NCBI GenBank assembly: GCA_965261395.1
Contig: OZ253462.1
Location: 2,112,001 to 2,176,000, forward strand
Reading direction: 5' to 3'
Source: Candidatus Latescibacterota bacterium
GTDB lineage: Bacteria; Latescibacterota; UBA2968; UBA8231
DNA: 64,000 nt
Shown here: in pieces, positions 1-64,000 of the stretch
How positions within the stretch are numbered: position 1 is the first letter of the stretch
How the letters are laid out: the number at the start of each line of letters is the position of its first letter
Program-made: the position numbers and the translations under genes
Notes under the pieces: model-generated
What the model was told of the DNA's origin: nothing
What the model saw: only the letters and a program-made list of their open reading frames with translations
The model's database searches: none

Positions 1-634
1 GGATGGTGATGGACCCGGCTGACCCCTGCATATACTCGACGCGGCCGAGATCAACCTGGGGCAGATCCTGCTCGGCGATACAGCCGACCCATTGTCCAGA
101 AGCATTGTACTGATCGAACAAAGGCCCGTTGTGGCTGCCGGCGACTCCGGCCAAAGGCCCTTGGTCGTCATCGACGTCGTACAGGTACGTGCCAATGGTC
201 AAGGGGCTGTAATTGGTATGCGGCCAGTATGTAATGTCCTGGTGCCACTTGACCTCCTCGCCGCCTTCGGACCACTTGAAATTCAATTTGGAATGGTGGT
301 ACTTGACGTCCGGGCCGACCAGATCGGCGGCTACGTCAGCCAACATTGACTGAGAGGCAAACTCCCAATAGACCGGGTGCTGGTCCACCGGGCTGGTAAG
401 GCGTCGCAGACGGGGGTTGTCGGCCGCGTGATCGGGCTCTAGATCGAAAACCGCGTCCGATTCAGTCAGGCCGCGACTGCGCTCGACCATTTCGTTGGTG
501 ACGGCCAACAAGCGCTCAATCCACTCCGGCCCGATGAGGTTTTCGACCAATAGGAAGCCCTTGTCGAAATAGGATTGCCGCTGCTCTGGGGTGAGGACCT
601 TGGGAGGGTGTTGCAGAATTTGTTCGGGCGTCAT
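1..634 (-). CDS. Phytanoyl-CoA dioxygenase (PhyH) family Fe(II)/2OG dioxygenase, runs off the window start
   Basis: Not in the ORF track. Manual minus-strand reading: MTPEQILQHPPKVLTPEQRQSYFDKGFLLVENL...FDLEPDHAADNPRLRRLTSPV...HHSKLNFKWSEGGEEVKWHQD...GSITIH. HxD motif; GAGGAG RBS upstream; paralogous to 46012-46887. Confidence 0.88.
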   Translation of the reverse strand, partial: MTPEQILQHPPKVLTPEQRQSYFDKGFLLVENLIGPEWIERLLAVTNEMVERSRGLTESDAVFDLEPDHAADNPRLRRLTSPVDQHPVYWEFASQSMLADVAADLVGPDVKYHHSKLNFKWSEGGEEVKWHQDITYWPHTNYSPLTIGTYLYDVDDDQGPLAGVAGSHNGPLFDQYNASGQWVGCIAEQDLPQVDLGRVEYMQGSAGSITI

Positions 635-776
635 GATCCTGTCTCCTCTGCTTTGTAGTTCGGCCAACGCATATTATGTATGCTAGCGAATTCGCGCGCA
701 CTGCTCAAGTCCGCAGGGGGAGCGGATTAAAAACACTGGTCCTAAGTACACGACACCTGACCTGAGTGCGCGTTTT

Positions 777-1301
777 ATGATGTCTCCTTATAAAGTGATC
801 CGCCTGAGCCAGCTCCCCGGTCAAGCCGTGCTCGACAGCGGGACAGTAGGCTTGCTGCCCTTTGCGCCGTTGATGCAGCCGCCAGCCGGTCAGGCCGAGG
901 CAACGTGGTTAGAGCAGTGCGTAGCCCGGGCGGCGGCCGTGCCGCTGGGTCGGGCGGTCAAGGCCGATTTTCTAGCTGGACTGGCGATCTTGAGTGGGTT
1001 GGTATATAATCCGCAGACGATCATGGCCATTGTTTCCAAGGAGCATCTCATGGACCTCATCCGCGAATCCTCGTTTGCCCAGTACCTCGCCGAAAGTGCC
1101 CGTGAGGAAGGCATTGAGCAAGGGATCCAAGAAAGCATCCAAGAAGTGTTGGCTCTGCGCTTTCAGCCGGAGGATATGCACCCGTTGGCCCGCCGCATTG
1201 GGGCCATTGACGATGTGCAGCGACTCAAGCAGTTGTTTCGGGCGGCCATACAGATGCCCAGTCTCGAAGCCTTCAGGCACCTGTTAGACGCCGACGAGTA
1301 G
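777..1301 (+). pseudogene. 5'-truncated Rpn/YhgA-like (PD-(D/E)XK nuclease family) protein, C-terminal half only
   Basis: YKVIRL...GLLPFAPLM...LAILSGLVY...MDLIRESSFAQYLAESAREEGIEQG...LALRF...IDDVQRLKQLFRAAIQMPSLEAF is typical of Rpn C-termini. No nuclease N-terminus upstream. Confidence 0.7.
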
Positions 1302-1365
1302 GCCCGCCGCGTCTACCGCTTGCGGCCTGTGGCCCCGTCGCCCGCCGTCATTCCCGCGCACGCGG

Positions 1366-1500
1366 GTAGATCAGAAAAGAGATATCGGACAAGCACAACA
1401 TCATTCATCGAGTAATCGGGCATACACATCGTCCTCTTTATTATCCCAAATCTGTTTCAGAGTTTTCTCGCTAGCTTCCGGCCAGAAAGTATCATCGTCG
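1366..1500 (-). pseudogene. Remnant of a PemK/MazF-type toxin-antitoxin pair
   Basis: Minus strand reads DDDTFWPEASEKTLKQIWDNKEDDVYARLLDE* (antitoxin-like C-terminus) overlapping MPDYSMNDVVLVRYLFSDL (start 1423, PemK-like N-terminus). Truncated at a REP-like GTCATTCCCGCGCACGCGGG sequence near 1346-1365. Confidence 0.6.
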
Positions 1501-1507
1501 GGCAACA

Positions 1508-2803
1508 ATGAGCGCAGAACACCACACCGTAATCATCGTCGGCGGTGGGCCGGCGGGCCTGCCGTTGGCTGTGGTCTTGGGCGGCTGGCATCCTTTCTTC
1601 CGCAGCAGCCGCATGTTTGCCACGCGCTACGCACCCCTCGCCAGGTACTTGCAGCAGTTCGACCGCACGCTGTTAGGGCTGGATATGCAGCATCTCGTGC
1701 AGAGCGGCATCAAGCCCGTCGATTTGTTTCGCACCTTGCACCACCCGCGCCAGCTCTTTGAGGAAATGGACCAAGTCGCCATGGACTTTCGGCGCGGCGA
1801 GCCGCTGGACGCGCTGCTCATCAGCCGCGAGCCGGTCGGCGGATTGTGGAACCGAGCGCCGCAAAACCTGCTGACCTTGTCGCCGGGTCAATGGATGGAG
1901 TTTGCCTTTTATCCGCTGGCGCAGCACGCCGCAGAAATCGGGCACTCTTTAGACGTCAACGCCCTGATCCTCAAGACCGATCTGATCGAGTACTATCACC
2001 GCGTGCCCGAGCGCTTTGGGGTGGCAGAGCGCATTCGCACCTTTGAGGAGGTCGAGCGGATTGAGCCGCACGCAAGGGGCTTTCAGCTCACCAGTCGGCA
2101 CGTGCAAACGGGCGTTGAACAGCGCTACACCTGTAAGTACTTGATCCTCGCAACCGGCCAGCGCGGTCGCCTGCGCTCCCTCGGAGTGGAGGGCGAGGAC
2201 TGGCCTTTTGTCACTTCTCACTACGACAAGCCCGCAGACTTCCCCGGCGAGCGGGTGCTCGTCGTCGGCGGCGGGCGCTCGGGCGATTGGGCCGCAACCG
2301 AATTGCACGACGCCGGCAAGCAGGTGTACTACGCCATGCGCCAAGGGCTAGCGGTCCATTGGCAGCTCATCAACGACAGCCGCCACGGGCTACCCTATTA
2401 CCATCGCATCGCCGCAATCCTCGAAAGCCGCTCGCCCCGGCTCAACACCTTGTATCACACTCACGTGACGCAGATCGCCGAGGACGGACGGGTCGAGCTG
2501 AAAACGCCCGAAGGGAACCAAGTGGTGGAGGTCGATCACGTGGTCAAGGAAATCGGCGGCACCGCCGACTATTCGATCTTACAGGGCTTTGCGCCGCTGA
2601 CCCTGACGCCGATGCGCGACAACTACCGATTCCAAATCGATCAAGTCCAAACCCACGCCCACAACTACGAGTCGATTGACGTCCCCAACTTGTACATCGG
2701 CGGCTATCTCGCGGCCGGGCTCGGCCTAGTCGTCATTGCCATGCACGGGACGACCTACGCGATTGCCGGGGATATTCTTCAGAAAGAAGGGCGGCTCTTG
2801 TAA
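1508..2803 (+). CDS. FAD/NAD(P)-dependent oxidoreductase (flavin monooxygenase-like), OSGIN-like N-terminus
   Basis: GGGPAG FAD motif, ATG motif, second dinucleotide motif VVGGGRSG, C-terminal PNLYIGG. Confidence 0.85.
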   Translation: MSAEHHTVIIVGGGPAGLPLAVVLGGWHPFFRSSRMFATRYAPLARYLQQFDRTLLGLDMQHLVQSGIKPVDLFRTLHHPRQLFEEMDQVAMDFRRGEPLDALLISREPVGGLWNRAPQNLLTLSPGQWMEFAFYPLAQHAAEIGHSLDVNALILKTDLIEYYHRVPERFGVAERIRTFEEVERIEPHARGFQLTSRHVQTGVEQRYTCKYLILATGQRGRLRSLGVEGEDWPFVTSHYDKPADFPGERVLVVGGGRSGDWAATELHDAGKQVYYAMRQGLAVHWQLINDSRHGLPYYHRIAAILESRSPRLNTLYHTHVTQIAEDGRVELKTPEGNQVVEVDHVVKEIGGTADYSILQGFAPLTLTPMRDNYRFQIDQVQTHAHNYESIDVPNLYIGGYLAAGLGLVVIAMHGTTYAIAGDILQKEGRLL

Positions 2804-2924
2804 CTTTTCCCCACCGCCAATCGTTAGTATAGGCGAAGGACGATGAGAAGCCGCTATGGGACGTTTCTGCCGGCTCTGCCAACGTGGGCGGAGACGCCTG
2901 CGCGCCCTTTTACAGGAATAGATC

Positions 2925-3382
2925 ATGCCTTGCTCCTGGATCCAAGAGCGGATCGAAGCCTATATCGACGGCGAGTTGACGCCTGTTGAGCAGGGCCGCA
3001 TCGAAGCCCATGCAGCGACTTGCGCGGCCTGCCCTCGCTCACCAGCCCCGATGCGGTCTCCCAAGCTCTCCAAGACCGCATCCATCGGACGCGACAGGAC
3101 CGCTGGCGAACCACTGCCAAGAGGTGGTACAAACCCCTTGCTGCCGCAGCCGTTCTGGCCTTGATCGCCGGCCGTCTCCTATTCGACCCAGAGCCTGTGC
3201 CACCGGCCTTTAGTCCTAAAGAAATTGCCCAAGCTCGCCGCCAAGTAGAGTGGACCCTAGCCTATTTGGGCGACCTGAACAGCCGCATGGGCACCACAGT
3301 GCGCGACGACGTGATCCAGCAGCGCTTAGTCCAGCCGCTACGCCTCAACCTAGACACTATCCTACCCGTCCAAACCATGTGA
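2925..3382 (+). pseudogene. zf-HC2 anti-sigma factor, frameshifted near 3020-3033
   Basis: Frame 1 gives CSWIQERIEAYIDGEL...HAATCAAC (HxxxCxxC). The TM helix PLAAAAVLALIAG and the C-terminus are in another frame (3020-3382). Confidence 0.8.
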
Positions 3383-3393
3383 GGAGTTTTGCC

Positions 3394-3981
3394 ATGTTCT
3401 CTTTTTACGCTCTGCTTCTCTTTGCCGTCGCCGTTGGTCCCACTAGCGCGTGGGCCGCCACACCGGTGGAAGAGCAACCTGGGTACATCGATTTTTCTTC
3501 CTTGGGATTATTCGATGGTCCCGAGCCGGAAACTGCTATCGAGATCTACCTGAAAGACTCACTCCTCGACTTGGTGGCTGCGGCTACCCGCTTTGAAGAC
3601 AAAGAACTAGCCGATATGCTGGAGGCCCTGTACCTCATCCGCTTCCAAGCTTACCAAAAGGCGGAGGGTCAAAACCTAGATACGTCGTACGATTACGAGC
3701 GCATCTCCGAACGGCTCAAAGCCCTCACCTTGCCCGACTGGGAGCTAGTGGTGCGGGTGCGCGAACTCGACCAGCGGGTGCAGTTCTACGTGCGCACCGA
3801 GGATGAGACCATCGTCGGGCTTTTGGTCTTGGCTGACGATCCTGACGAATTTGTCTTCATCAATATCGTCGGCCCCCTCGACCTAGCCCAAGTGGGGCGC
3901 ATTGGCCGCAAGTTCGACATAGCGCCTTTGGACAGCATTGACTTTGGGGCGGCTAGCCCTAAAGCGCCGCAGAAAGACTAG
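3394..3981 (+). CDS. Exported DUF4252-like protein
   Basis: GAGGAG RBS then signal peptide MFSFYALLLFAVAVGPTSAWA. WELVVRVRE...GLLVL...EFVFINIVGPLDL pattern. Confidence 0.75.
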   Translation: MFSFYALLLFAVAVGPTSAWAATPVEEQPGYIDFSSLGLFDGPEPETAIEIYLKDSLLDLVAAATRFEDKELADMLEALYLIRFQAYQKAEGQNLDTSYDYERISERLKALTLPDWELVVRVRELDQRVQFYVRTEDETIVGLLVLADDPDEFVFINIVGPLDLAQVGRIGRKFDIAPLDSIDFGAASPKAPQKD

Positions 3982-3983
3982 CT

Positions 3984-5609
3984 ATGACCAAATTGGCCTT
4001 GTATGCGGCCATCGCGCTGGGTATGACCGGTTGCTTCCGCGCTGCGGACTTAGGCCAGTTGCGCCGGGAAATAGAATGGGAACTCCCCGAGGTCCAATAC
4101 GAGCGGCAAATTGAAATGAGCTTTGGCCCCATGAGCGTGGGCTTTGCTCGCTTGGTCACCTTTTTCGTGCCCCCTAGCTGGCGGGTGCGCGGTATGCTGA
4201 GCGAAATCCACGCGGTCAAAGTGGGCGTGTACACGGCCCGCCACACTCCTTTCCGGCAGGATTTGAGGATACCGCCCCGGATCCAAGAATTGTTGACGCG
4301 CAAAAATTGGGAAGTGGTCCTCAAAGTACGCGAAGGCCGAGAAGTGGCTTGGTTGCTCTACCGCATCCGCGGTCAGACAGTAGATCAAATGCACCTCATC
4401 GTCCTCAGCGACGAAGACCTAATTTTGGTCCGTTTTGAGGGTCGCTTGGAGCGCTTGCTCGCCCGGGCTCTGCAATATCCCCGCGACTTAGGCACCGGAC
4501 GTTTCGCCGGCTGGCAGGGCCCCCGCGACTTAGAGACCAGCCATTTCGCCGACTGGCAGGGCCAGTGGGACCGAGGCCACAGGGAATTGCTGGAATGGCA
4601 GCCAGAAGGCTTGGTCGCCCAGTACAACAAAGTTGACGGCCTCTATCTAGGCTGGCGTCCCCGGATTCTCTTCAACGACTTTTCCCGCTTGGTGCAATAC
4701 GGCGAGTTGGGTCGGGGCTTGGGCAGCGACTACTGGCATTACCAGTTGGGAGCTGAGTGGCTGGCGGTGGGGCGGAACTGGGGGGCGTACGCGGCGCGTT
4801 TAGGTGCTGAGTTACACGATCTGACCGATACCCAAGATCACTGGCTATTGTCGGCCGAGGAAAATTCGCTGGATGCGGTGCTGTTCCGGCGCGATTTCCG
4901 CGATTACTATCGCCGCACGGGCTTCAGCGCATATGCGGTGCAGGGTCTAGGCACTGACCTGAGCTTGACCGTCCGCTATACCCAAGACGATTTCTCTTCC
5001 CTAGCAAACAGCGTCCAATGGGCCTTGTTCGGCCGCTTGGGCCCGGACAGCTTCCGCCCCAATCCAGCCATTGACGAGGAGCGCTACAAAAGCCTGCGGG
5101 CCGAACTGCGCTGGGACAGCCGCGATAGCCGCCACAGCCCCCGGCGCGGCTGGTTTGTCAATGGCTTTGGCGAGCGGGCCGGAGGAACTTGGGGCGGGGA
5201 CCGCGACTTTGCGCGCTATGTCCTCGATGTGCGGCGCTACCAGCCCGTCAGCCAATACAGCCGCCTCGACCTGCGTCTGCGTCTAGGACGGGCCACCGGA
5301 TCAGTACCGCGGCAGTACCACTTTGACTTGGGCGGTTTTTCTTCTTTGCGCGGCTATGGTTTCAAGGAGTTCAGCGGCGATAGAATGGCACTGTTCAACG
5401 CCGAGCACTGGCTGCAAGGGGGGCGGGTAAATGTGGGCTTTTTCGCCGATGCTGGTTCGGCTTGGCTGGCGGACGAGGCCGATTTCGATCTGCAAGTTAG
5501 CGGTGGCCTAGGGCTGCACAGGGATAATTTCCGCCTCTACATTGCCCGCCCTGTCTCCAACCAGACGCGCGACCTCGATCTGTCTCTGCGCTTCAGCCGG
5601 ACGTTTTGA
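3984..5609 (+). CDS. Lipoprotein with DUF4252-like N-domain fused to a BamA/TamA (Omp85) beta-barrel domain
   Basis: Lipobox MTGC; WEVVLKVRE...LILVRFEGRL; LGGFSSLRGYGFKEFSG (Omp85 RGY loop); terminal Phe. Confidence 0.75.
   Translation: MTKLALYAAIALGMTGCFRAADLGQLRREIEWELPEVQYERQIEMSFGPMSVGFARLVTFFVPPSWRVRGMLSEIHAVKVGVYTARHTPFRQDLRIPPRIQELLTRKNWEVVLKVREGREVAWLLYRIRGQTVDQMHLIVLSDEDLILVRFEGRLERLLARALQYPRDLGTGRFAGWQGPRDLETSHFADWQGQWDRGHRELLEWQPEGLVAQYNKVDGLYLGWRPRILFNDFSRLVQYGELGRGLGSDYWHYQLGAEWLAVGRNWGAYAARLGAELHDLTDTQDHWLLSAEENSLDAVLFRRDFRDYYRRTGFSAYAVQGLGTDLSLTVRYTQDDFSSLANSVQWALFGRLGPDSFRPNPAIDEERYKSLRAELRWDSRDSRHSPRRGWFVNGFGERAGGTWGGDRDFARYVLDVRRYQPVSQYSRLDLRLRLGRATGSVPRQYHFDLGGFSSLRGYGFKEFSGDRMALFNAEHWLQGGRVNVGFFADAGSAWLADEADFDLQVSGGLGLHRDNFRLYIARPVSNQTRDLDLSLRFSRTF
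4479..4562 (+). repeat. 42-bp in-frame tandem duplication at the domain junction
   Basis: PRDLGTGRFAGWQG / PRDLETSHFADWQG. Confidence 0.9.
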
Positions 5610-5648
5610 AATCGGGCAGTGTCAGCGGCCTCCTAGGGGCACCTACTC

Positions 5649-5850
5649 CCGCCTTCTGCATCGGCCGTACGGCTTGGTGTGCCCTCAACGGCCCTCAAAT
5701 CCCGGATACTGATACGGGCGGACAAAAAACAAAACCGTACTGCGAGCCCTGTCGAAGGACCTGCAAACGACCATCAGGGAGTTTTATCCGGCTCTTTGGG
5801 TGTTCAGCGACTTGAGAGAAGACTCAAAAGGTGCCTAATTTTTCCTATAC
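5649..5850 (+). mobile_element. IS91/ISCR-type oriIS end remnant, copy 1
   Basis: About 200 bp homologous to 8487-8701. Ends GTGCCTAATTTTTCCTATAC, resembling the ISCR oriIS terminus (...TTCCTATAC). Confidence 0.7.
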
Positions 5851-5953
5851 TTATTCGGATAAGGTAGCGACCCATGATATGCGTCAGGGATGGGATGGGC
5901 TAGTTATTGCGCGTGAACGAAACCAAACAGCGTAGGTTGTAGGAGAAGATTCG

Positions 5954-6817
5954 GTGAACCGGGACGAATTTAAAAAGGAAATAGAAAAGCTCAGTGGCGG
6001 TTTCAAGGTAGACGCTACCAAGATGGAGAAGTGGTTCGAAGGCACGCTAGGGATGTTGGACGCACTGGGAAAACAGAAGGGAGCCATTGGTCATCCAGGT
6101 CACCGGGGTTCGTCACGAGAGGAGCTACTGCTTGACCTATTAGGCAAGATGCTGCCAAGCGGATTGGCAGCGGTTAAGGGCTTCGCACTCACTGCCCTGA
6201 TGGCTGCCAGTAAGGAACAAGATATCTTGATTGTCGACAGGAATGTCGCGGGATCAATCCTGCCCGGAGAGAGCCTTTACTTCCCTATCGAGTCCTGTCT
6301 GGCTTCGATACAAGTAAAGTCGCAACTGACCAGGGCGACAATCAGGGATGCCGCGGTTAACTGCGTGAGTCTAAAGCATCTCGGGATGTTCGATGATGAA
6401 GCGCCATGGAACAGCAAGAACCACGGGATGTGTTTTGGCGTATTCGCCTATGGGACTGACTACGAACTTGCGAAGCTAGCTGAAGTTGTGAACGAGGAGT
6501 TGGAATCTGTGGAGCGGGATCTTTGGCCCAACCTTTTCTACGTACTTGGGGAAGGCATGCTTATCCCGGCGGACGATCAAGCGCGGATTTCGATGGACAA
6601 CGAGACGATGTTCACCGGACCGAAGTTCTGTACGGTCGCTGATATGGGACTCGTGCCGACGCTTGGGAAATCGTCGGCATATCCATTCCTATGGTTTCTA
6701 ACGAACATAATCGATCACTGCATCGAACAGAGAAAGGTGCGCGAGAGCCCCCTCTACAAGCAATACTGGTTGATGCTGTTCAAGATTCATGCAGCGATAA
6801 GGGAAAAGGAGGGGTAA
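5954..6817 (+). CDS. DUF6602-like restriction-endonuclease-fold protein
   Basis: GSSREELL..LL..MLP....GF...SKEQDILIVD...FPIESCLASIQVKS (E..D..Q/ExK arrangement). Confidence 0.7.
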   Translation: MNRDEFKKEIEKLSGGFKVDATKMEKWFEGTLGMLDALGKQKGAIGHPGHRGSSREELLLDLLGKMLPSGLAAVKGFALTALMAASKEQDILIVDRNVAGSILPGESLYFPIESCLASIQVKSQLTRATIRDAAVNCVSLKHLGMFDDEAPWNSKNHGMCFGVFAYGTDYELAKLAEVVNEELESVERDLWPNLFYVLGEGMLIPADDQARISMDNETMFTGPKFCTVADMGLVPTLGKSSAYPFLWFLTNIIDHCIEQRKVRESPLYKQYWLMLFKIHAAIREKEG

Positions 6818-6914
6818 AAGCCGGAAGAAGGGCAATAGCGCTGTTCTCGCGATTAGCGGCGACGTGAGGTGGAATTGGGGACACGGGCGGGTGCTCAAAT
6901 TATTCCGTTGGTTG

Positions 6915-7209
6915 AGGTTCGGTTCCCGCCAAAACCGCTTCTGGAGTCGTGCCAACAAGATTGCGATAAATCTCCGGATCGGTCGCCCCCTCAGTTGCAA
7001 TGACGACGATGCGGCTGTTGCAATCGAGGCCAAGTTGCTGTCCCAGATTTTCGTCCCGGGTCGTTGCCAGAAATCCCGCCCACGCTGCAATCCCCGTTTC
7101 ACCAATCGCGATTGGGGGATCTCCACCGACACCGGTCGCCGCTTGTCGCATGGCATCAACAGCCGCTTCGTCAGGGATCGTAAGAAAGGCGAAAGCACCA
7201 GCCCGTAGA
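6915..7209 (-). pseudogene. Diverged duplicate of the 3' ~295 bp of the ammonia-lyase gene at 12373-13602
   Basis: MRQAATGVGGDPPIAIGETGIAAWAG...ATEGATDPE closely matches 12378-12675. Confidence 0.92.
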
Positions 7210-7294
7210 ATTTATGAAAAAATGGGCCATATACAGGAAGTCCTCAAGACATTTTTCCCTAGTGTTACGACGCTATAGAATATGAAAAGAGGGA

Positions 7295-7867
7295 ATGATT
7301 ATGACCGACGCTCAGCAACTCTCGGTAGAGGAAGAATTTCGCAAACAGGGTTATTCCAAAGAGTCCCTAAAGATGTTGGAGTCCGAAGAAGGACAGCTTA
7401 ACGCTGTTTACTCCCTTTATGGCTCGGCGGCGTCCCAAGGACAGTTTCTTGAAGATGCTGTGCGAAGGCTGCTCACGGAGGTTCCCGGAGGCTCCCCGCC
7501 GTCGGATAGGGTAGGATTGAAAAGACTCATTGATGAGTTAGGCAAACGGATAACAGTGGATGACGAGCGGGTCTGGGAGTCGTTTCATACGGCTCGCGAA
7601 GTGAGGAACTACCTGATTCATAATTACTTCAGAGATAAAGAACATAAGTTTCAAACAGAAGAAGGTCGGATGGAGATGTTGATGGAGTTAGTGCTAATCG
7701 AAACTCCTATCAGGAGAGCAAAAGAATTGATCAATGGGATGCGCTTTAGGATTGATGAAGCATTAAAGAACAGACAGGGATTGGGTGAAGGCATCTCCAT
7801 TTCACTTTCCAAAGAGGTTGAAAAAAGCCACTTGCCCCCTTACCCTCTGGCCAGACAACGAAGGTAA
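7295..7867 (+). CDS. Helical hypothetical protein with HEPN-like RxxxxH motif
   Basis: QFLEDAV...LKRLIDEL...AREVRNYLIHNYF; GAGGGA RBS. Confidence 0.55.
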   Translation: MIMTDAQQLSVEEEFRKQGYSKESLKMLESEEGQLNAVYSLYGSAASQGQFLEDAVRRLLTEVPGGSPPSDRVGLKRLIDELGKRITVDDERVWESFHTAREVRNYLIHNYFRDKEHKFQTEEGRMEMLMELVLIETPIRRAKELINGMRFRIDEALKNRQGLGEGISISLSKEVEKSHLPPYPLARQRR

Positions 7868-8002
7868 TCACTGAAATACCTCTGGTAAAGTAAGACCGTT
7901 GTGCATCGTAGCCAGCCAAGGGGTTGTCCCGGTCCATCATCCTAGGCTCAGTTGTTGGTCGGATTAGAAAAGTAATCTGACATTATTCCACCGCACCACG
8001 TA

Positions 8003-8701
8003 AGATTCTGCTGCCGGATTACCCGCGGCTTTGCTTCGCGCTCAAAACGCCCTAGTCGGATGGGAGAGCTATCTCCTGCTCTCGCCCCTAGAACTCCTAG
8101 AGAAGCTGCGGCGCTGGTACTCCCGTCCCGGCTCCATCTCCTACGCTACCACGGTGTCCTAGTGCCTCGTGCCCGGGACCGTGCCCGAATCGTGCCCTCG
8201 AAACCAGTTGAGGAGCCGCCGGCTGCGGACCGCGCTTCAAGCACTCCGTCCTGCGGCCATCGGCTGAAGTGGGTGGTGGTCCTGCTCGCCCGCGTGTTTT
8301 CCTGCGACATCAGCAAATGCGCGGTCTGTGGCGGTCGCCTGAGGATCATCGCTACCCTGACCGATCCGGGCTCAATCTGACACTATCTAAACGGGATCGG
8401 GCTACCGACCCGACCACCGGCGATGGCACCGCCGAGGGGCCCGACTCAGCCGCACTTCGAGTTCGCCGCCTGACTGTCCTTCTCAACCGCCTTCTGCGCC
8501 GACCGTACGGCTTGTTTGTCCTCAACGGCCCCCTCAAATCCCGGATTGATCCTGATACGGGCGGACAGGAAACAAAATCGTACTGCCAGCCCTGCCGAAG
8601 GATCTGTAAACGACCATCAGGGAGTTTTACCCAGCCCCTGGGGTGTTGGGTGTCCAGCGACTTGACAAGAGGCCCCAAAAGGTGCCTCATTTTACCTATA
8701 C
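8003..8701 (+). mobile_element. IS91/ISCR-family remnant: degenerate transposase 3' end plus oriIS, copy 2
   Basis: LKTP*SDG...LV.PSRLHLLRYHGVL.P...LLARVFSCDISKCAVCGGRLRIIATLTDP with stops and frameshifts. Ends ...TTTTACCTATAC at 8701. Confidence 0.85.
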
Positions 8702-8729
8702 TTTCCTTGTGATCACCTGACGGCCGCAG

Positions 8730-9148
8730 TAACCTTCCTAGCTTTCGCCTTGGCAGCCTGTGGAGTCGACCCTAGTGGCGATGAAGGCAGTTCGTCCACC
8801 GAGAACCGGCTTATGCCAAATCAAACGAAGCAGCCAGTATCGGCTTGACGGTGCAAAGCCAGCCTAGCTCCTGCCCGACCTGGAATACTCCGGTCTACTT
8901 CGAGGCCGCTACGCGAACGCTTGGTGTCTGCCGACACCTATCCGAATAGTAACAACGATGATGGTGCCACTCCTTTACATCACGCGGTGGCATTTGAAAG
9001 AGATGTTGCTGTTGTTGTGGCGTTGATGGAAGTTGGAGCAAATCCGAACGCGAAGGACAAGAACGGAACAACGCCGCTGAGTATAGCAATAGCCCTTTCG
9101 GCGGACGCAGCGATAGTCAAAGAACTGCAAGATGCCGCAATAAGCTAG
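8730..9148 (+). pseudogene. Degraded ankyrin-repeat lipoprotein
   Basis: AFALAAC lipobox remnant, CPTWNTPVYFEAAT fragment, then GATPLHHA...LMEVGANPNAKDKNGTTPL (8921-9148). Confidence 0.7.
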
Positions 9149-9226
9149 GGCAAACAGATTGGTTGCCAATGACCAGCAGGAGCTAATTGCCTCGCTGATT
9201 CAAAGTCAACGAACGAGGAGAATCTA

Positions 9227-9676
9227 ATGATTGCGAAGGGTGTAAACGGTCAAGTCGAAATAGTTGGTGCAAAGATTGTAATATCACGGAAAGGGGCCAT
9301 GGCGTTCATGACGCATGGTTTCAAGGGCAATAAAGAGATATTGATCTCTCAGATTTCGTCAATTCAATATAAGCAAGCTGGCATGATGACTAATGGGTAC
9401 ATTCAATTTGCGTTTATAGGAGGACAAGAAGCAAAGAGAGGCTTGCTGCAATCGACACAAGATGAGAATTCAATTGTGTTCAATAGGAGTCAACAACCTC
9501 ACTTTGACGAGTTGAAGGCGGAAATTGATAGGATTAGAGACTCTCTCGATCGTGAAGTGACAGCGGCTCCGATATCTGGTTTGGATGAACTTGAGAAGTT
9601 AGCATCTTTGAAGGATAAAGGTGTCATTACCGAGGACGAATTTCAGGAAAAGAAGAAACAGATATTGGGACTTTAA
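9227..9676 (+). CDS. DUF4429 (PH-like) plus SHOCT domain protein
   Basis: KGVNGQVEI...GNKEILISQISSIQYK.AG...GYIQF...DENSIVF; SHOCT DELEKLASLKDKGVITEDEFQEKKKQIL; GAGGAG RBS. Confidence 0.85.
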   Translation: MIAKGVNGQVEIVGAKIVISRKGAMAFMTHGFKGNKEILISQISSIQYKQAGMMTNGYIQFAFIGGQEAKRGLLQSTQDENSIVFNRSQQPHFDELKAEIDRIRDSLDREVTAAPISGLDELEKLASLKDKGVITEDEFQEKKKQILGL

Positions 9677-9698
9677 GGCTATATGGGAGAACGTCGCA

Positions 9699-10033
9699 AT
9701 TGGTCGGATGGGAGAGCGTATCTCCTGCTCTCACTCCTAGAACCCCTGGAGAAGCTGGTGGCTCTGGTACCCCCGCCCTGGCTCTATCTCCTGCACTACC
9801 ACGGTGTCCTGACACCTCGTGCCCGGGACCGTGAACGCATCATGCCCTCGAAACCAGTTGAGAGCCACCGGCTACGGACCGCACTTCGAGCGTTCCGTCC
9901 TGCGGCCATCAACTGGGTGGGCGGCCCTGCTCGCCCGCGTGTTTTCCTGCGACATTAGCTCATGCGCGGCCTGTAGCGGTCGCCTGAGGATCATCTCCGC
10001 CCGCACCGATCCGGGCTCAATCCGACGCTATTT
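9699..10033 (+). mobile_element. IS91/ISCR-family transposase 3' fragment, copy 3
   Basis: WSDGRAYLLLS.LE.LEKLVALVPPP...YHGVL.PRARDR...LLARVFSCDISSCAACSGRLRII; homologous to 8055-8390. Confidence 0.85.
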
Positions 10034-11099
10034 GATAGGGCAATGGTTTTGGATCGAGCCATTCTACAATTCGATCTTTTATCGCCCAAGCAAAGAAGAA
10101 ATTCCCGCGCGGCGTGTGATGCCCAATGTAATACGGTGCCAAAAATGTCTGTACATCCCCTCGATATGTCGCGTATTCTTCCCGAAAAGCATCGCGCAAA
10201 TCGATCATCGGTACATCCTTTGTCGCCAGCCAATCCAAAAACGTCTGGTCAAAAAGCGGCTCACCCTTCAGGGCATTCGCTACATTGAGCGAACCAAATG
10301 ACAAAATCACCAGCAGCTTTTTTTCATTGGCCTTTGTAAACGCCTCGGCCTTTTCAATCACAAACCGCGTTGCAAACAGAGCCGCTTCAGTATGCAAGCT
10401 GTAAACCTCGGCATCTGACCCCGCATTCTCGAGCTCTCCCCCCATACTTTGCGCCATTGCCGACGCATCTTCCACACTGCCCTTGCGCGCCATAACCGCG
10501 TGCAAAATCGGATCATCGCCAAAAGTCTCCCACACCCAATCCGCATCGCATAACCGATAGAGTTCTTCGGGAGTCTTACACAAATTCTCGCGCTCTTCCA
10601 CGGTTCCGCTTTCCAGATTCACGCACAAATGCGGCAGCGTAAACCGCCCCTGTCGTCCCATGCGAATGGACCGCCACGCATCCAAATTGCGAAAGTGATC
10701 GTCGTCCCACACATTCAAAATTACGTATTCGGCGGGATATTCCCTCTCCACAATTAACATTCGCCGATACGCCTGATACACACTGTGCCCGCCAATGCCG
10801 TAATTGCGAACGGGTTCCAGCAGATGCGCGGCCAAATACTCCTGCCATGTCTCCCCATTGCTGACCTGATCGCAATGCGTAAAGCTATTCCCATACGTAT
10901 GGATGCGACACGGGCAATCCGCGTAATTGACCGCTTGCCGCGCACCATCTTTCTCGTACGCGTAAAACCCGCGCGAATCATCTACACCACCACCGCGAAA
11001 CCCATCGCAAACCACCCATCCGATCTCGGGGTCAAACGCCGACTGTGCGTTATTACACATAATCCTCGCCAACTCTACCGGCACATTGGCCTTCGCAGG

Positions 11100-12275
11100 G
11101 GCTTTGGTGCATGAAAACTGTCGGGGCCGTGTTGCCCCTTGTCTGGTGTGTTTTAGACTTCCTTGGTTATCGGATAGGACTCGGGCTTAGCCAAATGCAA
11201 TAGCCGGTTGAGTATGGCACATCCCACTCGTGTTTCGGTTTGTTGGTGGGATAGGGTTCGGGCGTGCAAGGTGTCGCCGAGGCTCTGTTTGTAGCGGCCG
11301 ATCTGGGTTTCGACGAGGGATCGGCGATGATAGCCACTGGTTTTTTTCCAGGTTCGACGGCCCCGGCTACGGATGGTTCGGATCGTCTCATCGCGGGGCA
11401 ACGGCTCCGCGTTGCAGTTGCCATGTTGCTGGATTTTGGCGTCTTTGCGCGGCGGAATGATCGGCCGGATCGGCGGCCCTCGGTCCGGCGCAGCCAACGC
11501 CTCAAACACCTTGCGTTTATCATAGGCTCCATCCCCGCCCACCGCCGCGATGGGGGCCGCGACTTGCTCCAGCAACGGCTCGACCTGCCCGGCATCATCT
11601 GGGCGATTGGCCGTCAACGTCTGGGCGACGATCTCGCCGGTGGCTTCGTCGACCCCAAGGTGCAATTTGCGCCAGGTGCGCCGCTTGCCCCAGCCGTGCT
11701 GACGCACCTTCCACTCGCCTTCGCCATACCCCTTCAACCCCGTCGAATCAACGACCCAATGCCGGGGTTGATCCGTGGGCTGGGTAGGCAACGCTACTGT
11801 CAAGTCAGCCTGACGCCGCGAGAGGGTCGTATGATCCGGCACCCGTATAGCCAAGCCCATCAAGGCTACAATGGAAGCGACAAACCCCTCGGTTTGGCGT
11901 AGCGGCAAGTGATACATAAGCCGCAACGTCAACGCCGTGTGGATGGCTACGTCCGAAAAGGTATATTGCGCCCCCCGTTGGCGCGGCCCTTGATAATACC
12001 ACGCTTCGACCGCTTGGGGGGAAAACCACACCGTCAGGCTACCGCGCTGGGTAAGCCCCGCATCATAATCAGGCCAATTACGCACCCGATACACAACCTT
12101 CGAGCGACGGCGACGGGGCTTGACCGAAGACGGAGCAGACGATACGTTGGACAGGACAGGTTCCTTGGAAGAGAAGGCATAGAGTCTTTTCGCAAAAAAG
12201 TCATGCCCAATCTACTGAGGAGCCTGTCTTTATTCAACCGAGAAACCCAAAAATACCGATCCATGCACCAAAGCC
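11100..12275 (-). mobile_element. IS5 family (IS903 group) insertion sequence, isoform A
   Basis: TIRs GGCTTTGGTGCATG / CATGCACCAAAGCC; 9-bp target duplication CTTCGCAGG at 11091-11099 and 12276-12284. Confidence 0.95.
11153..12094 (-). CDS. IS903-like DDE transposase
   Basis: YRVRNW..Y...L.QRGSLTVW, DSTGLK, RRTWRKLHLGVD, DGAYD, GYHRRSLVET. The position matching the ATG of isoform B is CTG at 12154. Confidence 0.93.
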   Translation of the reverse strand: MYRVRNWPDYDAGLTQRGSLTVWFSPQAVEAWYYQGPRQRGAQYTFSDVAIHTALTLRLMYHLPLRQTEGFVASIVALMGLAIRVPDHTTLSRRQADLTVALPTQPTDQPRHWVVDSTGLKGYGEGEWKVRQHGWGKRRTWRKLHLGVDEATGEIVAQTLTANRPDDAGQVEPLLEQVAAPIAAVGGDGAYDKRKVFEALAAPDRGPPIRPIIPPRKDAKIQQHGNCNAEPLPRDETIRTIRSRGRRTWKKTSGYHRRSLVETQIGRYKQSLGDTLHARTLSHQQTETRVGCAILNRLLHLAKPESYPITKEV

Positions 12276-12372
12276 CTTCGCAGGTGTCACAAAATGATCC
12301 ACCATCTCGCGCGTTGGCATAATCGATTCCAAATATTCGCGTCTTGTCATCGCGGGATCCTTTTCCCTATTC

Positions 12373-13602
12373 CTATTGCGGTTCGGTCCCCGCCAAAACC
12401 GCTTCCGGAGTCGTGCCAACAAGGTTGCAATAAACCTCCGGATCGGTCACCCCCTCGGTTGCAATGATGACGACACGGCTGTCGCAATCGAGTCCAAGCT
12501 GCTGCCGCAGATTTTCGTCACGGGTCGTTGCCAGCAATCCTGCCCACGCTGCAATCCCCGTTTCACCAATCGCGATTGGGGGATCCCCACCGACACCTGT
12601 CGCCGCTTGTCGCATGGCATCAACAGCCGCTTCGTCAGGGATAGTAAGAAAGGCGAAAGCACCAGCCCTTAGAATATCCCACGCTTGGGGCGAAGCGGAT
12701 TCAACGACCAGTCCGTCCATAACGGACCGACCATCCCCGCTGACGGTTGCTGCGCTGTTTTCAAGCGCGCTTCGGTATAGGCAGGCAGATGTGGTGGGTT
12801 CAACGACAACTACCCGCGGATGGTTGCGCTCATATCGCTCCCACAAATGCCCGCAGGTCGCCGCGGCAAGTCGACCGCCACCGCCGGGGACAAAGACATG
12901 AGTGGGTGGTTGGACGGCGCTGAACTGTCGAACGATTTCGTCCGCGACTATTGCGTAACCCTGCATAATCTCACGGGAGATGTGGGGATACTCTGCAGAT
13001 TTCTCATCCGATATGGCAAAATAGCCGAACATCTCAGCGTCCGCGTAGGAGCGTTGCACCACTCGATCGTAGTTTCCCGCTACTCGCACCACCTCTGCGC
13101 CATAGGCAGCAATCGCTTCCTCTCTACCGGCGCTGACGCCATCGTTCATGTAAATCACGCATCGACAACCGAACATACGGGCACCCCACGCCAACGCGCG
13201 CCCGTGATTGCCCGATGTTGCCGCCGAGACGACAACCTCTCTCGTCACCGATTCATACTGCCGATTTATCAGGTCTTGTGTCGTGACTGTTGCCACACCA
13301 GTGGCTTTTTTGATTTCACCCTTCAACACGGACAGCATTGCGTAAACGGGTCCCGTCGGCTTAAAACTCCCCACCTCGAATCGATACCCTTCATGCTTGC
13401 ACCACAGGCCTTCAACACCGCTCGCCGCCGCAAGACCGTTCAATGCAATCAGCGGCGTCGGTTGATAACCGGGCAAGCGCGTCACCTCTACTTCCACATC
13501 AGCGAAGGCATCTCGATTTAGTAACGCCTGCTGCGTTGGACCGTAGTCCGGTGGAGGGTGGGCTTGCGCATTAATAAAGACATTAGTTTGGTAGGGGTTC
13601 AT
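12373..13602 (-). CDS. Diaminopropionate ammonia-lyase family PLP enzyme
   Basis: YQPTPL, RFEVGSFK, ATSGNHGRALAWGA, IMQGY, PTHVFVPGGGG, TEG.TDPE. Confidence 0.85.
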   Translation of the reverse strand: MNPYQTNVFINAQAHPPPDYGPTQQALLNRDAFADVEVEVTRLPGYQPTPLIALNGLAAASGVEGLWCKHEGYRFEVGSFKPTGPVYAMLSVLKGEIKKATGVATVTTQDLINRQYESVTREVVVSAATSGNHGRALAWGARMFGCRCVIYMNDGVSAGREEAIAAYGAEVVRVAGNYDRVVQRSYADAEMFGYFAISDEKSAEYPHISREIMQGYAIVADEIVRQFSAVQPPTHVFVPGGGGRLAAATCGHLWERYERNHPRVVVVEPTTSACLYRSALENSAATVSGDGRSVMDGLVVESASPQAWDILRAGAFAFLTIPDEAAVDAMRQAATGVGGDPPIAIGETGIAAWAGLLATTRDENLRQQLGLDCDSRVVIIATEGVTDPEVYCNLVGTTPEAVLAGTEPQ

Positions 13603-13828
13603 AGGTATTCACTTTGCGGGTGTTTGTTCACTTTTCTTTGGAAATGGTGCACGCGAGGTGCGTCTAGGGATTCTTGGGCGGTCATTTGCAGATCAATTAG
13701 ATTCACCGAGATACTGAGCTGATTGTTCGGAATAATACGTCCGCTGGGGATGCCGTAAGGTAGCGAAAGGGGCATTGTCCCGCCACGCGAGCATCGGTGC
13801 CATGTTATGCAACGGACGTTTGCCGCGA

Positions 13829-13985
13829 GCGATGGCACCGCCGAGGGCCCCGCCTCAGCCGCAGTTCGAGTGCGCCGCCTGACCTCCCCTGCTCGACCGC
13901 CTTCTGCGCCGGCCGGTACGGTGGGGTGCGCCCTGAATGGCCTCCACAAATAGCAGGTTGCCCTCGATACGGGCCGACCGGCATC
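13829..13985 (+). mobile_element. IS91/ISCR-family fragment, copy 4 (last transposase codons plus start of the oriIS arm)
   Basis: GCGATGGCACCGCCGAGGGCCCCGCCTCAGCCGCAGTTCGAG...CCGCCTTCTGCGCCG matches 8420-8510. Confidence 0.8.
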
Positions 13986-14306
13986 CAAACCCTATTAGGT
14001 GTCAGGGAACAGACGGATTAACTGCGGCAGGGATAGCCCTTGACGGTAGGCTTGGCCCGGCCCTTTCTTTTTCTTAGTCATCCTTTTAGGCCATTTCTTG
14101 GAAATCATCAGTATGATTTCTCCCAGTATTTCAAGGAGTGCTAAGGTCTTGGTAATGACCATAATGCACCTCACTTGTTGCGAGTGCTTGCACAACACTC
14201 TGGTTTAATAGATTCGCCGCTGGATATGATTAGCGGCACGGAGATAAGAATAAAGTATATACTTTACAACAGTTTATACCATATTTGGAGGAAAAACGCA
14301 CAGAAA

Positions 14307-14342
14307 AAGCCCCAAGCCACAATACATTGTGGCTTGGGGCTT
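14307..14342. terminator. Perfect 17-bp stem hairpin
   Basis: AAGCCCCAAGCCACAAT-ac-ATTGTGGCTTGGGGCTT, preceded by an A-run (U-tract on the minus strand). Confidence 0.6.
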
Positions 14343-14582
14343 GAAGGATAGAGCGGATAGAGCTATTTCCTTTTGGGCTTAGATCGGCAATGCCTATCAA
14401 CATGCTCCACCGATCCATCTTTCCTTACTCTAATATGCGTTTTAACATCAACAGGCTTTCCCTTTTTTGCCATAACCCGATCCCCTTTCTTTGGTTAGTG
14501 GCTCAGGAACGTAGATATAATAAATATACCACATCAGACATCGTCAAGTGTCTCAAGCAACAAGATATTGTGGTTTGGGCAT

Positions 14583-14611
14583 TTGACAATGTCCTCAGAA
14601 TTTGCTATGCA
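14583..14611 (+). promoter_or_regulatory. Putative sigma70 promoter for 14670-14894
   Basis: TTGACA-17 bp-TATGCA; AGGAGG RBS at the gene. Confidence 0.4.
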
Positions 14612-14669
14612 CTATGTACACTATTTTGTTCTCATGTCCAGCTATACACCTTAAATCAGGAGGAGCATA

Positions 14670-14894
14670 ATGCCCAATTACATCGTGAATAAAAATAAAC
14701 AGCCCAGCGGGGATAACGAAGTTCACGTATTCCCAAAACCGTCGAACTGCCTAAACCATAACTATCCAGCACCTCATAATCGAGAAGCATTGGGCTACCA
14801 TTCCTCATGTCGTGGAGCGGTTACGGAAGCGAAACGCAGAGGATACAATGCAGACGGTTGCTATTGGTGTGCTAATGAATGTCATACCAGATAA
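14670..14894 (+). CDS. Small Cys/His-rich putative metal-binding protein
   Basis: YIVNKNKQPSGDNEVH...C...LGYHSSC..AV.EAK....ADGCYWC..ECHT; strong RBS; hairpin downstream near 14924-14957. Confidence 0.75.
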   Translation: MPNYIVNKNKQPSGDNEVHVFPKPSNCLNHNYPAPHNREALGYHSSCRGAVTEAKRRGYNADGCYWCANECHTR

Positions 14895-15235
14895 TACCCC
14901 AGTATAAATTTTCATTTTTTCCTTGCCCCAAACTATTGTCTCAGAGTAGCTTGGGGCTGTTTGTGTTCCCTACGGGTTGGGCCACAAAGTATGTAAGTCC
15001 CTTTTTTAAAAGGGAATTATATACGTGAGTGATCAAGGATGGCGTAGGTCTCTGTATAATTGAGACTTGCGCTATTTTTTTAGCTTTGAATGATTATTAC
15101 CCAATAAATAGACACAATCGGGCAAAAGTCAAGAAAATCGGAGCTAGCGGCTGGCCCGTTTTTGACTTGACAGGCGATGAAAATCATCTACTCTTAAAAT
15201 TTAGAACAAGTTAGAATAAACAGAACAGGTAGAAA

Positions 15236-15889
15236 ATGGACACAAGCGCCCCTTACCTGCTACACTCGGTCATTGTCGTCGTTATGGCTGAAGAGCATGA
15301 ACCTACGATGCTCAGTCCTAGGTTTTTGGCCGAAAAAGAGATTGTGCCTAATGACTGGAAAGCGGCTCAGTCAATAACGAACCCCTTTGAATCGGCCGTT
15401 CGGTATGAAAAAGCCATGCTTAAAATGAGTTCATCAAGGTTCGAGGTTGAGGGACTTAGCGATGGCTCTTTTAAGGAAAGCTATGCTGCCCATAGTATAG
15501 TTGCTGACTATGTATCGAAAATGCCCCATACCCCATATCGTAGTCTTGGGCTTAATTGCAGGGTGTTAATAAGAGCAGACAATCCCGAGCAGTGGCTGTC
15601 ACAACGGTTCTTGTGCCCCAATCTATGGAGAAACGGCAATCCCGAGGGGCATATTGAAAAAGCAGATTTTACCGTGCCTATGGATGATGGATTGTCTTGC
15701 GAATTTTCGTTTACCTCGGGCAATTTGAATAATGAACAGAGTGAATCTGAAAAAATCGTTGTTGTCACTGTCAACATTGACCATCCGGGAGCACTAAACA
15801 CCGGCTTAATACGGGAGGCTATTAGGCGATGGCCCAAGCGACAAGAATTGATCCGGGTTACTTTGGACAAGATTTTGAGGAGTTCATAG
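15236..15889 (+). CDS. Hypothetical protein, possibly TIGR04255-related (cassette gene 1)
   Basis: SVIVV....EPTMLSPRFL....IVP..W and MPHTPYRSLGLN motifs. TTGACA at 15167 upstream. Confidence 0.6.
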   Translation: MDTSAPYLLHSVIVVVMAEEHEPTMLSPRFLAEKEIVPNDWKAAQSITNPFESAVRYEKAMLKMSSSRFEVEGLSDGSFKESYAAHSIVADYVSKMPHTPYRSLGLNCRVLIRADNPEQWLSQRFLCPNLWRNGNPEGHIEKADFTVPMDDGLSCEFSFTSGNLNNEQSESEKIVVVTVNIDHPGALNTGLIREAIRRWPKRQELIRVTLDKILRSS

Positions 15890-16392
15890 AACCCACGTCT
15901 TTATCTAGATCTGAGACGATTAGTACGTCTAGGGAGTCCCATTGGCCTAAACCACCTGTCCATACGGACTATCCACAGGGATCGATGCGTATAACCTCAG
16001 TTGTTGCAGAAATTACGAAAAATTGGTTTGATATTGTTATAATTAATCATGTTGATATTATTGTCGATAGGGCTAAGGCTCGCATATTGCGCTTAGAGGA
16101 AAATTGGGACGACGCAGGATGTTCAGCCTATAAAGAAGAAACAATAAAAGCCGCCGCTAAATTTCTCCATCAGTTAGAGGGTTCAAAAGCAATTAAGGTA
16201 CGCATAGCGCCCGCTAGTGAAGGAAGCATAGACCTGCACTGGAAGATGGATAAGTTCGAGCTTTTAATCAATTTTCACCCTGATAACTCGGTTTCTTACT
16301 ACGGGGACGACTACAACGGGAACTTAATCCGGGGGAACTCTTGCCCCAAACCAGAGTTTATTTCGTGTTGGATGAAGCATACTAGTGAATAA
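15829..16392 (+). CDS. Hypothetical protein with LEENWD motif (cassette gene 2); start uncertain
   Basis: S/T/P-rich N-terminus, then LRLEENWDDAG...IAPASEGSIDLHW....ELLINF. Overlaps both neighbours. Confidence 0.65.
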   Translation: MAQATRIDPGYFGQDFEEFIEPTSLSRSETISTSRESHWPKPPVHTDYPQGSMRITSVVAEITKNWFDIVIINHVDIIVDRAKARILRLEENWDDAGCSAYKEETIKAAAKFLHQLEGSKAIKVRIAPASEGSIDLHWKMDKFELLINFHPDNSVSYYGDDYNGNLIRGNSCPKPEFISCWMKHTSE

Positions 16393-16771
16393 GTGGCCCG
16401 TAGAAGAAATCCCGGATGGCGACATGCTATACTATCGCATCCACAAGAGAGTCCTAGCAGAGGCGTCGTCTAACTATTCTGTTAGTGTAACAAAGGACTA
16501 TCTGCCTCCTGCAGTATTCATTTATCAAGGAGGCGATCTATCCGTCGGTTGGGAGAAGCACACAACAGCCAATAAATTATTAAAGCGTGCTAGATCCCCT
16601 AGCGAAACTGGTGTAGTTGAATTTGCGGCTGGACCTGTGCGCGAAGATGGACATACGGTTGTGCATTCTCCTTCCCAATGCAATCGTGCCCATAGCTCTA
16701 TTCGTGGGAATCAGCCCGATGTGCGAGTAACATTAAGTCGCATTGCTAGGTGGAAGATAAATATAAAGTAG
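16385..16771 (+). CDS. Small ADP-ribosyltransferase-fold-like protein (cassette gene 3)
   Basis: LYYR18IH...DLS53VGW...GVVEF...VVHSP...NRAH103SSIRG. Confidence 0.55.
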   Translation: MNKWPVEEIPDGDMLYYRIHKRVLAEASSNYSVSVTKDYLPPAVFIYQGGDLSVGWEKHTTANKLLKRARSPSETGVVEFAAGPVREDGHTVVHSPSQCNRAHSSIRGNQPDVRVTLSRIARWKINIK

Positions 16772-16917
16772 AGTTTTCTTCCCCTCCATCTCCGCCCCGA
16801 GCCTATAGCCCTTAGTCGCTCGGGGATTCTTGTATCCACCGATAGCGTAGGTCTTTGTGAATTAGATATTTGCGCTATTGTTAACCAAAAATTCCCCAAA
16901 GGGAAAGGAGCGTTCAG

Positions 16918-17151
16918 ATGACCGAGGAACTATCTATGTATGATTTTGCTGATTTTTTATCTAAGCAATCTCCCGATAAAAAAGAAGAAAATCTAGTTGA
17001 TTTAATGATCTTAGTAGCTGAACTCCTAAAGAAAGAGAACATTAAAATTATGATACATCCCAAAAGCGATGGCAGCTATGAGCCTCGACTTGAGCATATG
17101 GAGACGCCCTACCCCCCCCCTGTTTCGCTGCGCTTTTTCGGGTATAACTAA
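16918..17151 (+). CDS. Hypothetical protein, 77 aa
   Basis: AAGGAG RBS before the ATG; lies inside the cassette. Confidence 0.5.
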   Translation: MTEELSMYDFADFLSKQSPDKKEENLVDLMILVAELLKKENIKIMIHPKSDGSYEPRLEHMETPYPPPVSLRFFGYN

Positions 17152-17469
17152 GTAAGTAGTAAAGTATATACTTTGCGTTTTTCTCCCTGCGCTACTGTCC
17201 AGTGGCGCATTTTTTGTTCACCTAACACAAGGAGGTGCCTATGCTCAAAAGCTGGGTCATCTTGGAAGTTGTCGGCACGGCGTTGTTGATACTCTATAGA
17301 GGTTGGTCACTCAGGTATATAATTCCCTTTCAAAACTAGGGTTTCGGTATCTCACGCGGCTCAAAGCGTCTGATACCGGGGGCATCTGGCCCTATGAAAA
17401 ACGCTTGACGTCAAGGTACTTTACCCCCCCGCAAAGCGGCCCGATGGGGATTTTAAAAAGGCTTCTAAA

Positions 17470-17840
17470 CTTGAACGCAGAAGTGATGTTGGCAAGTTGG
17501 CACTGAATATCCTAGATCGAGTGAATGCCAGTTTGCAATATCCAAAACGGTTTACTCAGGAAACCTTGAGTCGTCTGGAGAGCTTTAGTTGACCGAGGAA
17601 TGTTCGTGAACTATAATTTGTGGTTGAGCGTTCAGCGTGGCTCGCAAGAAGCTTATCGATGCTGATGACATCGTATTTGATGCGCCAACTTCTGGAACAT
17701 ACCCTTTTGCGTCACTTCCGGAACCACATGACGGGTTATATTATGAACGATTATCTTAAGAGCGTGCGCAAGCAATTGATGCTTCGCGCCCTAGCAATTG
17801 CCAATGGGAATCAGAGCCAGGCGGCAAAATTGTTATACAG
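17470..17840 (+). pseudogene. Sigma54-dependent (NtrC/Fis-type) activator C-terminal remnant
   Basis: LERRSDVGKLALNILDRVN...F*PRNVREL*FVVERSA (degenerate WPGNVRELENVIER), then LRALAIANGNQSQAAKLL Fis-type HTH. Confidence 0.8.
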
Positions 17841-17849
17841 GAGGGTGAA

Positions 17850-18962
17850 ATGGTATTGAAGATTCTGCATACTGCGGATCTGCATTTGGGACTGAAATTT
17901 GCAGGCTATCCCGATGTTCAAAACGAACTCACTGAGGCGAGGTTTGAGGTGCTGGAAGGCTTGGTCGACCGAGCCAACTCAGAACTGTGTGACCTTTTCA
18001 TTTTGGCTGGTGACGTTTTTGATCGGGTAACAGTTGCCAAACAAGATGTTAGAAGGTGTGTTAATATCTTGAATGAATGCAATGGCCTGGTGATCTTGCT
18101 GCCAGGCAACCACGACTATACGTCCAGTCAAAGTGCCTTATGGGACTACGTTGTTGAACATGGTGGTGATCGGCTGCGTGTATTGAAGAAAAATGAGCCC
18201 GTTCGCTTGCATCACTATGATTTGGATGTTGTGCTCTATCCCGGTCCTTGCACTGCCAAGCATTCTTCTGAGAATGCTATCGATTGGGTCAAAACGATCC
18301 ATAAGGATCAGAGCACCAAATACCATATCGGAATTGCTCACGGGAATATTGAGGGACTTGGTCTTGATGAACGGCGGAATTACTACCCGATGACCCGTGC
18401 AGAACTCCTTGAATGCGAAGTCGATCTGTGGCTGCTTGGTCACGTCCACGTTCCATTCCCTGCTAAATCCGGTTCCAGCGAACGGATATATTATTCTGGT
18501 ACGCCTGAACCGGATGGGTTCGATTGCCGCCATTGTGGATGCGCCTGGATTATTGAGCTTGATAACAATAAGGCAATCAATGCACGGCAGATTTTCCCAG
18601 GAAAGTTTCGGTTTACACACGATGAGTTTGACGTGAGAACGTCGGCGGAGATAGAGCGATTGATGAAATATTACACAGAGACGGACCGGACAAATCTGCT
18701 GGTAAAATTGAAGCTGACCGGACGATTGCCCAGAGAAACTTATGCAGAATTGGATTCTGTGAAATCTGTTATAAGGGAGCATGTCTTTTATCTTCAGTGG
18801 GATGGCAGCGATGTGGCTATAGAGATTACTCCCGATGTCATTGACCGGGAGTTTACTCAGGACTCTTTTCCCCACAGGTTTTTAACGGAGCTTGCTCGCA
18901 GCGACGAGGACGTAGAGGCACTACAGATCGGTTATGAGATGATTCAGGAGGTGAAAGAATGA
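17850..18962 (+). CDS. Mre11/SbcD-like (YhaO-type) metallophosphoesterase nuclease
   Basis: HTADLHLG, AGDVFD, PGNHD, AHG, LGHVH, YSGTPE. Confidence 0.92.
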   Translation: MVLKILHTADLHLGLKFAGYPDVQNELTEARFEVLEGLVDRANSELCDLFILAGDVFDRVTVAKQDVRRCVNILNECNGLVILLPGNHDYTSSQSALWDYVVEHGGDRLRVLKKNEPVRLHHYDLDVVLYPGPCTAKHSSENAIDWVKTIHKDQSTKYHIGIAHGNIEGLGLDERRNYYPMTRAELLECEVDLWLLGHVHVPFPAKSGSSERIYYSGTPEPDGFDCRHCGCAWIIELDNNKAINARQIFPGKFRFTHDEFDVRTSAEIERLMKYYTETDRTNLLVKLKLTGRLPRETYAELDSVKSVIREHVFYLQWDGSDVAIEITPDVIDREFTQDSFPHRFLTELARSDEDVEALQIGYEMIQEVKE

Positions 18963-21373
18963 TACTCAAAAGCATAGCTCTCACTCCTTTTGGCGGGCTG
19001 ACGGATGCACTGCTCGATTTTAAGCCTGGACTCAATGTCATTCATGGACCGAATGAAGCAGGAAAATCAACGATTTTTAATGCGCTTCAACGGGTACTTT
19101 TTACACCAGCGCGTCTAACCCCTTTCGCGTTTAAAAGGGAGATGGAATCCTTCTTGCCGTTAGAAGGCGGGGATACCATCGCCGTGTCTCTATGTCTGAA
19201 TCTAAACGGAGATACGTATGCTCTCAAGAGAACCTGGGGCGCTACAAAGTCTGCGGAATTTACGTTGCCAGGAGGTTCCCTTATTACAGACGAAGATGCG
19301 ATCCAAAAACGTCTGATATCGCTGCTGCCAGCTAAAGAAGGGACGTTCAAAACAGTGCTGATGACGTACCAATCTGGACTGCCCAAAACGATTGAGGAAT
19401 TGGGGGCAGAACCTATTCAGACCCTTAGTACAATCCTCCGAAGGGCTGTTTTCGAGACGGATGGTGTCTCAGTAGATCAGTTCAAGCAGAATATCGAATC
19501 CGAATACACTACATACTACAGTCGGTGGGATCGTGAACGCGGATGCCCTGAAAGTGATCAGCGTTATGAAAGAGGTGTCGGCAAGATCCTCCAGGCCTAT
19601 TACGATCTGGAAGATAAACAGATGGCTTTGAAGGAAGCCGGGGACTACGAGGCTGAACTAGACGAAATCAACGGTGAGATCAATACTTGTATTGACACGA
19701 TTGAAACCATCGAAGCCTATATCGAAGAAAATGAGAGGGTCGTAGAGGATGCACGCCAGCGCCAGTCATTGAATGACAGACTGGATGCCATTGACGTCCG
19801 TATGGAAAGACTCCAAAAAGACAACAGAGATTGGCCTGTCGCTGAAAGCGAAATGGACCGGATTGAGGCATTGTTGCCTGGGCTCAAGAAAAAAGAGAAC
19901 GCGCTGGCTTTGGAACAAGAAATGGCCATAAAAAAGGAAGTGAGAAATCAATTACGAAGACAATTCGAGCAGGTTGAGAAGAGGCGGCAAGAACTTGAGG
20001 ATGCGGAGCAGATGGCTCAACAAACTCCGAAACTCACAGACAATGATCTGGAAGAGTTGCGAAAAACAGGCGCGAAACTCAACGAGCTTAAGGCAAGCGT
20101 AACTGCGAGCAAACTCTCTGTCCGTTTGCTGGCGAAAAATGCCCTTTCCTTTTTTGTTCAAGAAGGCCTTTCTGAACCACAGTCCCAAGAAATAGCATCT
20201 GGGGGTCATATCTCTTACGATGAAGGAAGCAGAGTAAAGATTAACCATCAGGACTGGGAGATAGACATTTCATCTGGTGAGAGCAATTTTGATGTACTTG
20301 TGCAGGAGTTTGAGGAAACCAATCTGCATCTCACCGCTCTGCTTGAACAACACGATGTTGAGAATCTAAACGAAGCGATTGGCGTCAACAAGGACTATAC
20401 GGCGGGTCTTCAAAGCGTCAATTCTGCAAAGAACAATCTGATAGCGGCGTTGGCTGGAGAGACCTATGAAGAACTCAAAGCGAAAGTTGTAGAGATTGGT
20501 ACAACGGAAGATTCCCGTGATTTAGATAGCATTCTGGAAGATCTGCATAATGTGAGGGATGAGATAAGTGGACATAAACGCTCCTTAGAACAGAACCAGG
20601 AACGAATCCAGGAACTGATTGATACCTACGGCAGTTCGAACCAATTGCTATTGAAACTTGCCGAAGAGGTAAAGAACGAGAAGGAAACACAGGAAAAGAT
20701 CGAAAATCTTGTCCCGCTACCCGATGGTGTTGAAGATATTGATTCTTTCATCGAAATGTACGAAGAGAAGCAGGCCGAGTTGATGGAAACGAATGATAGT
20801 AAGAGGGACCTGTTAATTCAGCGTGCGAATGTAGAGAAAAACCAACCAGAATTATCTGCCGAAGAATTGAACAACCTGCTTGTAGAATTGACCGAAAATT
20901 TCAAGAGAATAAATAAACGAGGCGAAGCCGTCGCACGGATAAAAGACCTGACAGATCGGCTGATGGAGGAGATGGATTCAAATACCTATAAAGGACTGAC
21001 AGGCGATCTGGAGCGATATGTGGTGTCGATGACAGAGAACCGGTATGACCGAATCGATATGGAGGAGAGTCTTCCTCGGGGATTTGTTCGACAAGATGGT
21101 GTGACATTACCATACGATCTGTTATCCGCCGGGACGAGGGATGTTCTGGCCCTATCGCTTCGCCTTGCTATGGCCAACCACTTTTTGATGGATGCAAATG
21201 GTATGCTTATGCTCGACGACCCGCTTGTGGATCTGGATCCTCGGCGACAGGAAAAGGCGGCTGAGGCCTTTAGAGATTTCGCAGAACAGAAGCAGGTGAT
21301 TATCTTTACATGCCACCCTCACCATGCGGAACTTCTGGGTGGTAACCGGATCGAGCTTAAAGAGAATAGTTGA
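18959..21373 (+). CDS. Rad50/SbcC-like (YhaN-type) coiled-coil ATPase
   Basis: Walker A GPNEAGKST, long coiled coil, signature LSAGTRD, Walker B LMLDDP, FTCH. ATGA overlap with the nuclease gene. Confidence 0.92.
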   Translation: MILKSIALTPFGGLTDALLDFKPGLNVIHGPNEAGKSTIFNALQRVLFTPARLTPFAFKREMESFLPLEGGDTIAVSLCLNLNGDTYALKRTWGATKSAEFTLPGGSLITDEDAIQKRLISLLPAKEGTFKTVLMTYQSGLPKTIEELGAEPIQTLSTILRRAVFETDGVSVDQFKQNIESEYTTYYSRWDRERGCPESDQRYERGVGKILQAYYDLEDKQMALKEAGDYEAELDEINGEINTCIDTIETIEAYIEENERVVEDARQRQSLNDRLDAIDVRMERLQKDNRDWPVAESEMDRIEALLPGLKKKENALALEQEMAIKKEVRNQLRRQFEQVEKRRQELEDAEQMAQQTPKLTDNDLEELRKTGAKLNELKASVTASKLSVRLLAKNALSFFVQEGLSEPQSQEIASGGHISYDEGSRVKINHQDWEIDISSGESNFDVLVQEFEETNLHLTALLEQHDVENLNEAIGVNKDYTAGLQSVNSAKNNLIAALAGETYEELKAKVVEIGTTEDSRDLDSILEDLHNVRDEISGHKRSLEQNQERIQELIDTYGSSNQLLLKLAEEVKNEKETQEKIENLVPLPDGVEDIDSFIEMYEEKQAELMETNDSKRDLLIQRANVEKNQPELSAEELNNLLVELTENFKRINKRGEAVARIKDLTDRLMEEMDSNTYKGLTGDLERYVVSMTENRYDRIDMEESLPRGFVRQDGVTLPYDLLSAGTRDVLALSLRLAMANHFLMDANGMLMLDDPLVDLDPRRQEKAAEAFRDFAEQKQVIIFTCHPHHAELLGGNRIELKENS

Positions 21374-21556
21374 CGTTTCTATCACAAGAGAGCCCGAGAT
21401 GGACAGAGGACACGACAAAACCGTGCTTGTGTCCTTCAAAGTTATCGAAGGAGGAGATCGAAATGAGTTTTGGGTCCTCTGTTTACGGACGAGGCCGGCG
21501 ACGGTGAATGGATGGCGAATGGACGTTTAACGGCAGGGCAAAGCGCCCGTTGCCAC

Positions 21557-22600
21557 TCAATATGAGAACGACATCCGCAGCGGCGCCGTCCTTTCCGCCT
21601 TGTCGTACCACCCCTGAGGTGCATAGTCGCTCATATGGAGGTAGCACCTGATATTGACCTCCGCCGCCCCTTCCGAAAACGTCAACAACCGGCTCATCGA
21701 AATATTCCTGCTGCCGTGATATCTCGAAATTGCCGCCACATTGACGAAGGTCACCCCCCACTTCCGCTCCACATGAGACCGCCCGCCGTGTGCATCATCC
21801 GGATTCGTATGGGTATGTCCCCCCAGCCAGAGATCGACCGCGCCCGGATTCGCCTCCAAATAAGACTCGAATGCCCCCGCATCCGGTTCTCCCCCCACGA
21901 AATAGAGATACGATGCCCCGATGGGTGCCCCGTCTTCAAAGCGGCCATGGTAGCCTCCGTCAACCCCCTCCCAGGGGCCAGACGCCACGGTCGTGTCCCT
22001 CAACATATGGTGGTGGGCCGTTACAATGATCCTGTCCTGGTTTTCTTCGACCTTTTCTTTCCACCACTCGAACGTCTCCCGCGTCACCGCGCCTGAGGGA
22101 TATCCGCCTCTCTCGCCCCGCCCAACCGGAGGCCCGCCGTCGTTGCGGTCACCCATCGCCAGAAACAGGATATTCCCCACCTGAAACGAATACCGCTCCC
22201 AGGTCCCCTCGACCGGATAGGGGCGCCGGTCGGCGTGAACGCCGGAATACTCGGAATTCTCCCCGGTGGGATCCACCCACTTCCGGAACCACCACTGGCA
22301 CGGCTCGTCAGGGCCGCTGGCGTCGTGGTTGCCCACAATATTATAGAAATCTTCCCGGGGATGTATGGTCGACGCGCTGTACTGCCGCACCACCTCTTCC
22401 CCTTCCTCGTCATCCGGCGGTGTCTGCGACCCGGACAGGTCCCCGATGTCCAGCATAATATCCCACTCGAACGGTGGACCGCCATCGGCGCCGCCCCATT
22501 CGGCCTGCAGGATCGCATCCGCAAGACTACGGCGATTGGCACGCGCCAGATCCGTGCCCACGTGCGCATCCCCGCCCGCCCACAGCTTGAACGTTCTCAT
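21557..22600 (-). CDS. Calcineurin-like metallophosphoesterase
   Basis: GDAHVG, IGDLS, VGNHD, AHHH, GGHTH. Confidence 0.85.
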   Translation of the reverse strand: MRTFKLWAGGDAHVGTDLARANRRSLADAILQAEWGGADGGPPFEWDIMLDIGDLSGSQTPPDDEEGEEVVRQYSASTIHPREDFYNIVGNHDASGPDEPCQWWFRKWVDPTGENSEYSGVHADRRPYPVEGTWERYSFQVGNILFLAMGDRNDGGPPVGRGERGGYPSGAVTRETFEWWKEKVEENQDRIIVTAHHHMLRDTTVASGPWEGVDGGYHGRFEDGAPIGASYLYFVGGEPDAGAFESYLEANPGAVDLWLGGHTHTNPDDAHGGRSHVERKWGVTFVNVAAISRYHGSRNISMSRLLTFSEGAAEVNIRCYLHMSDYAPQGWYDKAERTAPLRMSFSY

Positions 22601-22624
22601 TTTTACGACGCACCTCACTTACAT

Positions 22625-22668
22625 CAAGAGCTAGGTTCGGCTCCAATAAGCGCTGTCGATATAGGGTT
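22625..22668 (-). repeat. Degenerate copy of the 3' end of the ABC substrate-binding gene (23281-23325)
   Basis: CAAGAGCTAGGTTCGGCTCCAATAAGCGCTGTCGATATAGGGTT vs CAAGAGCCAAGTGCGGCTCCAGTAAGCGCTGTTGATATAGGGGTT. Confidence 0.8.
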
Positions 22669-22915
22669 AGAAAATGCCCCCGCCTAGCGCGAGGCGTATG
22701 ATGCCAAAAAACAGGGCCACAATGCAGCATACCAAGCCAGCGATACCGCTGCTTTTGGAGCTGTTGCCCGCCGTAGCCAGCGCGATGCCGCTGACGATGA
22801 TGCCGACGCCTGCAAAAGGTATATTGAGCCAGTTTAGCGAGCCGAGACACGGGAAAAACCCCACGACCATTCCAACAATAGCCAGAATTCCCCAAAGCAA
22901 ACTAAGCACCTGCAT
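22667..22915 (-). CDS. Small Gly-rich membrane protein (about 3 TM)
   Basis: Hydrophobic 82 aa; AAAAGGAG RBS. Confidence 0.75.
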   Translation of the reverse strand: MQVLSLLWGILAIVGMVVGFFPCLGSLNWLNIPFAGVGIIVSGIALATAGNSSKSSGIAGLVCCIVALFFGIIRLALGGGIF

Positions 22916-23237
22916 GATGGTATCTCCTTTTGTGCATTCGACGCAGCAAGAACAAGGCGACCACTAGCTGATTGGCGAGCAAAACTCCATAAAAGGCGAC
23001 CGCCCCTCGATTGTAGATAAGGGCCGCGGCGAAGTCGCCACGTGCAAGAGCTGCGAATGCGCGCGTCATGCCGCACAAAGCGCACGTTTCCCCGCTGCGC
23101 TGCGGCACCTTAAAAGCCTCGCTTAGAGAAAAAAGCGTTTGCTCCGACACAAGATAGGGCGTGATCAATATGAAAAGCAGCATAGCTGAAGCCACCAACC
23201 ACGCTGCCGTAAGGGTCCTCCTATCATGGCGATCCAT
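22902..23237 (-). CDS. DUF2752-like membrane protein
   Basis: CALCGMTRAFAALARGDFAAALIYN. Confidence 0.75.
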   Translation of the reverse strand: MDRHDRRTLTAAWLVASAMLLFILITPYLVSEQTLFSLSEAFKVPQRSGETCALCGMTRAFAALARGDFAAALIYNRGAVAFYGVLLANQLVVALFLLRRMHKRRYHHAGA

Positions 23238-23250
23238 TGCGCCGGTTCCT

Positions 23251-24984
23251 TCACACCTGCGGTCGCAAGTTCAGCAGCACCAAGAGCCAAGTGCGGCTCC
23301 AGTAAGCGCTGTTGATATAGGGGTTTTCTGCGCTGGGCCAGTTGGTCCAATAGGTCTCGTTGTGCGGGATGCGGTGCGGCCATTGGACGATGGGAATGGA
23401 GGGCAGCTCGGCCAGCCAGAGGTCCATGGCCTCTCGATAGAGTTCGTCCATCTCTGGAGCGTCGGTCGGGGTCTGGCCCATCTGGTCGATCAGCGCGTCG
23501 TAGGCCGGGTTTTGCCAGCGCCAAGGCATGTCGGCCGGCTCGCCGGTGGGCTGGACAAAGCGGCTGTGGTACTGGCGCAGCACAAAATAGGGGTCGCGCA
23601 TGGAGCTGAAGTTGCCGATCAGGTACGCGCGGGCCGTGCCTTGGCGCAGGCGCGTGGAGAAGTCTGAGGTCATGCGGAAAGAGGCGTTGATGCCGGCCTT
23701 TTTGAGCTGGGCGATGAGCACTGGCGTCAGGTCCTGAAAGTGGGAGAAGATGTCGATGACCATGCTTAGGGGCTGCCCGTCCTTTTCCCAGAAGACCCCG
23801 TTGCGTACATAGCCTTTGCGGGCGAGTATCTCCGCGCTCTTTTCCAAGTCGAAGACGCCGACTTGGTGCTTGGCGACCAAGTCCTCGGCGAGGGTAAAAT
23901 ACCGCTGCATCTGGGGGAGGTCGGGCAAGGGCAGCAGCGTCCACGAACCTGAGTTTTGCCAACCTATGGCCACGAGCTGTTCGCGGTCGATGGCATAGTT
24001 GACCGCGCGGCGCATCTCCGGGTCGGACCAAGGGGTCTCCAGCCCATTGAACCCCAGCGAGATGGGCCACCAAGTGATGTAGCTGTACGGCGGCTCGCGG
24101 CCGGTCCAAGTAGTGATGTTGCGATTGCGCTCCAATAGGGAGATCATGTTGGCCGGACGCAGCTCTAAGCAGGTGTCGATGTTGTTGGCGATCAGATTTT
24201 GGACGCGCTTGTGCTCCTCCATATAAGTCAGGTAGATCAGCCGCTCGACCTGGGGCAGTTCCTGAAAACCAAGTTTCTCAGCCCACCAGCCCTCGCGCAG
24301 ATCCCAGATCCGTTGGGCCGGCTCCGAGCGCGCAATGCGATAGGGACCGGTCAGAACCGGCCGGCCTTTTTGCAGGTCGAAGTTGGCAAAAGTCAGCGGG
24401 TCTTTGTCCTCCCAGATGTGCTTGGGTACGATGGGGCATCCTTGGTCGCCGCTGTGGACGAAATAGCTGAAGAGAAAGCGCGGATTGGGTGCCTTGAGTG
24501 TAACGCGCGCCGTCAGACTGTCGAGGGCGACCGCCTCTTCGACCCAAGTCGCCATATCCGTCGAGTACACGAGCTGTGGGGCGTGCTCCACGAGCATGTT
24601 GATGGTAAAGGCAAAGTCGTGCGCCGACCAAGGATGCCCGTCGCTCCACTCGACGCCCGGACGAATTTTGACCACGAGTTCGGTGTAATCCTCATTGAAA
24701 TGGTGACTCTCGGCGATCCAGGGTATTAGCTCAGAATCTTCCTCATAGGCGTTGAAGAAATAGAGCGGCTCGTAGAGAAAATTGAAGCCTATCCGCGAGA
24801 TGCTGCCCGGGATGAAGGGGTTGAAGGAGTTGTAATCTTGGATCTGGCCGGAGCAGGAGTTGGCCTCGGCGCAGTCCATGATCAAGGTCCGATTGCGCGG
24901 CACCTTTTTGAGAACATATCCGCCCTCGTCGCCGCTACAGGCGATGAAAGATAAGCCAGCTAGAAGCAGAATATAAATAGGCAT
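23251..24984 (-). CDS. ABC transporter substrate-binding lipoprotein, family 5
   Basis: Lipobox FIAC; IRPGVEWSDGHPWSAHDFAFT; TGPY; MRRAVNYAIDRE. Confidence 0.92.
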   Translation of the reverse strand: MPIYILLLAGLSFIACSGDEGGYVLKKVPRNRTLIMDCAEANSCSGQIQDYNSFNPFIPGSISRIGFNFLYEPLYFFNAYEEDSELIPWIAESHHFNEDYTELVVKIRPGVEWSDGHPWSAHDFAFTINMLVEHAPQLVYSTDMATWVEEAVALDSLTARVTLKAPNPRFLFSYFVHSGDQGCPIVPKHIWEDKDPLTFANFDLQKGRPVLTGPYRIARSEPAQRIWDLREGWWAEKLGFQELPQVERLIYLTYMEEHKRVQNLIANNIDTCLELRPANMISLLERNRNITTWTGREPPYSYITWWPISLGFNGLETPWSDPEMRRAVNYAIDREQLVAIGWQNSGSWTLLPLPDLPQMQRYFTLAEDLVAKHQVGVFDLEKSAEILARKGYVRNGVFWEKDGQPLSMVIDIFSHFQDLTPVLIAQLKKAGINASFRMTSDFSTRLRQGTARAYLIGNFSSMRDPYFVLRQYHSRFVQPTGEPADMPWRWQNPAYDALIDQMGQTPTDAPEMDELYREAMDLWLAELPSIPIVQWPHRIPHNETYWTNWPSAENPYINSAYWSRTWLLVLLNLRPQV

Positions 24985-24997
24985 CGACTACTCTCTT

Positions 24998-25786
24998 TTA
25001 GTCCCGTTGCAAGGCGCAAGCGCGGCTTTGGGCCAGCGCGGCCACAGGGTCGGGGAGTTGGGGGCTGAGCTCAATGCTCGCTGGGCCGGCGTACGGGCTT
25101 TGGGCGAGGGCGGCGAAAGTCGCGGCTAGCGCCTCTTCGGTCAGCACGCCCTCTAGTAGGGGCCAATGCAGGTCGGCCTCCCCGTCGTTGTCATCTAGAT
25201 GCACGTACCCGAGCCGGTCTCCGGCGGCGGCTATGACCGCGGCCGGGTCTTCCTTGGACATCTGTAGGTGGCCGGTGTCGAGGAGCAAGTAGAGGTTGGG
25301 GTGGTTTAGGCGGGACAGATATTCCAAAGTCCCGGCAGCCGTCGGCAGCGCCTTGCCGGGGAAGTGCTCAACCCCGACGCGGATCGCGCGCTCGGCCGCG
25401 CAGTCAGCCACTTGTCCCAAGGCCTCACCAAACTGTGATAGAGCGGCTGGATCAACCCCCGGGACTACATACGCGGTGTCGGCACCGAGGGCGGCGGCGT
25501 GGTCTAGGGCCTCTCGGCAGTGGTCGAGGGCGGCTTGTCGAGCGGCGGCTGTCGCGCCGTCGAGAGCCGCGCCGTCTTCCATGTTAAAACACAGCGCGAG
25601 GCAGGAGACCGACAGGCCGAGGTCGTCGATGCGCGCTCGCGACGCTGGGCCGACAAAAGTCTTCGCCTGCACGTCAATGGAGCAAAAACCGATAGCGGCC
25701 AGCGCGGTGAGGGCGTCTTCTTCCGAGCCGGTCAAGGCCCAGGCGCAGCAGGATAGATTCACGATTTGTTCCTTATCTTCTATCAA
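24998..25786 (-). CDS. Sugar phosphate isomerase/epimerase (xylose isomerase-like TIM barrel)
   Basis: VEH, LDTGH, YVHLDDND...H, SIEL metal ligands. Confidence 0.85.
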   Translation of the reverse strand: MIEDKEQIVNLSCCAWALTGSEEDALTALAAIGFCSIDVQAKTFVGPASRARIDDLGLSVSCLALCFNMEDGAALDGATAAARQAALDHCREALDHAAALGADTAYVVPGVDPAALSQFGEALGQVADCAAERAIRVGVEHFPGKALPTAAGTLEYLSRLNHPNLYLLLDTGHLQMSKEDPAAVIAAAGDRLGYVHLDDNDGEADLHWPLLEGVLTEEALAATFAALAQSPYAGPASIELSPQLPDPVAALAQSRACALQRD

Positions 25787-26607
25787 GCGGACAGCTCGCC
25801 GTAGCAGACGCGGCGGCTTGCCTCGATTTTGGCAAAACCGAGGCGGGCGAGTGAGCGGCCGGGCTGGCGATCCTTCATCACCACTCGGCGGCGGGCGACG
25901 CGGCGGGCCTCGCGCAGATCCGCGGGAGACGGACCACCCACCCAGGCCAAGCAGCGGACCAAATCTAGGCCCTGAGCGTCGGCAATAGTTTCGCTAAACA
26001 TCGGGTCGAAGTAAATGACATCCCAAGCGTTGTCAGCTTCGAGGCGCAGATAGTCGGCATAGTCGGCGTTTAGGACTTCGACGCGGCGCATGGCGGGGGC
26101 GAGATCGGGCGGGTCGTCGAGCAAATAGAAGGGCATGCCACGCTCGACCAGCAGGGCCAAGAGCGGCGAGGCTTCGAGGGTGCGGACGCGACCTGCCTCG
26201 CCGACTGTACAAGAGGCAACGATGGCGTCCGCACCCAGACCGCAGGTACAGTCGAGGACGCGGTCGCCTAATTTGAGTTGTAAGGCGTCAACCAAAATGT
26301 CGTGCTTGCCTTGTCCCAAGGCGAGTATCCGCAATTTGGCCATGTTGGGATGGTAGCGGAGGCACTGTCCGGCGACCCAGAGGGCGAGATTACCGCGCTC
26401 GACGACGATCAGGCCCGCGAGCGCCTCGGCGGCGGCAATTCCAGAGAGCGAGCGGCGGGCGCGGGGTACATAGAGGTAGCCGGTTTCGGCGGCAATGCAG
26501 TGTGCATTCGCAAGCTCCCGAGGGCCGGGGCGCGAAATGGTGGTTATGGCGAAGGCGGGTGCCTCGAGTCGCGACCGGGTGTTGGGCGCGAGCTGTGATT
26601 GTGCCAT
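25783..26607 (-). CDS. Class I SAM methyltransferase (RsmJ-like)
   Basis: VLDCTCGLGADA, DVIYFDPMF, RRVVMK. Confidence 0.85.
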   Translation of the reverse strand: MAQSQLAPNTRSRLEAPAFAITTISRPGPRELANAHCIAAETGYLYVPRARRSLSGIAAAEALAGLIVVERGNLALWVAGQCLRYHPNMAKLRILALGQGKHDILVDALQLKLGDRVLDCTCGLGADAIVASCTVGEAGRVRTLEASPLLALLVERGMPFYLLDDPPDLAPAMRRVEVLNADYADYLRLEADNAWDVIYFDPMFSETIADAQGLDLVRCLAWVGGPSPADLREARRVARRRVVMKDRQPGRSLARLGFAKIEASRRVCYGELSA

Positions 26608-26728
26608 GGTGGCTTGGGTAGTTTATTGGGCCTAGGTGTCGGCTAATAGAATGGATTAGCAAAGTAAAAATAACTGGGTCGGTAGGGCAATCCGCCGCAT
26701 TCGACCTATGGAGGAATAGGCGGCGTGG

Positions 26729-26860
26729 CAGCGGCATGAGATCAAAAAGGCGCAGGTGATCGCGCGCAACGAGCATATGGGGGAAGGTGCGCCTGCACTG
26801 TGGGAATTTGCGCGGGAGTTGATCGACGCAGCGGTGGCAAAGGGGATTTTGGCCGAATAG
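26729..26860 (+). pseudogene. C-terminal remnant of an HD-domain hydrolase
   Basis: AWQRHEIKKAQVIARNEHMGEGAPALWEFARELIDAAVAKGILAE* with no N-terminus. Confidence 0.5.
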
Positions 26861-26861
26861 C

Positions 26862-28199
26862 TCAGGTGGGAACGAAGCGATCTAGCCGCCAGCGCTTGGC
26901 CCAAGTCTTTTCCAAGCGCACGCACAAGCAGACGTCGTTGCCTGTGTAGGTCTCTGCGAGAATCTGGCCTTGCTGGTGTAAATGGGCCAAAAGCCGGCCT
27001 TCGGCTTGGGGAATCTGCAGCTCCAAGGTGATATCTCCAGCGACGCTGTACGCGCGGATTTTGTCGCGCAACGCGTCGAGGTTAATCGCTTGGCTGGCCG
27101 AGATGGCGATGGCGTCTTCGCGGGTCGCGTACGCGGCCACGATCCGCTCTTCTTCGCCGGGGACTACTTGGTCGATTTTGTTGTACACCATCAGGGTGGG
27201 GCTGTCCGCAAGCCCGAGGCTGTGGAGGACTTGCTCGACCGTAGCAATCTGCGACTCGTAGTACGGAAAGCTCAAGTCGATCACGTGGAGCAACAAGTCG
27301 GCCTCCACGGCCTCTTCGAGCGTGGCGCGGAAAGAGGCGAATAGGTGGTGGGGCAGGCGGTTGATGAAACCGACTGTGTCGGTGAGCAGGATCTTGTGGT
27401 TGCGGTCGAGGTCAACGGCGCGGGTAGTCGAGTCCAAGGTGGCAAAGAGCTGGTCCTCGACTAGGACCTCCGCGCCGGAAAGCGCCTTCATCAGAGTGGA
27501 CTTGCCAGCGTTGGTATAACCCACGAGGGCCACCTTAAAAACATCTGAGCGATTTTTGCGATTGGTCGCCATCTGCACGCCGATCTTGTCGAGCTTGGCC
27601 TCTAGGGAGTTGATCTGACGGCGAATCAGGCGGCGGTCGATTTCCAATTGGGTTTCGCCCGGGCCGCGGACGCCGGCTGCCCCCATGCCGCGGATGGCCC
27701 CGCCGCCAGCTTGGCGCGAGAGGTGGGTCCAGTAGCGGGTCAGGCGTGGCAAGAGGTAGTTGAGCTGGGCTAGCTCGACTTGGAGTTGGGCCGTACGGGT
27801 GCGAGCGTGGCGCGCGAAGATGTCCAAGATCACGGCGCTGCGGTCGATAATGCGGCGTTTGGTAACGCGCTCCAAGTTGCGCATCTGGGCCGACGAGAGG
27901 TCGTTGTCAAAAACGATCACGTCGGCTTGGCACTCGGCCGCGAGCTGCTTGAGGGAGGCGGCCTTGCCCTTGCCGACGTAGTGGGCCGAGTCGATGCGGT
28001 CGCGCGCTTGGATCTGGCGTGCGGCTTCGACGAGGCCAGCGGTGGCGACTAAGCGGCCGAGTTCGTCGAGGGAGTGCTCGGTCTCCCAAGCAGGCATCTG
28101 GGGCAGGGCGACGCCGACGAGGATGGCGCGTTCTTGGTGCAGCGTGTGATTTGCTTCCATTCGGCTTCTTTGGATTTGATTGTGTAGCGTATCAAACAC
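26862..28199 (-). CDS. hflX: Ribosome-splitting GTPase HflX
   Basis: ILDIFARHART, QVELAQL.Y.LPRL, GPGETQLE.DRR, GYTNAGKST, DTVGFI, NKID. Confidence 0.97.
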   Translation of the reverse strand: MFDTLHNQIQRSRMEANHTLHQERAILVGVALPQMPAWETEHSLDELGRLVATAGLVEAARQIQARDRIDSAHYVGKGKAASLKQLAAECQADVIVFDNDLSSAQMRNLERVTKRRIIDRSAVILDIFARHARTRTAQLQVELAQLNYLLPRLTRYWTHLSRQAGGGAIRGMGAAGVRGPGETQLEIDRRLIRRQINSLEAKLDKIGVQMATNRKNRSDVFKVALVGYTNAGKSTLMKALSGAEVLVEDQLFATLDSTTRAVDLDRNHKILLTDTVGFINRLPHHLFASFRATLEEAVEADLLLHVIDLSFPYYESQIATVEQVLHSLGLADSPTLMVYNKIDQVVPGEEERIVAAYATREDAIAISASQAINLDALRDKIRAYSVAGDITLELQIPQAEGRLLAHLHQQGQILAETYTGNDVCLCVRLEKTWAKRWRLDRFVPT

Positions 28200-28379
28200 A
28201 TATAAAACGCATCACTTTGTCAACACCGCAAAGTCGATTTTGCGCCTCCAATGCGCGGGCGAGCTGCGACTTTTTGAAAAATTAAACCTGTGGCATTAGC
28301 TTTGCTTTACAAACGTTTGCTTATTACCGGGATACGAGCCGTCTCTTAGGGCCTACTCTGCTAGACAAAAATAGGTCGG

Positions 28380-29675
28380 ATGTGTACGCAGAGATCCAAA
28401 GTGAGAATTGGCCGCGCAGCGCTATCTGACAGAGGAGAAAAGGGACTGACCATGGGCAAACACAGCGGCGACAATACTAACGAGGACCTGCTGCGAGACT
28501 TGCGGCTCGCGGTTTGGCGGCACAAGGAACCGGAGGGCGAATTCATGGTCCTATCGCAGATCCGCCAGACCTTGGATCGCGCCGGGATCGCTCACGACGG
28601 CTGCCGGTTGTACCGGGTGCAAGCCGGCAACGGCGAGTGCAAGATACGCGTCCATCGCTTGACAGCCGACGGGCATTGGTCTCCGCTGACGGAAGGGCAG
28701 CAGTGGGTGCTGGCGTCGTGGAAATCAGCCACAACCTGCTATCGAGCACCGAACCGCCACGGGGAATGTGCCTGGCTGGCCCGGCAGATGCGTTGCAATG
28801 TCAAAGCCATACTCGAAACGACCTTTGATCAAGGCGTCTTAGCCCTTTATCGCAAAGAGGCCATCGCCTGTAGCGACGCGGACGTCGGCTTGTTCAAGGG
28901 CTTGGGTGAGGTCCTCAGCGGGCTGTACTACCGGCAAGAAGACCTGTCGCAATTGCAGGCCAAAGAAGCGCAGCTACGCGAAGCGCAGAAATTGCGGGTG
29001 ATGGGGCAATTGACGACCGAGTTCGCGGGCGAGATCAACAAACACTTAGAGGTGATCATCGGCGAGGCCAGCCTGCTACGCGAAGGCGACTTAGCGCCCG
29101 CCGTCGGCGACGGCGTACAAGCCGTGTACGAGGCCGGCCTCTAGGCGCGCAGCACCAGCGAGCGGTTGTTGGCGTGTGCGCGCCAGCAGAAGACGCGGAA
29201 GGAATGGGTCAACCTCAGCCACATCGTGCAGGAGACTGCCCTGCTGATGCGCCGGACGCTCCTGAAAGACCAGATCGAAATCGCCGAGGACCTAGCCCCG
29301 AATCTGCCCTATATCAAGGCTCATGCCGGCCAGCTCCAACAGGTCGTCCTCAACCTCATCCAAAATAGCCGCGACGCCATAAAGCAGGCGCGAGGGGCGG
29401 GGCGGATCGTGCTGCGGGTATCGATCCGCCAAGGCTGGATTGTGCTGGAGATCGAGGACAATGGGCCAGGCATTCCAGCGGAAATCCGGGACGATATTTT
29501 TGCGCCGTTCTTCACGACCAAGGGGTCGAGTCAAAACAGCGGATTGGGGTTGAGCGTATGTGCTGGCATTGCCCGCGACCATCACGGCCACTTACTCGTC
29601 GAAGACTGTGCCCAAGGGGCCTGTGTGGTCTTGGAACTGCCCATCAATCCGCACGCCGCGTTAGCGAACAACTGA
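28380..29675 (+). pseudogene. Sensor histidine kinase interrupted by an in-frame TAG (29142-29144)
   Basis: ORFs 28380-29144 and 29166-29675 share a frame. N box QVVLNLIQNSRDA, DNGPGI, FFTTK, GLGL. Confidence 0.82.
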
Positions 29676-29742
29676 ACCTTGTTGCAACATACGCGCTCCT
29701 ATATGTTCAGACCCGCAGCGCACAACGCGGGAGATAAAGCGC

Positions 29743-30228
29743 ATGGTCATCGTATTAATGGGCGTAACGGGCAGCGGTAAGACGACGGTGGGCGAACAGC
29801 TCGCCCAACAGCTCGGATGGGCTTATTACGACGCGGACGATTTCCACCCGGAAGCCAACGTGCACAAAATGGCCAGCGGCACGCCGCTTACCGACGAGGA
29901 CCGCTGGCCCTGGCTGGAGATCCTCTCTGCGGCCATCGACCAGTGGCTTTGTGCCGAGCAGGGGGCGATACTCGGCTGCTCCGCGCTCAAACAGAGCTAC
30001 CGCGACATCTTGGTCAGCGGGCGGCCCGGCGTGCAGATCGTCCATCTCAAAGGCCCGAAGGCACTCATCGCCCAGCGGCTCAAAGAGCGGCAGCACCGCT
30101 ACATGCCAGCCAGCCTACTCGACAGCCAGTTTGCGACCCTCGAAGAACCGCGCGGCGCACTGAGCGTGGACATCGGCCCCCCGCCCGCAGCCATTGCCAC
30201 GGCCATCCGCACGGCCTTGAAGCTCTGA
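29743..30228 (+). CDS. gntK: Gluconokinase (GntK/IdnK family)
   Basis: MGVTGSGKTT, DADDFHP..NV.KM.SG.PLTDEDRWPWL, CSALK..YR, SLLDSQFATLEEP. Confidence 0.93.
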   Translation: MVIVLMGVTGSGKTTVGEQLAQQLGWAYYDADDFHPEANVHKMASGTPLTDEDRWPWLEILSAAIDQWLCAEQGAILGCSALKQSYRDILVSGRPGVQIVHLKGPKALIAQRLKERQHRYMPASLLDSQFATLEEPRGALSVDIGPPPAAIATAIRTALKL

Positions 30229-30270
30229 TTACGATAGCTCCCCAAAGAAGGGTAGTGTATCCTCGTCTTT

Positions 30271-31305
30271 TTACTTCGGTCTATTCGCCCCGCAGGATTC
30301 CCGCACGATCAGAGGCGTTTCCAAGGTTATTTGCCGAGGCGTCTCCTGCCCCTCAAGCTGTTCCAGCATCAGCTCCATCGCCGCTTGGGCAATCGCCTCG
30401 TAGGGAGTTGCCAAAGTCGTCAGTGCCGGCGTCATATAAGCCCCCACTTCGATATTGCCGTACCCCACCACGGCCACATCCTCGGGAACGCGCAGCCCTG
30501 ACTCCCGCAGCCCGTGACAAACGCCTATCGCCGCATAATCATTCCGGCACACAAGGGCCGTAAAAAGCCCGCTGTCGAGCCTTTTGCCCAGTTGATATGC
30601 CGGTTCTAAAAAAGCGGTTTCACCAGATACGCGTTGGGGAGTCAAGCCGTGCTTTTGCATCGCCATCAAATACCCCTTGCCCTTGTCTGAACCCAAGTTG
30701 TTCGTATTCCAGTTCGTTCCGATAAATCCGATCCGCTCATGCCCCAACCGGATTAAGTGCTCTGTAGCCTCGCAAAAACTCATTATATTGTTCAGCACGA
30801 TCCCACTCAGAGTTGGAATCGGGTAGTGAAAAGTTACCACCGGCACTAGTTCCCCCACATCATGCAAGATCTTGATCTCTGACTCTCCTACGACGCCTCG
30901 CGTATCAATCAAGAGTCCGTCTACGCCCCGGGAAAGTAACTTCTTGATATCCTTTATCTGGGCGTCCTCTGCCCGAGGAAACTCTTCGGTGGGCATGCCC
31001 ACCACAATCTCATAATCATGCCGTTTAGCCGCCCTCAGAATATGAAGGGTCTGATTTCCGAACGTCTCCTGAGAAATATGGAAGGTTAGCAGACCTAGGG
31101 TATCTGTCTTCCCCGTCACAAACCCCAGTGCCAGCAAATTGGGAGTGTAGTCCAACTCGGCGGCTTTTTGCAGCACCCGTTTTCGGGTCTCCTCCGTCAC
31201 CAAGGCCGACACCTTCTGATCCTTGGATAGGGCCCGAGAGATGGTTGCAACCGAAAGCCCCAATTCCCGCGCAACATCTTTGATGGTAGTTCGCTTTTTT
31301 TTCAT
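30271..31305 (-). CDS. LacI-family transcriptional regulator
   Basis: TIKDVARELGLSVATISRAL; GLRVPEDVAVVGY; PALTT; LIVRESC. Confidence 0.95.
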   Translation of the reverse strand: MKKKRTTIKDVARELGLSVATISRALSKDQKVSALVTEETRKRVLQKAAELDYTPNLLALGFVTGKTDTLGLLTFHISQETFGNQTLHILRAAKRHDYEIVVGMPTEEFPRAEDAQIKDIKKLLSRGVDGLLIDTRGVVGESEIKILHDVGELVPVVTFHYPIPTLSGIVLNNIMSFCEATEHLIRLGHERIGFIGTNWNTNNLGSDKGKGYLMAMQKHGLTPQRVSGETAFLEPAYQLGKRLDSGLFTALVCRNDYAAIGVCHGLRESGLRVPEDVAVVGYGNIEVGAYMTPALTTLATPYEAIAQAAMELMLEQLEGQETPRQITLETPLIVRESCGANRPK

Positions 31306-31486
31306 TAACGTACGTTCGGGTTAAGGGATCTCTAATCGGCGTGGAGTATCCGTTTTTGGGGGTACATACGGCCAACAGCGTTGAGTCGATAAAAAAGTTC
31401 AGTACAAGAGCTTTGGCAATACCGTAGACAGAATTTTAATCGGCAATTGACGCGGGGCTAATGAGGAAATCCAATGGGGGAGCAAA

Positions 31487-31517
31487 GGCCGGGTCGGGGA
31501 TCATCCCCGACCCGGCC
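31487..31517. terminator. GC-rich hairpin downstream of the LRR genes
   Basis: GGCCGGGTCGGGGA-tca-TCCCCGACCCGGCC. Confidence 0.55.
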
Positions 31518-31546
31518 AATGGCTTGGTGTGCGGCAACAATCGCAC

Positions 31547-32908
31547 CTATTCGCAGAAAGACAATCCCAGATTGTCTAGGTCACTTGTCTTTATCGCTCG
31601 CAGACTGGCGGGGATGCATCCACTTAAGTTGTTGCCGTTCAGATACAGCGTTGCTAGGTTGGCCAGTTGACCTAACTCAGCAGGAATCGAACCACTTAAC
31701 GCGTTGCTGGACAGATACAGCAAGGTCAGGTTGGTCAGTTGGCCTAACTCAGCAGGAATCGAGCCGCTTAAGTCGTTGAAGGATAGATACAGCATTTTCA
31801 GGTTGGTCAGTTGGCCTAACTCAGCAGGAATCGAACCACTTAAATCGTTGCTGGACAGACTCAGCAAGGTCAGGTTGGTCAGTTGGCCTAACTCAGCAGG
31901 AATCGAGCCGCTTAACGCGTTGCTGGACAGAATCAGCGCTTGCAGGTTGGCCAGTTGACCTAACGCGGAAGGGATCGAACCACTTAAATCATTGCTAGAC
32001 AGAGCAAGCGCTCTCAGGTTGGTCAGTTGACTTAACTCGGAGGGGATCGAACCACTTAAATCGTTGCCGTCCAAATACAGCCATTCTAGGTTAGTCAGTT
32101 GGCCTAACTCGGAAGGAATCGTACCACTTAAATCGTTGCCAGACAGAAACAGCCATTCTAGGTTGGTCAGTTGACCTAACGCGGCAGGAATCGAACCGCT
32201 TAAGTCGTTGTTGGATAGCATAAAAATTTTCAGGTTGGTCAGTTGACCTAACGCGGCAGGAATCGAACCGCTTAAGTCGTTGCCAGACAAATACAGCCAT
32301 TCTAGGTTGGTCAATTGACCTAACTCGGAAGGAATCGAACCGCTTAAGTCGTTGTTGGATAAAACAAGATTTTTCAGGTTGGCCAACAGGCCTAACTCAG
32401 CAGGTATAGATCCGCTTAACTGGCTTCTGGGCAGATCCAGATGGGTGACGCGCCCGTCGGCATTGGTGGTCACGCCCTCCCAAGCGCCGATAGGTTCATC
32501 GCTGTCCCAATTGTCGCCCGTCCAAGCACTGCCTCCACCTGTGGCTTGATAGAAAGCTATCAGTACCGCTCGATCCGGGTTAATCGATATGGACGGTCTG
32601 TCTTCTGTTCCGGGTGGTGGGCTACCTGGGGCCGAGCAGTTGGCTGTGTAGATGTGGCCCTCGATGAACACGGTATCGGCGAGGCTGATCTGGCCGTTGA
32701 TATTGCGGATCGGAATGGTGACGAGCACGTCCGATGATTGGGTCGTCGCGTTGGCCTTGGCCGCGGCGCGTCGGTAGGTCGCGCCGTTGATCTCGATGGT
32801 TTGCCACGGCCCGGCCTGCTCGTCAAAAGCCAACTGAGCAACCGGCGGCTCTTGGTCGGAGCAAGACAAAGACAAAAGCAAGGCAAGGGCAATTAGGGGG
32901 CGTAGCAT
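31547..32908 (-). CDS. Leucine-rich-repeat lipoprotein (plant-type 24-aa LRR)
   Basis: Lipobox SLSC; N-cap DRAVLIAFYQATGG..W...NW...W.GV; LSGSIPAELGQLTNLxxLxLxxN repeats; LSGCIP...CE cap. Confidence 0.95.
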   Translation of the reverse strand: MLRPLIALALLLSLSCSDQEPPVAQLAFDEQAGPWQTIEINGATYRRAAAKANATTQSSDVLVTIPIRNINGQISLADTVFIEGHIYTANCSAPGSPPPGTEDRPSISINPDRAVLIAFYQATGGGSAWTGDNWDSDEPIGAWEGVTTNADGRVTHLDLPRSQLSGSIPAELGLLANLKNLVLSNNDLSGSIPSELGQLTNLEWLYLSGNDLSGSIPAALGQLTNLKIFMLSNNDLSGSIPAALGQLTNLEWLFLSGNDLSGTIPSELGQLTNLEWLYLDGNDLSGSIPSELSQLTNLRALALSSNDLSGSIPSALGQLANLQALILSSNALSGSIPAELGQLTNLTLLSLSSNDLSGSIPAELGQLTNLKMLYLSFNDLSGSIPAELGQLTNLTLLYLSSNALSGSIPAELGQLANLATLYLNGNNLSGCIPASLRAIKTSDLDNLGLSFCE

Positions 32909-32957
32909 AGGAGGTCTCCTTTAATTCTCCAACGCGAGTAATTCCGGCACTTGACAC

Positions 32958-35900
32958 CTATTCGCAGACCGACAATTCCAGTTGATCTAGGTCATTTGTC
33001 TCTATCGTTTGCAGACTGGTGGGAATGCACCCGCTTAAGTCGTTGCTTTTCAGGTACAGCTTCTCTAGGTTGGTCAATTGACCTAACTCAGATGGGATCG
33101 AACCACTTAACTCGTTGCCTAACAGAAACAGCGATCTCAGGTTGGTCAATTGACCCAACTCGGAGGGGATTGAGCCGCTTAACTCGTTGCTGCCCAGATT
33201 CAACTCTTCCAGATGGGTCAGTTGGCCTAACTCAACAGGAATCGAACCGCTTAATCGGGTCAGGAACAGCCGCAGCGTTGTCAGGTTGGTCAGGTTGCCT
33301 AACTCAGCCGGAATCGAGCCGCTTATGTCGTTGTTGCCCAGATTCAGCTCTTCCAAGTTGGTCAGTTGGCCTAACTCAGCAGGAATCGAACCACTTAAGT
33401 CGTTGACGTGCAGATTCAGCGTTGTCAGGTTGGTCAGGTTGCCTAACTCAGCCGGAATCGAGCCGCTTAACCAGTTGCGGTACAGATTCAGCGATTGCAG
33501 GTTGGTCAGTTGGCCCAACTCGGCAGGAATCGAACCACTTAAGTCGTTACTGGACAGATCCAAATGGGTGACGCGCCCGTCGGCATTGGTGGTTACACCT
33601 TCCCACTCGTCGATAGGTTCATCGCCGTCCCAATTGTCGCCCGTCCAAGCACTGCCCCCACCCGTGGCTCGATAGAAAGCCATCAATACGGCCCGGTCAG
33701 GCTCATCAGGCTCATTGTCTTCCTGCGAGTCGTCTGAGTCGTCCGAGTCGTCTGAGTCGTCTGAGTCGTCTGAGTCGTCTGAGTCGTCTGAGTCGTCTGA
33801 GTCGTCCGAGTCGTCTGAGTCGTCTGAGTCGTCCGAGTCGTCTGAGTCGTCTGAGTCGTCTGAGTCGTCCGAGTCGTCCGAATTAAGCGATACCGACAAC
33901 TGGTTGTCTGTATCGTCTGTCCCAGTTGATCGGCTTTCTACGGATGAGTCGCAGAAGGACAATCCCAGGCTGCTTGGCGATACCAATTCTTGCAGACCAG
34001 AGGGGAGGCACCCGCTGAAATCGTTGCCGGACAGACGCAGCGTTGTCAGCTTGCTCAGGTTACCTAACGAAGACGGTATCGTACCACTTAAATCGTTGTT
34101 GTCCAGAAGCAGCACTGCCAGCTTGCTCAGGTTACCTAACGAGGACGGTATCGAACCGCTTAAATCGTTGAAGCCCAGAAACAGATTTGTCAGCTTGCTC
34201 AGGTTACCTAACGAGGACGGTATCGAACCGCTTAAATCGTTGTCGCCCAGAACCAGCGCTGTCAAGTTGCTCAGGTTACCTAACGAAGACGGTATCGTAC
34301 CACTTAAATCGTTGTCGAACAGATTCAGATACGTCAGGTTAGTCAAGTTACCTAACGAAGACGGTATCGAACCGCTTAAATCGTTGAAGCCCAATTCCAG
34401 CTTTTTCAGCTTGCTCAGGCTACCTAACGAAGACGGTATCGAACCGCTTAAATCATTCTGTTGCAGTTCCAGCTCTTCCAGGTTGGTCAGGTTACCTAAC
34501 GAGGACGGTATCGAACCGCTTAAATCGGTGTAAGCCAGAAGCAGCTCTTCCAGGTTGGTCAGGTTACCTAACGAAGACGGTATCGAACCGCTTAAATCAT
34601 CGTGGGCCAGCCACAGCTGGGTGACGCGCCCGTCGGCATTGGTGGTGACGCCCTCCCAATTGCCGATAGGTTCATCGCTGCCCCAATTGCTACCCGTCCA
34701 ATCACTGCCTCCACCCGTGGCGCTATAGAAAGCCACCAATACAGCTCGGTCGGAATTAGCCGTATCGTCCGTCTCATCCGTCTCGTCTGTCTCGTCCGTC
34801 TCGTCTGTCTCATCCGTCTCGTCTGTCTCGTCCGTCTCGTCCGCGTCATCCGCGTCATCCGCGTCATCCGACGAGTCGCAGAAGGACAATCCCAGGCTGC
34901 TTGGCGATACCAATCCTCGCAGACTGGAGGGGACGCACCCGCTGAAGTTGTTGTCCCTCAGCCCCAGATCTTCCAGGTTGGTCAGATTACCTAACGAGGA
35001 CGGTATCGAACCACTTAAATCGTTGTTGCCCAGACTCAGATCTTCCAGGTTGGTCAGATTACCTAACGAGGACGGTATCGAACCACTTAATTCGTTGCTG
35101 CTCAGCCACATCAATTCCAGGTTGGTCAGATTACCTAACGAGGACGGTATCGAACCACTTAATTCGTTGTGCATCAGATACATCAATTCCAGGTTGCTCA
35201 GGTTCCCTAACGAGGACGGTATCGAACCACTTAAATCGTTCCAGGACAGATTCAGCCTTTTCAGCTTGCTCAGGTTCCCTAACTCGGAGGGAATCGAACC
35301 ACTTAAATCGCTGTTGCCCAGATCCAGATATTCCAGGTTGCTCAGGTTCCCTAACGAGGAGGGAATCGAACCGCTTATGTCGTTGTGGCCCAGATACAGC
35401 TGTGTCAGGTTAGTCAGGTTACCTAACGAGGACGGTATCGAACCACTTAATCTATCGTTGGACAGGCTCAGCTGGGTGACGCGTCCCTCGTCATTGGTAC
35501 TAACGCCTTCCCAATTGCCGATAGGTTCATCGCTGCCCCAATTGTTGCCCGTCCAATCACTGCCTCCACCTATGGCGCTGTAGAAAGCCATCAATACAGC
35601 TCGGTCGGAATTAGCCGTCTCGTCTGTCTCATCCGTCTCGTCCGTCTCGTCTGTCTCGTCTGTCTCGTCTGTCTCATCCGTCTCGTCTGTCTCGTCTGTC
35701 TCGTCTGTCTCGTCTGTCTCGTCTGTCTCGTCTGTCTCGTCCGCGTCATCCGCGTCATCCGCGTCATCCGACGAGTCGCAGAAAGACAATTCCAGCCTAT
35801 CTAGATCATTTGTCTTTATCGCTCGCAGACTGGCGGGGATGCACCCGCTTAAGTCGTTGCCACTCAGATACAGCCGTTCCAACAAGTTAAGTTGGCCCAA

Positions 35901-37406
35901 CGCAGCCGGAATCGAACCGCTTAACTGGTTGCGTTCCAGTTCTATCTCTTCTACGTTGGTCAGGTTACCTAACTCAACTGGAATTGAACCGCTTAACTGG
36001 TTGCCGTACAGAGTCAGCTTTTCCAAGTTGGTCAGGTTGCCTAACTCAACGGGTATCGAGCCGGTTAACTGGTTGCTGTACAGACGCAGCGATGTCAGGT
36101 TGGTCAGGTTGCCCAACTCAACAGGTATCGAACCACTTAACCGGTTGGCACCCAGCGACAGCCTTTGTAGGTTGGTCAGGTTACCTAACGCAGCCGGAAT
36201 CGAACCGGTTAAGTCGCTGCCGCTCAGATACAACTCTTCCAGGTTGGTCAGGTTACCTAACACAGCCGGAATCGAACCGGTTAAGCCGCCGACCAGGATC
36301 AGCGTTTGTAGGTTAGTCAGGTTGCCTAACTCAACTGGAATCGAGCCGGTTACGCTGCTCAACCTCAGGGATGTCAGGTTGGTCAGGTTGCCTAACTCAA
36401 CTGGAATCGGGCCGCTAAAGTTGCTGGCTTCCAGGTGCAGCCTTTGTAGGTTGGTCAGGTTGCCTAACTCAACAGGAAACGAGCCGCTTAACCGGCTGTA
36501 TTTCAGAATCAGGGATGTCAGATTGGTCAGGTTACCTAACTCAGCCGGAATCGAGCCACTCAAGTTGTTTTCGCCCATAATCAGGGATGTCAGGTTGGTC
36601 AGGTTACCTAACTCAGCCGGAATCGAACCATTCAAGTTGTTTTCGTACAGATACAGCGATTTCAGGTAGGTTAGTTGGCCTAACTCAGCCGGAATTGAGC
36701 CACGTAACCTCGTGTCATATAGAGACAGATGGGTGACGCGTCCGTCGGCATTGGTGTTGACGCCCTGCCAAGTGCCGATAGATTGATCGCTGCCCCAATT
36801 GTTGCCCGTCCAATCCGTTCCTCCACCTGTGGCTCGATAGAAAACCATCAGTATAGCCCGATCAGATAGATCAGTCTGATCCGGGGTCTCGACCGACGAG
36901 CTATCGACTGCAACCGGCGGCGTTTCCACCGACAAGCTATCGACTGTAACCGGCGGCGTTTCCACCGACGAGCTATCGACTGCAACCGGCGGCGTTTCCA
37001 CCGACGAGCTATCGACTGCAACCGGCGGCGTTTCCACCGACGAGCTATCGACTGGAACGAGTGGCGGGATTTCTACCGACGAGCTATCGACTGGAACGAG
37101 TGGCGGGATTTCTATCGACAAACTATCGACTGTATCGGGCAAGCAGTTGGCCGTATAGATGCGGCCCGCAATGACTATGGTATCGGGGAGATTGCTCTGG
37201 TCGTTGATCGGAATGGAGATACGTAAGTCCGATGATTGGGCTGTCGCGTTGGCCTTGGCCGCGACACGTCGGTAGAGCTCGCCGTTGACCGAAGCCGTTT
37301 GCCACGGCCCGGCCTCCTCGTCAAAAGCCGATTGGGCAACCGGCGGATCTTGGTCAGAGCAAGACAGAGGCAAAAGCAGGACGAGGGCAATCAGGAGGCG
37401 TGGCAT
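32958..37406 (-). CDS. Large LRR lipoprotein with four capped LRR blocks and acidic linkers
   Basis: Same signal and N-domain as 31547-32908; four DRA.L..FY..(T/I)GGG N-caps; DET/DAD/DDS linkers. Confidence 0.95.
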   Translation of the reverse strand: MPRLLIALVLLLPLSCSDQDPPVAQSAFDEEAGPWQTASVNGELYRRVAAKANATAQSSDLRISIPINDQSNLPDTIVIAGRIYTANCLPDTVDSLSIEIPPLVPVDSSSVEIPPLVPVDSSSVETPPVAVDSSSVETPPVAVDSSSVETPPVTVDSLSVETPPVAVDSSSVETPDQTDLSDRAILMVFYRATGGGTDWTGNNWGSDQSIGTWQGVNTNADGRVTHLSLYDTRLRGSIPAELGQLTYLKSLYLYENNLNGSIPAELGNLTNLTSLIMGENNLSGSIPAELGNLTNLTSLILKYSRLSGSFPVELGNLTNLQRLHLEASNFSGPIPVELGNLTNLTSLRLSSVTGSIPVELGNLTNLQTLILVGGLTGSIPAVLGNLTNLEELYLSGSDLTGSIPAALGNLTNLQRLSLGANRLSGSIPVELGNLTNLTSLRLYSNQLTGSIPVELGNLTNLEKLTLYGNQLSGSIPVELGNLTNVEEIELERNQLSGSIPAALGQLNLLERLYLSGNDLSGCIPASLRAIKTNDLDRLELSFCDSSDDADDADDADETDETDETDETDETDETDETDETDETDETDETDETDETDETANSDRAVLMAFYSAIGGGSDWTGNNWGSDEPIGNWEGVSTNDEGRVTQLSLSNDRLSGSIPSSLGNLTNLTQLYLGHNDISGSIPSSLGNLSNLEYLDLGNSDLSGSIPSELGNLSKLKRLNLSWNDLSGSIPSSLGNLSNLELMYLMHNELSGSIPSSLGNLTNLELMWLSSNELSGSIPSSLGNLTNLEDLSLGNNDLSGSIPSSLGNLTNLEDLGLRDNNFSGCVPSSLRGLVSPSSLGLSFCDSSDDADDADDADETDETDETDETDETDETDETDETDDTANSDRAVLVAFYSATGGGSDWTGSNWGSDEPIGNWEGVTTNADGRVTQLWLAHDDLSGSIPSSLGNLTNLEELLLAYTDLSGSIPSSLGNLTNLEELELQQNDLSGSIPSSLGSLSKLKKLELGFNDLSGSIPSSLGNLTNLTYLNLFDNDLSGTIPSSLGNLSNLTALVLGDNDLSGSIPSSLGNLSKLTNLFLGFNDLSGSIPSSLGNLSKLAVLLLDNNDLSGTIPSSLGNLSKLTTLRLSGNDFSGCLPSGLQELVSPSSLGLSFCDSSVESRSTGTDDTDNQLSVSLNSDDSDDSDDSDDSDDSDDSDDSDDSDDSDDSDDSDDSDDSDDSDDSDDSDDSQEDNEPDEPDRAVLMAFYRATGGGSAWTGDNWDGDEPIDEWEGVTTNADGRVTHLDLSSNDLSGSIPAELGQLTNLQSLNLYRNWLSGSIPAELGNLTNLTTLNLHVNDLSGSIPAELGQLTNLEELNLGNNDISGSIPAELGNLTNLTTLRLFLTRLSGSIPVELGQLTHLEELNLGSNELSGSIPSELGQLTNLRSLFLLGNELSGSIPSELGQLTNLEKLYLKSNDLSGCIPTSLQTIETNDLDQLELSVCE
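33727..33880. repeat. 9-bp tandem repeat encoding (SDD)n
   Basis: (GAGTCGTCY)n within the LRR gene. Confidence 0.95.
34765..34870. repeat. 9-bp tandem repeats encoding (DAD)n(ETD)n
   Basis: (GTCTCRTCY)n and (GCGTCATCC)n. Confidence 0.92.
35617..35770. repeat. 9-bp tandem repeats encoding (DAD)n(ETD)n, longer copy
   Basis: Same units as 34765-34870 with a higher copy number. Confidence 0.92.
36885..37132. repeat. 30-36-bp tandem repeats encoding VDSSSVETPPVA-like units
   Basis: Repeated ACCGACGAGCTATCGACTG core. Confidence 0.9.
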
Positions 37407-37465
37407 AAGAGGAATCCTTTAATGATCCAACGGGAGTAATTCCGGCAGTGGTACTGGATTCACGC

Positions 37466-37552
37466 CTATTCGCAGCGTTTTTCGTCCTTGCTGCAGGCCA
37501 ATAGCCCCAAGGGCAGGACAAGAGTCAGACTCGTAGCTATTAGTCGTTTCAT
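37466..37552 (-). pseudogene. Collapsed LRR-lipoprotein copy (signal peptide joined to the terminal CE*)
   Basis: MKRLIATSLTLVLPLGLLACSKDEKRCE*, followed by the same spacer motif that separates the two intact LRR genes. Confidence 0.65.
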
Positions 37553-37576
37553 GGCGAACCGTCCCCGATGGATGAC

Positions 37577-37627
37577 AATGTAAATATTTACATTCGGAAA
37601 TAGAAAATAACACTGTAAAAGTTTACA
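37577..37627. promoter_or_regulatory. Two LacI-like operator palindromes upstream of the LRR array
   Basis: AATGTAAATATTTACATT (37577-37594, perfect) and TGTAAAAGTTTACA (37614-37627). Confidence 0.6.
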
Positions 37628-37732
37628 TCAAGCAAAAAATTCCACCGACATAGCGTATTTTTTACAACCCTTTGTTTTTATTGGAGTCGCCACCCAGACT
37701 CAAACCGGAGATCTATTCATTAAGAAGCAGAG

Positions 37733-39421
37733 TCACCCCAAGTACACAAACAAGTACACCGCCAAGAAAATCGTCACCAATAACACGCTGCTACTGATAG
37801 GCCATGACCGCGCAAAAACGCCGGTCGGGCCGTGGTACTGGCGCACCTGTTCTATTAAAGCGAAGACCCGTCGCTTGCCCCAAGTGATCAGTCCATCCCG
37901 CAGCGGTGCCCCCACCTGTGCGCACAACCGCGCTGCGCTGGGCAGCAGCTTTCGGTAGGTCCAGTCCACGTCGATATTGGCCGAGCGCAGCTCCGGCGGA
38001 TAGATGCCCGTCAGCTTGAGCGCGACAAAGGCCAGTGCCGAAAAGAACAACAACTGGAGCTGGAGGACGATGTGGGTCGCATCGTACGGATTGTAGTCAA
38101 CTGGGTAGGGCAGGAGCCGGTACAGATAGTGCGGGAATGAGCCAATGCCAATACACAGCGCCGCCCCGATCCCCATCGCCAAAAGCATGTTGCGCGGTGC
38201 TTCGCGGCAGCGGATCCCCGCGTCGTGGGCGAAGAAGGCAAAGAAGGGTATTTTGATGCCGGCGTGATGGAAGACGCCAGCCGAGGCAAACAGCAGCAGC
38301 AGCCAGACGACAAGGTGTCCCTCGTTGGCCGCGGCCTGCATGACCATCGACTTGCTGACAAAGCCGCTAAAGAGCGGGAAGGCCGAAATCGACGCGGCCC
38401 CGATCATGCAGAAGCCGCAGGTCCAAGGCATGGATTTGTACAGCCCCCCGAGATCCGAGCCGTTGATCCTGCCGGTGCGGTAGAGCACCGCGCCCATCGA
38501 CATAAAAAGCAGACCTTTGAAGAGCACGTCGTTGAAGGCGTGGGCAACCGCGCCGTTGACGCCCATACCTGGCCCCAAGCCGACGCCGACAACCATAAAG
38601 CCGATCTGGTTGATCATGCTGTAGCCCAACACGCGGCGCAGATCATTTTCAATAACCGCATAGAAGATGGGAAACATCGCCATGGCCGCGCCGATGTAGA
38701 GCAGGCATTCGGTGCCGGCAAAACTGCGCGCCAACACATAGACCGCGGTCTTGGTGGTAAAGGAGCTCAAAAAAACCGCGCCGGTGGGCGTGGACTCCGG
38801 GTAGGCATCCACCAGCCACGAGTGCAAGAATGGGAAGGCGCATTTAATGCCAACGCCGAGGAAGATCAGCCGCGTGGCCCAGCTATCGATGCCCAGATGC
38901 CCCAGCGCCAGCGAGCCGGTCTGCTGGTAGTGCCACGCCGTGCCGACCAAAAGCAGCAGGCCAGAGCTGATGTGGATCAGGAGGTAGCGCGTGCCCGCGG
39001 CAATAGCCCTTTCGCTTTGGTTGGCCCAAATCTGGAAGACCGAGCTAATCGCCAACAGCTCCCAGAAGATGAAGAGCGCGATGAGATCGCCGGCAAAAAC
39101 CGCACCCACGGCCGCGCCCGCGTACAGGAAGCCGGTCGCCTGTTGCAGCCGATCTTTCAAATGCAGCGAGAAGAGCGCGGCGAGGAAGGCGGCCACGTGA
39201 AAGAGATAGCCAAAGAGCAGGCTGAGTTGGTCAACGCGCACCCAGTGCAGCTCGTAGCCAGCTAGGGAGCCGACTTGGCTGTCGCCAATCTGATAGCCGA
39301 GGAGATTGGCGAATCCGGCCAACGGCAAAAGGAGCAACGCGATCCGCCGCACGGCCAGCGGCAAGACGGGCAACAGCAGCCCGCCTAACAGCAGGAAGGC
39401 CGCCGGGTGCAGGCTAGTCAT
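37733..39421 (-). CDS. mrpD: Mrp/Mnh antiporter subunit D-like
   Basis: NuoL/M/N-type membrane protein: FIFWELL, HSWLVDAYP, FTTKT, HAFNDVLFKGLLF. Confidence 0.85.
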   Translation of the reverse strand: MTSLHPAAFLLLGGLLLPVLPLAVRRIALLLLPLAGFANLLGYQIGDSQVGSLAGYELHWVRVDQLSLLFGYLFHVAAFLAALFSLHLKDRLQQATGFLYAGAAVGAVFAGDLIALFIFWELLAISSVFQIWANQSERAIAAGTRYLLIHISSGLLLLVGTAWHYQQTGSLALGHLGIDSWATRLIFLGVGIKCAFPFLHSWLVDAYPESTPTGAVFLSSFTTKTAVYVLARSFAGTECLLYIGAAMAMFPIFYAVIENDLRRVLGYSMINQIGFMVVGVGLGPGMGVNGAVAHAFNDVLFKGLLFMSMGAVLYRTGRINGSDLGGLYKSMPWTCGFCMIGAASISAFPLFSGFVSKSMVMQAAANEGHLVVWLLLLFASAGVFHHAGIKIPFFAFFAHDAGIRCREAPRNMLLAMGIGAALCIGIGSFPHYLYRLLPYPVDYNPYDATHIVLQLQLLFFSALAFVALKLTGIYPPELRSANIDVDWTYRKLLPSAARLCAQVGAPLRDGLITWGKRRVFALIEQVRQYHGPTGVFARSWPISSSVLLVTIFLAVYLFVYLG

Positions 39422-39674
39422 AGTAATCCTCGCGGCGCATCAGCACCTTGCGTAGCTGGGTGGCCGTCACAACCAAAAGCACGCAAGCGACAAACCCGTA
39501 TATCGCGTAAAAACCGAACCATCCCTCAACCGGAAAGACACCCTCGGCAAAGTTCAAGTGCCGATGGACGAGCAAGTCCAAGCCCAAGAGCAAGGCGCAG
39601 AGGGCGAAGAAGATCCATATCAGGCGGTGGACGTTCCGCGGCTGGTCGAATAGGTGTTTTTTTTCTGGGGGCAT
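39414..39674 (-). CDS. Small 2-TM protein of the Mrp cluster
   Basis: GFYAIYGFVAC...LMRREDYYD; overlaps the next gene. Confidence 0.75.
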   Translation of the reverse strand: MPPEKKHLFDQPRNVHRLIWIFFALCALLLGLDLLVHRHLNFAEGVFPVEGWFGFYAIYGFVACVLLVVTATQLRKVLMRREDYYD

Positions 39675-39678
39675 GGCC

Positions 39679-41133
39679 TTATTCTCCGATCTGGCGGCAG
39701 AGGTCGAGGAGAGGGTCGGGGTAGAAGAAGAGCACTAGCCCGCCCAGTGCCGTGCAAACAAGTGGCAGGACGCAGGCCAGCGGGGCTTCCTGTAGGCCCT
39801 TTTCTCCAGCAGGTGCTGCGTAGAAGAAGGCGTTGACGGTCACCGGCAACAGATAGGCGACGTTGAGCAGTGAGCTTACCAAAAGTACGCCGATGGCCAC
39901 GTACTGCCCTGCGTCCAGCCCGGCGAGAATGAGGTACCATTTGCTCCAGGCACCTCCCAGCGGCGGCAAGCCGATGATGCTGAGTGATCCGATGAGAAAG
40001 GCCCCCATCGTCCACGGCATTTGCCGGCCAATGCCCTTCATCTCGCTGATCTCGGTCTTGTGCAAGGCAACCGCAATGGCCCCGGCACAAAAGAAGAGCG
40101 TGATCTTGCCAAAGGCGTGCATGGCGATGTGCAGACTGCCGCCGAGGATGCCCCAACTATTGGCCAAGGCCGCGCCGAGGACGATGTAGGAGAGCTGACT
40201 GACCGTGGAATACGCCAAGCGCGCCTTGAGGTTGTCCTTGGTCATGGCCACCAACGAGCCAATGAGAATCGTGGCGCAGGCCACGTAGGCCAGATACGTG
40301 CCCAAGCCGGTGTCGGCGAGCAGGTCAATGCCGAAGATATAGACGACCACTTTGAGGACGGTGAAGACGCCGGCCTTGACCACGGCCACCGCGTGCAGCA
40401 GGGCGCTGACCGGGGCCGGAGCCACCATGGCGGCGGGGAGCCAGCGGTGAAAGGGCATGAGCGCGGCCTTTCCCGTGCCAAAGGCGTAGAGAAAGAGCAG
40501 GACGCCGAGAATCCACGTCGGGGCCTTGCCCGCGAGGATGCCGCCGGGGACGAAGGCGAGCGTGCCGGTGAGGTGGTAGGTAGCGACCATCGCCAGCAGC
40601 AGGAAGCAGATCGAGGTCGAAAGCAGTACCCCCATATAGACGCGGCCCCCCGCTGTAGCCTCCGTGCTGCGGTGGTGGGTGACCAGCGGGTAAGTTGACA
40701 GCGTCAGCGCCTCATAGCAGAAAAACAGCGTCAGCATGTTGCCGGCGAAGGCCGCGCCCAAGGCCGCGGCGATCGCCAAGGCGAAGAAGGCGAAAAAGCG
40801 GGTCTGGTTTTCCTCGTGGTGGCCCCGCATGTAGCCGATGGAGTACACCGAGGTCACTATCCACAGCCCAGCGGCGATTAGCGCAAAGAGCGCACCGAGC
40901 GGCTCGACCTCAAAGACCAAGGGTACGTCAGGGAAGACCTCCACCAAATGCACCATTGGCCGGGCACCTGCGACGACTTTGGGCACCAAGGTGCAGACCG
41001 CGGCAAAGGTGCCTAACCCAGCGAGCAAAGTCGCGGTCTCGCGCAGGTTGGGACGACGACCCAAAAGGGCGATCAATGGTGCAGCACCCAAGGGCAGCAG
41101 CACGGCCACGACGATGGCGGCGGAGGCACTCAT
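39679..41133 (-). CDS. mrpD: Mrp/Mnh antiporter subunit D-like
   Basis: CYEALTLSTYPLV, PFHRWLPAAMVAPAPVSALLHAVAVVKAG. Start placed at MSASAA (ATGA overlap). Confidence 0.88.
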   Translation of the reverse strand: MSASAAIVVAVLLPLGAAPLIALLGRRPNLRETATLLAGLGTFAAVCTLVPKVVAGARPMVHLVEVFPDVPLVFEVEPLGALFALIAAGLWIVTSVYSIGYMRGHHEENQTRFFAFFALAIAAALGAAFAGNMLTLFFCYEALTLSTYPLVTHHRSTEATAGGRVYMGVLLSTSICFLLLAMVATYHLTGTLAFVPGGILAGKAPTWILGVLLFLYAFGTGKAALMPFHRWLPAAMVAPAPVSALLHAVAVVKAGVFTVLKVVVYIFGIDLLADTGLGTYLAYVACATILIGSLVAMTKDNLKARLAYSTVSQLSYIVLGAALANSWGILGGSLHIAMHAFGKITLFFCAGAIAVALHKTEISEMKGIGRQMPWTMGAFLIGSLSIIGLPPLGGAWSKWYLILAGLDAGQYVAIGVLLVSSLLNVAYLLPVTVNAFFYAAPAGEKGLQEAPLACVLPLVCTALGGLVLFFYPDPLLDLCRQIGE

Positions 41134-42611
41134 GGCGCAACACCCAAGAGCCAGTGCGCCGCCTTGCGGGCGACCCCAGCCGTCAGCGAAGTCTGCATTC
41201 CCAGCCCGATGGTAAGGGCGATGAGCAGCCATACGGGAATCTGCATCGAGAGGGGGGCTTCGGCCACGGGTGCCGCATCTTCGGGCACTGGGCGGAAATA
41301 GGCGATCTCGACAAAGCGCCAGATATAGACCAGCGCCAGCAGCGAGCTGATCACCACTAGCGCGGCCACCGGCCACCAGCCGTGCTCCAGCGCACCCAAG
41401 ATCAAATACCACTTGCTGATAAAGCCCACGGTAAACGGTATGCCGACTAGCCCCAAGCCGGCGAGGACAAAGGCGCACGAAGTCAGCGGCAGGCGCTTGC
41501 CCAGCCCGCTGAGGTCAGCCAATTGCACGGAGTTGACACGGAGGAAGATGCAGCCAGCGGCCAGAAAGAGCGCCGCCTTCATCAGCGCGTGATTGAAGAG
41601 GTGGACGATGCCGGCAGTCAGTCCAGTGGCCGATCCCAAGCTAATGCCGAGCATCACATAGCCGATTTGCGCCACGCTCGAATAGGCCAAAAGCCGCTTG
41701 AGATCGGTTTGGTAGATGGCCACGGCCGAGGCGATGAAAATGCCCAAGAGCGCCAGCGGCAAGAGCAGGACATCGAGGTGCATGGTGCCAAAGGCGAAGT
41801 CCGCGCCAAAGATCGTGAAGACAAAGCGCAGGAAGGCGTACGCGGCGACCTTAGTTGCAGTCGCCGCGATAAAGGCAGTAACGACCGACGGGGCATAGGT
41901 GTAGGCGTTGGGCAACCATATATGCAGCGGGAAAAGCGCCATCTTGAGGGTGAAGCCAACGCTTATAAAGGCAAAGGCCACATGGATGGTGCGAGTGTGG
42001 TCAACGGCTTTGATTCGCGTGGCGAGATCGGCCATGTTAAGCGTGCCGGTCATCGCGTACATCAAGCCGATGCCGATCAGGATAAAGGTCGCGCCGATCG
42101 TGCCCAAGACTAGGTAGTTATACGTCGCCATAAGGGCGCGGCGATCCCGGCCGAGGCTAATCAGCCCATACGCCGAAAGCGACGAGATCTCCATAAAGAC
42201 GAAGACGTTAAAGACGTCGCCGGTAATGGCAATGCCCAGCAGGCCAGCGAGGCAAAGCAGGAAGATCGCGCAGAAGTACGGGCGGCGATCTGCTTCCACT
42301 TCCCGCGCCGCACTCGCCGGTGCGTAGGTCAGGACCACGGCACCAATTAGCGCCACCAGTAGAATCAAATACGCATTGAGGACATCTACCCGGAACTCGA
42401 TGCCCCAAGGTGCGCTCCAGCCGCCTAGGGCATAGGAGATGGGACCGGAGGAGAGGACTTGCTGCAATAGCAGCGCGGCCAGCGCCAGCGTGCCCCAGCC
42501 GACGGCCACGACAAACGGCCAGAGCAAGCGCTGCGGACGCAGCAATAGGCAGAGCGGCGCAGCGACCAGCGGTAAGACGATCTGCAGGGCGGGTAGATGG
42601 GCGGCGATCAC
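41130..42611 (-). CDS. mrpD: Mrp/Mnh antiporter subunit D
   Basis: TGDVFNVFVFMEI, FPLHIWLPNAY, LKRLLAYSSVAQIGY. Confidence 0.9.
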   Translation of the reverse strand: MIAAHLPALQIVLPLVAAPLCLLLRPQRLLWPFVVAVGWGTLALAALLLQQVLSSGPISYALGGWSAPWGIEFRVDVLNAYLILLVALIGAVVLTYAPASAAREVEADRRPYFCAIFLLCLAGLLGIAITGDVFNVFVFMEISSLSAYGLISLGRDRRALMATYNYLVLGTIGATFILIGIGLMYAMTGTLNMADLATRIKAVDHTRTIHVAFAFISVGFTLKMALFPLHIWLPNAYTYAPSVVTAFIAATATKVAAYAFLRFVFTIFGADFAFGTMHLDVLLLPLALLGIFIASAVAIYQTDLKRLLAYSSVAQIGYVMLGISLGSATGLTAGIVHLFNHALMKAALFLAAGCIFLRVNSVQLADLSGLGKRLPLTSCAFVLAGLGLVGIPFTVGFISKWYLILGALEHGWWPVAALVVISSLLALVYIWRFVEIAYFRPVPEDAAPVAEAPLSMQIPVWLLIALTIGLGMQTSLTAGVARKAAHWLLGVAP

Positions 42612-42964
42612 GACCCCTCTTCCCGGCGTTGGATCTCGTCTTCTTCGATAGTTCCGTAGGCCTCGCGGATGCGCACCACCAGCGCCAACCCCACCGCAGT
42701 GGTGGCGATGCCGACGACAATGGCGGTGAGGATGAGGACGTGGGGCAATGGGTTGGAGTATGTCGTCACGCCTTCGGCGAGGATGGGCGCGGTCCCTCCC
42801 TCGACTTTGCCCATGCTAATGTAGAGCAAAAAGACCGAGGTCTGGAAGATATTGAGGCCAATCATTTTCCGAATCAGGTTGCCGCGGGCAATGACGTTGT
42901 AGAAGCCGGCCATCATCAGGAAAATGACGATCCAGTAGTTATACAGACCGAGGAACGAACTCAT
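42608..42964 (-). CDS. mrpC: Mrp/Mnh antiporter subunit C
   Basis: NPLPHVLILTAIVVG. Confidence 0.92.
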   Translation of the reverse strand: MSSFLGLYNYWIVIFLMMAGFYNVIARGNLIRKMIGLNIFQTSVFLLYISMGKVEGGTAPILAEGVTTYSNPLPHVLILTAIVVGIATTAVGLALVVRIREAYGTIEEDEIQRREEGS

Positions 42965-43932
42965 GGCCGCCCTCGGCTGGCGAAGTAGCAGAAGGTGTTA
43001 ATGACGACTGCGGCGACGGTGATGCCGACCCCAAGCTCAATCAGCAAAATGCCGTAGTGCTCACCGTGGGTAGGCTCGCTGGCCAGCACCTTGTATTCGA
43101 GGAAATTGCCCCCGGCCAAGAGACAGGCCAAGCCCGTGCCGATGTAGAGCAGGAGCCCCAAGGCGAAAAAGACTTGGACGCGGCCCGGTGGGGCCACTCG
43201 GCGCGCTTCCTCGACCCCGTAGATCAAGGCGTAGAGAATAAAGGCCGCGGCAAAGAGCACACCCGACTGGAACCCGCCACCGGGGCCGAAGTCGCCGTGG
43301 AACTGCACGTAGAGGGCAAAGAGCAGAATCAGCGGGATGAAGAGCTTGGAGACGACGCGGAGGATCATCGCGTGTCGCATGGATTCACCGTTTTCGTCCG
43401 GCGCGGGACGGCTGCCGTGCAAGAGCAAGATTACTGCTAGCCCGGCGGTGAAGATCACCGTCACCTCGCCCAAGGTGTCGTAGCCCCGGTAGCTGGCCAG
43501 CACGGAGGTGACCATGTTGGGGATGCCGATTTCCTCGGGGGACTCGACGATATAGCGAGGGGCCACGTGCTGGTGGACCGGAGCGTTGGGGTCGCCCAAA
43601 TGCGGCATATCCAGCGTACCATAGATGAGCGCACCGCCGGTCAGGAGGCAGACAGAGAGGCCACTCCAGGAGTGTTGATGTCGGGTCTTTTCGCTCGGCC
43701 CGGTCGAAGAAAGCGCGGCTAGGAAGAGCACCGTCGCCAGGCCCGCACCCACCGCCGCTTCGGTGAAAGCTACATCGACTGCATCGAGCGAGGTAAAGAT
43801 ACAAGCCGAAAGCAGGCTGAAGATGCCGGTGAGCACTACCGCAGCAAAAAGGTCCCGCACCTGGATAATGGCCACGGCGATAACGGCGAGGAACGTCATC
43901 AACACGACGTCGATGTCAATTAGCGCAGTCAC
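42961..43932 (-). CDS. mrpB: Mrp/Mnh subunit B (DUF4040 plus MnhB)
   Basis: DVAFTEAAVGAG, NMVTSVLASYRGYDTLGE, GPGGGFQSG. Confidence 0.88.
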   Translation of the reverse strand: MTALIDIDVVLMTFLAVIAVAIIQVRDLFAAVVLTGIFSLLSACIFTSLDAVDVAFTEAAVGAGLATVLFLAALSSTGPSEKTRHQHSWSGLSVCLLTGGALIYGTLDMPHLGDPNAPVHQHVAPRYIVESPEEIGIPNMVTSVLASYRGYDTLGEVTVIFTAGLAVILLLHGSRPAPDENGESMRHAMILRVVSKLFIPLILLFALYVQFHGDFGPGGGFQSGVLFAAAFILYALIYGVEEARRVAPPGRVQVFFALGLLLYIGTGLACLLAGGNFLEYKVLASEPTHGEHYGILLIELGVGITVAAVVINTFCYFASRGRP

Positions 43933-44243
43933 TGTTCCTCCCCAGTGCCTTGGGGCGCAAGCCCACTGTGCCGCGCCGCGCGGGCGATGGCGTGGGTGGC
44001 GACGGGGCCGGCCAGCAGCAAGAAGAGCGCGATCATCACCAGCTTGACGGTCGCCAGCGACAGACCGCTCTGGAACATAAGCCCCAAGAGGATCAAACCT
44101 GCGCCCAACGTATCGGTGACACCGCCGCCGTGCATGCGGCTGTAGAAGTCGGGCAACCGCAGGAGACCCACGCCGCCGACGAAGCAGAAGCCAGCCCCCA
44201 ACAGCAGACAGACCCAGCTAGCATAGTAGAGCAGTGCTTCCAT
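43929..44243 (-). CDS. mrpG: Mrp/Mnh subunit G
   Basis: GLLRLPDFYSRMH, PVATHAIARAA. Confidence 0.92.
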   Translation of the reverse strand: MEALLYYASWVCLLLGAGFCFVGGVGLLRLPDFYSRMHGGGVTDTLGAGLILLGLMFQSGLSLATVKLVMIALFLLLAGPVATHAIARAARHSGLAPQGTGEEQ

Positions 44244-44509
44244 CAGGCGTGGGCCTCCTCCTCGCCAACAGTCGAGACGTATTTGAGGATGGCGATGGTG
44301 CCGATGAAATTGATTAGCGCATAGACCAGCCCCAAGTCGAGAAAGTCGGGCCGGCCAGTCAAAAAGCCGATGACCGACAACAGCAGCACGGTCTTGGTGC
44401 CGAACATATTGACGGCGAGCACGCGGTCGTACACGGTGGGGCCTTTCAGGGCGCGGACTAAGGCCAACAGCATGGTGGCCAGCACCCCGATCATCGCCGC
44501 GGCGAACAC
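44243..44509 (-). CDS. mrpF: Mrp/Mnh subunit F
   Basis: GPTVYDRVLA, LINFIGTIA. Confidence 0.92.
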   Translation of the reverse strand: MFAAAMIGVLATMLLALVRALKGPTVYDRVLAVNMFGTKTVLLLSVIGFLTGRPDFLDLGLVYALINFIGTIAILKYVSTVGEEEAHA

Positions 44510-44997
44510 TAGCTCTCCCCTTCCATGTCGGTTACGCGGCTGTCCATGGTCCCAGAGCGCACATCCTCAGCGGCTTCACGGGTCAAGGCGTGAACATCAA
44601 TGGTGCCTTCGTCGGTCTCAACGGCGACCGTGCCCGGCGTCAGGGTGATGGAGTTGGCGTAAATGACTTGCCCCAAGTGGGTCTTTTGGCTTGCCTCGAC
44701 TTGGATCACGCGCGGCGACATCGGCAGCCGAGGATGCACGATCCGCCGCGCGACATCGATATTGGCTTTGACTATCGCCCAGAGAAGCCAAGGCATATAG
44801 CGCAGTAGGCCGGGGATCAGGTGATTGGGGTGCCCTTCGGGATCGATGATCTTCATGCGGCGGCAGACGGCGACGACCACAAGGCACGAGAGAGCACCCA
44901 AGCCCAAGAGCAGACCCGTGTAAATGCCCGACAAAAGCAGCCAGGTCAAAAACAGCAGGACGAAAAGACTAAGCGTTCTGCGCAGCGTGTTTGGCAA
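44509..44997 (-). CDS. mrpE: Mrp/Mnh subunit E
   Basis: ANIDVAR, ANSITLTPGT, VHAL. Confidence 0.92.
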   Translation of the reverse strand: MPNTLRRTLSLFVLLFLTWLLLSGIYTGLLLGLGALSCLVVVAVCRRMKIIDPEGHPNHLIPGLLRYMPWLLWAIVKANIDVARRIVHPRLPMSPRVIQVEASQKTHLGQVIYANSITLTPGTVAVETDEGTIDVHALTREAAEDVRSGTMDSRVTDMEGES

Positions 44998-45254
44998 AAT
45001 AAGCCCTCAATTCTCCTTGCAATGAGCGGACATAATTTCTGCAATTGCGGGCGGGGATGCAAGAAATGGCCGAGGCTTGGCAGCGTGCCCCGGCGACCAG
45101 CAGCGAGCAGGTTTCATAACTTATGGGTACCCTTGCCGGAACTTGTATTATTTTTTTGTTACATCAGTTGAAATTCTTCTTTGTAGATCCACCGCGCCGT
45201 CATGGGCACTACCGCTGTTTCTCCGTCGTAGGCAAAAAACCAAAGGAAAACACC

Positions 45255-45998
45255 ATGGACGCTCAACAGCAGTACCTCTTCGACTTGCAGGGCTACATCG
45301 CACTCAAGGGCGTCGTGCCCGCAGCAGTGGTCGCCGCCTGCAACCAGGTTCTGGACCGCTTCGAGACCATGGACGAGGCCGATTACCCACCGCCGCTGTG
45401 TTTGGGCGACCAGCGCACGCAACAGAACCTCTATATTTCAAACATTCTCGAAGGGGACGAAGTCCTCCGCCCGTTGATCGATATTCCCGCGGTCCTAGAT
45501 GTCGTCGCCACAGTCACCGGGGGGCCGTACCGACTCAACCACACCTATGCGATCTATCGCTGGGGCGGCGGCTACACTGGCCTGCACATGCACGGCACGC
45601 CCATCATTCCCAAGTGTCAGTACCACTGCCGCAACGGGCAGATGGTTTCGACCCTGACCAAGGCGGTCTTTCCCCTGCTCGACTGCGCCGAGGAAGACGG
45701 CTGTTTCGCCGTGATCCCCGGCGCTCACAAAAGCAACTTCCCTAGGCCCTGGGGCCCTCACCCAGACGAAAATCCGGCGCTACAAGCAGTGCCGGCCGCC
45801 GCCGGGGACGCCATCATCTTTACCGAGGCGTTGACTCACGGCTCGCTGGTCAATACTTCCGGTCGTCCTCGCCGGACCCTATATTATTGCTACAGCACAG
45901 GATATATGCCCGACTGGGGTGGACAGCACCTGCGCTTCAGCGACGAAATCTACGAGGCATTACCCGAGCAACAGCGCGAAATACTCAGGCTAAAATGA
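45255..45998 (+). CDS. PhyH-family dioxygenase
   Basis: YLFDLQGY, GCFAVIPGAHKSN, GDAIIFTEALTHG. Start at MDAQQQ after AAAGGA. Confidence 0.88.
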   Translation: MDAQQQYLFDLQGYIALKGVVPAAVVAACNQVLDRFETMDEADYPPPLCLGDQRTQQNLYISNILEGDEVLRPLIDIPAVLDVVATVTGGPYRLNHTYAIYRWGGGYTGLHMHGTPIIPKCQYHCRNGQMVSTLTKAVFPLLDCAEEDGCFAVIPGAHKSNFPRPWGPHPDENPALQAVPAAAGDAIIFTEALTHGSLVNTSGRPRRTLYYCYSTGYMPDWGGQHLRFSDEIYEALPEQQREILRLK

Positions 45999-46011
45999 CG
46001 GAGAAAAGGCC

Positions 46012-46887
46012 ATGTTGACACAAGAACAGATCGCCAGCTACCACGAGAAGGGCTACCTCGGCGTCGAGGGGGTCTTGGCTCCCGGAGAAGTAGAGGCGCT
46101 GCGGCAGGTCACCGACGAGTTCGTCGAGCAGTCGCGGACCGCAACCGAAGGCGACACCGTATTCGACTTGGAGCCGGGGCACGCGCCCGATAATCCCAAG
46201 CTGCGGCGGCTCAAAAGCCCGGTCGCCCAGCACGAAATCTACCGCAGCACCCTGCACCACGAGCGGATTCTGGATATCATCGCCCAGTTGATCGGTCCGA
46301 GGATCCGCACCAACGGAGACAAGCTCAACATGAAATCCGGTGGCTTTGGCAGCCCGGTGGAGTGGCATCAGGACTGGGCTTTTTATCCGCACACCAACGA
46401 CGACCTGCTAGCCGTGGGAGTGTGCATCGACGATATGAACGAGACAAACGGCTGCTTGCTGGTCATCCCTAAGTCGCACAAGGAACCGATCTACAACCAC
46501 CACCTCGACGGCCACTTCGCCGGTGCGGTGACCACGATGGATTTCGACGACTCCGCCGCCGAAAAGGTCGAGCTAAAAGCCGGCGGCATCTCCATCCACC
46601 ACGTCCGCGCCCTGCACGCCTCCCTGCCCAACCTCTCGCCGCATCCGCGCCGGCTCCTGCTTTTGCAGTATTGCGCTGGCGACTCCTGGCCCTTGGTGCC
46701 AGCGCCCGATTGGGAGGGCTATTGCCGGACCTTCGTGCGCGGCGAGCCGAGCCGGCACATCCGCGTCGCCGACGTGCCCGTGAGCATGCCGATGCCCGGT
46801 GCCAAGGTCGGCGGCTCCATCTACGCTACCCAAACCATATTGCGCCACTCGACCTTCGGATCGGTGAAAGCCGCACAGCCCGCCTAA
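46012..46887 (+). CDS. PhyH-family dioxygenase
   Basis: KLNMK, WHQDWAFYPH, NGCLLVIPKSH, HHVRALHAS. Confidence 0.92.
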   Translation: MLTQEQIASYHEKGYLGVEGVLAPGEVEALRQVTDEFVEQSRTATEGDTVFDLEPGHAPDNPKLRRLKSPVAQHEIYRSTLHHERILDIIAQLIGPRIRTNGDKLNMKSGGFGSPVEWHQDWAFYPHTNDDLLAVGVCIDDMNETNGCLLVIPKSHKEPIYNHHLDGHFAGAVTTMDFDDSAAEKVELKAGGISIHHVRALHASLPNLSPHPRRLLLLQYCAGDSWPLVPAPDWEGYCRTFVRGEPSRHIRVADVPVSMPMPGAKVGGSIYATQTILRHSTFGSVKAAQPA

Positions 46888-46905
46888 CACGGCGCACTGT
46901 GCGCT

Positions 46906-47835
46906 GTGTCCATGAACCTGCAACACCTGCGCTACTTTCTCGCCGTGGCGCGCACGGGCGGCTTTACCCCAGCGGCGCGCCAGATGAACGTGACCCAGCC
47001 GACGGTTTCCAGCGCGGTTTTGGAGCTGGAGAAGAGCATGGGGGTCCAGCTCTTCAACCGCGACAATCGGCACGTGGCCCTGACGACGGAGGGCCGCCTG
47101 CTGCTGAGTTATGCCATCCAAGTCGCGGACCTGCTGGAGGAGGCGAGCGAGCGGCTGCAGCGCAGCGACCTAGAGCCGGGAGGGGGCTTTCAGTTTGGGG
47201 CGGTGGACGCGGCCGTCATCTACCTCCTGCCGGAGATTCTCAAAGAGTACATGCGCCGCTATCCGGGCGTCGCGCTCAAGACCCAAGTGGCCCCCTCGCG
47301 TGCCCTAGTCGAGGACCTCTTGCTGAACCGCTCCGAGTTCGCGCTGATCCACCTGCCTTATCCCCATCCCAGAGTCGCAGCCGTGCCGATTTACCGCGAC
47401 GAAATGCCCTTAGTTGTCGGCGCGGGGCATCCCTTCGCCCAGTGCGGCGAAGTCGATCTCGCCGAGGTAATAAAAGAACCGCTGATCCTCTTTCACGCCG
47501 ACTCGGTCTCGCGCAAGGTCGTCGATGAGAAGCTAACCGAATCAGGACTGGAACTAGGCACAGTGATGGAGTTGAGCAGCCCGGAGGCTATGCGCAAGTT
47601 GGTGGAGGCCGGGGTGGGCATTTCGTTTTTGCCGCGGCTGACCATCCGCGCGTCGCTGGCCAGCGGCGCGCTCAAAACAGTGGACGTGCGCGGCGTGGCC
47701 TTTGAGCGCGAAATCGGCGTGGCCTGGCGTCGGGGCCGCTACTTTGGCCAAGCCGTGCGGCTCTTGCTCGAAGCCGTGTTTGCCGCCTATGGCGGGGGGG
47801 ACGAGTGGCTGCAAAAGATCGCGCCGAAAAGCTGA
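46906..47835 (+). CDS. LysR-family regulator
   Basis: LRYFLAVA..GGFT.AA..MNVTQPTVS...LE..MGVQLFNR. Confidence 0.95.
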   Translation: MSMNLQHLRYFLAVARTGGFTPAARQMNVTQPTVSSAVLELEKSMGVQLFNRDNRHVALTTEGRLLLSYAIQVADLLEEASERLQRSDLEPGGGFQFGAVDAAVIYLLPEILKEYMRRYPGVALKTQVAPSRALVEDLLLNRSEFALIHLPYPHPRVAAVPIYRDEMPLVVGAGHPFAQCGEVDLAEVIKEPLILFHADSVSRKVVDEKLTESGLELGTVMELSSPEAMRKLVEAGVGISFLPRLTIRASLASGALKTVDVRGVAFEREIGVAWRRGRYFGQAVRLLLEAVFAAYGGGDEWLQKIAPKS

Positions 47836-47931
47836 TACAAGGTCCTTGCCCTCCGCGATATTGCCACGATTCGCGCCAGCGGCGTTCTTATTTTTAACCC
47901 ATTTTTAACCTAAAACTGAGAGCAAGCATCT

Positions 47932-49293
47932 ATGATCGACGCAAAGGCCGTGCGCACCAATCCCGACGCCATGCGCGAGGCGATACGGGTGCGGAAGGTT
48001 GACCCGGCCAAAGCCAATGTGGATCGCTGGTTGGCCCTCGACGCGGCGCGGCAAAAGCTGCAACGAGACATCGACGCGCTCAACAGCGAAAAAAAGCAAC
48101 TAGCGCGGCTCGGCCGCACTGACCCGGATGCAGCGCGGCAAAAGGGGCGGGAATTGCGCGAGCGCGGGCGGGTGCTGGAGCACGAGTTGGGAACCGTCGT
48201 CGCCGAGTGGCAGGGAATCATGGATTGGTTCCCCAACTGGCCGCATCCCGACATGCCCGCCGGAGCGGGTGAGGAAGACAACGTCGAGGAGAATGCCTGG
48301 ATTCCTGGGCAGGGCTACTTAGCCGCCGACAAGCTAGGCCGTGGGAACACCAGCGCCCAGTACATGCCCACGCGGCCCCTGCACACCCAAGACGACTCCT
48401 TTGAGCCGCTGCACCACGCAGAACTCGGCGTCAAATTAGGTGGCATCGACACCTTGCAGGGCGGCCAAGTCTCCGGCTCGCGCTTTGCCTATTTGCGCGG
48501 CGATGTCGCGCGGATGCAATACGCCCTCAGCCAACTCCTCATCGACGAGCTTTTAGCGCGCGGGTACGAGATGTTCGTGCCGCCGCTCCTAGTGCGGGAG
48601 CGTTCGCTGTACGGCACCTCGCACTTTCCCGAAGGGCGCGACCAAGTCTATGCCATCAAGACCGATAATGTAGAAGAAGGGGCTGAGCTTTTCCTCGTCG
48701 GGTCGTCCGAGCCGGCCAATTTCAGCTACTTCATGGAGCAGACCTTGGACGCAGCCGAGCTGCCCGTCAAGCTCTTCGCCTATACAGCCTGTTTTCGCTC
48801 GGAAGCCGGGTCTTGGGGCCAAGACGTGAAGGGCATCAAGCGCATGCATCAATTCGACAAAATCGAAATGAACGCCGTGTGCCTGCCCGATCAGTCCGCG
48901 GCCCTGTACGAGGAATTCGGCCAGATCAACGAATGGCTCCTACAAACGCTGGCCTTGCCCTACCGGGTCGTCGATAAGTGCCACGGCGACGCGGGCTATC
49001 TGGCCAGCCATCGGCAGCGGGACATGGAAGTGTGGATGTCCGGGGCGGGCGAGTTCATGGAGGTAATGACCGACACCAATGCCACCGACTATCAGGCCCG
49101 GCGCTTGAACATCCGCTACAAGGGCGCGAGTGGGCGGGGTTTTTGCCACTTAGTCAACGACACGGGGTGCGCGATGGGCCGACTGCTGATCGCCATTTTG
49201 GACAACTATCAGCAACCCGACGGCTCAGTGCAGGTCCCCGAAGCCTTGCAACGGGTCATAAAGAAAAGCGTCCTGCGACCGAAAGGCGCGTGA
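47932..49293 (+). CDS. serS: Serine--tRNA ligase, divergent
   Basis: N-terminal coiled coil, SGSRFAYL, CFRSEAG...RMHQFDKIE, TDYQARRLNIRY, NYQQPDGSV.VPE.L. Confidence 0.92.
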   Translation: MIDAKAVRTNPDAMREAIRVRKVDPAKANVDRWLALDAARQKLQRDIDALNSEKKQLARLGRTDPDAARQKGRELRERGRVLEHELGTVVAEWQGIMDWFPNWPHPDMPAGAGEEDNVEENAWIPGQGYLAADKLGRGNTSAQYMPTRPLHTQDDSFEPLHHAELGVKLGGIDTLQGGQVSGSRFAYLRGDVARMQYALSQLLIDELLARGYEMFVPPLLVRERSLYGTSHFPEGRDQVYAIKTDNVEEGAELFLVGSSEPANFSYFMEQTLDAAELPVKLFAYTACFRSEAGSWGQDVKGIKRMHQFDKIEMNAVCLPDQSAALYEEFGQINEWLLQTLALPYRVVDKCHGDAGYLASHRQRDMEVWMSGAGEFMEVMTDTNATDYQARRLNIRYKGASGRGFCHLVNDTGCAMGRLLIAILDNYQQPDGSVQVPEALQRVIKKSVLRPKGA

Positions 49294-50177
49294 TGGGCGA
49301 GCGACTCGATGGTCGGGTGATTGCGGCCCAAGTGCAAGAAGAACTGCGGACGGACATCGCGCGCCTGCAGCAGGAGCACGGTCTGGTGCCGGGCTTGGCG
49401 GTCGTGCTGGTGGGAGACAACCCGGCCTCGCTGTCCTACGTGCGCGCCAAGGGCCGAGCCTGCGAAACTCTCGGCATTCACTCCGTGCAAGTAGATCTGC
49501 CGGCCAACGCCACCACCGAGGACGTGCTAGCCACCGTCGAGCGGCTCAATGCCGACGACGCGATCCACGGCATCTTGGTGCAGCTACCGCTGCCGGGCCA
49601 AGACGAGCAGCAAGTCCTCAACGCCATTGACCCAGACAAGGATGTCGATGGCTTGCACCCGGTCAATTTGGGTCGCCTCGTGCGGCAGGAGGAGTGCTTT
49701 TGGCCCTGTACGCCGCACGGGGTCTTGCAGATCCTCAGCCGTAGCGGGGTCGAGGTGGCTGGCCAGCACGTGGTCGTGGTCGGCCGGAGCACCCTCGTGG
49801 GACGGCCCGTGGCCATCTTGCTGGGGCACAAGGCGGCCGGGGCCAATGCCACAGTGACCCTGTGCCACACCGGTACCCGCGACCTCGGGCACCTTACGCG
49901 CCAAGCGGACATTTTAGTGGTGGCGGCCGGGTTTCCCCGTGGGATCACGGCAGATATGGTCAAAGAGGGTGCGGTGGTAATCGACGTAGGCATCAACCAA
50001 GTGGACGACCCTTCGCGCGAACGCGGCTGGCGACTCGTCGGCGACGTGGACTACCAACAGGTGCGCCCGAAGGCCCGTGCGATCACGCCCGTGCCCAACG
50101 GGGTCGGGCCGATGACGATCGCACTGTTGCTCTATAACACCGTGTGGGCGGCCAAGCGGCAGGTGGGGCTGGAGTAG
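49293..50177 (+). CDS. folD: Methylenetetrahydrofolate dehydrogenase/cyclohydrolase
   Basis: GILVQLPLP, KDVDGLHP.N, PCTP.G, VGRS.LVGRP, ITPVP.GVGPMT. TGATG overlap with serS. Confidence 0.97.
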   Translation: MGERLDGRVIAAQVQEELRTDIARLQQEHGLVPGLAVVLVGDNPASLSYVRAKGRACETLGIHSVQVDLPANATTEDVLATVERLNADDAIHGILVQLPLPGQDEQQVLNAIDPDKDVDGLHPVNLGRLVRQEECFWPCTPHGVLQILSRSGVEVAGQHVVVVGRSTLVGRPVAILLGHKAAGANATVTLCHTGTRDLGHLTRQADILVVAAGFPRGITADMVKEGAVVIDVGINQVDDPSRERGWRLVGDVDYQQVRPKARAITPVPNGVGPMTIALLLYNTVWAAKRQVGLE

Positions 50178-50198
50178 AGTTGTAAAGGGGAACTTGAT

Positions 50199-52518
50199 AT
50201 GACGACAAAACAGGCCCTTAGCAGTCATCTCCGGGCGTATTACAATAGCCTGAAGACTACCTTTGCCACCAAGCAGGCGACCGAGCACAGCTACCGCTCG
50301 GCCTTTGAGAACCTGATTCAGGAGTTCGGCGGCAAACGAGTTCGTGCCCTCAATGAGCCTAAGCGCATCGCTTGTGGTGCGCCCGATTTCATTGTCGAGC
50401 GGGGAGGAGTGCCCATCGGCCATGTCGAATGCAAGGATATCGATATAGATCTGAACCGCGTCGAACGCGATGACCAACTCATGCGCTACCGCGACAGTTT
50501 GCCGAATCTGATTCTCACCGACTATCTCGAATTTCGTTGGTATGTAGAAGGGGAGTTACACCTGAAGGCACGTCTTGCACACACCGGCAGTCGAGATCGG
50601 ATCGCTATTGACCAAACCGGTGCTCCCCAAGTCGCCGAATTGTTTTCCGCGTTCTTTGCTGCTGACTCCCCATCTATTGGTCGACCGCGTGAACTGGCCG
50701 AGCGCATGGCGGCCAAGGCGCGGCTACTCCGTGACAGCATTGAGCACATTTTGGCTCAAGAAGATGAGGCCGGCCCCCTCCACAGCATGCTCACCGGCTA
50801 CCGCGAGGTACTTATCGCCGATCTGTCGATAGCCGACTTCGCCGATTTGCAGGCGCAGACGGCCGCCTACGGATTATTTGCGGCGCGGTGCCGGCACGAA
50901 CCCGCCAATGGGCCGTTTACCCGCCAGTCAGCCGCGTTTGCCGAGACCACGCCCTTTTTGCGAGATGTCTTCGGGCGGATTGCCGGCCCGGGAATGGACG
51001 AGCGGATCGCTTGGATTGTCGATGATCTGGCGTACTTGCTAGACCGGGCGGACATGGCGTCTATCCTGTCCGAGTTCGGCAAGAAGACCCGGCAAGAAGA
51101 CCCAGTGGTGCATTTCTACGAGGATTTCTTGGCGGCTTATGATCCGCGCCTGCGCAAAATGCGCGGCGTGTACTATACGCCCGAACCCGTGGTGTCCTAC
51201 ATCGTGCGGAGCGTGGACCACTTGTTGCGCACTCGGTTTGACTTAGCCGATGGGTTGGCCGATACGGCGACGGTCGCGTCCGTGGACGGGAAGTCATCCC
51301 ATCCACGGGTGATGATTCTCGATCCGGCGGCGGGGACGGGGACCTTCCTGCGCGAAGTGGTCGCCACCATCCGCGAGACCATCAAGGCTAAGGGGCTAGG
51401 AGGCGCTTGGCTCGGATACGTGCAGAACCACCTTTTGCCGCGCCTGTTCGGCTTTGAATTGCTGATGGCTCCTTACTCAATCTGCCATCTGAAACTCGCG
51501 CTTGAAATTGGCGGCATAGGCCATGGCTTTGCCATGCCCGCTGGCAAGCGGCTCAATGTCTTCCTTACCAACGCCTTAGAAAAAGCGCACGAAGGACCTA
51601 CTCTTCCGCTGTTCGTCCACGAAATAGCCCGCGAAGCAATCGGCGCAGATGAGATCAAGCACGAGAAGCCAGTGATGGTCGTAGTGGGAAATCCACCTTA
51701 TTCTGGGCACTCAGCTAACAAGGGAGCGTGGATTAAGAGCTTGCTGCGCGGATGGGATGGCACACAAAAGACCGGCAGCTATTTCGAGGTCGATGGCCAG
51801 CCGCTGGGCGAACGCAATTCCAAATGGCTCAACGACGACTACGTCAAGTTCATCCGCTTTGCCCAATGGCGCATTGATCGCACCGGCGAGGGTGTCCTCG
51901 GCTTTATCACCAATCACAGCTACTTGGACAACCCGACCTTTCGCGGGATGCGCGAAAGCCTGATGGCGACCTTTGACGAGCTGTACCTGCTCGACTTGCA
52001 TGGCAACGCCAAGAAGAAGGAGCGCACCCCGGAAGGCTGCAAAGACGAAAACGTGTTCGACATTCAGCAGGGCGTCGCCATTGGTCTATTTGTCAAACAC
52101 AAAGATTCGGGTAGCGATCCGTGTCGAGTATTTCATGCCGACTTGTGGGGCGAACGCGAGAGCGGGCCTGCCGACGGTAAATATGGCTGGCTCGCCGCCA
52201 AAGATGTCGATACCACCCAATGGACGGAACTGTCGCCAAAATCGCCAGACTATCTATTTGTGCCACGAGACGAGGAGCAGTTAAAAGAATACAAAACAGG
52301 CTGGAAAGTCACAGACATTTTCCCTATCAATTCGACGGGCATTGTAAGCAAAAGAGATAAAATTGCTTTTCACTTTGAACAAGAAAACTTGTACAGAGTG
52401 TTAAATGATTTCCACACTCTCGACGAGCATACCCTTAAAGAAAAATATAACTTCAGAGAGAGCAGAGATGGTAAGGTAAACTTTGTTAAAAAACATATCC
52501 AAAGTTATGGAATCAAAG
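50199..52518 (+). pseudogene. Type IIG/ISP-like restriction-modification enzyme (N6-adenine MTase), 3'-truncated by an IS
   Basis: PDF...HVECK nuclease motif, GVYYTP, DPAAGTG, NPPY. The AT-rich specificity region is cut at 52518. Confidence 0.9.
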
Positions 52519-53703
52519 GGCTTTGTTGCATGAAAACCGGTCGGGGCCGTGTTGGCTTCTTTCGCGTGTGATTTACGCTTTTTTGGTTAGCGGATAGGAC
52601 TCAGGTTTCGCCAACGCCCGCATCCGGTTGAGCAAGGCACAGCCCAACCGCGCTTCGGTCTGTTGGTTGGTTAGGGTTCGGGTGCGCAAGGTGTCACCAA
52701 GTATCTGTTTGTAGCGGCCTATCTGCGTTTCGGCTACCGAGCGTCGATGATAGCCGCTCTCGTGTTTCCAACCTCGACGGCCCCGTTTGCGGATGGCTCG
52801 AATCGTCTCATCGCGGGGCAACGGCTCGGCGTTGGTGTTGCCATGTTGCTCGATTTTGGCGTCCTTGCGCGGCGGAATGATCGGATGAATAGGTGCCCCC
52901 TGCTCGGGCGCGGCCAACGCCTTGAACACCTTGCGTTTGTCATAGGCCCCATCGCCGCCCAACGCCTCCACGGGGGCCTCGATCTGTGCCAGCAACGGCT
53001 CCACCTGCCCCGCATCATCGTGGCTATTCGTCGTCAAGGTCTGCGCGACGATCTCGCCGGTGGCTTCATTAACCCCGAGGTGCAATTTGCGCCACGTGCG
53101 CCGCTTGCTCCAGCCGTGCTGACGCACCTTCCATTCGCCTTCGCCATACACTTTCAGCCCGGTCGAATCCACCACCAAGTGCATCGGTTGGTCTCCCCGC
53201 TGGGGCGGCCACGCCACGGCTAAACCCGCCTGACGGCGCGACAGGGTCGTGTGATCGGGCACCCGCAGATCCAAGCCCATCAGGGCCAACACCGAAGCGA
53301 CAAACCCCTCGGTTTGGCGTAGGGGCAAGTGATACAAAAGACGCAGCGTCAACGCCGTTTGGATGGCGACCTCCGAAAAGGTATATTGCGCCCCCCGCTG
53401 AGGCGGCCCTTGATAATACCAAGCTTCGACGGCCTGGGGCGTGAACCACACCGTCAGACTACCGCGCTGTTGCAGCCCGGCCTCATAGTCGGCCCAATTA
53501 CGTACCCGGTACACGACGTTGGAGCGACGGCGAGGCGAGCGACCAGGCTTGACGGAAGAGGGGCAAGACGATAGGTTGGCCATGACAGGTTCCTTGGACG
53601 AGAAAGCATGGGTTTTTTGGCGAAAGTCGTGCTCAATCTACTGAGGAGCCTGTTTTTATTCAACCGATCAACCGAAAAAAACACCAATTCATGCACCAAA
53701 GCC
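52519..53703 (-). mobile_element. IS5 family (IS903 group) element, isoform B copy 1; no target duplication
   Basis: TIRs GGCTTTGTTGCATGAA / TTCATGCACCAAAGCC; flanks GAATCAAAG vs CCTGGGGGA differ. Confidence 0.95.
52573..53583 (-). CDS. IS903-like transposase
   Basis: DSTGLK, DGAYD, GYHRRS; protein identical to 58963-59973. Confidence 0.95.
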   Translation of the reverse strand: MANLSSCPSSVKPGRSPRRRSNVVYRVRNWADYEAGLQQRGSLTVWFTPQAVEAWYYQGPPQRGAQYTFSEVAIQTALTLRLLYHLPLRQTEGFVASVLALMGLDLRVPDHTTLSRRQAGLAVAWPPQRGDQPMHLVVDSTGLKVYGEGEWKVRQHGWSKRRTWRKLHLGVNEATGEIVAQTLTTNSHDDAGQVEPLLAQIEAPVEALGGDGAYDKRKVFKALAAPEQGAPIHPIIPPRKDAKIEQHGNTNAEPLPRDETIRAIRKRGRRGWKHESGYHRRSVAETQIGRYKQILGDTLRTRTLTNQQTEARLGCALLNRMRALAKPESYPLTKKA

Positions 53704-54749
53704 CCTGGGGACTGAAGTTTTCCTTCAGCATCTTCCCATTCCCGATCCAGGAACTCGAAAAGATTCGACGCATACAATAGGCGCTCAAAACCCTGGGCAC
53801 CGCTGCGAAAAGCACTGCCGAAACGGGAGCGTCCTTGCTCCGCAGCTTGAAAGGCCAAGCTAACGTCGCCGATGGTGATCATGCCCATGAGACCACGGAA
53901 GATTGCGTAACACCAAATTGCCAGAGTGCCGGCAACAGACAAGAAACCATAAAGCAAATCGGCCCGCGCTAGACGGAGCCGATGGTTGCGGTCATCAGCA
54001 TGTCGTACTTTCCACAATCGGTGATACTGATCTAACAGGTATTTTATTAGCCCAAAGAGCCTTAGTTCACGGAGCCCTGGCGCGTTCGATAAGAGGTCGC
54101 CAAGGTACTGGATCCGACGACGTAGTTCAGATCGTTCGCGAAATATGTTGTAGTGCCGGGCGGCAAAGCGAGCCCGTGCAATTGCTCCAGGAGCAGCAGT
54201 GAGGATGATCACCACGACCGCCCCAGGATGTATATGTGCGAGCAGTCCGATTATTGCAACCAAGGACAGCACATCAGAAATCCAACCGAACACAAAAAAC
54301 GCTGTGTCGTGCGCCCGCCCAGCTTCCTCCTGTGCATTGTTGAATGAGTCGTGAACAGCAGGAGTTTCAAGGAGCGACGGGTCTAACGCCGCCATCTTGG
54401 CAAACACCTGCATTCGTGCCCGGTGGCTACTCTGCTGGCCAAGAAGCATCCGGACATGCACGGCAAGAGATTGAGTAATTACGCCGAGTACCCAAACACC
54501 AAAGATGCCGGCGACTGGGGGAACAAAGTTGGTTAGCGAATAGCTGCCTTCTATAGCTGAAGATACATTTTCGGCGATCTGATCGATTATGACCTTAGTA
54601 AGCCAAATCTGGGAAGGAACGACTGCGGCATTACCGATCGCCAGCAGCACGGCAACAGAGGTGAGGAACGGACTGGTTCGCCAAATAAACGCCAGCAAAC
54701 GCGGCAGGAGACTTACAAGGGTAGATAGCCGACTTATCCGCTCACTCAC
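53704..54749 (-). pseudogene. ABC exporter, membrane domain only (ATPase domain lost at the IS)
   Basis: Multi-TM, LRELRLFGL, ITIGD. Ends at the linker before any Walker A. Confidence 0.8.
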
Positions 54750-54762
54750 TCCTAATGACCCC

Positions 54763-56724
54763 TCAGTAAAGGTAGCAGTCCGCGACGCATTGGACGATCT
54801 CCGCCACGGTCGTCTCCGTGCCCTTAATGGCATCGTGTACCCGGTAGTGCCACGGCTCACTCCCCAAGCCGGCGCGCCAATCCCGAATGGCCTGGACATT
54901 GTCTTGACCCGCCTTTTGCAACTGATCCAGACTGCCGCGCACCAGCGCTTGATTCTCCATATCCCCTAAGTCGAGCGTGGCCACTTGTTCGGCCACCCAA
55001 TAGACGCCGCGCGCCAATCCCACATAGGACCGCACCACCCGCGTCTCGTGGGCCAGCTCCGCTTCCTCAAGACCCTCGACAAGTTCCAAGGCCCGGTCGC
55101 AGATCGCGACTTTAGCGTCGAAGTCCTCGGCCGTGAGATAATAGCGGAACATCCCCTCGCCCAAATAGGGCCGCTGCCGCTGCCGCACCATCTCCGCGGC
55201 CTTACCCCAAGAATAGCATGTCGGGAAATCGGAATCGTACACGTCGAATTCCACCGGCCCCATCAAGGTGGCCCACTCGGCCACAGCCTCTGGATCGGCA
55301 TAACCTTCCCGCCGTGCCCATGCCAAAGCGAATTCCGCCTCGTCGCGGCCTTGCATATTCCAAGCCCACTCGGCCAAGGCGTGGATATTGAAGCTGCAAA
55401 TCTGACGCTCTGGACCGCCCCAAGCCATCATGGCGTACGCTCCGCTATAGCCCCGCCGCACCAGTTGGCTGATATAATCCCGCATGCGGTGAGCCGAGCG
55501 CTGCGGCACCTTGAACTCGGGCGTGTCCACCTTGCCGTTGGCTGCAATGGGCACGTCGTAACTGGCGATCCAGCGCCCCTCGGCGGCGTAGTGGTCCAGC
55601 ATAGGATTGGCCATTAAATCGCGCGGTCGATGCAGCACCCTCTCCAGTTCCGTGGCGCAGGCCCGCTCGATCTTCACCTCCGGAGGCAACTCGTCCAGCA
55701 CCCGATAGTTGCGCACGGTGGTGGTGGTCGATAAAAAGATGCGAATCTGCAAATTGGGATAGCGCGTTTGGGCCTGCCGCCAAGCCGCGACAAAGGCCCG
55801 CGCCTCCAGCACAAACTGCCCCACCGCAGTGCATTCAAGACAGCCGCACTGCCCCGGCCGCTCGCTCAACCAACAGCTTATCTCCTCGGCCCCCTGCCCG
55901 GCGATATCCTCCATCCACTCTTGTAGAATTTGCACCAGTAGCGGTTGCGAGGCGCAAGGCACCCGGTGCTGGTTGCCCGCCTTGTGGGCGAAATAGCGCC
56001 CGGTCAAAGCCCCGTCTCCCTTGCCAGCTAGTTCGGGATAGGTCCTGAAAAGGCCGCAGTCGTGCAGGAAGTTGAGATGTAGGATATAGGGCAGATAATT
56101 GAACGCCCGCTGCTGCGCCGCTGCGAACTGTTCTCGGTCGATAGTGGCCCGATTGCGCCGACCGCGTTCAATGGGGTGCAATTGCGTCGAGGCCATTTTG
56201 CCGTAGTTCAGTTTGAGCGTGGCCAGCCACGGGATCCAAGTCTCAGGCTCGGGAAAATTCCACAAGCCCCGCTCGTCCATATCGGGCCAGTCGATCACCT
56301 GTGCCAAGGGGATGTGCACCTGCTCCCGGCCCATTTCGGGTTCGAGCAATTGGATCAGGGTCTGGCAAGCGTAGTACACGCCGCGCTCGTCTAAACCCGT
56401 CAGCACCAGCCCGTCTCGTCCCCGTGGCTCAATGAGGTACGCTTGGGCCTTGTTCTTCAAGCTCTGGAGCCGTTCAATCGCCGTGCTTTTTGCCGGAGCC
56501 ACGCCAATGTCGATGGTAAAGGCCCCACCATCCGGCTGTGCTTTTCCCTTTTCAATGAACAGTGCTTCCAGCTCGGCGGCACCCTGCCGCTCGATTGGCC
56601 CGGCTTGCTCCCGCAGCGCAATGCCCACTTCGCCCGGCTTACAGCGGACGCTGTCGGCAATGTGGATCTCGTGGGGCAAGGGTACCAGATAGGACGTCCA
56701 TTGCGTCGAATTAGCTGTAGTCAT
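54763..56724 (-). CDS. Hypothetical protein with GH20-like N-terminal domain
   Basis: LVPLPHEI, QAYLIE, GVYYACQTLIQLL...VIDWPDMDERG. Start at MTTANS after GGAGG. Confidence 0.7.
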   Translation of the reverse strand: MTTANSTQWTSYLVPLPHEIHIADSVRCKPGEVGIALREQAGPIERQGAAELEALFIEKGKAQPDGGAFTIDIGVAPAKSTAIERLQSLKNKAQAYLIEPRGRDGLVLTGLDERGVYYACQTLIQLLEPEMGREQVHIPLAQVIDWPDMDERGLWNFPEPETWIPWLATLKLNYGKMASTQLHPIERGRRNRATIDREQFAAAQQRAFNYLPYILHLNFLHDCGLFRTYPELAGKGDGALTGRYFAHKAGNQHRVPCASQPLLVQILQEWMEDIAGQGAEEISCWLSERPGQCGCLECTAVGQFVLEARAFVAAWRQAQTRYPNLQIRIFLSTTTTVRNYRVLDELPPEVKIERACATELERVLHRPRDLMANPMLDHYAAEGRWIASYDVPIAANGKVDTPEFKVPQRSAHRMRDYISQLVRRGYSGAYAMMAWGGPERQICSFNIHALAEWAWNMQGRDEAEFALAWARREGYADPEAVAEWATLMGPVEFDVYDSDFPTCYSWGKAAEMVRQRQRPYLGEGMFRYYLTAEDFDAKVAICDRALELVEGLEEAELAHETRVVRSYVGLARGVYWVAEQVATLDLGDMENQALVRGSLDQLQKAGQDNVQAIRDWRAGLGSEPWHYRVHDAIKGTETTVAEIVQCVADCYLY

Positions 56725-56737
56725 GAGAGATCCTCCG

Positions 56738-57562
56738 CTAGCGCGGCCTTTTAGGCGGCGTGGCCGACACGCCTTCCATGCCGCCGCTGACGCGGAGCAC
56801 TTCGCCGGTGATCCAAGACGCCGCCGGGCTGCATAAGAAGGCCACGCCTTGGGCAATATCCTCCGGCTCGCCCCAGCGTCCCAAGGGAATGGCCGCGCGA
56901 ATGCGCTCGATCATTTCTTCTTCTGATACCCCTAAGGTGACGCGGCGCTGAGCCATGTTGCGCTGGTTGAATTCCGTGTACACCGGCCCCGGACACACGG
57001 CGTTGACCCGCACGCCGTACGCGGCCAATTCCAAGGCCAAGGTCCGGGTGAGGCTAATGATTCCGGTTTTGGCGACGTTATAAGCGGCCACCAGCGCGGC
57101 CGGATTCTGGCCGTTGATCGAGGAGATATTGACGATGCAACCGGCCTCTTGTTCTTCCATGATGCGTCCGGCGGCGCGGCAACAGTAAAAGGCTCCGGTC
57201 AGGGTCACGTCCAACACCCGATGCCATTCGGCGTCCTCCAGCTCGACTATCGGAGCCACCTGCTGACCGGTGCCAGCGTTGTTGACTAGGATATCCACTC
57301 GCTCCTCTTCGGCGACGAGCTCGGCGAAAAAGGAAGTCACCGCAGCGCTGTCGGTTATATCGAGCGCCACAGCCCGCACGGTTAGGCCCTCTCCTTGGAG
57401 CTTCGCGGCCTCCTCACGCGCCTTATCCTCCTGCCGATCGGCGATGACCACATTGGCCCCGTCGCTGGCTAACTGCCGGGTGATCCCCAGCCCTAGACCT
57501 TGGGCACCGCCTGTGACGACGGCGATTTGTCCGTCCAGCGGACGGCTTTCAAGCTGATTCAT
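56738..57562 (-). CDS. SDR family oxidoreductase
   Basis: TGGAQGLG, NNAG, YNVAK, VNAVCPG. Confidence 0.95.
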   Translation of the reverse strand: MNQLESRPLDGQIAVVTGGAQGLGLGITRQLASDGANVVIADRQEDKAREEAAKLQGEGLTVRAVALDITDSAAVTSFFAELVAEEERVDILVNNAGTGQQVAPIVELEDAEWHRVLDVTLTGAFYCCRAAGRIMEEQEAGCIVNISSINGQNPAALVAAYNVAKTGIISLTRTLALELAAYGVRVNAVCPGPVYTEFNQRNMAQRRVTLGVSEEEMIERIRAAIPLGRWGEPEDIAQGVAFLCSPAASWITGEVLRVSGGMEGVSATPPKRPR

Positions 57563-57596
57563 TAGACAACCTCATGTCTGTTTGGGATGACTGTAG

Positions 57597-58685
57597 CTAT
57601 AATCCATAATTTTTCGCCGTCGCGCCGCATATCTGCATGATGGCGTCGCGCTCGGCGGTGCTGAATGCCGCTTCGTATTGGGGCTGATACGCAACTTGCT
57701 CGGCCCAGCCCTGCACCCATGCCTCGTCAGCGTCCAAGTTGCAAAACGCCACAATGTCCGTAATTTTTTGCTCGGCTGCCGCGCACAACTGCTCAAACGG
57801 CACCACCAAACAGCGCGTCTTAAGCGCCTCGTGCTGTAGCACCTCCTCGTAGGTCCAAGCGTAGATCGCATTCCAGTATTCAGCCCAGCCTTCGGCATCG
57901 CGCCCTTCGCCCCACAGCGTCTGGATGTGCTGCGTCTTCTCCGCGTCGATGGTGATGGGGATGCGCTCGTGACCAAACTCGAAGTGGCCGGCGTTGCGCA
58001 GGTAATTGCGGTGAAGCGGGGATGAGAAATGGGCCAAGTTGCGCTGGTGCTGGCGCGCCATGGACGCGATGTGCGCGACCGGATGGCGCACCGCGATGAC
58101 GAAGCGCGCGTCCTCGTACAGCTTGGCCAGATAGGCTATCCGCGTGATATTGTAGTTGTTTTTGCAGACGATGCGCTCGGCGTCGCGGCACAGCAGCAGC
58201 TTCGCCAAGGTCGCCGCGTAAACAGCTTCAAACTCTGGGTGGCTGGTTTGCCGTCCGACCGCGTTGTTCACAGCGGGGTCGTGCAGGTAAGCGAAAAACT
58301 GCATCCACAGGATTTCTTCCATGGCTTCTGGACTATATGCGTTGACCATCATGCCGTCGGCATGTGCTCGCTCCTGTTTGCGCGCCGCGCCCAATCCGAC
58401 GACGCGGAAGATATGGTCGGCCCAAAATGGCGTGAATGCGCCGTAGTAATCGCAGTATTTGAACGAGGTGAGGCGCGGGTGAGACGCCAGTATGTTCAGC
58501 AGCAGGGTCGTGCCAGCGCGCGCCAAACCCGTGATGTAAATGGGCGCATCCACCGCCCGCCGCGCCAACCGGCCCTTGAGCAACTGCGTCTCCAGCTTGC
58601 CCACGTCAATCCAAAAGTTCGGATGCGCATGCACCAGCCAGCCGAAAAAACGCATCAGCCGCGTGTGATTAAAGTCCGTTTCCAT
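57597..58685 (-). CDS. PAPS-dependent sulfotransferase
   Basis: GLARAGTTLL 5'-PSB motif, RHPVAHIAS 3'-PB motif. Confidence 0.88.
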   Translation of the reverse strand: METDFNHTRLMRFFGWLVHAHPNFWIDVGKLETQLLKGRLARRAVDAPIYITGLARAGTTLLLNILASHPRLTSFKYCDYYGAFTPFWADHIFRVVGLGAARKQERAHADGMMVNAYSPEAMEEILWMQFFAYLHDPAVNNAVGRQTSHPEFEAVYAATLAKLLLCRDAERIVCKNNYNITRIAYLAKLYEDARFVIAVRHPVAHIASMARQHQRNLAHFSSPLHRNYLRNAGHFEFGHERIPITIDAEKTQHIQTLWGEGRDAEGWAEYWNAIYAWTYEEVLQHEALKTRCLVVPFEQLCAAAEQKITDIVAFCNLDADEAWVQGWAEQVAYQPQYEAAFSTAERDAIMQICGATAKNYGL

Positions 58686-58908
58686 AGCTTATTCGTTTTT
58701 ACGTAAGGACGCTAAATATGAACACAAACGCACTTAGACAAGCCCAGGACCGCATCGCAGAGGCGATTAAGGCCCTTAAGAAGACGCGAAACGAGCATGA
58801 GGAGTACTTGAAGCCGATTGAGACTCGTACGCGCCAATTGCTGATTGACCCGATGCTTGAGGCATTGGGTTGGGACGTTCGGAATCCCGCTCAAGTTCAC
58901 CTTGAATA

Positions 58909-60093
58909 GGCTTTGTTGCATGAAAACCGGTCGGGGCCGTGTTGGCTTCTTTCGCGTGTGATTTACGCTTTTTTGGTTAGCGGATAGGACTCAGGTTTCG
59001 CCAACGCCCGCATCCGGTTGAGCAAGGCACAGCCCAACCGCGCTTCGGTCTGTTGGTTGGTTAGGGTTCGGGTGCGCAAGGTGTCACCAAGTATCTGTTT
59101 GTAGCGGCCTATCTGCGTTTCGGCTACCGAGCGTCGATGATAGCCGCTCTCGTGTTTCCAACCTCGACGGCCCCGTTTGCGGATGGCTCGAATCGTCTCA
59201 TCGCGGGGCAACGGCTCGGCGTTGGTGTTGCCATGTTGCTCGATTTTGGCGTCCTTGCGCGGCGGAATGATCGGATGAATAGGTGCCCCCTGCTCGGGCG
59301 CGGCCAACGCCTTGAACACCTTGCGTTTGTCATAGGCCCCATCGCCGCCCAACGCCTCCACGGGGGCCTCGATCTGTGCCAGCAACGGCTCCACCTGCCC
59401 CGCATCATCGTGGCTATTCGTCGTCAAGGTCTGCGCGACGATCTCGCCGGTGGCTTCATTAACCCCGAGGTGCAATTTGCGCCACGTGCGCCGCTTGCTC
59501 CAGCCGTGCTGACGCACCTTCCATTCGCCTTCGCCATACACTTTCAGCCCGGTCGAATCCACCACCAAGTGCATCGGTTGGTCTCCCCGCTGGGGCGGCC
59601 ACGCCACGGCTAAACCCGCCTGACGGCGCGACAGGGTCGTGTGATCGGGCACCCGCAGATCCAAGCCCATCAGGGCCAACACCGAAGCGACAAACCCCTC
59701 GGTTTGGCGTAGGGGCAAGTGATACAAAAGACGCAGCGTCAACGCCGTTTGGATGGCGACCTCCGAAAAGGTATATTGCGCCCCCCGCTGAGGCGGCCCT
59801 TGATAATACCAAGCTTCGACGGCCTGGGGCGTGAACCACACCGTCAGACTACCGCGCTGTTGCAGCCCGGCCTCATAGTCGGCCCAATTACGTACCCGGT
59901 ACACGACGTTGGAGCGACGGCGAGGCGAGCGACCAGGCTTGACGGAAGAGGGGCAAGACGATAGGTTGGCCATGACAGGTTCCTTGGACGAGAAAGCATG
60001 GGTTTTTTGGCGAAAGTCGTGCTCAATCTACTGAGGAGCCTGTTTTTATTCAACCGATCAACCGAAAAAAACACCAATTCATGCACCAAAGCC
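58909..60093 (-). mobile_element. IS5 family (IS903 group) element, isoform B copy 2
   Basis: Same TIRs as copy 1; 9-bp target duplication CCTTGAATA at 58900-58908 and 60094-60102. Confidence 0.96.
58963..59973 (-). CDS. IS903-like transposase
   Basis: Protein identical to 52573-53583. Confidence 0.95.
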   Translation of the reverse strand: MANLSSCPSSVKPGRSPRRRSNVVYRVRNWADYEAGLQQRGSLTVWFTPQAVEAWYYQGPPQRGAQYTFSEVAIQTALTLRLLYHLPLRQTEGFVASVLALMGLDLRVPDHTTLSRRQAGLAVAWPPQRGDQPMHLVVDSTGLKVYGEGEWKVRQHGWSKRRTWRKLHLGVNEATGEIVAQTLTTNSHDDAGQVEPLLAQIEAPVEALGGDGAYDKRKVFKALAAPEQGAPIHPIIPPRKDAKIEQHGNTNAEPLPRDETIRAIRKRGRRGWKHESGYHRRSVAETQIGRYKQILGDTLRTRTLTNQQTEARLGCALLNRMRALAKPESYPLTKKA

Positions 60094-60853
60094 CCTTGAA
60101 TACAAAGGCACCTCGGGCAAACCCGATTACGCGCTATTCTCGCATGGCAACGTGGTCGCACTCATTGAAGCAAAGAAATTGGAGACACCACTAGCCCGTA
60201 TCAAAGTGGAGCAGGTGATAAAGTACGCGCGTGATAAGGCACTCACCAGTTTGAAATACGTCGTGTGGACTAACGGCGATCACTGGCAGATATGGTCAAT
60301 GGAGGAGGATCGAGAAGAGTCGTTCCAGCTCTCTAACACGCAAGAGTACGAATGCGCGGCAAAGGTAATACAGCTATTGCGTAGTGCGTTGGAAGTGCAG
60401 GAGATGTCATCGACGCCTAAGCCCAGTCGTGTGCATGAGACCATTGATCCGTCCAATAACGGCGATTGGGAGCCGCTTACGTCATTAAAGGTAGAAAGAG
60501 GTCAGAAACTTCCGACGAACACCAATATCAAGTTTCCGGACTCGAGTACAAAACCGCTCAAGCATTGGACCGATATGCTCGCCTTCGTTGCGGAGTACTT
60601 GGTTAAAACGGGCAAGATTTCAGCACAGAATTGTCCAGTAATTAAGGGAAATTCAAAACTATACCTTCTACATACTGAACCGATTCACCGGGACCTCAAG
60701 GAGTTTATGGCCAAGCGAGAAATCGGGAACGGGTTATGGTTGCTTACCTATTTTAGCGCAGATAAAATGCACGAAAACGCCTGTTGGCTCCTCGATAAAT
60801 TCGGCGTCAACCCCTCCACCGTCCTCATCAGCACCAACCAGAGCTAGCCCCCG

Positions 60854-62173
60854 ATGCCGTCCTTCCTCCACAAAGCCTACATCGCCACCCTAATCTGCTG
60901 CCTCCTATTCCTCGCCTTCATCTACGGCATAGTCTCGGCGATCTTCCACCTCTCCCCTGCTCCCGACATCCGCATCCACGCCGTCAACGCCTACGGCCAC
61001 CTCGCCTATCTCTACGAAAGCCTCACCGACACCAAAAACCAATTCACCAGCACCATGTGGTTTGAAGACGCCAGCGCGCCATCCGGAGCCATAATCCACA
61101 ACGCCGCCGCCATGCAGCCCGGCCTGACCCTCGTATCCAAAAACGCCACCGCCGCCGTGCTCATGGACTCGCTCGGCAACATCGTCCACCAGTGGAAATG
61201 CGACTTTGCTGAAGCCTTTGACGAAGACGACTTCGCCGCCTTCCCGCAGCAACCCGACATGCTGCACTGGCACCGCACCCACCTATACCCCAATGGCGAC
61301 CTCCTCGCCAACCACGACTACGTCAACCACTACCCGTACGGCTACGGCCTCGTCAAACTCGACAAAAACTCACAAGTCATCTGGAAATACACCGGCACCG
61401 CCCACCACGACTTCGACCTCGACGATCAAGGCAACATCTACTCGATCGTCCAAGAAATCGGCACCGCGCCCATCGGCAACATCCAACCCCCGTACATCGA
61501 AGATTTTGCCGTGGTCATCGACGAAGCAACCGGCCAAGAAAAGCGGCGCTTTTCCATCTTCCGCGCTCTGAAAAACTCGCCGTATCGCAGCGTGTTCGAC
61601 CGCTGGCAGACCACCCGCCACAGCGAAGTCACCCACACCAACGCCATCCGCCTAATCCCGCCGGATTGGGCCGCCCACATCCCGCGCGCCAAAGCCGGCG
61701 ACCTGCTCATCTCCCTGCGCAACCCCAACGCCCTCATCATCGTCGATCCCGCCGAGCAACAAGTGATCTGGTATGGGGAAGGAATCTGGAAACAGCAGCA
61801 CGACCCCGACTTGCTGCCCAACGGCCGCGTGCTGCTCTTCGACAACCAAGGCCTGCGCGGCAGCCCCTTCGGCCAAAGCCGCGTACTGGAAATCGATCTA
61901 TTTACGCACGAAATTTACTGGGATTACAAAGGCACCAGCCCCGACCACCTGTTCGACAGTTGGATCCGCGGTGCCCAACAGCGCCTGCCCAACGGCAACA
62001 CCCTCATCACGGAATCGCAACGCGGGCGCTTGCTCGAAGTCACACCAGCCGGCGCAATCGCGTGGGAATACTACAATCCAGATCGCGCCGAATACCAGGG
62101 CAAGCCCCTGCGCGGCATGATGACCCAAGCCCAAAGGATACCCCAAGATGCCCTGTCATTTCTCGACAATTAG
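60854..62173 (+). CDS. Arylsulfotransferase (ASST)-like beta-propeller protein
   Basis: N-terminal TM, AHHDF, THTNAI, LISLRN, QQHDP, FDN, QRLPNGNTLITES. Confidence 0.85.
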   Translation: MPSFLHKAYIATLICCLLFLAFIYGIVSAIFHLSPAPDIRIHAVNAYGHLAYLYESLTDTKNQFTSTMWFEDASAPSGAIIHNAAAMQPGLTLVSKNATAAVLMDSLGNIVHQWKCDFAEAFDEDDFAAFPQQPDMLHWHRTHLYPNGDLLANHDYVNHYPYGYGLVKLDKNSQVIWKYTGTAHHDFDLDDQGNIYSIVQEIGTAPIGNIQPPYIEDFAVVIDEATGQEKRRFSIFRALKNSPYRSVFDRWQTTRHSEVTHTNAIRLIPPDWAAHIPRAKAGDLLISLRNPNALIIVDPAEQQVIWYGEGIWKQQHDPDLLPNGRVLLFDNQGLRGSPFGQSRVLEIDLFTHEIYWDYKGTSPDHLFDSWIRGAQQRLPNGNTLITESQRGRLLEVTPAGAIAWEYYNPDRAEYQGKPLRGMMTQAQRIPQDALSFLDN

Positions 62174-62375
62174 CCTCGTTTGCGCGCTCCTGCTCCTGTG
62201 CAGCAGCGCCGCCCACGCCTACATCGGCCCCATCATCATCATCGGCGCAATCGGCAGCATGTTCGGCTGGGTCGCCGCCGTCGTCATCGCCGCCGCCCTC
62301 GTCGCCTCGTACCCCTTTTACGTGCTGTACCGCCGCAAAAACAAACGCAAACAAAGCAAGAGCGAACTGCCCTAG
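62148..62375 (+). CDS. Small membrane protein (signal-AHA/YIGP-TM-basic tail)
   Basis: Hydrophobic, overlaps the ASST stop, same C-rich codon style. Confidence 0.6.
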   Translation: MPCHFSTISLVCALLLLCSSAAHAYIGPIIIIGAIGSMFGWVAAVVIAAALVASYPFYVLYRRKNKRKQSKSELP

Positions 62376-63097
62376 CGCCCGTGCTCCCGCAGTAGCTGTA
62401 TCCCGTGCGCCAACGCCCCAGGCGTATCCACATCCTGCCACCAAGCCGCCCCAATATCCAACGCGCGCAACCGGCCCCGCTCGATCAGCATCCGCATCCC
62501 ATCGGTCAAGCTGCAATCGCCCCGGCGCGCTTCCACCTCGCCCAGACGCGCCACCACCGCGTCGCTGCAAGCGAACAGGCCGGTATCGACGGCGTTGAAA
62601 TCCGTTAGCTCCTTGCCAATCGCCGCGATGCGCTCGCCCTCTAGCCGCACCTTCGTCGCATCGTCCATGTCGTAGATCGAGTCCAGTTTGCGATCCACCG
62701 CCAAGACAACCTCGCCGAGACTCAGGCTGACGCCGCGCATCGCGGTGATCATCTCCGGGTCGAAGAGATGATCGGCCATCATCAATAGGTACTCCTCGGC
62801 GAGCACCTCGGTCGCCGCCAACACCGAAATCCCATTGGATAGCTTCCATTGCGGATTCTCGACAAATCGCAGCCCAATCCCCAGACCACTCACCCCGTTC
62901 AGAGCCGCACACACATCCGCGCCGCAATGCCCAGTGACCACGACGATCTCCCGCAGGCCACTTTGCTCCAGCATCCGGCAGGTGCGCACCAACAGCGGCT
63001 CGCCTTCCATTTGCACTAGGGCCTTGTGCGTTACCGGAACGTAGTCGCGCAAGCGAGAGCCGTGCCCGGCGGCCAAAATAAGCGCTTGGTCAATCAC
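62372..63097 (-). CDS. NTP transferase (phosphocholine/inositol-phosphate cytidylyltransferase-like)
   Basis: ILAAGHGSRL, MADH, DATKV, VDTG, WQDVDT. Confidence 0.85.
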   Translation of the reverse strand: MIDQALILAAGHGSRLRDYVPVTHKALVQMEGEPLLVRTCRMLEQSGLREIVVVTGHCGADVCAALNGVSGLGIGLRFVENPQWKLSNGISVLAATEVLAEEYLLMMADHLFDPEMITAMRGVSLSLGEVVLAVDRKLDSIYDMDDATKVRLEGERIAAIGKELTDFNAVDTGLFACSDAVVARLGEVEARRGDCSLTDGMRMLIERGRLRALDIGAAWWQDVDTPGALAHGIQLLREHGR

Positions 63098-63122
63098 AAC
63101 ACCTCTCCTTCAGCGGGAAACA

Positions 63123-63377
63123 CTACCGACCGACGCTTTGCAATTCTTCGCGTATGACCCGGCGCAGCGTGGCTTCGTCAAGAGCGTCACCCTGCTGCTT
63201 GAGGTACTCTCGCAGCGCCTGATTAATCATGGTTTGATAGCCCATGCCTTCGCTTTCCGACCGAGCGCGAAAGCTATTCAACACCTCGTTATCGAGATAA
63301 ATGGTAACGCGGGTTTTGCCTCTCTGGGCTGCGACCGGCCCCCGCTTCCCCTGACTGAAATCATATTCCTTCTTCAT
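63123..63377 (-). CDS. brnA: BrnA-family antitoxin
   Basis: EYDFSQGKRG...KTRVTIYLDNEVL..FR......GYQTMINQALREY. Confidence 0.88.
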   Translation of the reverse strand: MKKEYDFSQGKRGPVAAQRGKTRVTIYLDNEVLNSFRARSESEGMGYQTMINQALREYLKQQGDALDEATLRRVIREELQSVGR

Positions 63378-63633
63378 AATTTCGCTGCTCCGCTTGAGTA
63401 GCTCTCCGAGCTGATATAAGCCTAATAGTTTCCTGGCGATAGGTATACACTACGACGAGGATACGCCCTAAAGCATCTAAGCCTATCGTTACGAACCTCT
63501 GCTCTTCATCAACCCGATCATCTTCGATCGTCACGCCATAGGGATCGAATAACACAGGTTCTGCATCCGAGAAAGCAACGCCATGTTTTGCAAAATTTGC
63601 GCTTGCTTTAGGCGGATCCCATCTGATGTCCAT
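63361..63633 (-). CDS. brnT: BrnT-family toxin
   Basis: WDPPKASANFAKHGVAF, EQRFVTIG, LVVVYTYR...IRLISARRAT..E. Confidence 0.92.
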   Translation of the reverse strand: MDIRWDPPKASANFAKHGVAFSDAEPVLFDPYGVTIEDDRVDEEQRFVTIGLDALGRILVVVYTYRQETIRLISARRATQAEQRNYEEGI

Positions 63634-63667
63634 GATTGAATATATGTATAATGTGCATACGTTGCTA

Positions 63668-64000
63668 TTAACCGATGATAAAGACCCTGTTACCGGTCTT
63701 GCCGGTAAAGTAGTCGATGACAATCCACAGGCCGTTGCACAGGCTCTCGCCCATAATCAGCCCCAAGAAGAAGCGCACGCTCGCCGCGTAAATCGCCGGC
63801 CCGCCAAAGCGCAGCACGAGCCGCTTGACCGCCCAGGCAATGAGAATGCTGAACCATATCTTGTCCATCAGGTGATTGGCCGCCACGGCAAAACCCAGCG
63901 GGTGCAAAGGCCACCAGAGCACGTGATGCCGCGCCCACATCAGCAAGAGCATGACCGCACCGCCGCCAGCGCAAAAAGTGAGTCCGTCCCAAGCCACGCC
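63668..64000 (-). CDS. C-terminus of a multi-TM protein (DUF6784/6785-like), runs off the window end
   Basis: WWPLHPLGF...WFSILIAWAVK..VLRFGG...Y....FFLGLIMGE. Confidence 0.7.
   Translation of the reverse strand, partial: GVAWDGLTFCAGGGAVMLLLMWARHHVLWWPLHPLGFAVAANHLMDKIWFSILIAWAVKRLVLRFGGPAIYAASVRFFLGLIMGESLCNGLWIVIDYFTGKTGNRVFIIG

Follow-up and report, generated by a model that had tools for sequence, protein, structure and literature searches.

A candidate three-gene module with a predicted ART-fold protein and binding partner in a Latescibacterota genomic island

Results

Three overlapping open reading frames lie on the forward strand of the window (the whole 64,000-nucleotide stretch of DNA that was analysed), exactly as called in the initial annotation: gene 1 (15236-15889, 217 aa), gene 2 (15829-16392, 187 aa) and gene 3 (16385-16771, 128 aa, with a GTG start). 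The overlap is 61 nt between the first two genes and 8 nt between the last two, with a GGGAGG motif sitting 10 nt 5' of the gene 2 ATG. The surrounding region is low in GC, in line with the AT-rich ORFs noted earlier, with a GC content of 0.44 across positions 14001-21000 against ~0.55-0.60 on both sides. The ‘TTGACA promoter’ described upstream survives in part; the hexamer can be read from the sequence (15167-15172, forward strand), but a canonical -10 hexamer is absent from the positions 16-18 nt past it, and the site is missing from the list produced by a promoter scan (which returned 9 sites, as compared to the 7.0 +/- 2.6 expected as background).

A pair of 33-nt inverted-repeat arms (left, 15004-15036; right, 17303-17335; 91% complementary) encloses genes 1-3 along with a 77-aa ORF (16918-17151, forward strand), which agrees with the repeat-bounded cassette proposed earlier. 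We reject the idea that these arms mark the end of a multi-copy mobile element, because the whole 6.55-Mb genome holds just two copies, i.e. this pair. The 77-aa ORF has no family match in Pfam, NCBIfam, PADLOC or PHROGs, and is followed by a terminator-like hairpin (17188-17209). A forward-strand direct repeat, D1, lies upstream of both gene 1 (copy a, 15038-15079) and the 77-aa ORF (copy b, 16841-16882; 79% identity to copy a), with copy a containing a short palindrome, GTCTC...GAGAC, around TATAAT.

The module sits within a 7.9-kb low-GC genomic island (13646-21551, unstranded), with a GC content of 0.44 as compared to ~0.59 outside it. The flanks of the island lie ~0.6 kb apart in six same-genus genomes and 1.3-2.7 kb apart in three more; this is a variable site, with the island missing here from at least nine genomes of the genus. 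Relatives of gene 3 are found in 11 of 24 same-genus genomes, and the source genome itself carries three triads. The description of the island as ‘nuclease-rich’ can be supported to the extent of one Metallophos phosphoesterase gene (17850-18962, forward strand, 370 aa; PF00149 at 5e-14) and one SMC/AAA ATPase gene (18959-21373, forward strand, 804 aa; SMC_N, AAA_23 and AAA_27), which together form an SbcCD-like pair with LmuB-like PADLOC matches (LmuB, 1.6e-22). Of ten large neighbouring genes sampled at other loci, eight are housekeeping genes and one is a known defence gene (AbiU/AIPR, in L017). Pattern scans and tblastn, the latter run in part with a more central member of the family, turned up nothing related to gene 2 or gene 3 in viral contigs or in phage and plasmid collections.

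The AF2 model for gene 3 (pLDDT 84.8, pTM 0.79) was compared to 48,161 chains with VIA-align, and the best 50 matches are almost wholly ADP-ribosyltransferase (ART)-fold proteins. These include KptA (Z 8.0, rmsd 3.2, 97 residues aligned), mouse Tpt1 (7.1), CC0527 (6.1), NarE (6.0), AvrPphF (5.6), Tse2 (5.2), DarT (5.0) and Scabin (4.8), as well as the pertussis, diphtheria and LT toxins, PARPs, RES and Arr; CC0527, BC2332, AvrPphF, protein 6b and IcmQ we take to be ART-fold proteins. Foldseek also places KptA/Tpt1 in its top rows (E 0.026, TM 0.49), such that model and both searches agree on the ART-like fold suggested in the initial annotation. With scores this moderate (Z<=8, Foldseek E>=0.026), the case leans on how uniformly the matches are ART-fold proteins, in contrast to the heterogeneous VIA-align list obtained for gene 1. 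A fold search of BFVD returned nothing at E<=0.001, its weak rows including phage RNA 2'-phosphotransferases. Taken as a model-based assignment, gene 3 is predicted to belong to the split beta-sheet ART/NAD-binding fold. It aligns, however, only with the C-terminal lobe of its closest matches (residues 73-180 of the KptA chain, and 95-216 of the chain from mouse Tpt1); at 128 aa it does not have the N-terminal RNA-binding lobe of the two-lobe KptA/Tpt1 architecture.

Gene 3 belongs to a large family, comprising 995 representative clusters (E<=1e-3) from bacteria and archaea, for which none of Pfam, NCBIfam, PADLOC and PHROGs offers a model. Among 80 family members, 0/80 were matched by Pfam, and when the 80-sequence profile was run on every chain sequence in the PDB, nothing matched at E<=1. 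The three residues picked out earlier, R18 (in LYYR), S53 (in DLSV) and H103 (in NRAH), are all present in the translation and are invariant among 12 close homologues. In the 80-sequence sample S53, W56 and H103 are invariant, whilst no less than 90% of the sequences retain R18, H94, R86, Y59 and N100.

The catalytic types of ARTs are written across beta-1, beta-2 and beta-5 as H-Y-E, R-S-E or H-H-h. In the gene 3 model, DSSP places R18 in a strand spanning residues 14-20, S53 in one spanning 51-56, and H103 at the start of one spanning 103-107; assigned by strand order, these put R18 on beta-1, S53 on beta-2 and H103 at the beginning of beta-5. Gene 3 would then carry a histidine where R-S-E enzymes carry glutamate, and the usual catalytic glutamate is absent. 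With that glutamate lacking, R-S-H is put forward as a putative active site on the strength of strand order.

Gene 2 had been described as a disordered, S/T/P-rich N-terminus joined to an NWD domain; conservation is confined to residues ~75-187, with the motifs WDDAG, SIDLHWK, ELLINF and YYGDD, and the S/T/P-rich extension proves to be variable. Searches of Pfam, NCBIfam and PHROGs with gene 2 found nothing, and PADLOC gave a partial match to PDC-M32A plus weak cyclase matches; family scans found no recognisable DNA-binding domain. A PDB sequence search with the gene 1 and gene 2 profiles returned nothing credible, the best match being ESAT-6 (E 0.009), which falls on the variable part of gene 2.

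Loci retrieved with the 12-sequence gene 3 alignment link the two genes closely; in 24 of 28, drawn from at least ten phylum-level groups including Promethearchaeota (archaea), the gene 2 HMM match ends where the gene 3 homologue starts. Adjacent, co-directional small genes with coupled translation, as in type II toxin-antitoxin (TA) systems, are thus seen in the window and at these same 24 loci, and one protein (P0127) is a natural gene 2-gene 3 fusion. Prediction of a gene 2-gene 3 complex gave a score of 0.80, a mark reached by 58/80 solved complexes and by 2/110 mismatched pairs, against 0.07 for the best control, with three runs sharing at least 85% of contacts and a partner pLDDT of at least 87. 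The predicted interface takes in the most conserved motifs of gene 2 and, on gene 3, residues 20-31, 41-49, 69-71 and 109-115. As it omits R18, S53 and H103, there is no sign of active-site occlusion. The modelling points to gene 2 being a binder of gene 3.

The three genes had been expected to be conserved together. What recurs is the gene 2-gene 3 pair, and this is the conserved core; gene 1 is an accessory, present in a minority of loci. Where relatives of gene 1 do occur (11/11 loci: the window, L002 and L031-L039), gene 1 always comes first, followed by a middle gene and lastly a small one. In divergent triads, the small proteins are homologues of gene 3 by hhalign (95.5%, E 1.5e-8), whilst hhalign gave no support for a relationship between gene 2 and the corresponding middle proteins. 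Gene 2 proteins are 154-306 aa long in triads versus 111-181 aa in pair-only loci, a correlation in which relatedness is a confounder, since the pair-only loci are mostly from a single phylum.

No match for gene 1 was found in Pfam, NCBIfam, PADLOC or PHROGs. Its model has a TBP-like duplicated alpha/beta fold, matching many TBP chains in Foldseek at E 1e-4 to 1e-5 with a low TM of ~0.37; AdoMetDC, McsB and arginine-kinase domains score just as well. The earlier proposal of a SecB-like chaperone finds no echo in the fold lists, where nothing SecB-like appears, although absence from such lists does not exclude the fold.

The other family put forward for gene 1, TIGR04255, turns out to share its place in the operon but not its sequence. 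A true TIGR04255 protein heads the related triads L027 (6e-30) and L028 (3e-28), and occupies the first position of such triads at 7 of 30 TIGR04255 loci in this phylum, where the family is present in 45 of 168 genomes. Against the TIGR04255 model (30-bit criterion), however, gene 1 gave no match at E<=1 and the whole genome none at E<=10, and hhalign assigned the pair a probability of 0.1-0.2%. For relatedness of gene 1 to TIGR04255, or to the first-gene cluster of L016-L024, hhalign offered no support; both comparisons aligned one short stretch (PYRSLGLNC vs RIGLRYIN). The sole positive hint comes from a language model, as a neighbour at 0.95 in the ESM Atlas, for which query recognition (2042) lies below the 2300 mark. 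Our literature search found no paper mentioning TIGR04255/CHP04255, and none on a defence system combining a TBP-like protein with an ART.

Discussion

Synthesising these findings, we propose that the locus encodes a three-component module, made up of an ART-fold effector, its cognate binder/antitoxin and an accessory regulator or sensor; a reading that we hold to be somewhat better than evenly probable. Gene 3 would be the candidate effector, its model representing an ART core pared to the minimum, in which beta-1 bears the Arg, beta-2 the Ser and the beginning of beta-5 the His. It probably uses NAD+ to modify a cellular target or else simply consumes it. Since a histidine replaces the catalytic glutamate, and the nearest folds are KptA/Tpt1, we would guess at a nucleic acid or phosphate as the acceptor. 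Gene 2, which is translationally coupled to gene 3, is predicted to bind the latter through its conserved C-terminal domain and most likely serves to restrain it, as an antitoxin or immunity protein. Gene 1 may form an ‘add-on’ layer, encountered only alongside gene 2 proteins with a long variable N-terminal extension and replaced by a TIGR04255 protein in related triads; it most likely acts as a controller or sensor by way of that extension, much like the chaperone of toxin-antitoxin-chaperone (TAC) systems. Catalysis, toxicity and neutralisation, together with the role of gene 1 and any part in phage defence, are all putative features of this model.

ART-based toxin modules (DarTG, CmdTAC, Tse2-Tsi2) are already known as a kind, and each bears on this proposal. 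The sections of PMC6099711 that deal with Tse2 ascribe to it NAD-dependent ART activity, and describe Tsi2 as occluding its active site. Like gene 3, Tse2 is a small ART-like protein with a dedicated binder, and the two superpose at Z 5.2 over 102 residues; unlike it, gene 3 has no sequence homology to Tse2 detectable in the PDB profile search, its partner domain is unrelated to Tsi2, and no T6SS context is seen among the annotated ORFs around the module. The mode of binding would also differ, in that the predicted gene 2 interface leaves the putative catalytic residues uncovered.

CmdTAC/TAC systems, according to the relevant parts of PMC11618068 and 10.1101/2024.02.24.581848, combine an ART toxin and its antitoxin with a third protein that acts on an extension of the antitoxin. 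The triad resembles these in having three genes, with gene 1 accompanying a long gene 2 extension, but gene 1 is modelled as TBP-like where nothing SecB-like was listed, and the extension is N-terminal rather than C-terminal. In addition, a scan of PADLOC-DB 2.0.0 gave no match for either gene 1 or gene 3 and detected no homologue of CmdTAC among the three proteins. DarTG, itself of anti-phage relevance, is comparable in that a toxin of ART fold has its own antitoxin and that natural fusions of the two exist (DarT vs gene 3, Z 5.0). However, DarG is a macrodomain hydrolase and gene 2 has no macro domain, whilst DarT is larger than gene 3 and has a different catalytic motif.

The best placed of the alternatives, though we consider it unlikely, is that of an ordinary addiction-type TA module, one that stabilises the island and plays no part in phage defence. 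The pair architecture (a small binder followed downstream by a small enzyme, in overlapping frames), the occurrence of the pair without gene 1 in many genomes, the mostly housekeeping neighbours sampled elsewhere and the failure to find relatives in phage or plasmid collections would all sit comfortably with such a role. Set against this, the module in the window adjoins the SbcCD/LmuB-like pair on an island whose site is variable, the L017 triad has an AbiU gene as its neighbour, and an exchangeable first gene combined with patchy distribution is typical of immune modules; none of these observations is decisive.

It is distinctly improbable, in our judgement, that gene 3 is instead a non-toxic NAD+-dependent enzyme for nucleic-acid end-processing or repair, akin to KptA/Tpt1, with gene 2 acting as a substrate adaptor and not an inhibitor. 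KptA/Tpt1 are the best structural matches in both searches, and the pages of PMC9503650 that cover them present an ART without the classical catalytic Glu and with a phosphate acceptor, phosphate-acceptor ARTs such as KptA and RES being documented there. The non-Glu third catalytic position of gene 3, and an interface that avoids the putative catalytic residues, would fit with an enzyme of this sort. But gene 3 corresponds to the NAD-binding C-terminal lobe only, with the RNA-binding lobe missing; ligase, 2H and macro-domain genes are absent nearby; and a patchy, multi-copy, island-borne distribution is ill-suited to housekeeping repair. Gene 3 differs from KptA/Tpt1 also in that no sequence similarity was detected, and in its predicted tight-binding partner and carriage on islands.

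A third alternative, which we judge to be a shade more improbable again, concerns gene 1, which would be a DNA-binding autoregulator of the operon and not a chaperone or sensor. Here, the TBP-like model and its Foldseek E-values might be read together with the operator-like repeat, with its internal palindrome, before gene 1 and the 77-aa ORF, and with the want of a recognisable DNA-binding domain in gene 2. The low TM, with enzyme domains scoring equally well, tells against this, and the association of gene 1 with a long gene 2 N-terminus would be left unexplained. That the ORFs are chance or unrelated, and no functional unit at all, could draw on the fact that no RNA run covering the stretch was listed, but is effectively refuted by conserved homologues for all three proteins and a gene order that recurs across phyla, along with confident fold models for genes 3 and 1, and is given next to no credence.

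Returning to the three-component module, none of its parts is fully matched in Pfam, NCBIfam, PADLOC or PHROGs, even though the effector family is a large one. The analysis yields a model-based catalytic hypothesis, a putative R-S-H site on a 128-residue ART core, as well as a defined partner domain in gene 2, and provides the first functional context found for TIGR04255, a named but uncharacterised family. This last (‘sporadTIGR04255’ in NCBIfam) is close to gene 1 in size and takes the first slot of related triads, even if gene 1 itself scores nothing on the model. A bolder reading, to which we assign a low probability, casts TIGR04255-type proteins and their TBP-like analogues, gene 1 among them, as the sensors/regulators of an uncatalogued three-gene immune system that is widespread in bacteria and archaea. 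The effector of such a system would be a minimal Arg-Ser-His ART that ADP-ribosylates nucleic-acid ends or destroys NAD+, and its inhibitor a new WDxxG/YYGDD domain, found also in PDC-M32A. Should the module turn out to be immune in function, the defence catalogue would gain both a compact effector of the ART kind and a sensor family new to it.

A PADLOC run, as had been recommended for the locus, identified no named system here, and of the three genes gene 2 alone gave the partial match to PDC-M32A. PDC-M32 is introduced, in the portion of PMC12429752 that concerns it, as a merely hypothetical candidate system. No PDC-M32B was found, and the match spans 83/375 profile positions; within that span, the conserved domain of gene 2 aligns to positions 252-334 of the 375 in the PDC-M32A profile (E 2e-7), and the middle proteins of other triads match PDC-M32A likewise.

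A predicted ADP-ribosyltransferase fold in gene 3

ORF calling returned the three overlapping forward-strand ORFs at the coordinates placed by the initial annotation, with gene 1 at 15236-15889 (217 aa), gene 2 at 15829-16392 (187 aa) and gene 3, which has a GTG start, at 16385-16771 (128 aa). Gene 3 is unrecognised by Pfam, NCBIfam, PADLOC and PHROGs. Its AlphaFold model, built from a 12-sequence alignment, has a pLDDT of 84.8 and a pTM of 0.79 (the other four models are lower, at 42-75); Foldseek against the PDB gave nothing at E<=0.001, its top rows being KptA/Tpt1 chains (E 0.026, probability 0.99, TM 0.49). An independent fold search of 48,161 chains with VIA-align likewise had KptA at the top (Z 8.0, rmsd 3.2, 97 aligned), with mouse Tpt1 (Z 7.1), CC0527 (6.1), NarE (6.0), AvrPphF ORF2 (5.6), Tse2 (5.2), two DarT entries (5.0), Scabin (4.8) and TreX (4.6) behind it, and the pertussis, diphtheria and heat-labile toxins, the SidE/SdeA mART, PARP domains, RES toxin and Arr lower down. 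Essentially all of the 50 rows are proteins of the ADP-ribosyltransferase (ART) fold, including CC0527, BC2332, 6b and IcmQ, which we take to share it. It is because this list is uniform, the Z values themselves being middling by the tool's own scale, that the model places gene 3 in the ART fold, as the initial annotation had proposed; with the gene 1 model, this search gave a mixed list instead.

In ART enzymes, the catalytic residues are carried on the first, second and fifth strands. The gene 3 model has R18 on strand 1 (14-20), S53 on strand 2 (51-56) and H103 at the start of strand 5 (103-107), and since these are the ART catalytic positions, the predicted pattern, as placed by strand order, is R-S-H, with His where the R-S-E toxins carry Glu. 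The same three residues, picked out beforehand from the sequence, are invariant in all 12 homologues found among 19 candidates by a word-indexed search. Profile searching against 1.84 billion representatives gave 995 proteins at E<=1e-3, of which 532 reach E<=1e-10; almost all measure 110-150 aa. When the window protein was aligned with 79 of the 150 listed representatives, picked for near-full-length matches, S53, W56 and H103 were invariant and R18, F45, Y59, R86, H94, P96 and N100 retained in at least 90% of the 80 sequences, none of which has a Pfam match.

Conserved pairing of gene 2 with gene 3

With one genome scanned per species, gene 3 relatives turned up at 28 loci, the closest in Latescibacterota (54-55% identity) and others in Gemmatimonadota, Promethearchaeota, Thermoplasmata, Deltaproteobacteria, Cytophagales, Flavobacterium, Leptospirales, Acidobacteriota, Planctomycetota and further groups; at 24 of the 28, the gene 2 profile matches an ORF that ends where the gene 3 homologue starts. 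The remaining four are a locus interrupted by a contig end (L022) and three with an unrecognised co-directional ORF in the gene 2 position (L019, L026 and L030). The 13 gene 2 homologues (from 34 candidates; 126-241 aa) have in common only a C-terminal domain of ~110 residues, their N-termini differing in length and sequence. The gene 2 domain partially matches the PADLOC candidate-system protein PDC-M32A, over positions 252-334 of its 375-position profile (E 2e-7); one paper names this candidate, as hypothetical only (PMC12429752).

Complex prediction for gene 3 and residues 70-187 of gene 2, using alignments made in this analysis, supports binding of the two proteins: the median score of three runs was 0.80 (best of three controls, 0.07), a mark attained by 58 of the 80 solved complexes and by 2 of the 110 mismatched pairs, with contact agreement of at least 85% and partner pLDDT of at least 87. 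The predicted interface takes in the most conserved motifs of gene 2 (WDDAG 93-97, 125-139, 144-148 and YYGD 156-160) and residues 20-31, 41-49, 69-71 and 109-115 of gene 3; R18, S53 and H103 lie outside it in the complex model. Separately, the profile search yielded P0127 (370 aa), in which a gene 2-type domain (~135-225) and a gene 3-type domain (254-367) are naturally fused in one chain, with an additional N-terminal region of ~130 residues.

Gene 1 and other occupants of the first-gene slot

Gene 1 was found in none of the 28 gene 3 loci, and the strict three-gene unit first envisaged is therefore not universal. Six homologues of it were found among 148 candidates. Across 41 related genomes, the window's own included, the gene 3 profile matches 17 (11 of 24 in the genus), gene 2 matches 18 and gene 1 matches eight, with gene 1 heading a large-middle-small triad at every match (11/11 loci): the locus in the window, a paralogous operon of its genome at 6.36 Mb, and L031-L039, one of which is a third triad of that genome, at 0.745 Mb. 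The 6.36 Mb paralogue encodes proteins of 223, 219 and 134 aa, and has beside it a leucine-rich-repeat protein whose repeats are of the GPIPPELGNLSSLQ type (L002, 9-950).

Eight divergent triads (L031-L038) end in a small protein of 141-161 aa whose family is sister to that of gene 3 (95.5% probability by hhalign, E 1.5e-8; the Ser and His motifs align). Their middle proteins (235-306 aa) show no relation to gene 2 by hhalign; two of them weakly match the same part of PDC-M32A as gene 2 does. In five genomes (L033-L037), a conserved 646-aa ORF follows the divergent triad (228, about 300 and 150 aa; L034 lies at G000:C1:741500-749500), and may be a fourth component or a mere syntenic neighbour; neither Pfam nor PADLOC matches the L033 copy, the only one examined.

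At 10 of the 28 gene 3 loci, gene 2 is directly preceded by a co-directional ORF (217-248 aa); two of these first genes, both from Promethearchaeota, are true members of the NCBIfam family TIGR04255 (6e-30 and 3e-28), five form their own separate cluster and three fall in no class. TIGR04255 is present in 45 of 168 genomes of the phylum, with none found in the window's own genome. At seven of the 30 TIGR04255 loci examined (L050, L055 and L067-L071), an HMM-detectable gene 3-like ORF lies two genes downstream, and several more have the large-middle-small layout with no HMM matches. At L050, in the same genus, the TIGR04255 gene is followed by a close gene 2 homologue (1e-68) and then by a truncated gene 3 homologue (647-985, minus strand), which ends after the third strand, lacks the His motif and is probably a decayed copy. 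Of 12 small proteins from other triads that were aligned with gene 3, 11 retain Ser and His; the exception is this truncated L050 copy.

Membership of gene 1 itself in TIGR04255, as had been suggested, was not borne out, the family model giving no match and profile-profile comparison a probability of 0.1-0.2%. ESM Atlas does place a 'putative TIGR04255 family protein' cluster second for gene 1 (0.95), which is only a lead because the query recognition value of 2042 falls below the tool's mark of 2300. The gene 1 model (pLDDT 82.4) has a duplicated alpha/beta fold, resembling TBP and AdoMetDC in Foldseek (E 1e-5 to 1e-4, TM only about 0.37), with heterogeneous VIA-align matches (Z at most 8.0); gene 1 may be either an analogue of TIGR04255 proteins or a highly divergent member of the family. 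Gene 2 proteins measure 154-306 aa in triads and 111-181 aa in pair-only loci (L009 is ambiguous), so that a first gene goes with an N-terminal extension on gene 2, a pattern confounded by relatedness since most pair-only loci come from one phylum.

A proposed model

ART toxin modules are already a known kind; this one brings together a mini-ART family and a partner domain, both uncatalogued, the former with an R-S-H signature, and adds a link to TIGR04255, a family for which full-text searching found no mention in the literature and which the supplementary tables of defence-discovery studies might include. We propose, with a little better than even confidence, that gene 3 is a putative NAD+-using ART-fold effector, which gene 2 would bind and hold inactive. 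Gene 1, or TIGR04255 elsewhere, would then act on the N-terminal extension of gene 2, to stabilise, sense or release it. Such an arrangement would parallel toxin-antitoxin-chaperone logic (PMC11618068; 10.1101/2024.02.24.581848), for which a correction to the CmdTAC work indicates that toxicity of the toxin alone is not to be assumed (PMC11445053).

For gene 3 as an NAD+-using effector, the replacement of Glu by His, together with a fold closest to KptA, suggests a phosphate or nucleic-acid acceptor, or else NAD+ cleavage: KptA and RES are ARTs with phosphate acceptors (PMC9503650), and KptA-like enzymes ADP-ribosylate nucleic-acid phosphate ends (PMC11833690). 

Among the rival readings, a plain addiction module is one that we consider rather unlikely. 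That gene 3 might instead be a non-toxic end-processing enzyme seems improbable, and that gene 1 might be a DNA-binding autoregulator slightly more so.

The cassette and its genomic island

The low-GC island that carries the module occupies a variable site, as its flanks lie close together in nine same-genus genomes. In a comparison of a 13-kb query around the module with 30 such genomes, the flanks (left to about 13645, right from about 21552) are ~0.6 kb apart in G002, G009, G011, G013, G020 and G144, and 1.3-2.7 kb apart in G022, G010 and G021; among the matches listed, the 7.9 kb between them has no same-genus DNA match, except that G146 matches the gene 2-gene 3 region at 69%. The AT-richness noted at the outset was confirmed (GC 0.44 over 14001-21000, against about 0.59 around), as was the terminal inverted repeat, with 33-nt arms at 15004-15036 and 17303-17335 that are 91% complementary. 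The 6.55-Mb genome contains no copy of the repeat beyond these two arms, which rules out that it marks the end of a multi-copy element.

Within the inverted repeat are genes 1 to 3, which overlap by 61 nt (genes 1 and 2) and 8 nt (genes 2 and 3), and a 77-aa ORF on the forward strand (16918-17151); a GGGAGG box can be read 10 nt upstream of the gene 2 ATG. The TTGACA promoter ascribed to the operon stands only as a hexamer at 15167-15172; it has no -10 box at 16-18 nt and is absent from the promoter scan list, itself showing no overall enrichment (9 sites against 7.0 +/- 2.6 expected). A 42-nt direct repeat upstream of gene 1 (15038-15079), containing a short palindrome around TATAAT, recurs with 79% identity upstream of the 77-aa ORF (16841-16882), and may be an operator or promoter shared by the two. 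An outer inverted repeat (14236-14270 and 17156-17190; 35 nt, 80% complementary) brackets the cassette, and a perfect 17-bp hairpin at 14307-14342 resembles a minus-strand terminator. Immediately outside the left 33-nt arm, a 74-aa Cys/His-rich ORF (14670-14894) matches phrog_4298, a phage family of unknown function (5.9e-18).

Two further genes of the island (17850-21373, 4-nt overlap) encode a Metallophos phosphoesterase and an SMC/AAA ATPase of 804 aa, and are preceded by a 79-aa ORF (17620-17859); the ATPase gene has LmuB as its best PADLOC match (1.6e-22), and the SbcCD-like pair may be a separate defence pair. An IS5-like transposase element (11100-12280, with a 313-aa ORF at 11153-12094) has at least six copies of 100% identity elsewhere in the genome, and others of 80-88% identity in the same genome (82%) and in the congener G022.

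Searches of viral contigs, phage records and plasmids turned up no relatives. Ten large neighbouring genes were sampled at other loci: one is an AbiU/AIPR gene, another encodes a GAP1-N2 domain, and the others are housekeeping-like or unassigned. The AbiU/AIPR gene (L017, 6713-8569; PADLOC 1.8e-27, Pfam AIPR 1.2e-39) lies 1.3 kb downstream of a Cytophagales triad.
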